Of a stretch of DNA of 4,830 nucleotides, positions 1 through 4,830 are shown piece after piece. Positions within the stretch are counted from its first letter, which is position 1; the number at the start of each line of letters is the position of its first letter. The notes beneath the pieces are model-generated. The model was not told the DNA's origin, did no database searches, and worked only from the letters and a program-made list of their open reading frames with translations. Source of the stretch: a virus (Duplodnaviria; Heunggongvirae; Uroviricota; Caudoviricetes); the IMG/VR virus record IMGVR_UViG_2576861193_000005, one strand, 5' to 3'. A program made the position numbers and the translations under genes.

Positions 1-51
1 ACCGCCGGTATCAGCACCCCGCTGACATCCACCATTCTGGAGTTTTACTGA
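1..51 (+). CDS. 3' end of an upstream gene (16 codons, ...TAGISTPLTSTILEFY*), probably terminase large subunit (gpP-like) by P2 gene order; truncated by the window edge
   Basis: Frame 1 is open from base 1 to TGA at 49-51. That stop shares base 51 with the ATG of the portal gene, matching the P2 P/Q overlap as I recall it. No catalytic motif is visible in 16 residues, so identity rests on synteny only. Confidence 0.4.
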   Translation, partial: TAGISTPLTSTILEFY

Positions 52-1107
52 TGAGTAAGAAAAAAGGGAAAACACCGCGACCTGCGGCAAAAACAATCAC
101 CGCCAGCGCCCCGAAAATGGAAGCATTCACCTTTGGCGAGCCGGTGCCGGTACTCGACCGCCGTGACATTCTGGATTACGTCGAGTGCATCAGTAACGGC
201 AGATGGTATGAGCCACCAGTCAGCTTTACCGGTCTGGCAAAAAGCCTGCGTGCTGCCGTGCATCACAGCTCACCGATTTACGTCAAACGTAATATTCTGG
301 CCTCGCAATATTCTGGCTTCAACGTTTATCCCGCATCCGTGGCTTTCGCAACAGGATTTCAGCCGCTTTGTGCTGGATTTTCTGGTGTTCGGTAATGCGT
401 TTCTGGAAAAGCGTTACAGCACCACCGGTAAGGTCATCAGACTGGAAACCTCACCGGCAAAATATACCCGCCGTGGTGTGGAAGAGGATGTTTACTGGTG
501 GGTGCCGTCCTTCAACGAGCCGACAGCCTTCGCACCCGGCTCCGTGTTTCACCTGCTGGAGCCGGATATTAATCAGGAGCTGTACGGCCTGCCGGAATAT
601 CTCAGCGCCCTTAACTCTGCCTGGCTGAATGAGTCGGCCACGCTGTTCCGCCGCAAGTATTACGAAAATGGCGCCGGCGCTCATGCCGGATACATCATGT
701 ACGTCACCGATGCCGTGCAGGATCGCAACGATATCGAAATGCTTCGCGAAAACATGGTTAAGTCGAAAGGCCGCAATAACTTTAAAAATCTGTTTCTCTA
801 TGCCCCACAGGGGAAAGCCGACGGCATTAAAATTATCCCGCTCAGTGAAGTGGCAACGAAGGACGATTTTTTTAATATCAAAAAAGCCAGCGCCGCTGAC
901 CTGCTGGACGCGCATCGCATCCCCTTTCAGTTGATGGGCGGCAAGCCGGAGAACGTCGGGTCACTGGGAGATATTGAGAAAGTGGCAAAGGTCTTTGTCC
1001 GCAATGAGCTAATCCCGTTACAGGACAGGATTCGGGAAATAAACGGCTGGCTCGGTCAGGAGGTCATCCGCTTTAAAAACTACTCACTGGACACTGACAA
1101 CGGCTGA
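51..1107 (+). pseudogene. Q: P2 gpQ-like portal protein gene, disrupted by a +1 frameshift (16-bp insertion near 291-306)
   Basis: ORF 51..395 (frame 3) gives MSKKKGKTPRP...PIYVKRNILAS then junk to a stop at 393-395. ORF 133..1107 (frame 1) is junk until ~298, then RNILASTFIPHPWLSQQDFSRFVLDFLVFGNAFLEKRYS... to a stop at 1105-1107. Both frames encode RNILAS because aatattctggc occurs at 291-301 and again at 307-317. Removing 16 bp joins the frames into a ~346-aa protein, the size and sequence I recall for P2 portal gpQ (344 aa). Confidence 0.8.
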
Positions 1108-1112
1108 ACATC

Positions 1113-1134
1113 GCCGCCTGCGGGCGGCTTTTTT
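1113..1134 (+). terminator. Rho-independent terminator after the portal gene
   Basis: GC stem gccgcc (1113-1118), loop tgcg, ggcggc (1123-1128), then tttttt (1129-1134), starting 6 nt after the Q stop codon. Confidence 0.7.
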
Positions 1135-1276
1135 ACAACCCGCCATCACGCCCTCACACGCTCACCACCGCACAAAACAGCCCGCAGACACACCAACGCC
1201 CCGGCGAACAATCTAAACGCCATCACGACGCGCTCAGACGCTGAAAAAATAAAATCAGCACCACCGCCAGCGCGCA

Positions 1277-1295
1277 GTGCTTTCCCCGCCTCGCC
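1277..1295. other. cos: P2-type cos site (19-nt cohesive-end sequence)
   Basis: gtgctttccccgcctcgcc at 1277-1295 is the exact reverse complement of GGCGAGGCGGGGAAAGCAC, which I recall as the P2/P4 cohesive end. It sits ~170 bp past the portal stop, as in P2, where Q ends ~220 bp from the left genome end. Confidence 0.7.
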
Positions 1296-1312
1296 CGCCC
1301 GCTTCATGGGGT

Positions 1313-1338
1313 GGTTTTAATGCACGGTTTTAATGCAA
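1313..1338. repeat. Two tandem copies of a 13-bp direct repeat (ggttttaatgcac / ggttttaatgcaa) next to cos, followed by a partial third copy (aatgcac, to 1346)
   Basis: Direct reading: 1313-1325 and 1326-1338 differ only at the last base. The repeat lies 18-43 bp from the cos 19-mer. Function unknown. Confidence 0.8.
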
Positions 1339-1397
1339 CAATGCACCTTCTCTAAAACAGGCAGGATAAACTATGAACGATAAAAATCCCCAACAGC

Positions 1398-1421
1398 CAG
1401 TGCATGCAAATACATGCACTG
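1398..1421 (-). terminator. Perfect 9-bp inverted repeat (cagtgcatg / catgcactg, 6-nt spacer) just downstream of the cargo gene stop; possible transcript-end hairpin
   Basis: On the minus-strand RNA the hairpin begins ~19 nt after the TAG stop (1440-1442). A U-run (auuuuuau) follows only after ~11 nt, so it is not a textbook intrinsic terminator. Confidence 0.3.
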
Positions 1422-1439
1422 GTATGCAAATTATAAGCC

Positions 1440-3791
1440 TTAAAGTTCTGTATATATTAGGCGTAGCATATCCTGCGCATAACTTTTCATATCTTCATCA
1501 GTCCATTCACGGATAACGTGCATAGGCTCATTGAGTGCAGTTCTAAACCCATGAATTCTTCTGGCCGTCTCCTCTTCCAAAATACCATCTTCAGCCAGTC
1601 GATTAATACACACAGAAAAATCCGTTCTATCATTTAAGTTGCAGTCTGTCAGTTGTTTGCGATAACGAGAACGGAATTCTGATTCAAGATATGGCCTTAA
1701 AGATAGTATTATTGTCTTATCAGTATCCACACCATTTATAAAATCAACAATCCTCTCATAGGATCTCTCATGGTCTGAAGCTATTAATTGCTCTACCTTC
1801 AGCGGTTCAAAATTAGAACCGTCTTGACCTTGTTTGATCTGAAGAATTCTATCCAAATTAAATTTTTGAGATGTCTTTGCTGCCATTCCTTTATAGTGTG
1901 TAGTAATAAACATCTGTTTTACATAAGGCTGTAATTCATACAACTTCTGCAAAATACAAGATATTCTTTCCTCATCAAAACTTGTTACAGGATCATCCAT
2001 AATAAGAATAGCTTTTGATTTCTCATCATTAGGTAACAAGTAAATTTTAGAAAGAAAGATGCACAAAGCCAAAGCTCGGCGATCTGACTCACTAAACAAA
2101 CAATTAAGTTTGTTTTTTCCAACTGACTTCCCATTAAATGAAACGTCAAGTTCATAAACAATTTTTGTACCCTGCCTGTTTATTTTTTTATTTATAGAAA
2201 ATTTACTAGATCCAACAGAACAGAACAGAGAATTAATGTGCTCAAAATATTTGTTTAAAAATTGCTCCTGGCATTCCTCTAATGTTTTCTTCTTCTCATT
2301 ATAGTTTTTTTCCCTAATATCTATTTCTTTTTTCAGTTCAAGATATTCTCGACAATCTGGCTCAAGCAATAATCTTTTTTTATTAGATTCCCACTGCTCA
2401 AGATCTTTTTGATAGATTCCCAGTAATACATCTAATTTGGTGGAATTGATACTTTCTTTATACTTCACCAACTCATTATTGAGCTGATTAATAATGCTAT
2501 TGTATGATTCCAATTTGCCATGAATTTCATGCTCAAATTGTAGAAGAGACGAAAAATCAAACCCCTTCATTTCGTTGTATACAGCTAATTCTTTCTCATC
2601 ATATATACACTCCAGTGATTGCTGAGCCTTAAGTAGATCTTGGTTAAATGTCAATATATCATTTCTTACTTGATTATAAATAGCACAACATGACTCAAAC
2701 CTTCCATTATTACTTAATTCATTTTTTATCTCATTCTCTAAATACTGTGACAAAACATCAATGTTTTTGCTATGTACATCATCAATTACATTTAATGAGA
2801 TAAATGAAAAATCAAGCCGCCTTATTTCTTTTAATTCTTTTTTTGTACTTTCAATAAAGCGCATAAATGACTCATCAAATGAATCCTTATAAGCACTAAT
2901 CAGCTCTTTTGATTCTCCTGATATACTCTGACCGCAAAACGGACATATTTCTGTGGCCATACCAAGCCCATTTGAGATCCATCCATTAAAATGATCGTGA
3001 GCCTTTATTCTCTCTTTATGTCGCTCTAATATAGAAAGTGCATCGTCATGAATTGTAGCCATTCCAGAAGAAAGACATTTATTAACCCTAATTGAAATAT
3101 CTTTCAACTTTGGTGTACAGTTAATTAAATTAAACAACGGCCTTGCTTTAATATATTTGACGGCTGTTTTCTTCTTTTCAACTTCTTGTATTGACTTAAT
3201 AAGCTCATTTATTTTTGAGTCAACGCAATCATAATCTGTTATGACAGGCTCACTATTAGCATACTCATCAACGTTATCAATTTGGTGTGATTGAATTAAA
3301 TCTTTTTTACTTCTTAACGAACCTCTTAAACTTCTTAATTCTGCATTCTCCTTTTCCAGAGCTTCAAAAGCAGCAACATTGTCTTCACCCAAAATAAATG
3401 CAGTAACACATTCAGAGTTTTCTCGATTAGATACTGTACCTGCCATTACATTTCTATGAACAAAACTCTGATCAAAGATATATAATTTAGAATCTGGTGG
3501 TGGTAATCCTGACCATTTATCTACATAAAATGAAACAACTCTATTTGAACTCCCCTCTGTGAATTGTAAATCAATCTTTGGAGTTACTTCACCATCTCCC
3601 TCCAGAATAGTCTTTCTGTTAACAACCAATTCAGGAGTATTCGTTGATAAAGAATAAAAGATGTCACAAAGAGTACTTTTACCATGTCTATTTTCACCGT
3701 AGATAACATTCATGTTATTAAACTCATAAGAGCTGGAGCGAGCTTTAATATAGTTACCTACGCCCTCTATTAATTTAATCCTCTTTAACAT
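1440..3791 (-). CDS. 783-aa PrrC/RloC-type (AAA_13-like) ABC ATPase with a long coiled-coil insert carrying CxxC, plus a C-terminal domain of unknown function; candidate single-gene anti-phage/abortive-infection protein (RloC-like)
   Basis: Uninterrupted 2352-nt ORF with ATG at 3789-3791, TAG at 1440-1442, and an AAGGA Shine-Dalgarno ~7 nt upstream. Motifs: Walker A GENRHGKST (aa 32-40, nt 3672-3698), Q-loop-like IFDQSF (aa 105-110), CPFC (aa 283-286, nt 2934-2945), signature-like SESDRR (aa 567-572, nt 2076-2093), Walker B/D-loop AILIMDDPVTSFD (aa 594-606), H-loop FITTHY (aa 628-633). Very AT-rich relative to both flanks. Confidence 0.85.
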   Translation of the reverse strand: MLKRIKLIEGVGNYIKARSSSYEFNNMNVIYGENRHGKSTLCDIFYSLSTNTPELVVNRKTILEGDGEVTPKIDLQFTEGSSNRVVSFYVDKWSGLPPPDSKLYIFDQSFVHRNVMAGTVSNRENSECVTAFILGEDNVAAFEALEKENAELRSLRGSLRSKKDLIQSHQIDNVDEYANSEPVITDYDCVDSKINELIKSIQEVEKKKTAVKYIKARPLFNLINCTPKLKDISIRVNKCLSSGMATIHDDALSILERHKERIKAHDHFNGWISNGLGMATEICPFCGQSISGESKELISAYKDSFDESFMRFIESTKKELKEIRRLDFSFISLNVIDDVHSKNIDVLSQYLENEIKNELSNNGRFESCCAIYNQVRNDILTFNQDLLKAQQSLECIYDEKELAVYNEMKGFDFSSLLQFEHEIHGKLESYNSIINQLNNELVKYKESINSTKLDVLLGIYQKDLEQWESNKKRLLLEPDCREYLELKKEIDIREKNYNEKKKTLEECQEQFLNKYFEHINSLFCSVGSSKFSINKKINRQGTKIVYELDVSFNGKSVGKNKLNCLFSESDRRALALCIFLSKIYLLPNDEKSKAILIMDDPVTSFDEERISCILQKLYELQPYVKQMFITTHYKGMAAKTSQKFNLDRILQIKQGQDGSNFEPLKVEQLIASDHERSYERIVDFINGVDTDKTIILSLRPYLESEFRSRYRKQLTDCNLNDRTDFSVCINRLAEDGILEEETARRIHGFRTALNEPMHVIREWTDEDMKSYAQDMLRLIYTEL

Positions 3792-3853
3792 TCTTTTTCC
3801 TTAATTAATTGTTAAGTTTCAATTACAACCAACACAATAAACTTAAGAAAATC

Positions 3854-3882
3854 AATATAATGCACAACAACAAAACTCACAA
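3854..3882 (-). promoter_or_regulatory. Candidate sigma70 promoter for the cargo gene (-35 TTGTGA, 17-nt spacer, -10 TATATT on the minus strand)
   Basis: On the + strand, tcacaa (3877-3882) and aatata (3854-3859) are 17 nt apart. The predicted start near 3846 gives a ~55-nt leader. AT-rich DNA yields many such matches, so this is tentative. Confidence 0.3.
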
Positions 3883-4015
3883 TACCTTACACGCTCGTTA
3901 CCTACTGCAAACTTATCTTGCAATACTAATAATCAAGTTTGAAATCATAATATCACCACATGAAATTGCCATATCGCAGAGGCTCCTTACTCGACAACTA
4001 AAATGTTTATACTCC

Positions 4016-4038
4016 AAAAAGTAAGTTTCTTACTTTTT
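4016..4038. terminator. Perfect 10-bp inverted repeat (aaaaagtaag ttt cttacttttt) between the GC-rich upstream gene and the cargo gene; possible weak bidirectional terminator
   Basis: The hairpin lies 20-42 nt downstream of the upstream gene's TGA (4058-4060). The stem is AU-rich and the U-run forms part of the stem, so predicted stability is low. Confidence 0.3.
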
Positions 4039-4057
4039 AACCGCATTAATTTCTACA

Positions 4058-4830
4058 TCACCTAAAACCTATCCACTCATCAGCGACCGGATACGTGAAT
4101 TGTTTCCCGTCATAATTTACAGTCGCGCCACGCGCCAGCGCCTCAAGCTCCCATCGCTGCGGCCTGATACCGTTCTGAGCAAGGTCAACGCGGATACGGG
4201 TGATTTGCATTCTTTCCGACCGGGTCAGTCTGGCCGATGGTGCAATTTCATGTAGTTTTAACGGGCTTCCGTTTCTTTGCTGACGGTTTGGTCTTCTCAG
4301 GCCGTGTTTTAATGCGCTTCTGAGCGCCCTCACAACCTCCGGGTCATTCCATTCGATAACACCGTCATCAACCAGATTAAGCACTGCTGCGGCGTGCTCA
4401 GAAGGTGTGGGAGCCGGTAACGAAGTATCACCGCCGGTGAGCTTTCCACAGTTATTGACAGGACTCCGAGGCGCGGCGATGCCGCTTTTTAAAGTCAAAG
4501 GCTCAACGACCGGCACTTTCGGAACAATGCGCCAGTCCGTCGTTCTGGTGATATGAATATGACGCGCGCCGAGATGCGGCGCGTAAATGCCGACCACTCT
4601 CTCGACTTCTTCCTCGTACTCGTTAACGTCATCCGACGGGCTACGGGCGACCCTGACAGTCTGACAATCGCGCGGGACATTTGCCCCGCCCTGCGCGCTG
4701 ATATACAACGCAAAATCACCACTGTCTGCAGCGGCGCGTGCAGCCTCGACGCGTTCATCAAACTCATCAGCAATGCTGACGCCGCGAGGCAATTTGCGTA
4801 GTTCACGGTAAGCCCCCATTGTCGGCAGGC
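4058..4830 (-). CDS. 3' portion (at least 257 codons) of a GC-rich prophage core gene running off the window; by P2 gene order possibly replication initiation protein gpA, identity unverified
   Basis: ORF 4058..4819 with TGA at 4058-4060. The frame stays open upstream of the Met at 4819 to the window edge and no Shine-Dalgarno precedes that ATG (upstream reads gcctgccgaca), so the true start is probably beyond the window. GC-rich like the Q side. I do not recognise a diagnostic motif. Confidence 0.6.
   Translation of the reverse strand, partial: LPTMGAYRELRKLPRGVSIADEFDERVEAARAAADSGDFALYISAQGGANVPRDCQTVRVARSPSDDVNEYEEEVERVVGIYAPHLGARHIHITRTTDWRIVPKVPVVEPLTLKSGIAAPRSPVNNCGKLTGGDTSLPAPTPSEHAAAVLNLVDDGVIEWNDPEVVRALRSALKHGLRRPNRQQRNGSPLKLHEIAPSARLTRSERMQITRIRVDLAQNGIRPQRWELEALARGATVNYDGKQFTYPVADEWIGFR

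Follow-up and report, generated by a model that had tools for sequence, protein, structure and literature searches.

The closest described relatives of the locus analysed here are the Peduovirus prophages, in which the P2-type portal gene (gpQ) takes its place in the order terminase, portal, cos, cargo hotspot and gpA. Among the 88 natural portal alleles that we compared (82 of them distinct), every one is exactly 1035 nt long with zero indels. Cryptic remnants of such elements also exist, and a true P2-like remnant is found in L006 at positions 9521–14000 (GCA_002520745.1, NOQQ01000001.1), between yegR and a peptidase U32 gene. Only parts of the prophage are left there: the final ~200 nt of gpA, a PDC-S06 cargo gene identical to the one described below, a portal gene intact at 344 aa, the final ~50 nt of the terminase gene, and ogr. 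This prophage is decayed by deletion, with its cargo retained.

A precedent of another kind comes from short-read assembly. According to the SOAPdenovo2 paper, heterozygous contigs were ‘improperly handled’ by the original SOAPdenovo scaffolder, the old GapCloser could arrive at an ‘incorrect selection’ where repeats were highly similar, and SOAPdenovo v1.05 was without the new gap-closure module (PMC3626529). In an independent benchmark, gap closure by SOAPdenovo raised the number of indel errors in E. coli from 4 to 25, and contig edges were found to be ‘often a source of misassemblies’ (PMC3446322).

The window, that is the whole stretch of 4,830 nucleotides analysed here, is a slice of a P2-like (Peduovirus) prophage, and its reverse complement corresponds base for base to an entire contig, AYKC01000084.1 (4830 bp), of assembly GCA_000511525.1. 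Positions 1–1200 show 95–98% DNA identity to P2-like phages and prophages when 22 gap bases are counted, and >99% identity to E. coli 23CRST009 outside those 22 gap bases; this region was matched in prophages of 1,662 of the 5,426 complete E. coli genomes. The contig begins with the 3′ end of the large terminase gene (P2 gpP; 1–50, plus strand), which is annotated in relatives as ‘terminase ATPase subunit’ and ends at the portal start, its stop codon overlapping the portal ATG (ctgATGa). The portal gene (51–1107, plus strand) stands directly after the large terminase and before cos, as expected of gpQ in a P2-like genome. After the portal stop, the sequence itself shows a G+C-rich hairpin and then a T run (cgccgcctgcgggcggctttttt; 1111–1134, plus strand), likely to be a terminator.

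Further downstream, positions 1277–1295 (minus strand) match exactly the reverse complement of the 19-nt GGCGAGGCGGGGAAAGCAC, which we take to be the P2 cos cohesive-end sequence. In phage S164, the linear record stops precisely at window position 1295; since linear records of this type end there, the two ends of the phage genome lie joined within the window. An ORF of 53 aa on the minus strand (1146–1307) spans cos, and at the equivalent position some relatives, 23CRST009 among them, have an ORF annotated as ‘hypothetical protein’. Since the ORF runs across the cohesive ends, it is unlikely to be a gene. At its other end the window holds about a third of the replication endonuclease (P2 gpA), namely its C-terminal part (4058–4830, minus strand, placed from the annotation of relatives), which shows no indels against relatives. 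The contig thus ends 50 nt before the end of the terminase gene on one side and inside gpA on the other, and both of these stretches are invariant or nearly so among P2-like prophages.

The portal gene in this sequence is interrupted by an imperfect tandem repeat of 16 nt, which the initial annotation had noticed and read as inactivation of the portal, implying a defective, cryptic prophage that keeps its defence cargo, or else as a sequencing or assembly error. A pattern search located AATATTCTGGC exactly twice in the window, at 291–301 and 307–317 with a spacing of 16 nt, in agreement with the repeat as first described. About 0.09 matches to this motif would be expected in the window by chance, and alignments of the relatives show a true insertion, which together rule out a chance repeat. 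A repeat search gave 88% identity for the unit at 288–303 and 304–319, and in the register 290–305 and 306–321 the two share 13 of 16 bases. As had been reported, the two copies have different tails, CTCGC at 302–306 and TTCAA at 318–322. Depending on the register, the copies are identical at 13–14 of 16 positions, which bears out the earlier remark that the extra unit is not a fresh, perfect slippage product; fresh slippage is ruled out by the 2–3 differences in 16 positions.

Where the closest relatives read AAA CGC AAT ATT CTG GCT TCA ACG, the window reads AAA CGT AAT ATT CTG GCC TCG CAA TAT TCT GGC TTC AAC G, and alignment of the two shows a clean insertion of 16 nt. The extra bases can be placed at 288–303 (equivalently 290–305 or 291–306; plus strand), opposite a gap in all relatives. 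Together with the CG at 304–305, which is shared with the resident CGC codon (304–306), they form CGT AAT ATT CTG GCC TCG, the R-N-I-L-A-S codons of another natural allele. The resident copy, CGC AAT ATT CTG GCT TCA (304–321, plus strand), is colinear with the closest relatives and identical to E. coli 23CRST009 and 730V1.

As written, the gene falls into two pieces that overlap in the ORF list, 51–395 and 133–1107, both of which encode RNILAS, as the initial annotation had stated. The first (51–395, plus strand; 114 aa) consists of 84 native-frame codons through RNILAS followed by 30 out-of-frame codons and a stop; it has no Pfam match, and its product is on record nowhere else. The rest of the portal gene (307–1107, plus strand) lies in the +1 frame relative to the start codon, within the ORF 133–1107. 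The product called from it, 240 aa encoded by 385–1107, is on record in AYKC01000084.1 only and scores 38.7 bits against PF04860 (Phage_portal), below the Pfam gathering cut-off of 39.1 bits, so that neither piece as written reaches that cut-off. A PDB sequence search returned nothing for the portal.

Deletion of 288–303 yields an ORF of 346 aa. This is the length that had been predicted for a gene with a single copy of the unit, and it holds as arithmetic; the natural portal, however, is 344 aa long, and the figure of 346 aa includes the two residues (Gly-Ala) of a second insertion at 669–674. Without 288–303 and 669–674, the gene encodes a 344-aa protein that is 100% identical to intact natural portals and scores 53.3 bits against PF04860, above the cut-off. 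Synteny, this profile match after repair and the identity to natural portals uphold the assignment of the gene as a P2-type portal. The window thus agrees with gpQ of Peduovirus prophages in gene order and in the repaired protein, and departs from it in that the ORF is split by 16 extra bases and contains two extra codons. At the DNA level, the repaired ORF differs from the closest allele at 6 of 1035 nt, all of them synonymous. Five synonymous differences from the closest allele, that of E. coli 23CRST009, cluster within 28 nt at 1011–1038; judging by sequence, this cluster looks like a small mosaic or recombination patch, or a trace of a second allele.

The 16-nt insertion has company: two further near-tandem insertions, missed in the initial annotation, lie within 1.1 kb. 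At 669–674 (plus strand), TGGCGC precedes CGGCGC, opposite a gap in all relatives. This 6-nt insertion is in frame and adds Gly-Ala to the protein (NGAGAH vs NGAH), and the T/C difference between its copies falls on a natural polymorphism, with C in 77 alleles and T in 11. The third insertion, of 13 nt, places TGGTTTTAATGCA before CGGTTTTAATGCA at 1312–1324 (plus strand), again opposite a gap in relatives, and was returned by TRF with a period of 13. It is intergenic, 17 nt past the cos cleavage site, precisely where the conserved cos region gives way to the variable cargo hotspot; prophages differ in the sequence that follows GGTTTTAATGCA. Since likeness among P2-like prophages ends at this third event, the site is a natural place for a contig to break. 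A T before GGTTTTAATGCA occurs in 1 of the 66 natural copies listed, so the T state at this event is rare. Each of the three events reads T-X-C-X against C-X in relatives, and insertions are confined to 288–303, 669–674 and 1312–1324, with no indel against the closest relatives in the remaining 3.5 kb.

We then compared the extra and resident copies with natural variation in the gene. Within the portal gene they differ at four pairs of positions, 290/306 (T/C), 302/318 (C/T), 305/321 (G/A) and 669/675 (T/C). All four coincide with columns at which natural alleles vary (19% of all columns in the gene), and in every case the extra copy carries the alternative natural state. The haplotype of the extra copy at the first site (CGT..GCC TCG) is present in 19 of 91 natural alleles and that of the resident copy (CGC..GCT TCA) in 12 of 91, and one natural allele (L025) has the ‘other’ state at both in-gene sites. 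By our own estimate, four later mutations within 22 nt would arise with p ~1e-5 at a background divergence of 0.6%, a figure that precedes any demand that all of the changes fall on natural polymorphisms. Because the differences all lie on natural polymorphic sites and the remainder of the gene is pristine, the sequence comparison indicates that the extra bases are pieces of a second allele, placed out of register, and not decayed slippage products.

To look for the insertions elsewhere, queries of 44–49 nt centred on each junction (CTGGCCTCGCAATATTCTGG, AAATGGCGCCGGCGC and AATGCACGGTTTTAATG for sites 1, 2 and 3, in that order) were run against the 5,426 complete E. coli genomes and returned no match for any of the three junctions; the positive control, a repaired 44-mer, matched 470 of these genomes. 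Exact-pattern searches likewise returned no match to the site-1 junction in viral, genome and metagenome collections, to the site-2 junction in viral and metagenome collections, or to the site-3 junction in viral and genome collections; the site-1 insertion was also absent from 108 matching phage records. This absence in all collections searched rules out a lineage-specific variant common to relatives. A genuine pseudogene would be expected to show its lesion in independent sequences of the same lineage, and no such sequence carried it. The repeat was absent throughout the closest P2-like portal genes, so that comparison lends no lineage support to inactivation. The converse situation, close relatives that carry the same repeat with a functional portal, was also not encountered among the 88 alleles, the 5,426 genomes or the 108 phage records. 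Strains FBH1 and FBP1, both from farm B, are not reported to be clonal, and there is therefore no independent second isolate for comparison.

Between cos and gpA, the window carries an intact cargo gene (1440–3791, minus strand) for a 783-aa ABC-type ATPase of the AAA_13 type, placed by PADLOC and Pfam profiles. Its residues 1–783 align with positions 1–780 of the 784 in the PADLOC profile PDC-S06 (PDLC04895; E 2.7e-154), and it scores 117.7 bits against Pfam AAA_13. This full-length profile match makes it a candidate defence gene, PDC-S06, in line with the earlier suggestion that the neighbouring gene is candidate defence cargo. Weaker matches were obtained to Lamassu LmuB and PARIS AriA, a PDB sequence search gave only a match to a RecF-like ATPase motif, and no NCBIfam family scored above its curated cut-off. 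A CPFC motif at residues 283–286, between Walker A (residue 32) and Walker B (residue 595), suggests a Rad50-like zinc hook in a coiled-coil insert.

The cargo gene has a GC content of 0.33, against 0.53–0.56 in its flanks. The identical protein is encoded on 22 contigs, and at least 80% of the cargo-region query is covered in 23 complete E. coli genomes; it was present in no phage record of the collection searched. Among nine other contigs listed, the portal beside the identical cargo is unbroken or the contig ends before the portal. The L006 remnant is an element of the same type with the same cargo, and has lost its genes by large deletion with the portal ORF intact; the window, by comparison, shows neither deletions nor accumulated substitutions, and its lesion finds no support in any other sequence.

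The provenance of the contig matches the assembly precedents described above. The AYKC01 records belong to E. coli ‘FBPI’, isolated from pig faeces in the Netherlands (PMC11893012, table), the strain called FBP1 by de Been et al. 2014 (PMC4270446). The genome is a draft, a short-read assembly of 2013: 90-bp paired reads from a HiSeq 2000 were built into scaffolds by SOAPdenovo v1.05 (k 21–63), and the authors themselves note, for several strains, the mis-assembly of multi-copy genes that are nearly identical (PMC4270446). AYKC01000084.1 is listed for two samples, which we assume to be its GenBank and RefSeq copies; if the second sample were an independent assembly, a real lesion would gain weight.

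We consider it very likely that the 16-nt repeat is an assembly artefact, produced by wrong joins, between contigs or across gaps, of two near-identical P2-like alleles. This reading is drawn from sequence comparison and provenance. The read set would have held two closely related P2-like alleles of the portal/cos region, the second of them contributed by another P2-like prophage in the same genome or by a minor contaminant. At three joins, a piece that ended in one allele would have been set against one whose start lay a few bases ‘earlier’ in the other allele, the overlap being left unmerged because it was short and mismatched. The outcome would be near-tandem repeats of 16, 6 and 13 nt in the form T-X-C-X, where real genomes have C-X or T-X only. 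That the contig ends in conserved gpP and gpA is as expected if a second, similar element forked the assembly graph. In keeping with an artefact, the contig comes from a short-read assembler with scaffolding and gap closure that is documented to mishandle near-identical copies, the extra bases are in second-allele states, and the events are clustered, with three within 288–1324 and none elsewhere.

The likeness to known join and gap-closure errors of SOAPdenovo v1 extends from the assembler and its version to the small insertions at apparent piece boundaries, the involvement of a sequence present in several near-identical copies, the variants of the other copy within the extra bases, and the restriction of the insertions to one assembly. 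Some observations run against it. The lengths of 16, 6 and 13 nt are not derivable from a simple k-mer bubble model and so set the case apart from the simplest errors of this kind; a simple SNP bubble is rejected as the exact cause, as it predicts branches no shorter than k (21 or more). Conservation among P2-like phages extends to the gpA segment too, yet that segment carries no such insertion, and the T state of the third event is, as noted, rare. The software step behind the joins may be gap filling or the trimming of contig overlaps; our search of the literature found no published description of the exact T-X-C-X near-tandem signature.

Taken at face value, the deposited sequence is broken, and the lesion could be real: patches of 16, 6 and 13 nt would have been inserted out of register from a co-resident P2-like prophage, through template switching or illegitimate recombination, and the prophage would be recently inactivated and unable to package, with PDC-S06 kept. 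A donor allele is plausible, since a genome can have P2-like portals in as many as 4 places (1934 places across 1662 genomes), degraded P2-like remnants with the same cargo exist, as in L006, and a very recent event would fit the absence of other decay. We nevertheless regard this as unlikely, because patches from the other allele would have to have entered out of register three times independently within 1.1 kb. Homologous exchange in register creates no duplication, which rules out in-register recombination between alleles as the source, and we know of no recombination process that routinely makes out-of-register patch insertions. Moreover, no portal gene of any other sequence examined, with relatives numbering in the thousands, has an indel, the carriers of identical cargo (among the nine other contigs listed) again speak for an unbroken portal wherever the contig reaches it, and the sole contig with the lesion was produced by an assembler with known faults in the handling of near-identical copies. 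The pattern of relaxed selection, with non-synonymous changes, indels and lost neighbours, was not found within the 4.8 kb of prophage. Still less likely, in our assessment, is the specific form of a real event in which repeated misaligned template switching between diverged prophage copies has only just abolished packaging and left PDC-S06 intact.

An old slippage event, in which point mutations later set apart the copies of an initially perfect 16-nt tandem duplication within an old pseudogene, would account for the head-to-tail arrangement with its 11-nt exact core, a classic slippage product. It must then explain three differences in 16 nt against 6 in 1035 nt in the rest of the gene, all three of them synonymous third-position changes that reproduce a common natural haplotype. 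An old pseudogene would also be expected to show further damage, yet the repaired protein matches functional portals in full, and the duplication occurs in no relative, which makes this origin very improbable. Programmed recoding, in which the ribosome would take off at the first CTG/GCC and land 16 nt further on at the matching codons in the second copy, or would shift frame in some other way, draws its sole support from the matched take-off and landing codons, which lie 16 nt apart and would restore the frame. The repeat is present in no relative, so that such a signal is not conserved, neither a stop nor a rare codon comes after the putative take-off site, and the two sister insertions, one of them intergenic, are left unexplained; we find this reading scarcely credible.

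The evidence therefore points to the sequencing or assembly error that the initial annotation had offered as its alternative, given a lesion unique to one sequence, three events, a two-allele signature and no decay. Its main inference, from an inactivated portal to a defective cryptic prophage, is unsupported: the lesion is unique to one SOAPdenovo draft contig, the underlying gene shows no decay and its repaired product is identical to intact natural portals, two sister insertions lie nearby, and the extra bases are in the states of another natural allele. From the sequence, the true gene is most likely an intact portal gene of 1035 nt encoding 344 aa, and the prophage is not callable as defective on present evidence.

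If the insertions were nevertheless real in the form of repeated template switching, the locus would offer a snapshot of the first step in prophage domestication together with an unusual inter-prophage mutational process; any real lesion would mean a prophage caught losing its portal with a candidate defence gene kept, a modest addition to what is known of prophage domestication. With an assembly artefact as the favoured explanation, the locus instead illustrates that ‘pseudogenes’ in old short-read drafts can be join artefacts, especially on small contigs bounded by conserved phage genes, and that several short near-tandem insertions, with copies differing only at natural polymorphic sites, are a useful fingerprint of such an artefact. 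Accordingly, it would be unsafe to count this portal as a pseudogene in surveys of prophage decay, or this P2-like prophage as defective.

Follow-up and report, generated by a model that had tools for sequence, protein, structure and literature searches.

The sequence analysed here (the window, 4,830 bp) is the complete contig AYKC01000084.1 of the draft assembly GCA_000511525.1, read in reverse. According to our analysis it very probably represents the cos circle-junction of an integrated P2-like prophage, in which the portal gene Q, its terminator tQ, the cos site, an acquired gene of defence type (hereafter the cargo) and the replication gene A would follow one another. The features are given below by window coordinates; signed positions elsewhere in the text are counted outward from the cos 19-mer.

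1-51, plus strand: 3' end of gene P, the terminase large-subunit gene ("terminase ATPase subunit" is annotated upstream of the portal gene in the closest E. coli genome)
51-1107, plus strand: portal gene Q (Pfam Phage_portal), broken by extra segments at about 288-303 (16 nt, frameshift) and about 669-674 (6 nt)
1113-1134, plus strand: rho-independent terminator tQ of the P-Q operon, a hairpin with a T run, whose counterpart is the annotated tQ of P2 at 160-181
1270-1324, no strand: cos core of 55 bp, alignable in all 120 public loci
1277-1295, no strand: cos 19-mer, the cohesive-end sequence with a predicted staggered terminase cut (exact P2 match; linear phage records end at 1295)
1325-1337, no strand: extra tandem copy of 13 nt, CGGTTTTAATGCA, private to the window contig and a probable assembly artefact
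1401-1428, no strand: distal cos element TGCATGCA-N5-ATGCA-N5-ATGCA with 10-nt phasing, cosB-like, conserved in position in P2-like phages and P4
1440-3791, minus strand: cargo, encoding a 783-aa AAA_13 ATPase (Pfam AAA_13, 8.7e-34; PADLOC PDC-S06, 2.7e-154 over the full length)
3792-4057, minus strand: AT-rich region upstream of the cargo and part of the swapped module, identical in carriers of the same allele and diverged in the 83% allele
4058-4830, minus strand: 3' part of the replication endonuclease gene A (annotated as "replication endonuclease" in E. coli genomes)

The stop codon of gene P (TGA, 49-51) overlaps the ATG of the portal gene, whose intact product, seen in P2 and in further carriers of this cargo, has 344 aa. 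The tQ hairpin, GCCGCC-TGCG-GGCGGC at 1113-1128, is followed by the T run, and a spacer of 142 bp leads from tQ to the 19-mer. The cargo is transcribed towards cos, convergently with Q, and its GC content is about 0.30 as against about 0.55 in the P2 parts. None of the P4-like markers (psu-delta-sid, alpha primase, P4-type integrase) was found beside the cos of the window, where the neighbours are the P2 genes P, Q and A, and an Rfam scan of the window returned no family at the gathering score.

The 19-mer, GTGCTTTCCCCGCCTCGCC, is found once in the window, and with up to three mismatches allowed it had no match in 200 dinucleotide-preserving shuffles. It is the exact reverse complement of both cosL (1-19) and cosR (33575-33593) of P2 (NC_001895), as well as of cosL in phage fiAA91-ss, and the P2-type cohesive-end sequence GGCGAGGCGGGGAAAGCAC gives an exact reverse-strand match at 1277-1295. 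A previous sequence-only reading of this DNA had taken the 19-mer for the P2 cos, and no mismatch with the experimentally determined P2 cos is seen. Linear records of P2-like phages (fiAA91-ss, L-413C, P24A7b and others) terminate at query base 216, which is window 1295, and circularly permuted P2-like records continue past this base. The site thus combines the 19-mer, the 55-bp core, a position downstream of Q and tQ and linear genomes ending there, as a cos of P2 type (Peduoviridae) does. After a cut within 1277-1295, Q would in all likelihood become the first gene at the left virion end and the cargo the last at the right end. The placement of cos between the portal terminator (1113-1134) and the cargo (stop at 1440), made in the same reading, is correct, and its view of the cargo as the terminal gene of the packaged genome also fits, as the cargo would after the terminase cut take the position that old has in P2.

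Terminator-like hairpins with T runs flank the 19-mer at 1258-1273 (minus strand) and 1295-1314 (plus strand), both within conserved cos-flanking sequence, and each of these putative terminators lies just past cos for transcripts arriving from the opposite side.

The contig has certain peculiarities of its own, namely three short imperfect tandem duplications at 288-303 (16 nt, frameshifting the portal gene), 669-674 (6 nt, later in the same gene) and 1312-1337 (13 nt, directly to the right of the cos core). Each of them looks like a restart: up to some point the sequence agrees with one common P2 allele, and it then steps back 6-16 nt and continues in another common allele. Neither the closest E. 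coli genome nor any of nine other contigs with the identical cargo has the 13-nt copy, which occurs only in the locus that is the window itself (L135). As these duplications are private switches between alleles, in a short contig that ends in P2 repeats shared by many genomes, chimeric assembly is the most economical explanation, and all three probably arose by joining sequences of two or more co-resident P2-like prophages. In the contig as written the cos-to-array spacing is 13 bp longer and the portal frame is broken; a copy with these defects might fail in packaging, and the defects themselves resemble assembly artefacts.

The 13-bp tandem repeat was considered as a part of cos and rejected, being private to the window contig and a switch between known P2 alleles. 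The cos-flanking repeats invoked by the sequence-only reading have therefore to be sought elsewhere: the visible one (GGTTTTAATGCA, in two copies) is private to the draft contig and resembles a join of two P2 haplotypes, and the real flanking repeats are the phased ATGCA array at +96 to +125. The distance of about 145 bp between cos and the cargo stop, also given there, is right for the window (145 bp from the stop to 1295), with 13 bp of it contig-private, and amounts to 132 bp in the nine other contigs with an identical protein.

The cargo gene and its hotspot

The Pfam AAA_13 match of the cargo stops at profile position 571 of 713, so that the C-terminal domain stays unaligned. An alignment of 28 homologues, reaching down to 23% identity, keeps the Walker A, signature, Walker B and H-loop motifs, and invariant residues include G32, G37, K38 and T40, S567 and D570, D599 and D600, and H632. 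Invariant too is C283-P284-x-C286 (CPFC), and in the C-terminal domain R699 (within RPYLE) and N754 are invariant, E703 is found in the majority of homologues and H758 in at least 90% of them. An AlphaFold model (pLDDT 84) predicts an ATPase head in two parts, a C-terminal domain made of helices and, with long helices over residues 123-525, an extended coiled coil whose low-confidence apex holds the CPFC motif. The best PDB folds for this model are Rad50, SMC heads and Lamassu LmuB.

Several homologues of the cargo are named "wobble nucleotide-excising tRNase" by JGI. As far as sequence and model can tell, the predicted product appears RloC-like in layout: in common with RloC and PrrC it would have an ABC/Rad50-like head, a coiled-coil insertion with CPxC at its apex and a helical C-terminal domain, in which the conserved R-x3-E ... 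N-x3-H may be a counterpart of the Arg/Glu/His catalytic triad of PrrC/RloC, and the RloC-like features found include the motifs of the ATPase head and a CxxC in the coiled-coil insertion, a putative zinc hook. It differs from them in that Pfam AAA_13 does not align over the C-terminal domain and in that the RloC and PrrC models of PADLOC and NCBIfam gave no match to the cargo. Sequence searches with the cargo against NCBIfam and the PDB returned only weak matches to RecF-type ATPases, and a promoter scan of the region upstream of the gene gave hits no commoner than in shuffles. We regard the cargo as a candidate single-gene anti-phage system of the PADLOC candidate family PDC-S06. A literature search found no experimental report on PDC-S06, and the name of the cargo is absent from the papers on the hotspot, "AAA_13" from PMC9122126 and "PDC-S06" from PMC13586616.

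A homologue with 40% identity in Vibrio parahaemolyticus (GCA_021886035.1, L138, 900-18300) is located among genes for nSTAND3, DEAD/ResIII helicase, NERD/UvrD-like and family-B DNA polymerase proteins, in a chromosomal neighbourhood that is defence-island-like and free of P2 genes; together with the PADLOC candidate family this speaks indirectly for a possible anti-phage activity.

The locus of the window is the published gpA-cos-gpQ defence hotspot (PMC9122126), and the sequence-only observation is consequently correct but ordinary; the feature is confirmed and not new. Rousset et al. 2022 described the gpA-gpQ interval of E. coli P2-like prophages as a defence hotspot with 1,650 gene arrangements, and had already proposed cos as a possible substrate of recombination (PMC9122126). 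As cited in that paper, Odegrip 2006 and Nilsson 2004 also concern the P2-like gpA-gpQ hotspot, and Dodd & Egan 1996, as cited in PMC5694545, concerns retrons replacing the DNA between cos and the terminator in a 186-like prophage. From the hotspot of Rousset et al. the window has no essential difference, since it shows the same locus, the same adjacency to cos and unrelated low-GC cargo of defence type in near-identical prophages. The cargo lies between gene A and cos/Q, the content of the interval varies among related prophages, since the 68 E. coli-type P2-like loci show 46 types of right flank, and the stop codon of gene A forms the inner border of the hotspot. This context of a defence hotspot argues for a defence role of the candidate PDC-S06, RloC-like gene.

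P2 itself carries orf91, tin and old from gene A to cosR, all of them non-essential exclusion genes, and old is the terminal one. Its TO region (old, tin) shares with the window the identical 19-mer, the 55-bp core, Q and tQ on one side and A beyond the cargo, non-essential genes of exclusion type between A and cos, and the array at the same distance from cos. The two differ in content, old and tin with orf91 in P2 versus a single 783-aa AAA_13 ATPase in the window, and in orientation, as the promoter of P2 old, next to the array (mRNA start at about +151), points away from cos, whereas transcription of the cargo in the window runs towards it.

Among 5426 complete E. coli genomes the P2 flanks of the window are carried by 2212 and the cargo by 23. 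The cargo comes in two alleles, one giving a nucleotide identity of about 98% across the window and the other about 90%, and the proteins of the two are 83% identical. An identical cargo protein occurs on at least 22 contigs, and in the ten of these that we inspected the sequence of P2 gene A lies on one side and cos with the portal gene on the other, where the contig reaches so far; the 83% allele is likewise found between gene A and the portal gene.

Several of the public loci deserve a description for themselves. One of them (L126; GCA_002520745.1, NOQQ01000001.1, 9200-14200) is a prophage remnant between yegR and yegQ, which retains a 62-aa remnant ORF at the site of gene A, the identical cargo, cos, an intact portal gene and ogr, and has lost the other P2 genes; decay has here left the defence-type cargo and cos in place. 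In another carrier of the identical cargo (L128, ENA ERZ28591292) 69 bp of the Q-cos spacer are missing, the gap between cargo and portal gene being 251 instead of 320 bp, and the 19-mer and the right flank are intact despite this loss. A 32-kb contig (L130, Logan ERR425120_108) ends 2 nt before the 19-mer, which may be chance or may come from reads of cut packaged DNA. ISEc12, of the IS21 family, sits in or beside gene A or the hotspot in several E. coli genomes (H49, H55, H68). The "replication endonuclease" gene A stands at base 1 of many RefSeq chromosomes (NZ_CP173249, NZ_CP123325, NZ_CP101858), with the locus at about 1500-6300, and this is probably not biology but an automatic rotation of assemblies to a replication-type gene. 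Eight P2-like loci (L013, L022, L026, L031, L055, L096, L101, L102) have 0.9-3.2 kb of extra DNA with a GC of 0.33-0.37 between Q and cos, where ORFs assigned by eye include reverse-transcriptase-like genes with membrane partners (retron-like) and pairs of ATPases.

Core, spacer and array of a proposed bipartite packaging site

For comparison of the flanks we used 120 public loci with the exact 19-mer, oriented like the window and classed by P2 and P4 marker proteins. In all 120 the similarity to the window across cos ends at 1323-1325 (+28 to +30); with loci of other cargo it begins again at 4049-4073, close to where gene A stops, and on the other side the left flanks of P4-like loci diverge from about -7. 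Because the shared sequence spans from -7, where P4-like loci diverge, to +29, where loci with other cargo do, the shared core measures 55 bp, the same size as the core that PMC5694545 and PMC9594776 cite from Ziermann & Calendar 1990. It consists of the 7 bp GCGCGCA, the 19-mer and a right flank of 29 bp with a GC-rich hairpin, TTTTA and the first ATGCA. A role of the conserved stem at +1 to +19 as an RNA hairpin or terminator was considered and rejected, as the common variants, C/T at +1 and G/T at +16, are by eye non-compensating, and for the same reason we take the stem as a DNA recognition element.

The functional cos of Ziermann and Calendar is reportedly longer than 55 bp. In our set ATGCA-N5-ATGCA begins at +96 to +98 in 42 of 62 distinct right flanks, P4 included, compared with 4 times in 586 kb of background sequence from these loci, and a third ATGCA copy often follows the pair, so that the array spans +96 to +125. 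Over 59 cargo-side flanks that cannot be aligned with one another, ATGCA/TGCAT reaches a density of 3.05 per 100 nt within +37 to +136, against 0.2-0.36 per 100 nt in later bins and 0.20 in shuffles. The array is present in P2, P4 and P4-like satellites at a fixed distance from cos, and in the window it is offset by +13 owing to the contig-private duplication. In the cargo allele with 83% identity the array is 100% conserved and the spacer at +37 to +93 far more diverged. The stop codon of the cargo lies 12 nt beyond the array.

It would be logical to suggest, from this positional conservation, that the roughly 145 bp separating cos from the stop codon of the cargo are most likely not spare DNA and belong to the packaging site. 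We infer that this site is bipartite, with the 55-bp core, a spacer of fixed length and free sequence, and the phased ATGCA array, which is presumably a binding site of the small terminase subunit, in analogy to cosB of lambda. With the position of the array and the stop codon of A as its borders, the cargo would fill exactly the DNA that is free of packaging and replication constraints.

In lambda, cos is composed of cosN and of cosB with R sites and an IHF site, and it serves here as an analogy only. Both lambda cos and the P2-type cos have a nick site and a one-sided, asymmetric array of short repeats that reaches about 120 bp; they differ in that the sequences are unrelated, and the contact of P2 gpM with ATGCA is only presumed.

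Linkage across cos and its possible causes

Between cos and the far end of the cargo, contigs with the same cargo allele are nearly identical, with 0-10 mismatches over 2352 nt; their Q-cos spacer diverges from that of the window by 8-9%, and the last difference lies 10-55 nt to the left of cos. The segment +1 to +29 is identical in 31 of 49 unique pairs that have the same cargo flank and a different left side, versus 0 of 10 pairs with an identical left flank of 160 nt and different cargo. On the Q side the median number of differences per 700 nt is 29 for same-cargo and 30 for different-cargo pairs, and on the A side it is 11 and 47, respectively. When sites are taken singly, the excess of agreement with cargo type stays for the most part around or below zero at -264 to -10, with no value above about 0.5, and between +10 and +36 most sites score 0.65-1.0. 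Tested by permutation of the labels, the right block had a score of 0.241, a value reached in 0 of 500 permutations, and the left block one of -0.023, reached in 376 of 500. These linkage data come from 24 same-cargo pairs in 16 clusters, drawn from the 120 IMG/VR loci, and the pairs are not independent.

By these sequence comparisons the linkage boundary is within about 10 nt of the 19-mer, and not at +29 where alignability ends; it is the comparison of cos flanks across cargo types, advised by the sequence-only reading, that places it there. The claim that the terminal position favours horizontal exchange is likewise borne out, by the variety of right flanks and by the break of linkage at cos. 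The linkage analysis locates the break, and the mechanism is outside its reach. A 2026 survey of P2 and P4 defences deals with linkage at the level of genes, as a lack of it between defence and core genes, and cos is undiscussed in it (PMC13586616).

The simplest reading, which we infer from classical cos-phage genetics, would be a single crossover followed by packaging. The cut at cos would linearise the vegetative map, so that its two ends would be formed by genes that face each other across cos in the prophage. If two circular genomes crossed over once, a dimer would result, and packaging from cos to cos would cut out of it a recombinant in which cos itself serves as the second junction. 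For a terminal cargo, one homologous crossover at any point to the left would in this way suffice for a change of P2 backbone, where an internal gene would require two, one on each flank. From a single crossover with a terminase cut it would follow that linkage is lost on the Q side up to cos and retained with the adjacent gene A. We put forward tentatively, as possible rather than probable, that the packaging site is bipartite with the array, not the core, as the inner edge of the hotspot, and that the cut site separates the histories of cargo and backbone.

It may also be thought that cos acts as an active recombinator, that is, that ends made by terminase or present after injection stimulate exchange and drive the turnover of cargo, as has been speculated (PMC9122126). 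A linkage boundary within about -10 to +10 of the 19-mer would suit such activity, and so would the fact that cargo borders cos to the right in P2 and to the left both in P4 and in the eight P2-like loci with Q-cos inserts. Exchange stimulated by ends should, however, scatter the junctions in the homologous flanks near cos, whereas +1 to +29 almost always stays with the cargo and sites from -10 outward are unlinked to it, which fits a junction at the cut; a single crossover with cos-to-cos packaging would yield such a junction without any extra activity. We consider an active role of cos unlikely, although these data separate it from the single-crossover reading only in part.

A different explanation is that the cargo occupies a permissive gap, where insertions would disturb nothing, between the late operon, closed by its terminator, and the end of the replication operon, its closeness to cos being incidental. 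The module does have its borders where functional elements end, at the stop codon of A on one side and past the ATGCA array on the other; the portal operon is shielded by tQ, and the retrons of Dodd & Egan 1996, as cited in PMC5694545, lie between cos and the terminator. But P4, which is homologous to P2 DNA only at cos, also has a hotspot abutting cos (PMC9122126), P2-like phages use both sides of cos, and a permissive gap gives no prediction that linkage should break at cos with linkage on the A side kept. An incidental closeness to cos seems to us distinctly improbable, and a crossover resolved by the terminase cut would account for both of the latter observations on linkage.

The gop-beta-cII hotspot of P4 resembles the window in its 19-mer, 55-bp core, distal array and variable cargo abutting cos, and is unlike it in that the variable DNA extends from about -7 leftwards and the ATGCA side is held by the conserved psu. 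The sequence-only reading had seen in cos and its flanking repeats the means for mobilising the cargo by a P4-like satellite or by transduction. Such a mini-satellite of cargo and cos, or an exchange between P2 and P4 through the shared cos, could draw on the full packaging signal, distal array included, that P2 and P4 have in common, on the remnant with cargo, cos, portal gene and ogr, and on a few systems common to both hotspots (Rousset et al., PMC9122126), but it is very improbable, given that the variable DNA of P4 is on the opposite side of cos, that the cargo is in none of about 25 P4-like loci, that all ten inspected contigs with the identical protein are in P2 context (gene A, and cos with the portal gene where reached), that the 13-bp "flanking repeat" is an artefact private to the contig, and that P2 and P4 almost never exchange defence genes according to the 2026 survey (PMC13586616). 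A separate indication of P2-P4 exchange, right flanks that occur with several left flanks, was rejected because the marker genes identify P2-like phages with extra Q-cos cargo. Taken as a whole, the sequence-only reading stands in its observation and in the exchange favoured by the terminal position, and lacks support in its flanking repeats and in the route by P4 or transduction.

Meaning for P2-like phages and their satellites

The window is one more instance of a documented rule, by which P2-like prophages and P4 satellites keep swappable anti-phage genes at cos, and its practical value is modest. The array and its spacing probably matter for the efficiency of cosmid packaging by P2/P4. A terminal position that would need a single crossover may be useful for models of the turnover of defence genes. 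If true, the separation of cargo and backbone at the cut site would explain why P2 and P4 both keep their defence hotspots against cos.

Follow-up and report, generated by a model that had tools for sequence, protein, structure and literature searches.

The window, by which we mean the whole stretch of DNA analysed (4,830 nt), contains in order the portal gene Q, cos, an AT-rich island and the 3' end of replication gene A. The portal gene Q, typical of a P2-like prophage, occupies positions 51-1107 of the plus strand (phrog_68, E 6e-139; TIGR01540). It is followed on the same strand, at 1113-1128, by an intrinsic terminator (GCCGCCTGCGGGCGGC and then a T run, with a fold of -14.4 kcal/mol), which is annotated as tQ in P2 (NC_001895). 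The P2 cohesive end GTGCTTTCCCCGCCTCGCC is found at 1277-1295; this cos sequence is the reverse complement of P2 cosL/cosR, GGCGAGGCGGGGAAAGCAC, and aligns to P2 positions 33575-33593. On the right, the 3' part of gene A, encoding a nicking endonuclease, fills 4058-4830 of the minus strand (phrog_91, E 1e-79, and alignment with annotated A genes), and its frame continues past the window end. The anchors named in the initial annotation, portal Q with cos on the left and a GC-rich core gene on the right, were thus recognized correctly, the core gene being A.

The portal gene of this window appears to be frameshifted. Due to a 16-bp insertion at about 290-305, it is read in two frames, 51-395 and 133-1107. 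In an alignment with L001 and eight contigs that encode an identical protein in the island (the cargo), this insertion is unique to the window. It is one of three small apparent insertions, which lie within 285-310, 665-680 and 1310-1340.

The flanks of the island are 94-97% identical to those of P2 and of P2-like phages bearing other cargo. Their alignment to P2 (NC_001895) and other P2-like phages, which had been recommended as a check of the Q/cos/A junction, extends until 1324/1325 and starts again from 4063-4073; with pro483 it resumes only at 4255. In P2 the corresponding interval is taken up by orf91, tin and old, two of which gave the position its name in the initial annotation. Other P2-like phages hold DUF4238, DUF4209, retron Ec48, Fic or cdt genes there. 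As related phages carry different genes at this very place, the cargo belongs to the P2 Q/cos-A hotspot. According to Rousset et al. 2022 (PMC9122126), this interval of P2-like phages is an anti-phage hotspot where defence systems are stored, in agreement with its earlier designation as a known variable site.

The AT-rich island and its single gene

Judged by the limits of flank homology and by composition, the variable island spans about 1325-4062. Its GC content is 0.33 (1326-4062), as opposed to 0.54 (1-1324) and 0.56 (4063-4830) in the flanks. Because the first 30 bp past cos are still conserved, variable DNA begins at about 1325 and not at 1296. The AT-richness claimed in the initial annotation stands, while its left edge and its size of 2.6 kb do not; the island measures 2.74 kb.

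The single long ORF of the island (783 aa) runs from 1440 to 3791 on the minus strand, as had been noticed before, and it is the sole RefSeq CDS between the portal gene and A. No other gene was called in the island, nor was any called between A and the cargo in the eight contigs encoding the identical protein. Two short ORFs were considered and set aside. A plus-strand ORF of 71 aa (3809-4024) was rejected as coding since two alleles differ there by 1-bp indels, and an ORF of 47 aa (1373-1516) was judged an unlikely gene solely because it overlaps the cargo gene at its 3' end. The window gave no match to Rfam and no tRNA.

The hairpins reported on both sides of the gene are real. The first one (1397-1422, minus strand) follows the stop codon of the cargo gene at a distance of 18 nt and consists of 10 perfect pairs (-22 kcal/mol, z -3.6), 9 of which are kept in an allele of 86% identity. 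It is terminator-like, though not a textbook terminator, because the T run begins about 10 nt past the stem. The second, AT-rich hairpin (4016-4038, minus strand) is situated 20 nt downstream of the A stop codon and is also built of 10 perfect pairs (-11.5 kcal/mol, z -2.9). It is not conserved in the 86%-identical allele, so that only the first of the two hairpins is kept there.

The initial annotation also gave the gene a putative promoter of its own. The sequence TTGTGA-17-TATATT (3882 to 3854, minus strand) agrees with the sigma-70 consensus at 9 of 12 positions and both its hexamers are conserved in both alleles. Since promoter-like matches in the region are no commoner than chance (11 observed against 12.6 +/- 3.5 expected), we regard it as a candidate only. 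A Shine-Dalgarno sequence AAGGA, identical in the second allele, can be read at 3798-3802 of the minus strand, 6 nt upstream of the cargo ATG.

Architecture of the cargo protein

The cargo (1440-3791, minus strand, like all features that follow) is an ABC ATPase head, split by a helical zinc-hook insert of about 400 residues and followed by a HEPN-fold domain. The N-terminal half of the head (aa 1-122; 3426-3791), delimited by motifs and by modelled secondary structure, contains Walker A GENRHGKST (K38; 3672-3698). Next comes the coiled-coil-type insert (aa 123-525; 2217-3425), whose helices extend from 122 to 524 in the structure model, where residue numbers are one lower, and which harbors the zinc hook CPFC (C283, C286; 2934-2945). 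The C-terminal half of the head (aa 526-645; 1857-2216) bears the signature FSESD (2082-2096), Walker B ILIMDD (1992-2009), the D-loop (D606) and the H-loop TTH (1896-1904). A long coiled-coil insert with a CxxC hook is thus present between Walker A and the signature. The rest of the protein is a linker and the C-terminal HEPN-fold domain (aa 646-783; 1443-1856) with the motifs RPYLE (R699, E703; 1683-1697) and RTALNEPMH (R750, N754, H758; 1518-1544), which together provide a C-terminal Arg-Glu-His triad.

Conservation was followed in two sets, one of 32 database homologues and the other of 35 sequences (the query and 34 homologues from another collection), with identity down to 22%. Residues K38, C283, C286, D599, D600, H632, R699, E703 and H758 are invariant in both. 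The ABC motifs as such are invariant or nearly so (G37-K38-S-T, S567-E-S-D570, D599-D600, D606, H632), N754 is kept in 33 of the 35 sequences and R750 in just 27 of them. The model of the full protein has pLDDT of 84 and, among PDB structures, comes closest to Rad50, SMC heads and Lamassu LmuB. By fold, the C-terminal domain matches generic HEPN toxins and mRNA RNases.

Relationship to RloC

Full-length searches place the cargo among known candidates. PADLOC, a check suggested for the island beforehand, returned PDC-S06 (PDLC04895) with E 2.7e-154, aligning cargo residues 1-783 to profile positions 1-780 of 784, and twelve PDC-S06 sub-models match in all. The Pfam AAA_13 match (E 9e-34) ends at profile position 571 of 713. 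Seven relatives of 37-40% identity carry the IMG label "wobble nucleotide-excising tRNase". A full-length profile aligns with a canonical RloC-like protein of a P2-like phage (probability 98.2%, E 4e-14), and in this alignment both the zinc hook and R-x3-E line up. PHROGs contain no family for the cargo, and a whole-protein search of solved structures yielded just RecF-type ATPase motif matches. By its architecture, the cargo is a diverged relative of the RloC anticodon nuclease and an already catalogued anti-phage candidate. The initial annotation was right to distinguish it from Old and from two-gene systems: there is no neighbouring gene, and neither Pfam nor PADLOC found a TOPRIM domain, for which reason, and because the C-terminal domain is HEPN, we reject membership in the OLD family. 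What was overlooked is that the cargo is not an orphan, being an RloC-type protein covered by PADLOC at a position already recorded for such genes.

The divergence concerns mainly the C-terminal domain, for which Pfam, PADLOC and hhalign gave no significant hit in sequence to the nuclease of PrrC/RloC. Pfam gave nothing above threshold for this domain alone (DUF4145 was sub-threshold, E 0.061), the cargo has no PADLOC PrrC match, unlike the RloC-like protein of phage ENT4, and hhalign of the C-domain profile alone against the C-domain of the ENT4 protein reached a probability of 0.3%, which is not significant. Further, the Arg-His spacing R-x7-H falls outside the canonical HEPN R-x4-6-H, and R699 is followed by Pro in place of the Asn essential in PrrC. 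The predicted HEPN domain nevertheless keeps Arg-x3-Glu and Asn-x3-His, whose residues serve catalysis in PrrC and RloC.

One could therefore imagine a defence gene with the same sensor, in which HEPN acts as a general RNase on mRNA or rRNA (like RnlA, LsoA or Csm6) and not on tRNA anticodon loops. The fold matches to generic HEPN toxins and mRNA RNases, the missing sequence match to the PrrC/RloC nuclease and the spacing R-x7-H as opposed to R-x6-H of PrrC would all agree with this. We nonetheless find it unlikely, since the pair of R-x3-E and N-x3-H is specific to PrrC/RloC and invariant or nearly so, the full-length profile aligns with the RloC-like protein through R-x3-E, and the remaining architecture is that of RloC. 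On account of the dissimilar HEPN sequence and R-x7-H, the subfamily could also cut other RNA or answer another cue, for example the ends of the linear DNA that an infecting phage brings in. That the 780-aa subfamily is functionally distinct from RloC and represents a separate single-gene abortive-infection system of P2-like prophages, plasmids and R-M loci is, however, a tentative idea that we rather doubt.

Distribution, genomic context and selection

The cargo is found in 23 of 5,426 E. coli genomes, or 23 of the approximately 1,458 that contain this Q-cos region, and tblastn against 50,697 isolated phage records matched it to none. With clustering at 50% identity, at least 269 clusters share its full-length architecture. 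Gene positions taken from tblastn coordinates allowed us to inspect the neighbours of 71 full-length relatives. Type I R-M genes were encountered 20 times, C5 methylases 5 times and type III genes 3 times; other relatives adjoin Fic, DUF2130, reverse transcriptase, nSTAND/Avs-like or Shedu-type genes. Some relatives reside in defence islands, on plasmids or in a conjugative-element-like locus, and no partner gene is common to all 71 loci. The initial annotation considered a housekeeping SMC/RecN/SbcC protein with conserved synteny as a possible objection. We reject this identity because the gene occurs in so few E. coli genomes and its contexts, from R-M loci to plasmids, are mobile and vary by locus.

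Partial PADLOC matches to LmuB (E 6e-20) and, weakly, to AriA (E 6e-6), along with the structural similarity to LmuB, bring to mind a Lamassu-like or PARIS-like ATPase deprived of its partner effector, which would make the system incomplete or inactive. Such a scenario is hardly credible, because neither LmuA, LmuC nor AriB occurs in the island or in the neighbourhood of any relative, the HEPN effector is fused to the ATPase, and the architecture is both widely conserved and maintained by selection (dN/dS of 0.19 between two E. coli cargo alleles with 83% protein identity, the second being the 86%-identical allele). Membership in Lamassu and in PARIS was rejected accordingly: in the former case the LmuB match is partial and no partner gene is present in the island or near relatives, in the latter the AriA match is weak and partial and the second gene, AriB, is missing.

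A decayed P2 remnant of 4.5 kb, which is devoid of replication and packaging genes, still encodes an identical cargo protein. Purifying selection on the two alleles and retention of this gene region alone in the remnant suggest that the host benefits from the cargo gene. The same remnant bears on the question of whether the gene might serve the prophage, either as a toxin-like addiction or stabilisation factor or as an SMC-like protein that binds DNA ends or cos in P2 replication or packaging. The gene adjoins cos, is co-oriented with A and lies 266 bp downstream of it, its head resembles the DNA-end binders Rad50/SbcC, and about a quarter of P2-like phages hold non-defence cargo there, e.g. 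partition systems (PMC9122126). We still consider a role of this kind very improbable, since most P2-like phages do without the gene, as the counts in E. coli genomes with the Q-cos region show, isolated phage records lack it, most relatives are located outside phages and often within R-M loci, and the gene persists in a remnant stripped of the functions it would assist.

Proposed mode of action

In our opinion the island represents accessory cargo, carried by a P2-like prophage of E. coli, and constitutes a single-gene abortive-infection system of RloC type; we assign this explanation a probability of about 0.6. The mechanism is most likely abortive infection via RNA cleavage and, by analogy with RloC, the RNA is probably tRNA. 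Following the example of RloC from G. kaustophilus and A. baylyi, the lysogen would express the cargo protein from the gene's own promoter, and the protein would remain silent, dimerised through the zinc hook. Infection would then generate a signal at the ATPase head, which for RloC is known to be linear or broken DNA together with ATP hydrolysis. In response, the HEPN RNase would be switched on as in RloC, perhaps because ATP-driven engagement of the heads pairs two HEPN domains into an active site, as HEPN enzymes generally would lead us to expect. Cleavage of tRNA anticodon loops would stop translation and the spread of the phage would fail, again in analogy with RloC.

An antiviral role of RloC-type proteins has been proposed since 2008. 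The literature searched shows no protection by an RloC-type gene in a plaque assay, and such a proof would be the first there. If the cargo protects, a tested single-gene system would be added to the catalogue of the P2 hotspot, and E. coli would offer a convenient model for RloC-type nucleases. The practical value is modest, for systems of this kind, their location in P2 and the entry in the catalogue are all known already; what is new here is the diverged nuclease domain and the account of its sequence and genomic context.

Comparison with known systems

RloC, whose biochemistry is known only from Geobacillus kaustophilus and Acinetobacter baylyi, cleaves tRNA with excision of the wobble nucleotide, and its nuclease is activated by a DNA-dependent ATPase (Davidov & Kaufmann 2008, PMC2610378; PMC3458546; PMC3874168); its trigger in infection is unproven (PMC3874168). 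The cargo is of similar size (783 aa against 804 aa in GkaRloC) and shares with RloC the ABC ATPase head and the long helical insert, whose CxxC zinc hook sits near residue 285-290. The hook cysteines C283/C286 correspond to C291 of GkaRloC, and R699/E703/H758 to its catalytic R692/E696/H737 (PMC2610378). Both are stand-alone genes with a minority of R-M-linked relatives. The cargo differs in its C-terminal domain, which has no detectable sequence similarity to the RloC/PrrC nuclease, an Arg-His spacing longer by one residue and Pro for Asn after the first Arg, and in that its Pfam AAA_13 match is confined to the ATPase and the coiled coil.

PrrC resembles the cargo in having an N-terminal ABC ATPase domain and then a HEPN nuclease domain with R-x3-E and N-x3-H, as well as in its abortive-infection logic; the layout of R320, E324, R349, N352 and H356 in EcoPrrC parallels that of the cargo domain (PMC2610378, PMC3025547). 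In contrast to the 783-aa cargo with its 400-residue insert, PrrC has about 400 aa and no coiled-coil or zinc-hook insert, and its spacing is R-x6-H, not R-x7-H. Moreover, PrrC always resides within, and is silenced by, a type Ic hsd locus, whereas the neighbours of the cargo gene are Q and A.

PDC-S06, to which the cargo matches over its full length, is itself a computational candidate, and the literature searched contained no experimental test of it. Because P2-like phage ENT4 has its canonical RloC-like protein in PDC-S06 as well (PDLC04886), this class is in effect the RloC-like/AAA_13 group. RloC-like genes were recorded at the P2 position in 2008 (PMC2610378, Table S1), in 2013 (PMC3710099) and, according to the entry for system no. 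5 in Table S5B of PMC9122126, in 2022. The E. coli APEC O1 protein (YP_852004/APECO1_4465) and "RloC-like" system no. 5 of Rousset et al. share the A-Q/cos hotspot and the domain order with the cargo, and such prophage ABC-HEPN proteins were predicted to exclude other phages independently of R-M (PMC3710099). These proteins of about 740 aa nevertheless represent a different lineage: their BLAST similarity to the cargo is at motif level only, AAA_13 matches them from end to end, PADLOC PrrC matches them too, and they carry R-N-x2-E ... R-x2-N-x3-H.

In structure, the head and coiled coil are matched best by Rad50/SbcC and Lamassu LmuB, and the zinc hook is like that of Rad50. The cargo departs from them by having an RNase-type domain fused to it and no Mre11/SbcD or LmuA/LmuC partner, and by its mobile and patchy genomic contexts. 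With Old and Tin of P2, finally, it shares the locus and the presumed role in lysogenic conversion, which is to exclude other phages. Old is an ATPase with a TOPRIM nuclease and is transcribed from the cos side, whereas the cargo is devoid of TOPRIM and is transcribed from the side of A.

Position and content of the island

P2 and many P2-like phages can be aligned to both flanks at 94-97%; the alignment breaks off at 1324/1325 and restarts at 4063-4073. In the left flank (1-1324, 54% GC) a late region of P2 type comes to its end: the very end of terminase gene P is followed by portal gene Q (plus strand, 51-1107; TIGR01540 and phrog_68, the latter with E 6e-139), the tQ terminator (1113-1128) and the 19-nt P2 cohesive end GTGCTTTCCCCGCCTCGCC (1277-1295). 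The right flank (4063-4830, minus strand, 56% GC) holds the 3´ end of replication gene A (phrog_91). Between the two flanks lies a variable island (approximately 1325-4062, 33% GC) whose sole gene, the cargo gene, encodes 783 aa (1440-3791, minus strand). RefSeq also has a single CDS between portal and A, named "AAA family ATPase", and no further gene is called between portal and A in eight contigs encoding the identical protein. Because of the flank alignments and the single-gene content, together with GC content and ORF and RefSeq calls, the AT-rich island with one minus-strand gene that the initial annotation placed at the Q/cos-A position of P2 is confirmed. Its extent has to be corrected: the island starts about 30 bp after cos and is 2.74 kb long, not 2.6 kb.

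According to the flank alignments, the island sits at the known P2 hotspot, where, as described by Rousset et al. 2022 (PMC9122126), anti-phage systems of P2-like phages are concentrated. P2 itself harbors orf91, tin and old in the corresponding interval; among its other relatives the place is occupied by DUF4238, DUF4209, retron Ec48 with a second reverse transcriptase, Fic, or cytolethal distending toxin genes. In pro147 (locus L006, 1413-5786), the Q-A interval is divided about midway by a 56-bp cos-like match (3625-3680); retron Ec48 is on its Q side and the second reverse transcriptase on its A side, so that cargo flanks cos on both sides there. The cargo gene studied here points the same way as A; in P2, by contrast, old and tin are read from the cos side.

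The cargo ATG is preceded at 6 nt by a Shine-Dalgarno sequence, AAGGA. A promoter of its own had also been suggested for the gene, and one sigma-70-like site, TTGTGA-17-TATATT (3882 to 3854), keeps both hexamers in a second E. coli allele of the cargo; it remains a mere candidate, because promoter-like matches as a class show no excess over chance (11 observed versus 12.6 +/- 3.5 expected). Hairpins had been noted on both sides of the gene, and folding energies and z scores support them. The first, a perfect 10-bp hairpin at 1397-1422, is located 18 nt past the cargo stop codon (-22 kcal/mol, z -3.6) and retains 9 of its 10 pairs in the second allele. The other, a perfect AT-rich 10-bp hairpin at 4016-4038, is found just past the stop codon of A (-11.5 kcal/mol, z -2.9), within the island and outside the conserved flank, and is not retained in the 86% allele. 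A 71-aa ORF with a TTG start in the spacer between A and cargo (3809-4024, plus strand) can be discounted as a gene, since 1-bp indels distinguish the two alleles inside it.

Three small imperfect tandem duplications occur in the window only and are absent from all relatives, including the eight contigs with an identical cargo protein: 16 bp (TAATATTCTGGCCTCG before CAATATTCTGGCTTCA, approximately 290-305), 6 bp (TGGCGC before CGGCGC, approximately 669-674) and 13 bp (GGTTTTAATGCA twice, 1312-1324). The 16-bp duplication shifts the frame of Q, resulting in ORFs 51-395 and 133-1107 instead of a single 344-aa ORF. It represents either a defective prophage or an assembly artefact; if it is real, the portal cannot be made by this prophage.

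Cargo protein

The cargo matches Pfam family AAA_13 over residues 12-634 (E 9e-34) and, at full length, the single-gene PADLOC candidate system PDC-S06 (sub-model PDLC04895, E 2.7e-154). Full-length homologues with 35-40% identity are present in Vibrio, Shewanella, Aliikangiella and Zhongshania, and seven relatives (37-40% identity) bear the IMG name "wobble nucleotide-excising tRNase", which is the name of the anticodon nuclease RloC. Invariant or nearly so are the ABC motifs (Walker A G37-K38-S-T, signature S567-E-S-D570, Walker B D599-D600, D-loop D606, H-loop H632), the zinc-hook motif C283-P-F-C286 and, in the C-terminal domain, R699-x3-E703 and R750-x3-N754-x3-H758. A second alignment was drawn from species-representative genomes rather than a protein-cluster database and comprised the query and 34 homologues (22-41% identity). 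All of these 35 sequences share K38, C283, C286, D599, D600, H632, R699, E703 and H758, whereas 33 have N754 and 27 have R750.

The AlphaFold model (mean pLDDT 84) displays a split ABC head with helices 122-524 between its halves, and residues 645-783, modelled separately, form a helical bundle of HEPN fold (pLDDT 86). A rival version, in which the HEPN domain would act as a general RNase, we regard as unlikely. The structures in PDB closest to the model are Rad50, SMC heads and LmuB, the Lamassu ATPase, and PADLOC gives weaker, partial matches to LmuB and to AriA, the PARIS ATPase. That the cargo is a Lamassu- or PARIS-like relic that lost its partner is hardly credible.

Occurrence and neighborhood

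The island was found in 23 of 5,426 complete E. coli genomes, always chromosomal and in one copy, while about 1,458 genomes contain this Q-cos region. Twelve copies have at least 99% identity and eleven about 86%. The latter constitute the second allele (E. coli O25:H4 strain 18044, 1616-3967, corresponding to 1440-3791 of the window), which occupies the same hotspot in 11 of the 5,426 genomes and shares 83% protein and about 86% DNA identity. The dN/dS ratio between the alleles is 0.19, which shows purifying selection; conservation is highest in the C-terminal half of the ATPase head (94%) and lowest in the second coiled-coil arm (74%).

The exact protein is already public as "AAA family ATPase [Escherichia coli]", and no record of an isolated phage encodes it (50,697 records searched). 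An exhaustive search of 1.84 billion representatives returned 269 clusters at E <= 1e-30, nearly all of them close to 780 aa in size and aligned over their whole length, and a scan of one genome per species placed relatives in Gammaproteobacteria, Desulfobacterota, Bacteroidota, Patescibacteria, Firmicutes and other phyla. Every island copy examined lies between portal and A. Relatives of 36-39% identity are borne on plasmids of Yersinia and Psychrobacter. We find it quite improbable that the gene serves the prophage itself.

On one contig (GCA_002520745.1, NOQQ01000001.1, 3500-8000), yegS/yegR on one side and a U32 peptidase gene on the other enclose what is left of a P2 prophage, some 4.5 kb. 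Apart from the cargo gene, nothing but a stub of A, cos, Q and ogr survives; the cargo protein is 100% identical and has outlived the prophage there.

The context of the relatives is mobile and defence-linked. At 71 full-length relative loci, type I R-M genes (HsdM, HsdS, HsdR) adjoin 20, C5 methylases 5 and type III Mod/Res genes 3; Fic, DUF2130 and reverse transcriptase each stand beside 3, and single relatives neighbor nSTAND/Avs-like and helicase genes, a Shedu-type gene, or a relaxase with a coupling protein. No partner gene common to all 71 loci was found. In an Ignavibacteriales MAG (loci L012/L013, 4447-12738), a 29% relative has an Eco57I-type R-M fusion protein on one side and RhuM/Fic and DUF2130 genes on the other, and the same set of neighbors was reported for RloC-like ABC-HEPN proteins in the 2013 HEPN survey (PMC3710099). 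Overall, the neighbor pattern of the cargo relatives is the one known from these proteins and speaks against a housekeeping SMC role.

Proposed mode of action

We suggest, with a probability of roughly 0.6, that the predicted protein mediates abortive infection of RloC type. The steps are taken from RloC biochemistry (PMC3458546; PMC3874168). The protein would be silent as a dimer joined by its zinc hook, and the nuclease would be turned on by DNA ends in combination with hydrolysis of ATP by the head. Cleavage of tRNA anticodon loops would then halt translation and abort the infection. As in HEPN enzymes generally, two HEPN domains may be brought together by engagement of the heads to make up a single active site.

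Comparison with known systems

RloC-type genes at the P2 position are already known. Table S1 of the 2008 RloC paper includes E. coli APEC O1 YP_852004, a 738-aa protein whose neighbors are given as "phage replication initiation" and "capsid" (PMC2610378), and the 2013 survey proposed that prophage ABC-HEPN proteins of type APECO1_4465 exclude other phages (PMC3710099). In Rousset et al. 2022 (PMC9122126), an AAA_13 "RloC-like" gene is the fifth most common P2-hotspot system, and AAA_13 is absent from the table of tested systems there. PADLOC already models the cargo's own subfamily, and a 2025 preprint notes that an E. coli PDC-S06 ATPase is probably a true positive; the literature searched contained no report of a PDC-S06 test or of a plaque assay for any RloC. 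Because of these earlier records and the PADLOC model, the cargo is a diverged addition to a known group, well placed and unsurprising to a specialist.

RloC is defined by an ABC ATPase with a Rad50-like coiled-coil and zinc-hook insert, a C-terminal anticodon nuclease and only rare R-M linkage (PMC2610378), and the cargo has the same layout, with nearly matching positions. In the 804-aa G. kaustophilus RloC, the zinc hook contains C291 and the triad R692, E696, H737 corresponds to R320, E324, H356 of PrrC (PMC2610378); mutagenesis of PrrC showed R349 and N352 to be essential as well, giving R-x2-N-x3-H (PMC3025547). Anantharaman et al. placed both nucleases among HEPN domains (PMC3710099).

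As a canonical RloC-like comparator from the same hotspot we used an ORF (742 aa) of Enterobacter phage ENT4 that shares 47% identity with system no. 5 of Rousset et al. AAA_13 covers it from end to end, PDC-S06 (PDLC04886) and PADLOC PrrC match it as well, and its motifs read R-N-x2-E ... R-x2-N-x3-H. The cargo-family profile hits it with 98.2% probability (E 4e-14), zinc hook and R-x3-E being in register. In contrast to the ENT4 protein, the cargo has no PADLOC PrrC match and its AAA_13 match ends before the nuclease domain; a profile of its C-domain by itself finds no match in the ENT4 C-domain. The first Arg is followed by Pro, not by Asn as in canonical RloC-like proteins and PrrC, and the Arg-His spacing is one residue beyond the HEPN norm. 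Because these C-domain differences stand alongside the shared layout, we limit the assignment to group and manner of working: the cargo is a member of the RloC-like (PDC-S06/AAA_13) group and, by analogy, would work like RloC.

Follow-up and report, generated by a model that had tools for sequence, protein, structure and literature searches.

A divergent RloC-like ABC ATPase–HEPN protein encoded in the gpA–gpQ hotspot of a P2-like Escherichia coli prophage

[quoted passage not shown] The protein is probably, with a likelihood of roughly two in three, an abortive-infection enzyme of the RloC/PrrC type, consisting of one polypeptide and encoded by the prophage, and we infer for it an RNase activity, a tRNA target, a trigger and an abortive phenotype. 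Because it joins an ATPase to a domain of the HEPN RNase type, is related to RloC and lies in a known hotspot, the gene is a plausible but unsurprising defence gene. No experimental work on the subfamily represented by the window protein was found in literature searches. The features of the window are as follows.

51..1107, plus strand: flanking P2 portal gene gpQ (left), frameshifted in this window
1277..1295, minus strand: 19-mer GGCGAGGCGGGGAAAGCAC, the P2 cos cohesive-end sequence, marking the cos-proximal hotspot
1440..3791, minus strand: complete ORF (783 aa plus stop codon) for an ABC ATPase with a coiled-coil/CPFC insert and an HEPN domain
1443..1796, minus strand: C-terminal HEPN-fold domain (aa 666–783), putative RNase effector
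1518..1544, minus strand: RTALNEPMH, HEPN-type catalytic motif (R750-x3-N754-x3-H758)
1683..1697, minus strand: RPYLE (R699-x3-E703), first two residues of a putative Arg-Glu-His triad
1797..2216, minus strand: C-terminal half of the ABC ATPase head (aa 526–665), from the AF2 model and a RecF-like signature/Walker B match
1893..1904, minus strand: H-loop TTHY (aa 630–633, H632), invariant
1974..2012, minus strand: Walker B and D-loop AILIMDDPVTSFD (aa 594–606; D599, D600 and D606), with invariant residues
2064..2096, minus strand: ABC signature FSESDRRALAL (aa 566–576), from translation and conservation
2217..3425, minus strand: helical insert (aa 123–525), from AF2 secondary structure and Foldseek matches
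2928..2945, minus strand: putative zinc-hook motif CPFCGQ (aa 283–288; C283 and C286), from conservation and alignment
3426..3791, minus strand: N-terminal half of the ABC ATPase head (aa 1–122), from AF2 beta strands, the P-loop helix and translation
3672..3698, minus strand: Walker A GENRHGKST (aa 32–40, K38), from translation and conservation
3792..4057, minus strand: AT-rich upstream region, presumed promoter, with a putative AAGGA ribosome-binding site
4058..4819, minus strand: C-terminal part of the flanking P2 replication endonuclease gene gpA (right), running off the window

The gene is a low-GC insert (~31% GC, compared with ~53% in the flanks) in the gpA–cos–gpQ hotspot of a P2-like E. 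coli prophage. The prophage defence hotspot proposed in the initial annotation was recovered, with gpQ on the left, gpA on the right and an exact match at 1277–1295 to the P2 cos 19-mer GGCGAGGCGGGGAAAGCAC, for which 0 matches are expected by chance. The gpA–gpQ interval is a known anti-phage locus and carries old and tin in phage P2 itself. Promoter-like sites were found upstream of the gene at 3882–3854 and 3972–3944, in a scan of positions 1000–4200 in which such sites were no more common than in shuffled sequence.

Pfam AAA_13 (PF13166) was the top Pfam match of the protein (E 8.7e-34; 117.7 bits, cutoff 36), covering only profile positions 3–571 of 713, and SMC_N (17.9 bits, cutoff 40) and AAA_23 both remained below threshold. 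The profile search therefore returned AAA_13, the family initially proposed, and neither SbcC nor RecN. No NCBIfam model scored above threshold, the matches being partial ones to RecF and ABC transporters; the whole protein, searched against PDB sequences, was matched at the RecF signature region alone; and no match to the protein was recovered by tblastn from 50,697 phage genomes. Relatives range from 733 to 803 aa in length, and 91 full-length cluster representatives were used for all conservation counts given here. K38, D599, D600, H632, C283 and C286 are 98–100% conserved among them, so that neither the ATPase motifs nor the CPFC motif can be attributed to chance. G37 and K38 are both conserved at ~100%, and S567/D570 and D606, which were inspected together with K38, D599/D600 and H632 in the comparison with the RloC definition, are likewise invariant or nearly so. 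The Walker A, signature, Walker B and TTHY positions read initially from the sequence agree with the translation. The Q-loop reported alongside them did not hold: Q108 lies at the expected place, yet is not conserved, T, S or D being more common among relatives.

The AF2 model of the full-length protein (pLDDT 83.9) shows a split head and a helical insert, and its best Foldseek matches were Rad50, SMC and Lamassu LmuB. The insert corresponds to the E/K/L/I/N-rich stretch that had been noticed between the two halves of the head; it spans aa 123–525, is almost wholly helical in the model and abounds in E, L, K, S, I and N, with long antiparallel helices (123–215 and 451–525) flanking a distal helical region. 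C283 and C286 are invariant in 91/91 sequences, and the CPFC of the window protein aligns with that of genuine RloC-like proteins. The proposal of an intramolecular coiled coil with a hook was upheld as regards the helical insert, the Rad50/SMC-like fold and the aligned CPFC motif; local pLDDT is <50, which makes a position of CPFC at the apex of the coiled coil tentative. An ATPase-splitting insert with a CXXC motif, which is part of the RloC definition, is therefore present as judged from the sequence and the model, and the zinc hook is a putative one.

An extra C-terminal domain, also anticipated in the initial annotation, is present at aa ~666–783 and has an all-alpha HEPN fold. Foldseek matches of the isolated domain had non-significant E-values of at least 0.25. 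Pfam DUF4145, a member of Pfam's HEPN clan, matched weakly in 6/18 members of the family (best E 3e-4). The domain has no match to the C-terminal part of AAA_13; a PDB search with its profile returned chance matches to S20 and SRP54 only, and a word-indexed homologue search with the same profile returned 5 fragments only. R699 (100%), E703 (95%), R750 (91%), N754 (99%) and H758 (99%) are conserved among the 91 representatives, and this near-invariance of R, E, N and H favours a catalytic role. The spacing of these residues is unusual: R750 and H758 form R-x7-H, compared with R-x6-H (with N at -4) in RloC-like controls and R-x4-6-H in canonical HEPN domains, and Glu and His are separated by X54 in the window protein and by X53 in 79/91 relatives, just outside the published RloC range of 36–52. 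This His is preceded by H in 62 of the 91 sequences, by S in 15 and by M in 6. [quoted passage not shown]

Rad50/SbcC and LmuB, the best structural matches, likewise have an ABC head divided by an antiparallel coiled coil, and the window protein also has a Rad50-style CxxC motif. These similarities would suit a Rad50/SbcC/RecN-like ATPase for DNA repair or chromosome maintenance, in which a non-catalytic HEPN-like bundle would bind nucleic acid or protein. This reading is most improbable because the top Pfam match is AAA_13 rather than SMC_N, the HEPN residues are nearly invariant and the genes of the family reside in the defence hotspot, in defence islands and in restriction-modification (R-M) loci. 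Moreover, unlike Rad50/SbcC and LmuB, the window gene lacks an Mre11/SbcD or LmuA partner and encodes an additional fused HEPN domain; no Mre11/SbcD-type partner was found among the neighbours in the window or in the homologue loci examined. Both the SbcC/RecN reading and the non-catalytic reading of the HEPN domain were rejected on these grounds of Pfam assignment, partner genes, conservation and context.

RloC was defined as an anticodon nuclease that excises the wobble nucleotide under the control of a DNA-dependent ATPase, with a length of 658–897 aa and an Arg-X3-Glu-X36-52-His triad near the C-terminus, often with Ser before His (PMC2610378). The window protein falls within this size range. 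It was compared with RloC-like AAA_13 proteins from P2-like phages (Enterobacter phage ENT4 and the prophage of strain APEC O1) and the ‘ACNase RloC’ of Streptococcus phage Javan105. In a full-length profile–profile comparison by hhalign, the window family and the RloC-like family matched with a probability of 99.9% (E 1e-31), and R699, E703, N754 and H758 were aligned to R646, E650, N686 and H690, respectively, of the RloC-like proteins. The C-terminal domain alone gave a weak hhalign match to the RloC-like profile (probability 10%, E 0.003), with a score of 22.7 compared with 10.8 +/- 1.8 (maximum 19.1) in 100 column shuffles; the family profile was needed, as nothing was found with single RloC sequences.

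The two families share a length of ~740–800 aa, the ABC ATPase motifs, a helical insert with the hook motif W-x3-G...CPFC-x-Q, the pattern R-x3-E ... N-x3-H in a HEPN-type domain at the C-terminus, location at the P2 gpA–gpQ hotspot and membership of PADLOC group PDC-S06. However, identity is only 23% and restricted to the hook and ATPase regions. The RloC-like controls match AAA_13 positions 10–713 with 367–378 bits, whereas the match of the window protein ends at 571; their E-to-H spacing is 36–40, compared with 53–54 in the window family; and S precedes His in them, compared with mostly H or M. The initial description of the protein as RloC-like thus stands as to AAA_13 membership, fold, CPFC, HEPN domain, aligned triad and hotspot, but the protein represents a divergent branch rather than canonical RloC, because its AAA_13 match stops at 571, a PrrC model fails to detect it and its Glu-to-His spacing is 53–54.

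That model, PADLOC PrrC PDLC02360, gave no match to the window protein at E <= 1, whereas RloC-like controls were matched at 2e-14 and 2e-7. The PADLOC model PDLC04895 (PDC-S06) matched the protein over its full length (1–780 of 784; E 2.7e-154), and the subfamily is therefore already known to PADLOC as the candidate system PDC-S06. PDC-S06 is a bioinformatic candidate from PADLOC (Payne et al., ‘guilt by embedding’) and a broad collection of AAA_13 sub-models, within which genuine, canonical RloC-like proteins also fall.

PrrC itself is an E. coli anticodon nuclease encoded inside the EcoprrI type I R-M locus. Like the window protein, it carries an ABC-type NTPase followed at the C-terminus by a HEPN domain, which in PrrC is a nuclease with an Arg-Glu-His triad and in the window protein a putative one, but it is smaller (~340–416 aa, without a coiled-coil/hook insert; PMC2610378) than the window protein (783 aa, with a 400-aa insert). 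PrrC lies in an hsdMSR locus, whereas the window gene has P2 gpA on one side and cos/gpQ on the other and is unlinked to R-M genes. Among distant full-length homologues of the window protein, however, the order hsdM–hsdS–gene–hsdR was found in 23/79 loci, the homologue filling the position of PrrC (hsdM-hsdS-X-hsdR). PrrC and the original rlo genes likewise reside within type I R-M operons. Other homologues adjoin nSTAND3, helicase or Shedu-type genes, and neither adjacent R-M genes nor a conserved partner gene were found in the closer clade (33–41% identity) or at the E. coli P2 hotspot.

The hsd-embedded homologues raise the question of whether the protein is non-autonomous in the manner of PrrC, silenced and triggered in trans through a host type I R-M enzyme and firing once a phage puts that enzyme out of action with an anti-restriction protein. 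PrrC works in this way, and an interaction of RloC with R-M in trans has been proposed (PMC2610378, PMC3710099). Nevertheless, such dependence is rather improbable for the window protein, given the absence of R-M genes and conserved partners in its own setting and in the closer clade and its retention of the coiled-coil/hook insert, the proposed basis of RloC self-regulation.

In the favoured RloC/PrrC-type reading, the Rad50-like ABC head, split by the coiled coil with its CPFC hook, would serve as sensor and switch, and the C-terminal HEPN domain as the effector, a metal-independent RNase whose likeliest target would be the anticodon loop of a host tRNA. At rest, the HEPN domains would be held inactive by the ATPase and hook. 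In RloC, the nuclease becomes active when the hook is mutated. An infection cue, by analogy with RloC DNA ends or breaks, or alternatively a phage anti-restriction factor, would alter nucleotide-dependent engagement of the heads and allow two HEPN domains to build a composite active site. Cleavage of RNA would then halt translation and block the superinfecting phage, to the benefit of the P2-like prophage, whose cos-proximal accessory hotspot houses the gene.

HEPN RNases may cut mRNA or rRNA instead of tRNA. A protein of the same architecture and defensive role could thus be a general RNase or one directed to mRNA, rRNA or another tRNA site, on the model of RnlA, LsoA or the collateral cleavage of Cas13 instead of RloC-type excision of the wobble nucleotide. 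This alternative appears unlikely, as the catalytic residues line up in order with those of the RloC-like triad, and PrrC and RloC, all the characterised ABC–HEPN fusions of this family, cut tRNA anticodon loops (PMC2610378, PMC3710099). Another reading, likewise unlikely, is that of a separate, autonomous single-gene abortive-infection system, a branch with another RNA target or cleavage chemistry and another trigger than RloC, because the HEPN domain, longer and divergent (R-x3-E-x53-H and R-x7-H), is invisible to the PrrC and AAA_13 C-terminal profiles. The trigger in such a branch might be linear phage DNA ends or the cos ends of a competitor, sensed via the Rad50-like coiled coil and hook. 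P2-like prophages would then deploy this system instead of old/tin, and type I R-M operons would embed it as a back-up.

If active, the RloC/PrrC-type enzyme envisaged here would be a validated addition to the ABC ATPase–HEPN anticodon-nuclease family, for which no match was found in the copy of the PDB searched and whose activation mechanism has only been modelled, on RloC and PrrC. Its compactness as a single gene and its place in the best-characterised of the prophage defence hotspots would make it easy to clone and test. The family occurs as a lone gene in prophages, within defence islands and inside type I R-M operons, three settings that offer a natural comparison of self-regulated (RloC-like) and R-M-regulated (PrrC-like) modes. 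No such outcome would overturn current views.

The locus also invites comparison with P2 Old, another ABC ATPase–nuclease tRNase, which occupies the same cos-proximal gpA–gpQ accessory site, suggesting effector swapping between TOPRIM and HEPN at one locus. Old, an abortive tRNase, follows the same plan as is predicted for the window protein, with an ABC ATPase as sensor joined to a translation-stopping nuclease effector; its effector, however, is TOPRIM rather than HEPN, and it has neither a long coiled coil nor a CPFC hook. No sequence-family match linked Old to the window protein, and PADLOC reported no Old match. RloC-like AAA_13 genes at the gpA–gpQ hotspot are already on record, and the P2 prophage of APEC O1 encodes a canonical RloC-like protein, not one of the window subfamily. 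The two genes differ in orientation: the window gene is codirectional with gpA, whereas the RloC-like gene of APEC O1 is in the opposite orientation.

The window contains a single long minus-strand open reading frame (ORF), which encodes a 783-aa protein and has a GC content of ~31%, versus ~53% in its flanks. The flanking genes were assigned from the annotation of an E. coli prophage sharing 98.2% identity:

51–1107, plus strand: P2 portal gene gpQ
1277–1295, minus strand: exact match to the P2 cohesive-end (cos) 19-mer
1440–3791, minus strand: ATPase gene
4058–4819, minus strand: 3′ part of the replication endonuclease gene gpA

The P2 cos 19-mer is found 145 bp past the stop codon of the ATPase gene. 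The ATPase locus is the cos-proximal gpA–gpQ locus, a hotspot of anti-phage systems (Rousset et al., PMC9122126) at which phage P2 carries old and tin (PMC9122126). Among 5,426 complete E. coli genomes, 23 carry the gene, in each case at this locus. It exists in two allelic forms (≥99% and ~86% identical), and its sole annotation is 'AAA family ATPase'.

Several minor features of the window were also observed. In strain LR-72, a 53-aa 'hypothetical protein' (ORF 1146–1307, minus strand) is annotated across the cos 19-mer and is probably spurious. Upstream of the ATPase gene, an AT-rich stretch contains a 71-aa TTG-start ORF on the other strand (3809–4024, plus strand); it is of low complexity, is unannotated in every matched genome, and is unlikely to be a gene. 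At three places the window has a short, imperfect tandem duplication (290–305, 16 bp; 669–674, 6 bp; and 1312–1324, 13 bp). All three appear as gaps in the alignment to strain SRY149, and the window exceeds its near-full-length matches in the other complete E. coli genomes examined by ~35 bp. As a result of the 16-bp duplication, gpQ is frameshifted into ORFs 51–395 and 133–1107. Either the prophage is defective or there are errors in the sequence.

Translation of the ATPase gene revealed the following motifs:

aa 32–40: Walker A, GENRHGKST (K38)
aa 566–576: ABC signature, FSESDRRALAL
aa 594–606: Walker B and D-loop, AILIMDDPVTSFD (D599 and D600)
H632: H-loop, TTHY

All motifs listed in the initial annotation were thus recovered with the same residue numbering, and its observation as a whole was confirmed, except that Q108, which occupies the position of the proposed Q-loop, is not conserved among relatives. 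Between the head halves lie ~400 residues (aa 123–525) with a high content of E, L, K, S, I, and N, and ~118 further residues follow the ATPase part. Pfam AAA_13 was the sole family matched above threshold (117.7 bits, E = 8.7e-34); the match spans aa 12–634 of the protein, yet covers only positions 3–571 of the 713-position profile. The PADLOC candidate model PDC-S06 (PDLC04895) matched the protein from end to end (E = 2.7e-154), and NCBIfam and PDB sequence searches returned only partial RecF-like matches in the signature/Walker B region.

An AlphaFold2 model (49 homologues as input; mean pLDDT, 83.9) was divided as follows:

aa 1–122: N-terminal head half, beta-rich
aa 123–215 and 451–525: long helices, with more helices in between
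aa 531–665: C-terminal head half
aa 666–783: helical C-terminal domain

The top matches of the full-length model in the PDB (Foldseek) were Rad50, SMC heads, and Lamassu LmuB. An invariant CPFC motif (C283 and C286) is located midway along the insert, where the model has a loop of low confidence. Further near-invariant residues were observed within aa 258–480 (window ~2352–3020), namely H258, W271, G275, Q288, Y301, F305, K400, R473, and C480. Their presence suggests that the distal part of the insert is not simply a coiled coil but forms a structured module.

The C-terminal domain, modelled separately (aa 664–783; pLDDT, 85.8; pTM, 0.77), gave only HEPN toxins among its top 24 Foldseek matches, with non-significant E-values. 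Weak matches to Pfam DUF4145, presumably a member of the Pfam HEPN clan, were found in 6 of 18 family members (best E = 3e-4). In a set of 91 full-length sequences representing 50%-identity clusters, R699 (100%), E703 (95%), R750 (91%), N754 (99%), and H758 (99%) are conserved and thus define two motifs, R-x3-E (LRPYLE) and R-x3-N-x3-H (RTALNEPMH), with a spacing of 53 residues in most members (54 in the window protein). When 1.84 billion cluster representatives were searched with the domain profile, no more than 292 proteins reached E ≤ 0.001; most of these are ~780 aa long, and the shorter ones resemble fragments. The domain is therefore specific to proteins of this architecture.

RloC has been defined by PrrC-like ABC motifs, an insert with a coiled coil and CXXC zinc-hook, and a C-proximal Arg-X3-Glu-X36–52-His triad (R692/E696/H737 in the tested enzyme), with sizes of 658–897 aa (Davidov & Kaufmann, PMC2610378). 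[quoted passage not shown] (PMC3710099), who also noted ABC-HEPN proteins in prophages. Three RloC-like proteins served as comparators:

Enterobacter phage ENT4: 742 aa, encoded at the gpQ–gpA hotspot, as is the window gene
E. coli APEC O1 P2-like prophage: 738 aa, a relative of the ENT4 protein (L009:45932–48148, minus strand; NC_008563.1 925932–928148; MRNILEYYF...RGSHSD)
Streptococcus phage Javan105: annotated as 'translation-disabling ACNase RloC'

The fifth hotspot system ('5', AAA_13) in Rousset's list, annotated there as 'RloC-like' (PMC9122126), corresponds to the ENT4 type. The APEC O1 protein, a canonical RloC-like AAA_13 protein distinct from the window protein, is encoded at the same gpA–gpQ hotspot in the opposite orientation. 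This is probably the protein that Anantharaman et al. (2013) list as their ABC-HEPN prototype 'APECO1_4465'. Two of the comparators were scanned, those of ENT4 and Javan105: both matched AAA_13 over the whole profile as well as the PADLOC PrrC model (PDLC02360), and both also fall within PDC-S06, a label that PADLOC therefore applies to RloC-like AAA_13 proteins.

The ENT4 and window proteins share 23% identity over 376 aa, with the CPFC motifs and C-terminal head halves aligned. In a full-length profile–profile comparison, the two families matched over residues 6–779 (99.9% probability, E = 1e-31). In this alignment, R699, E703, N754, and H758 fall on R646, E650, N686, and H690, respectively, of the RloC-like family, which itself follows the pattern R-x3-E-x36–40-SH. 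The C-terminal domains alone aligned in the identical register with an hhalign probability of only 10%; their score of 22.7 compares with 10.8 ± 1.8 (maximum, 19.1) for 100 column shuffles. As judged from these comparisons, the window protein is homologous to RloC-like proteins throughout, its predicted nuclease domain being a divergent version. The analysis supports the RloC-like interpretation proposed initially. The gene belongs to a known kind, of which it is a divergent member, and is already catalogued as candidate PDC-S06; RloC-like genes at the gpA–gpQ hotspot were already on record.

The architecture, fold, residue conservation, homology, and context of the protein were tested here; its RNase activity, substrate, trigger, and phenotype we infer from the precedents RloC and PrrC. 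The ABC heads would engage in a nucleotide-dependent manner, modulated by the coiled coil and hook along with an infection cue, and this engagement would control whether the HEPN domains dimerise to form an active RNase. The RNase would cut tRNA anticodon loops, arrest translation, and abort infection. In P2 this hotspot carries Old, in which an ABC ATPase is joined to a TOPRIM domain and which, according to a recent report (bioRxiv 10.64898/2026.07.10.737580), acts as an abortive tRNase; the window gene may therefore plausibly be a functionally analogous replacement for it.

Relatives are sparsely distributed across Gammaproteobacteria, Bacteroidota, Desulfobacterota, Patescibacteria, Planctomycetota, Clostridia, and one ANME-1 archaeon, and are encoded by nine IMG/VR viral contigs, seven of which match over the full query length. 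Close relatives (33–41% identity) share no conserved neighbour gene, and the closer clade, including the E. coli gene, is solitary. The Vibrio relative sits among nSTAND3, DEAD-helicase, and VspR genes, that of Aliikangiella lies 3.5 kb from a Shedu-type gene, and that of Zhongshania has unrelated neighbours. In Vibrio parahaemolyticus (L004:1–5727 and 9274–14337), an nSTAND3 protein, a 1199-aa DEAD/ResIII helicase, a VspR-like regulator, a second ResIII helicase, and a family B DNA polymerase are encoded nearby, an apparent defence island. Type I restriction-modification (R-M) genes flank the relative in 23 of 79 loci (L061:631–9293, L042:74–9721, and 21 more among L010–L092), all but one containing distant full-length homologues (25–30% identity). 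In embedded cases such as L061 (the ANME-1 archaeon) and L042, the genes run hsdM-hsdS-gene-hsdR along one strand and are spaced by −4 to 22 bp, an order that Pfam scans bore out in both loci. This is the arrangement of PrrC and of the 'restriction-linked orf', and it agrees with the 'guilt by embedding' origin of the PADLOC PDC candidates.

What the first reader, a model, noticed from the sequence alone, without database searches (positions are those of the whole stretch)
1443..1874. C-terminal ~145-aa domain without a motif I can place: possible novel effector module
After the H-loop the protein continues from AAKTSQKFNLDRIL to RIHGFRTALNEPMHVIREWTDEDMKSYAQDMLRLIYTEL. If RloC-like, this should be the anticodon nuclease, whose PrrC prototype I recall as having an Arg-x3-Glu ... 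His triad. I see Arg/Glu/His clusters (RLAED at aa 731-735; RRIHGFR at 744-750; H758) but not that spacing. The domain may be a divergent HEPN-type RNase or a different effector. The biological novelty would sit here.
Basis: inference. Interest (0 to 1): 0.7.

Follow-up and report, generated by a model that had tools for sequence, protein, structure and literature searches.

The report
RloC-like HEPN RNase domain, not novel
The unexplained tail of this prophage protein is a diverged HEPN ribonuclease domain with the same catalytic residues as the tRNA-cutting anti-phage enzymes RloC and PrrC, so it is an untested member of a known kind of defence protein, not a new effector.

Summary
The coordinates and quoted peptides are correct: window 1443-1874 (minus strand) encodes aa 640-783 of a 783-aa, low-GC ORF. 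The ORF sits in the P2-prophage defence hotspot between gpA and portal gpQ.

R699-x3-E703 ... N754-x3-H758 is present, and these are the most conserved C-terminal columns in 71 species-level homologues.

Distant family members lie between hsdS and hsdR of type I R-M operons, as prrC does.

One caveat remains. The domain shows no significant sequence similarity to the canonical RloC-type C-domain (Pfam AAA_13 positions 571-713; hhalign probability below 1%). It forms its own small HEPN subfamily of 297 clusters, catalogued only as the untested PADLOC candidate PDC-S06.

Verdict: a divergent HEPN nuclease of an RloC-like abortive-infection protein, probably an anticodon nuclease. Interest is low.

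The parts
1440..3791 (-). Whole gene: 783-aa RloC-like ABC ATPase-HEPN protein (PADLOC candidate PDC-S06). It is single-gene cargo of the P2 hotspot, 32.8% GC against 53-56% in the flanks.
   Evidence: ORF. Pfam AAA_13 8.7e-34. PADLOC PDLC04895 2.7e-154 over the full length. Annotated 'AAA family ATPase' in 23 of 5426 E. coli genomes. GC values.
1443..1796 (-). HEPN domain (aa 666-783), the predicted RNase effector and the subject of the finding.
1770..1772 (-). H674 codon, at the position of PrrC His295, 25 residues before the Arg in both proteins.
   Evidence: H in 46 and Y in 21 of 71 homologues. PrrC H295 is essential and conserved in RloC (PMC3025547).
1671..1697 (-). RPYLESEFR (aa 699-707) on HEPN helix 2. 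It carries R699-x3-E703, matching PrrC R320/E324 and RloC R692/E696. It also carries E703-x3-R707, the HEPN Ex3[KR] motif.
   Evidence: R699 71/71 and E703 69/71. Helix 692-709. Literature.
1518..1544 (-). [quoted passage not shown] R750-x3-N754-x3-H758 corresponds to PrrC R349-x2-N352-x3-H356, the HEPN Arg...His catalytic motif.
   Evidence: R750 61/71, N754 70/71, H758 70/71. Secondary structure. PrrC mutagenesis.
1797..1859 (-). Beta-hairpin (aa 645-665) that closes the ABC head and links it to the HEPN domain.
   Evidence: Strands 648-655 and 658-665 in the full-length model.
3672..3698 (-). Walker A motif, GENRHGKST (aa 32-40).
   Evidence: G37 and K38 invariant.
2217..3425 (-). Long helical (coiled-coil) insert in the ATPase head, aa 123-525, Rad50-like.
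   Evidence: Full-length AF2 model. Foldseek top hits are Rad50, SMC heads and Lamassu LmuB.
2934..2945 (-). CPFC (aa 283-286), a putative zinc hook at the apex of the insert.
   Evidence: C283 and C286 in 71 of 71 homologues. RloC zinc hook CXXC with C291 in G. kaustophilus.
1893..2093 (-). C-lobe ATPase motifs: signature SESDRR (aa 567-572), Walker B/D-loop ILIMDDPVTSFD (aa 595-606), H-loop TTHY (aa 630-633).
   Evidence: S567, D599, D600 and H632 in 71 of 71 homologues. RecF/SMC_N partial matches. Coordinates.
3792..4057 (-). AT-rich intergenic region upstream of the gene, following the gpA stop. It holds a Shine-Dalgarno-like AAGGA 8 nt before the ATG and two promoter-like sites.
   Evidence: Sequence. 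Consensus matches at 3972-3944 and 3882-3854, which are no more frequent than in shuffled sequence.

Best explanation
Residues ~666-783 form a HEPN-fold, metal-independent endoribonuclease domain. It is the toxic effector of a single-polypeptide, RloC-like abortive-infection protein carried as cargo in the P2-prophage defence hotspot.

Shown here: the HEPN fold prediction; the conserved constellation H674, R699-x3-E703, R750-x3-N754-x3-H758; the fusion to a Rad50-like ABC ATPase with a coiled coil and a CxxC; the hotspot and R-M contexts.

Inferred by analogy with PrrC and RloC: in uninfected cells the ABC head and zinc-hook module keep the nuclease silent. A phage-associated cue (DNA damage or DNA ends, or loss of restriction activity) changes the nucleotide state or dimerisation of the head. 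That brings two HEPN domains into an active arrangement. H758, with R699, E703, R750 and N754, then cleaves RNA, most likely tRNA anticodon loops, leaving 2',3'-cyclic phosphate ends. Translation stops and the superinfecting phage fails.
For: Fold:
- AF2 model of aa 636-783 has mean pLDDT 81.7, and 79-94 per 10-residue block (mostly above 85) across the helical core.
- Foldseek's top 19 hits are HepT/HEPN proteins.
- 13 of 29 family C-domains give weak DUF4145 hits (best 3e-4), plus HEPN_Swt1 and HepT-like hits.

Catalytic residues:
- R699 71/71, E703 69/71, N754 70/71, H758 70/71, R750 61/71 across homologues from many phyla and one archaeon.
- They reproduce the residues essential in PrrC (H295, R320, E324, R349, N352, H356; PMC3025547) and the RloC triad R692/E696/H737 (PMC2610378).
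- The His-to-Arg distance is 25 residues in both this protein and PrrC. The pattern arises in 15 of 200,000 shuffles.

Architecture:
- Pfam AAA_13.
- Rad50, SMC and LmuB structural matches.
- Helical insert with an invariant CxxC.
- JGI names homologues 'wobble nucleotide-excising tRNase'.

Context:
- The gene lies between gpA and gpQ, the P2 hotspot.
- 13-15 of 59 distant family loci are arranged hsdM-hsdS-gene-hsdR.
- PDC-S06 belongs to PADLOC's phage-defence-candidate (PDC) models; a 2024 preprint from the PADLOC authors derives PDCs from genes embedded in R-M, BREX and DISARM systems.
- The distant member P0051 matches the PADLOC PrrC model at 7.7e-7 over a stretch that includes its R-x3-E.
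- The C-domain is found only at the C-terminus of ~780-aa proteins or of shorter entries that look like fragments of them.
Against: - No significant sequence similarity to the canonical RloC-type C-domain. The isolated C-domains of seven family members do not hit Pfam AAA_13 positions 571-713. The C-domain of the other P2-hotspot 'RloC-like' protein (P0200) hits it at 3.6e-19.
- hhalign of the family profile against that lineage gives probabilities of 0.7% and 0.2%.
- The window protein does not hit the PADLOC PrrC model.
- The Arg-to-His spacing is 7 residues, outside the Rx4-6H range. R750 is replaced by I, K, H or L in 9 of 71 homologues.
- The E-to-H spacer is 54 residues, outside the published 36-52.
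- DUF4145 hits are below Pfam's cut-off (13.9 against 23.1 bits). Foldseek E-values are weak, 0.14 or worse.
- I found no experimental data on this family. RNase activity, substrate, trigger and anti-phage activity are all inferred.
- I could not inspect model coordinates, so the spatial clustering of the residues was not checked.
Confidence: 0.75

Rival explanations
1. HEPN RNase, but not an anticodon nuclease. The diverged domain cleaves mRNA or rRNA, or a different tRNA site, as RnlA/LsoA, HepT or Cas13 collateral activity do.
For: The closest structural neighbours are HepT toxins and MNT-associated HEPNs, not a PrrC or RloC structure; no chain described as PrrC or RloC appeared among the listed PDB matches. 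There is no sequence similarity to the canonical ACNase domain. PrrC's specificity is attributed to a LARP peptide that is not conserved even among its homologues.
Against: The invariant R-x3-E on helix 2 and the R-x(2-3)-N-x3-H are the PrrC/RloC constellation specifically; the generic HEPN helix-2 motif is Ex3[KR]. The architecture and the R-M embedding are the same as for the known ACNases.
Confidence: 0.17
2. A non-catalytic HEPN domain that serves only for dimerisation, RNA or nucleotide binding, or regulation, as in MtlR or the substrate-binding domains of nucleotidyltransferases. The toxic or defensive activity would lie elsewhere.
Against: A polar Arg, Glu, Asn and His set that stays invariant across bacterial phyla and an archaeon is typical of an active site. 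According to Anantharaman et al., HEPN domains that keep the Arg...His motif are predicted RNases, and the non-catalytic ones have lost it. The protein has no other candidate effector domain.
Confidence: 0.06
3. One reading: a new effector module unrelated to HEPN, PrrC or RloC.
For: No curated HMM passes threshold on the domain. The word-indexed search with the domain alone found nothing. The PDB sequence-profile search found nothing significant.
Against: A confident HEPN fold assignment and the conserved PrrC/RloC-type residues. PADLOC model PDLC04895 already covers the domain, at 1.3e-24 for the domain alone.
Confidence: 0.02

Closest known systems
RloC (Geobacillus kaustophilus, 804 aa; Davidov & Kaufmann 2008, PMC2610378)
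   Same: - Similar length (783 against 804 aa).
- ABC ATPase head interrupted by a coiled-coil insert with an apical CxxC (C283/C286 against C291).
- C-terminal ~120-150-aa domain carrying Arg-x3-Glu...His at almost the same positions (R699/E703/H758 against R692/E696/H737).
- Stand-alone gene, with some relatives inside type I R-M loci.
- JGI annotates homologues with the RloC COG name.
   Different: - E-to-H spacer of 54 residues (family range 50-55) against 40 in G. kaustophilus RloC and 36-52 in the published set.
- The residue before His is Met here. Across the family it is H, S, M or A, whereas in RloC it is 'often Ser'.
- No significant sequence similarity of the C-domain to the canonical RloC-type domain modelled by Pfam AAA_13 positions 571-713.
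- Activity is untested.
- I could not obtain the G. kaustophilus RloC sequence for a direct alignment.
PrrC anticodon nuclease (E. coli, 396 aa)
   Same: - ABC NTPase fused in cis to a C-terminal HEPN nuclease.
- The order and spacing of essential residues match: H295-x24-R320-x3-E324...R349-x2-N352-x3-H356 against H674-x24-R699-x3-E703...R750-x3-N754-x3-H758.
- Distant family members sit between hsdS and hsdR, as prrC does.
   Different: - PrrC has no coiled-coil or zinc-hook insert and is half the size.
- The window copy is in a prophage hotspot without an R-M partner.
- There is one extra residue between Arg and Asn and a longer helix 2 to helix 3 insert.
- No hit to the PADLOC PrrC model.
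'RloC-like' AAA_13 system #5 of the P2 hotspot (Rousset et al. 2022, Table S5B; P0200)
   Same: Same hotspot between gpA and gpQ. It is a single AAA_13 gene with a CPFC motif and a C-terminal R-x3-E...R-x2-N-x3-H (MRNILE...RYINRGSH).
   Different: It is a different lineage. Its C-domain matches Pfam AAA_13 positions 571-712 at 3.6e-19, and ours does not. hhalign probability between the two is below 1%. It is much commoner: 420 hotspot occurrences, against 23 of 5426 complete genomes for the window gene.
Prophage-borne ABC-HEPN fusions of Anantharaman et al. 2013 (APECO1_4465 and ERFG_01251 families; PMC3710099)
   Different: The window gene is absent from APEC O1 at the nucleotide level.
HepT/MNT-associated HEPN toxins (1wwp, 5yep, 8xdj, 7ae2)
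   Different: They are small stand-alone toxins neutralised by MNT antitoxins through AMPylation. They carry Rx4H rather than R-x3-N-x3-H and are not fused to an ATPase.

Membership tests
RloC family (Davidov & Kaufmann 2008) | ABC ATPase motifs: Walker A, signature, Walker B/D-loop, H-loop | tested here: met
   Pfam AAA_13 8.7e-34. G37, K38, S567, D599, D600 and H632 are invariant. Rad50 and SMC heads are the top Foldseek hits.
RloC family (Davidov & Kaufmann 2008) | Coiled-coil insert with a central CXXC zinc hook inside the ATPase domain | tested here: met
   Helical insert aa 123-525 in the AF2 model. CPFC 283-286, with both Cys present in 71 of 71 homologues. Zinc binding itself cannot be tested here.
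RloC family (Davidov & Kaufmann 2008) | C-proximal Arg-X3-Glu-X36-52-His triad, with Ser often preceding His | tested here: met
   R699-x3-E703-x54-H758. All three residues are at least 69/71 conserved. The family spacer is 50-55 residues, overlapping the upper end of the published range; the window copy is 2 residues beyond it. The position before His is H in 24, S in 22 and M in 14 homologues.
RloC family (Davidov & Kaufmann 2008) | Detectable sequence homology of the C-domain to the canonical RloC/PrrC nuclease domain | tested here: not met
   The AAA_13 match stops at profile position 571 of 713. Isolated C-domains of seven family members do not hit AAA_13, while the P0200 C-domain does at 3.6e-19. 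hhalign probabilities are 0.7% and 0.2%.
RloC family (Davidov & Kaufmann 2008) | Wobble-nucleotide-excising tRNase activity regulated by the zinc hook and a DNA-dependent ATPase | not testable with these tools
   Requires biochemistry.
PrrC | ~400-aa ABC NTPase without a coiled-coil insert, embedded in a type Ic hsdMSR locus | tested here: not met
   The protein is 783 aa with a 400-aa insert. The window copy lies between P2 gpA and gpQ. No PADLOC PrrC hit at E<=1. Distant relatives are embedded in hsd operons.
HEPN superfamily (Anantharaman et al. 2013) | Four-helix up-down bundle fold | tested here: met
HEPN superfamily (Anantharaman et al. 2013) | [quoted passage not shown] | tested here: inconclusive
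   H758 (70/71) is in the right place. The nearest conserved Arg, R750 (61/71), is 7 residues upstream, one more than the published maximum. N754-x3-H758 matches PrrC N352-x3-H356.
HEPN superfamily (Anantharaman et al. 2013) | Conserved acidic residue on helix 2 (Ex3[KR]) | tested here: met
   E703 (69/71) on helix 692-709. R707 is R or K in 36 of 71 homologues.
HEPN superfamily (Anantharaman et al. 2013) | Match to a curated HEPN-clan HMM above threshold | tested here: not met
   DUF4145 scores 13.9 bits against a 23.1-bit cut-off for the window. 13 of 29 members give sub-threshold hits, best 3e-4. That DUF4145 is a HEPN family is stated in PMC3710099.
PADLOC phage defence candidate PDC-S06 | Full-length match to a PDC-S06 HMM | tested here: met
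   PDLC04895 at 2.7e-154 over aa 1-783. The C-domain alone scores 1.3e-24. All 49 aligned homologues match.

The most novel reading that the evidence does not exclude
This small, sequence-distinct HEPN subfamily has 297 clusters at 50% identity, always fused to the same ~640-aa Rad50-like head. It may have evolved a different RNA specificity or cleavage mode from PrrC and RloC. Examples would be another tRNA species or site, or a substrate that escapes phage tRNA repair and phage-encoded tRNAs. Its Rad50-like head may also sense a cue relevant to P2-type prophages, such as incoming linear DNA ends. It would then be a new anticodon-nuclease specificity class, not a copy of RloC.
Probability: 0.3. 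Interest if true: 0.45.

Novelty: new member of a known kind. Interest (0 to 1): 0.22.

Why it matters
It explains the effector end of an otherwise unannotated 'AAA family ATPase' in the P2 defence hotspot. It also indicates that PADLOC candidate PDC-S06 (model PDLC04895) is an RloC-type ABC-HEPN protein, and it gives the right residues to mutate: R699, E703, N754, H758 and C283/C286. The practical value is better annotation and a well-posed experiment. It does not reveal a new mechanism. ABC-HEPN anticodon nucleases, their R-M embedding and their carriage on prophages have been known since 1990-2013.

Tried and rejected
- The word-indexed homologue search with the C-domain alone found nothing. 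The full-length search was needed.
- Sequence and profile searches of the PDB found only RecF for the ATPase part and nothing significant for the C-domain.
- NCBIfam and PHROGs gave nothing for the domain.
- The afdb50 fold library was not available, so UniProt-named RloC and PrrC models could not be matched.
- I looked for APECO1_4465 in APEC O1 by guessing coordinates from its gi number and did not find it. The window gene is absent from that genome at the nucleotide level.
- The literature and supplements were searched for experimental tests of PDC-S06 or of this protein. Only candidate listings turned up.
- hhalign against the canonical RloC-like C-domain lineage was negative, both against the single sequence and against 16 viral-contig homologues.
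- Rfam found nothing in the window.
- The promoter scan found no more sites than in shuffled sequence.
- Rejected: R744, R745 and H747 as catalytic residues, because they are variable.
- Rejected: the loose R-x3-E...H motif as evidence on its own, because it occurs in 28% of shuffles.
Full report
**1. What is in the window**

The 4830-bp window is part of an E. coli P2-like prophage.
- A portal (gpQ) gene lies at 51..1107 on the plus strand.
- The C-terminal part of the replication endonuclease gpA lies at 4058..4819 on the minus strand.
- Between them is one 783-aa ORF on the minus strand, 1440..3791.
- That ORF is 32.8% GC, against 53-56% in the flanks.
- The gpA-gpQ interval is the cos-proximal hotspot of anti-phage cargo in P2-like phages described by Rousset et al. 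2022 (PMC9122126).
- The gene occurs in 23 of 5426 complete E. coli genomes. It has two alleles (>=99% and ~86% identity) and is always annotated only as 'AAA family ATPase'.
- No second gene accompanies it in the cassette.

**2. Checking the observation**

The finding's coordinates, 1443-1874 on the minus strand, encode aa 640-783. The quoted peptides are at the stated residue numbers. No curated family model passes threshold on this stretch:
- Pfam AAA_13 matches aa 12-634 only, which is profile positions 3-571 of 713.
- The best hit on the isolated tail is DUF4145 at 13.9 bits, below the 23.1-bit cut-off.
- NCBIfam and PHROGs give nothing.

The specific statement that the PrrC-type Arg-x3-Glu...His arrangement is absent is wrong. 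The sequence reads L-R699-P-Y-L-E703 ... R750-T-A-L-N754-E-P-M-H758.

**3. Conservation**

A full-length search found 52 homologues. A scan of one genome per species found 76 loci. They come from Gammaproteobacteria, Bacteroidota, Patescibacteria, Planctomycetota, Firmicutes and an ANME-1 archaeon, and nearly all encode proteins of ~775-795 aa.

Across 71 of these proteins the C-terminal positions score as follows:

| Position | Conservation |
|---|---|
| R699 | 71/71 |
| E703 | 69/71 |
| N754 | 70/71 |
| H758 | 70/71 |
| R750 | 61/71 |
| H674 | H in 46, Y in 21 |
| H747 | 53/71 |
| R744, R745 | variable |

**4. Fold**

- An AlphaFold2 model of aa 636-783, built on a 29-sequence alignment, has mean pLDDT 81.7. 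It shows a beta-hairpin followed by a helical bundle.
- Foldseek agrees qualitatively. Its top 19 hits are HepT/HEPN proteins, but with weak E-values of 0.14 or worse.
- 13 of 29 family C-domains give sub-threshold DUF4145 hits (best 3e-4), and a few hit HEPN_Swt1 or HepT-like.
- R699 and E703 lie one turn apart on the second core helix (692-709). N754 and H758 lie at the end of the third core helix and in the loop after it. Anantharaman et al. 2013 place the HEPN acidic residue and the Arg...His catalytic motif at these positions (PMC3710099).

**5. Comparison with PrrC and RloC from the literature**

- Davidov & Kaufmann defined RloC by three features: ABC ATPase motifs, a Rad50-like coiled-coil and CXXC zinc-hook insert, and a C-proximal Arg-X3-Glu-X36-52-His motif. 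In G. kaustophilus RloC (804 aa) the triad is R692/E696/H737 and the hook cysteine is C291. Mutating any triad residue abolishes ACNase activity (PMC2610378).
- Meineke & Shuman showed that E. coli PrrC needs H295, R320, N321, E324, R349, N352 and H356. They noted that H295, R320, E324, R349, N352 and H356 are conserved in RloC (PMC3025547).
- The window protein has H674-x24-R699-x3-E703 ... R750-x3-N754-x3-H758. PrrC has H295-x24-R320-x3-E324 ... R349-x2-N352-x3-H356.
- This six-residue pattern appears in 15 of 200,000 shuffles of the C-terminal segment. The loose three-residue RloC motif appears in 28% of shuffles and is uninformative alone.

**6. The rest of the protein**

It is RloC-like.
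- The ABC motifs are invariant.
- A ~400-aa helical insert carries CPFC at 283-286, with both cysteines present in 71 of 71 homologues.
- The best structural matches of the full-length model are Rad50, SMC heads and Lamassu LmuB.
- JGI names several homologues 'wobble nucleotide-excising tRNase'.

**7. Genomic context of relatives**

In 13-15 of 59 analysable loci, mostly the 25-29%-identical members, the gene sits between hsdM-hsdS and hsdR. Pfam hits on the neighbours confirm this: N6_Mtase/HsdM_N, Methylase_S, and HSDR_N/SWI2_SNF2. This is the arrangement of prrC and of the Campylobacter 'restriction-linked orf' genes that gave RloC its name.

PADLOC assigns the protein full-length to candidate PDC-S06 (PDLC04895, 2.7e-154; the tail alone scores 1.3e-24). 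A 2024 preprint from the PADLOC authors describes deriving phage defence candidates (PDCs) from genes embedded in R-M, BREX and DISARM systems; that preprint does not name PDC-S06. I found no experimental test of PDC-S06.

**8. How divergent is the domain?**

- A profile of the C-domain searched against 1.84 billion representative proteins finds only 297 at E<=1e-3. In the 150 listed, the domain is always at the C-terminal end of ~780-aa proteins or of shorter entries that look like fragments of them. The profile therefore does not reach the much larger canonical RloC and PrrC populations.
- Rousset et al.'s Table S5B lists a different AAA_13 protein as 'RloC-like' system #5 of the same hotspot.
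- The full C-domain of that protein (P0200; MRNILE...RYINRGSH) matches Pfam AAA_13 positions 571-712 at 3.6e-19. The isolated C-domains of seven members of our family give no AAA_13 hit.
- hhalign of our family profile against P0200, or against 16 of its relatives from viral contigs, gives probabilities of 0.7% and 0.2%. The forced global alignment does, however, pair LRPflE with MRNILE.
- One distant family member (P0051) does match the PADLOC PrrC model at 7.7e-7, over a stretch that includes its own R-x3-E.
- Other differences: the Arg-to-His distance is 7 residues, not 4-6, and the E-to-H spacer is 54 residues (family range 50-55), against 36-52.

Kinship with the PrrC/RloC nuclease therefore rests on fold, residue pattern, architecture and context. 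It does not rest on a statistically significant alignment. I could not obtain bona fide G. kaustophilus RloC or E. coli PrrC sequences, and the AlphaFold-database fold library was unavailable.

**9. Mechanism**

Shown here:
- a HEPN-fold domain with a conserved HEPN/PrrC-type polar constellation;
- covalent fusion to a Rad50-like ABC ATPase with a putative zinc hook;
- location in a prophage defence hotspot, and in R-M operons elsewhere.

Inferred from the PrrC and RloC literature:
- The ATPase and hook module keeps the nuclease latent.
- It releases or assembles the nuclease, probably as a HEPN dimer when the heads engage, in response to a phage-linked cue.
- The nuclease then cuts tRNA anticodon loops by metal-independent transesterification. 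Translation stops and the infection aborts.
- The substrate and the trigger are unknown for this family.

**10. Verdict**

It is met at the level of residues, fold and architecture, but not at the level of a significant sequence alignment.

The domain is best described as a divergent HEPN subfamily inside an RloC-like protein. It is an uncharacterised member of a known kind. Prophage-borne ABC-HEPN fusions were predicted to be anti-phage devices in 2013. Interest is low. The residual interest lies in a possibly distinct RNA specificity and in validating PDC-S06 experimentally.

Noticed in passing
window 291-306, ~669-674 and 1312-1324: Compared with the closest E. coli genome, the window carries three small tandem-duplication-like insertions. 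A 16-bp one (AATATTCTGGCCTCGC) lies inside the portal gene and shifts its frame: the ORF splits into 51..395 and 133..1107, 1057 nt in total against 1035 nt in the reference. A 6-bp one lies further into the portal gene. A 13-bp one (GGTTTTAATGCAC) lies in the cos-proximal intergenic region. The portal is therefore a pseudogene here, or these are assembly errors. The defence gene itself is 99.6-99.8% identical to the references and has no gaps in the alignment.
   Followed up: partly
L039:4652-5980 (also L030 and L057): In three marine gammaproteobacterial loci a reverse transcriptase (RVT_1, 1.2e-19) lies between hsdS and the RloC-like gene inside the type I R-M operon. This suggests a second embedded defence gene next to it.
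   Followed up: no
L002:1666-5922 and L003:1706-5959: In Vibrio paucivorans and Aeromonas media the 40%-identical homologue is preceded on the same strand by three ORFs of about 582-585, 681 and 152-155 aa. The three Aeromonas (L003) ORFs had no Pfam hit at E<=1e-5. Only the 681-aa pair was shown to be homologous between the two loci. This may be an uncharacterised companion module or island.
   Followed up: no
P0200; L080-L103 (IMG/VR contigs): A second, unrelated-in-sequence RloC-like AAA_13 lineage occupies the same P2 hotspot (Rousset Table S5B system #5, 420 occurrences). Its C-domain is canonical (MRNILE...RYINRGSH). P2-like phages therefore carry at least two distinct ABC-HEPN lineages.
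   Followed up: partly
window 4030-4055 (minus strand) and 1111-1128 (plus strand): Hairpin plus T-run structures lie directly after the gpA stop (AAAAAGTAAGAAACTTACTTTTT) and after the portal stop (GCCGCCTGCGGGCGGC TTTTTT). They look like terminators that insulate the cargo gene from the phage operons.
   Followed up: no
P0199: The database protein identical to Rousset's system #5 N-terminus continues into a membrane-protein-like C-terminus (PF04976). It looks like a chimeric or misassembled contig, not a real fusion.
   Followed up: no

What the first reader, a model, noticed from the sequence alone, without database searches (positions are those of the whole stretch)
2934..2945. CxxC (CPFC) in the coiled-coil insert: candidate zinc hook
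tgtccgttttgc on the minus strand encodes C283-P-F-C286, the only closely spaced Cys pair in the insert. Its position is compatible with an apex, though off-centre (insert ~aa 131-560). Rad50 and RloC use a CxxC hook to coordinate zinc and dimerise; in RloC the hook has been linked to zinc-responsive control of the nuclease.
Basis: partly seen in the sequence, partly recalled or inferred. Interest (0 to 1): 0.5.

Follow-up and report, generated by a model that had tools for sequence, protein, structure and literature searches.

The report
RloC-type CxxC hook in prophage tRNase
The CPFC motif is real and is the counterpart of the known "zinc hook" cysteines of the bacterial anticodon nuclease RloC, here in a divergent RloC-like defence gene carried by a P2-like prophage of E. 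coli, so it is a new example of a known feature, whose zinc binding and position at the arm tip remain untested.

Summary
Window 2945-2934 (-) encodes C283-P-F-C286 of a 783-aa ORF (1440-3791, -).

A CxxC appears by chance in 33% of shuffles of this 18-Cys protein, so the evidence is conservation. Both cysteines are present in 209/209 family sequences, on a par with the Walker A/B residues and the R699/E703/H758 nuclease triad.

The protein is an RloC-like ABC ATPase-anticodon nuclease: Pfam AAA_13, and PADLOC candidate PDC-S06 at E 3e-154. It is the only cargo gene in the P2 cos-proximal defence hotspot.

The hook-region profile aligns to the Geobacillus kaustophilus RloC hook (hhalign 97.4%, E 1e-11), placing CPFC on CAFC = C288/C291. 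C288G and C291G make that nuclease hyperactive. Against the whole PDB, the profile's two best hits are the P. furiosus Rad50 zinc-hook structures (E 0.004).

What is not shown:
- The apex position is untested. AlphaFold is weak there (pLDDT ~50), no coordinates were available, and fold searches were non-significant.
- The arms are unequal (160 vs 239 aa), which rules out a simple hairpin.
- No RloC has been shown to bind zinc, and its authors withdrew the hook-specific zinc effect in 2012.

Verdict: new member of a known kind; modest interest.

The parts
1440..3791 (-). 783-aa RloC-like protein: ABC ATPase head split by a helical insert, followed by a C-terminal anticodon-nuclease-like domain
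   Evidence: Complete ORF. Pfam AAA_13 E 8.7e-34. PADLOC PDC-S06 model PDLC04895 matched end to end, E 2.7e-154. Homologues are named 'wobble nucleotide-excising tRNase' by JGI. Foldseek gives Rad50/SMC/LmuB heads as best matches.
2934..2945 (-). CPFC = C283-P284-F285-C286, the hook cysteines
   Evidence: Sequence. Invariant in 209/209 family sequences. Aligned to GkaRloC C288-A-F-C291.
2877..2981 (-). Extended hook motif W271..G275..CPFCGQ..L297..Y301..F305
   Evidence: Conservation: W271 92%, G275 98%, F285 94%, Q288 86%, F305 97%. G275, P284 and G287 are the only clustered conserved Gly/Pro columns inside the insert. The profile of this stretch hits the Rad50 hook structures 1L8D and 6ZFF first in the PDB. 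It is non-helical at 275-292 in the model.
3672..3698 (-). Walker A / P-loop, G32-x-N34-x-x-G37-K38-S-T40
   Evidence: N34 and K38 100%, G37 99%, T40 96%.
2970..3425 (-). N-side arm of the insert, aa 123-274 (helices 123-167, 174-179, 187-215, 229-240, 245-259, 265-274)
   Evidence: AF2 secondary structure. Heptad-like periodicity of conserved hydrophobic columns.
2217..2915 (-). C-side arm of the insert, aa 293-525 (helices 293-324, 333-348, 353-360, 364-402, 414-447, 451-525), with a second conserved turn K400-x3-P404
   Evidence: Secondary structure. K400 97% and P404 70% conserved. It is about 80 aa longer than the N-side arm in every family member.
1896..2096 (-). Signature-like S567-E-S-D, Walker B D599-D600, Q626, switch H632
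   Evidence: S567 98%; D599, D600 and H632 100%; Q626 99%. Matches RecF/SMC_N in this part.
1443..1796 (-). C-terminal domain with the putative anticodon-nuclease triad: R699 (1695-1697), E703 (1683-1685), H758 (1518-1520)
   Evidence: R699 99%, E703 97%, H758 100%. The pattern is R-x3-E-x54-H, against RloC's published R-x3-E-x36-52-H. Intermediate relatives hit the PADLOC PrrC model through the stretch that holds R320/E324.
1277..1295 (-). P2-type cos cohesive-end sequence. It fixes the gene's place in the cos-proximal cargo hotspot of a P2-like prophage.
   Evidence: Exact 19/19 match to GGCGAGGCGGGGAAAGCAC, with 0 matches in 200 shuffles. The 19-mer was recalled from memory as the P2 cos sequence. 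Flanking genes are portal and replication endonuclease.

Best explanation
CPFC is the RloC-type hook motif of a stand-alone, prophage-borne ABC-ATPase/anticodon-nuclease.

Most likely mechanism:
1. The long helical insert folds back on itself and presents the G275...CPFCGQ loop at or near its distal end.
2. Each protomer offers only two invariant metal ligands. Two such loops would therefore share one Zn2+ (four Cys), as in Rad50. The two loops could belong to the two arms of one head-dimer or to two separate dimers.
3. By analogy with G. kaustophilus RloC, this joint holds the C-terminal nuclease (R699/E703/H758) silent.
4. DNA sensing and ATP hydrolysis by the Rad50-like head release the nuclease. 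It then cuts tRNA anticodon loops and aborts infection by a phage that superinfects the P2 lysogen.

Shown here: the motif, its absolute conservation, its homology to the RloC hook, its local likeness to the Rad50 hook, the RloC-like domain order, and the hotspot location.

Inferred: zinc binding, dimerisation through the motif, the apex position, nuclease silencing, and the tRNA target.
For: - Conservation equals that of the catalytic residues. C283 and C286 are at 209/209, like K38, D599, D600, H632 and H758. 144/144 representatives of different 50% clusters have the CxxC. The family has 21,327 representatives at E<=1e-3.
- Homology to the mutated GkaRloC hook: hhalign 97.4%, E 1.2e-11, CPFC on CAFC; BLASTP of the inserts E 0.015. 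C288G and C291G give a hyperactive nuclease, and C291G uncouples it from the ATPase.
- Rad50-hook likeness beyond the cysteines. The 64-position profile against 177,635 PDB sequences puts 1L8D (E 0.0037) and 6ZFF (E 0.0053) first, aligning CPFCgQels..aliesY with CPVCGRELT..LLSKY. Pfam Rad50_zn_hook hits the hook segments of homologues just below threshold (best 21.8 bits against a cut-off of 24.3).
- Only two invariant ligands are nearby; the next are H258 at 79% and C480 at 75%. This half-site fits an intermolecular site.
- The motif sits in the longest helix break of the insert (275-292), in the insert's only conserved Gly/Pro cluster.
- The head fold matches Rad50/SMC/LmuB, and a PADLOC LmuB model covers aa 137-643 at E 5.6e-20.
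- An up-down-up-down path through the helices closes to within 9 helical residues and puts CPFC at the farthest point, 117 helical residues up against 100 for the second turn. This is arithmetic, not a structure.
- Context: single cargo gene between cos/portal and gpA in a P2-like prophage, with 28-35% GC against 50-58% in the flanks. Homologues have no Mre11/SbcD-like neighbour.
Against: - No geometric confirmation.
- The arms are unequal in every member. In this protein they are 160 vs 239 aa. Across the family, Walker A to CxxC is 239+-11 aa and CxxC to Walker B is 301+-17 aa. The Rad50 picture of a central hook on a simple hairpin therefore does not apply as such.
- The window's own hook segment gets no Pfam Rad50_zn_hook hit.
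- Zinc binding has never been shown for any RloC, and the hook-specific zinc effect was withdrawn.
- H258 and C480 co-occur strongly (148 both, 36 neither, 25 discordant), which leaves room for an intramolecular site.
- No experiment exists for this subfamily. It is only a PADLOC candidate.
Confidence: 0.6

Rival explanations
1. Intramolecular zinc latch. C283 and C286 bind one Zn together with H258 and C480 of the same chain (a C2HC site). This would staple the hook region to the descending helix, so the insert would be a compact folded module rather than an extended arm with an intermolecular hook.
For: - H258 (79%) and C480 (75%) are the next most conserved Cys/His in the insert.
- They co-occur: 148 both, 36 neither, 25 discordant out of 209.
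- The arms are unequal.
Against: - 36 members lack both H258 and C480 yet keep the CxxC. The co-occurrence is not corrected for phylogeny.
- By helix counting, H258 sits about 106 and C480 about 37 helical residues above the head in any extended arrangement.
- The best sequence match of the region is the intermolecular Rad50 hook.
Confidence: 0.15
2. Redox switch. The two cysteines form a reversible disulfide, a thioredoxin/glutaredoxin-like CxxC chemistry, that senses the cell's redox state and gates the nuclease without any metal.
For: - CP[FY]C resembles the glutaredoxin CPYC active-site motif (own knowledge, not tested).
- Zinc binding by RloC is unproven.
- Mutating either cysteine activates GkaRloC, which a reduced-versus-oxidised switch could also explain.
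Against: - The context is helical, with no thioredoxin fold.
- No thioredoxin-type family hits the segment, whereas zinc-motif families and the Rad50 hook do.
- The conserved flanks (G after the second Cys, L/Y/F downstream) are those of the Rad50 hook.
Confidence: 0.07
3. Nucleic-acid-binding zinc knuckle. The CxxC loop is part of a small metal-bound element that contacts DNA or tRNA, acting as sensor or substrate clamp rather than as a dimerisation device.
For: - Weak, sub-threshold hits of the segment to assorted zinc-finger and zinc-ribbon families.
- A beta-bridge at 282/289 flanks the CxxC in the sub-model.
- The GkaRloC ATPase is DNA-dependent.
Against: - Only one knuckle (two ligands) is conserved, so no complete finger exists in one chain.
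- In Rad50-like proteins DNA binds at the head, not at the hook (established knowledge).
- All those hits are far below their thresholds.
Confidence: 0.06
4. Chance motif with no function.
For: A CxxC arises in 33% of shuffles of this Cys-rich sequence.
Against: 209/209 conservation across a family that diverges to 14% identity.
Confidence: 0.01

Closest known systems
RloC (wobble nucleotide-excising anticodon nuclease; Geobacillus kaustophilus RloC, Davidov & Kaufmann 2008, PMC2610378; Klaiman et al. 2012, PMC3458546)
   Same: - Same order of landmarks at nearly the same positions. Gka has K44, C288/C291, D572, R692/E696/H737; here they are K38, C283/C286, D599, R699/E703/H758.
- Size is within the published 658-897 aa range.
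- The hook segment is homologous: WVREGLGL..CAFCGNKI against WISNGLGM..CPFCGQSI, hhalign 97.4%.
- It is a stand-alone gene without a linked R-M system, as for most RloC.
- The 2008 list already holds an E. coli APEC O1 orthologue flanked by 'Phage replication initiation, Capsid'.
   Different: - Only about 22% identical over the insert.
- It belongs to a separate sub-group with its own PADLOC model, PDLC04895; classical RloC-like relatives match PDLC04887 or PDLC04890.
- The E-to-H spacing is 54, just outside the published 36-52.
- Met rather than Ser precedes the His.
- No biochemical data exist for this sub-group.
Rad50 / SbcC zinc hook (P. furiosus Rad50 hook, PDB 1L8D, 6ZFF)
   Same: - CP[VF]CG[RQ]xL followed about 9 residues later by LLxxY, within a helical insert of an ABC ATPase.
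- Head fold.
- Two Cys per chain.
   Different: - The hook is not central: 160 vs 239 aa.
- The arms are much shorter.
- There is no Mre11/SbcD partner gene.
- There is an extra C-terminal nuclease domain.
- The Pfam hook model is not reached by this protein.
- The model fragment does not superpose significantly.
Lamassu LmuB (SMC-like ATPase, with or without CxxC hook; PMC12663957)
   Same: - A PADLOC LmuB model aligns over aa 137-643, E 5.6e-20.
- LmuB structures are among the best fold matches (9hqx, 9hqu).
- RloC is recovered among LmuB homologues in that paper.
   Different: - Lamassu needs a separate LmuA effector, and usually LmuC. Here the effector is fused and no partner gene is present.
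- In short LmuB the hook is variable, with 0-2 copies. Here it is invariant.
PrrC anticodon nuclease
   Same: - ABC ATPase plus C-terminal nuclease with an R-x3-E...H triad.
- Relatives of the window protein hit the PADLOC PrrC model through that region.
- Pfam AAA_13. That PrrC belongs to AAA_13 is from my own knowledge and was not tested here.
   Different: - PrrC has no coiled-coil insert and no CxxC.
- It is half the size.
- It is always linked to a type I R-M locus.

Membership tests
RloC (sensu Davidov & Kaufmann 2008) | ABC ATPase motifs (Walker A, signature, Walker B/D-loop, switch His) | tested here: met
   G32..K38-S-T40, S567, D599-D600 and H632 are all 96-100% conserved. Pfam AAA_13.
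RloC (sensu Davidov & Kaufmann 2008) | Largely helical insert splitting the ATPase, interrupted by a loop with a conserved CxxC | tested here: met
   Helices at 123-274 and 293-525 with a non-helical stretch at 275-292 holding CPFC. CxxC in 209/209. Homologous to the GkaRloC hook segment.
RloC (sensu Davidov & Kaufmann 2008) | C-terminal Arg-x3-Glu-x36-52-His anticodon-nuclease triad | tested here: met
   R699-x3-E703-x54-H758, conserved 99/97/100%. The spacing is 2 residues beyond the published range. The link to PrrC's triad region runs through intermediates.
RloC (sensu Davidov & Kaufmann 2008) | Size 658-897 aa | tested here: met
   783 aa; range.
RloC (sensu Davidov & Kaufmann 2008) | Excises the tRNA wobble nucleotide; nuclease governed by a DNA-dependent ATPase | not testable with these tools
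   Biochemical property of GkaRloC. There are no data for this protein.
Zinc hook (Rad50/SbcC type) | CxxC with the hook sequence context (Pfam PF04423) | tested here: inconclusive
   No PF04423 hit for the window's own segment. Homologues reach 21.8 bits against a cut-off of 24.3. The family profile does hit the Rad50 hook structures first in the PDB, E 0.004.
Zinc hook (Rad50/SbcC type) | Located at the apex of an antiparallel coiled coil | tested here: inconclusive
   pLDDT ~50 around the motif and no coordinates. Fold searches of the sub-model were non-significant. Unequal arms exclude a simple hairpin; an up-down-up-down path would still put CPFC most distal (inference).
Zinc hook (Rad50/SbcC type) | Two chains share one Zn through four Cys, giving dimerisation | not testable with these tools
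   Only indirect: two invariant ligands per chain. Not shown for any RloC.
Rad50/SbcC DNA-repair complex | Partner nuclease Mre11/SbcD encoded alongside | tested here: not met
   Single gene between portal/cos and gpA. There is no such neighbour in two homologous loci.
Lamassu | LmuB accompanied by an LmuA effector gene (and LmuC) | tested here: not met
   No adjacent partner genes. The best PADLOC match is PDC-S06, not LmuB.
PrrC | About 400 aa, no insert, embedded in a type I R-M locus | tested here: not met
   783 aa with a 400-aa insert, and the locus is a prophage hotspot.

The most novel reading that the evidence does not exclude
In most of this very large family the 'zinc hook' may not be an intermolecular hook. 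C283/C286 could act with the co-varying H258 and C480 as an intramolecular C2HC zinc latch that pins the descending helix to the hook region. The insert would then be a compact, foldable sensor module whose unlatching fires the anticodon nuclease. The unequal arms and the second conserved turn (K400-x3-P404) would be parts of that module. The Rad50 analogy, used since 2008, would then be wrong in mechanism.
Probability: 0.12. Interest if true: 0.55.

Novelty: new member of a known kind. Interest (0 to 1): 0.3.

Why it matters
RloC-like proteins form a very large family: more than 21,000 clusters at 50% identity match the profile. This one occupies a known defence hotspot of P2-like prophages.

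No RloC or PrrC chain turned up in either the sequence or the fold search of the PDB, and no RloC has been shown to bind zinc. The role of the two invariant cysteines is therefore still an open mechanistic question.

This E. coli allele is a native-host model for settling it. C283S/C286S should be hyper-toxic if the hook silences the nuclease.

For annotation, the gene should be called RloC-like rather than 'AAA family ATPase'.

Tried and rejected
- **NCBIfam:** only partial RecF/ABC matches far below their cut-offs.
- **Sequence search of the PDB with the whole protein:** only RecF, through the Walker B region.
- **Pfam on the window's own 68-aa hook segment:** no Rad50_zn_hook hit, only noise-level zinc-finger families.
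- **Pfam on the C-terminal 131 aa:** nothing usable (DUF4145, E 0.11).
- **Full-length AF2 model:** good overall (pLDDT 84) but weak exactly at the motif, and coordinates are not exposed to me.
- **Sub-model of aa 225-350:**
  - Foldseek ranks 1L8D first, but at E 1.8 and TM 0.22-0.25.
  - I treat both as inconclusive, not as support.
- **tblastn against 50,697 phage records:** no match.
- **Literature:** PDC-S06 gave only census mentions and one remark on an E. coli AAA-ATPase. The P2-hotspot papers do not mention RloC.
- **A simple two-stranded hairpin with CPFC at its centre:** rejected, at 117 vs 204 helical residues.
- **Chance occurrence:** rejected on conservation.
- **My first assumption that the Gka hook is C291/C294:** corrected to C288/C291 after reading the paper.
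Full report
**1. The observation**

The minus strand of window 2934-2945 reads tgtccgttttgc. It encodes C283-P-F-C286 of a complete 783-aa ORF at 1440..3791 (-).

It is the only CxxC in the protein. It is not the only close Cys pair in the insert, because C368 and C369 are adjacent. That pair is not conserved.

The protein has 18 cysteines, and a CxxC appears in 33% of shuffles. The motif's mere presence therefore proves nothing.

**2. Conservation**

- In 29 homologues down to 20% identity, C283 and C286 are invariant. They sit inside a longer conserved motif: W271, G275, CPFCGQ, L297, Y301, F305.
- They stay invariant in 19 sequences down to 14% identity, including Helicobacter and Pontibacter AAA_13 proteins.
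- A profile search of 1.84 billion cluster representatives finds 21,327 relatives at E<=1e-3 and 6,466 at E<=1e-30.
- Of the 144 full-length sequences among the best 150, all carry a CxxC at this place. 143 have exactly one, and 107 read CPFC.
- In a joint alignment of 209 sequences, both cysteines are at 100%. That equals Walker A K38, Walker B D599/D600, switch H632 and H758. R699 is at 99% and E703 at 97%.
- No other Cys or His near the motif is invariant. H258 is at 79% and C480 at 75%.

**3. What the protein is**

- Pfam places it in AAA_13 (E 8.7e-34).
- PADLOC matches its candidate system PDC-S06, model PDLC04895, end to end (E 2.7e-154). A weaker LmuB match covers aa 137-643.
- JGI names several homologues 'wobble nucleotide-excising tRNase'.
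- Foldseek of the AF2 model gives Rad50, SMC heads, Lamassu LmuB, JetC and MukB as best matches. No RloC or PrrC chain turned up in either PDB search.
- The C-terminal domain carries R699-x3-E703-x54-H758. The published RloC signature is R-x3-E-x36-52-H.
- PDC-S06 is a set of 13 PADLOC models that cover the whole RloC-like family. Intermediate relatives also hit the PrrC model through the part that holds PrrC's R320/E324.

**4. Direct link to the studied RloC**

- The supplement of Davidov & Kaufmann 2008 prints the G. kaustophilus RloC hook region...LQEWVREGLGLHKGLECAFCGNKIDVSRWELDRHF....
- The window has ...FNGWISNGLGMATEICPFCGQSISGESKELISAYKDSF....
- hhalign of my hook-region alignment against that segment gives 97.4% probability and E 1.2e-11, with CPFC on CAFC.
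- BLASTP of the two inserts gives E 0.015 and 22% identity over 201 aa, with the same register.
- The Gka cysteines are C288 and C291.
- The landmarks agree closely. Gka has K44, C288/C291, D572, R692/E696/H737; here they are K38, C283/C286, D599, R699/E703/H758.
- The same 2008 table lists an E. coli APEC O1 RloC orthologue of 738 aa flanked by 'Phage replication initiation, Capsid'. RloC in this kind of prophage site was therefore already on record, though as a different allele.

**5. Likeness to the Rad50 hook**

- A 64-position profile of the hook region was searched against all 177,635 distinct PDB sequences. Its two best hits are the P. furiosus Rad50 zinc-hook structures 1L8D (E 0.0037) and 6ZFF (E 0.0053).
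- The alignment runs beyond the cysteines: CPFCgQels..aliesY against CPVCGRELT..LLSKY.
- Pfam's Rad50_zn_hook model hits the hook segments of four homologues just below threshold (best 21.8 bits, cut-off 24.3). It does not hit the window's own segment.

**6. Is it at the apex? Not settled**

- The full-length AF2 model is good overall (pLDDT 84) but drops to 49-66 at residues 241-310.
  - The motif lies in an 18-residue non-helical stretch (275-292) between helices 265-274 and 293-324.
- A model of aa 225-350 alone is better (pLDDT 74.6). It shows helices 227-259, 265-278, 293-325 and 333-349, with a beta-bridge at 282/289 around CPFC.
- In the family alignment, G275, P284 and G287 form the only cluster of conserved Gly/Pro columns inside the 400-aa insert. 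A second conserved turn is K400-x3-P404.
- The arms are unequal in every member.
  - Here they are 160 vs 239 aa, or 117 vs 204 helical residues.
  - Family-wide, Walker A to CxxC is 239+-11 aa and CxxC to Walker B is 301+-17 aa.
  - A simple hairpin with a central hook is therefore impossible.
- An up (117), down (56), up (39), down (109) path through the predicted helices closes to within 9 residues. It would still leave CPFC as the most distal point. This is arithmetic on secondary structure, not a structure.

**7. What is known experimentally, and a correction**

- In GkaRloC, C288G and C291G greatly enhance the nuclease in vivo, and C291G cleaves tRNA-Lys about 20-fold faster in vitro.
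- The 2008 claim that zinc inhibits the wild type but not the hook mutant was withdrawn in 2012.
  - The authors traced it to imidazole left in the fraction.
- The cysteines are thus regulatory in RloC, but zinc binding and hook-mediated dimerisation remain an analogy.

**8. Context**

- The window is part of a P2-like prophage of E. coli.
  - 23 complete genomes hold at least 80% of it.
  - The gene is annotated only as 'AAA family ATPase', between the portal and replication-endonuclease genes.
- The P2 cos 19-mer, recalled from memory, matches exactly at 1277-1295.
- The gene has 28-35% GC against 50-58% in the flanks.
- This is the site where phage P2 itself carries old and tin (own knowledge), and it was described as a defence hotspot by Rousset et al. 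2022 (PMC9122126).
- Homologues in Vibrio parahaemolyticus (next to nSTAND3, DEAD/ResIII and VspR genes) and in Zhongshania are solitary genes without an Mre11/SbcD-like partner.
- No sequenced phage in the INPHARED set carries a homologue.

**9. Mechanism proposed**

- Most likely (0.6 overall): an RloC-type hook.
  - About 0.9 that this is the RloC hook motif.
  - About 0.55 that it binds zinc between chains at a distal turn.
- Two loops, each giving two Cys, would share a Zn2+ and join two arms. The joint keeps the R699/E703/H758 nuclease silent.
- DNA sensing and ATP hydrolysis at the Rad50-like head would release the nuclease. It then cuts tRNA anticodon loops and aborts infection.
- Rivals: an intramolecular C2HC latch with H258 and C480 (0.15), a disulfide redox switch (0.07), a nucleic-acid-binding knuckle (0.06), and chance (0.01).

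**10. Novelty and score**

I file it as a new member of a known kind, with interest 0.3.

The open points are structural: unequal arms, a second conserved turn, H258/C480 co-occurrence, no RloC structure found in the PDB searches, and no zinc measurement for any RloC.

Noticed in passing
window 288-319 (+), within the portal gene at 51-1107: A 16-nt imperfect tandem duplication (CGTAATATTCTGGCCT / CGCAATATTCTGGCTT) is absent from the E. coli XH992 prophage. It shifts the portal (gpQ) reading frame and splits the gene into ORFs 51..395 and 133..1107. Either the prophage is defective or this is a sequence error.
   Followed up: partly
window 1277-1295 (-): Exact match to the 19-nt P2 cos cohesive-end sequence, between the portal gene and the stop codon of the RloC-like gene. 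None was found in 200 shuffles.
   Followed up: yes
window 1440-4050 versus the flanks: The cargo gene and its upstream spacer have 28-35% GC, against 50-58% in the phage genes on both sides. This is typical of horizontally exchanged hotspot cargo.
   Followed up: yes
aa H258 (window 3018-3020) and aa C480 (window 2352-2354): These two semi-conserved residues co-occur across the family: both present in 148, both absent in 36, discordant in 25 of 209. By helix counting they should be far apart in an extended arm. Phylogeny was not corrected for, and the pattern is unexplained.
   Followed up: partly
aa K400-P404 (window 2580-2594): A second conserved feature of the insert: K400 at 97%, followed by a Pro-containing turn (P in 70% of sequences; the window has V404). 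It lies at the break between helices 364-402 and 414-447. Its function is unknown.
   Followed up: no
aa C368-C369 (window 2685-2690): A vicinal Cys-Cys pair in the C-side arm, specific to this allele. The family has L/I and gap/E at these positions.
   Followed up: yes
window 1111-1128 (+) and 1295-1314 (+): Two terminator-like GC-rich hairpins with T runs lie just after the portal stop and next to cos. Five such sites were found in 1100-4100 against 1.0 expected.
   Followed up: no
L002 (V. parahaemolyticus GCA_021886035.1), 1-11200: The 40%-identical homologue sits among an nSTAND3 protein, a 1199-aa DEAD/ResIII helicase, a second ResIII helicase, a VspR-like regulator and a family-B DNA polymerase. 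This looks like a defence island or mobile element.
   Followed up: no
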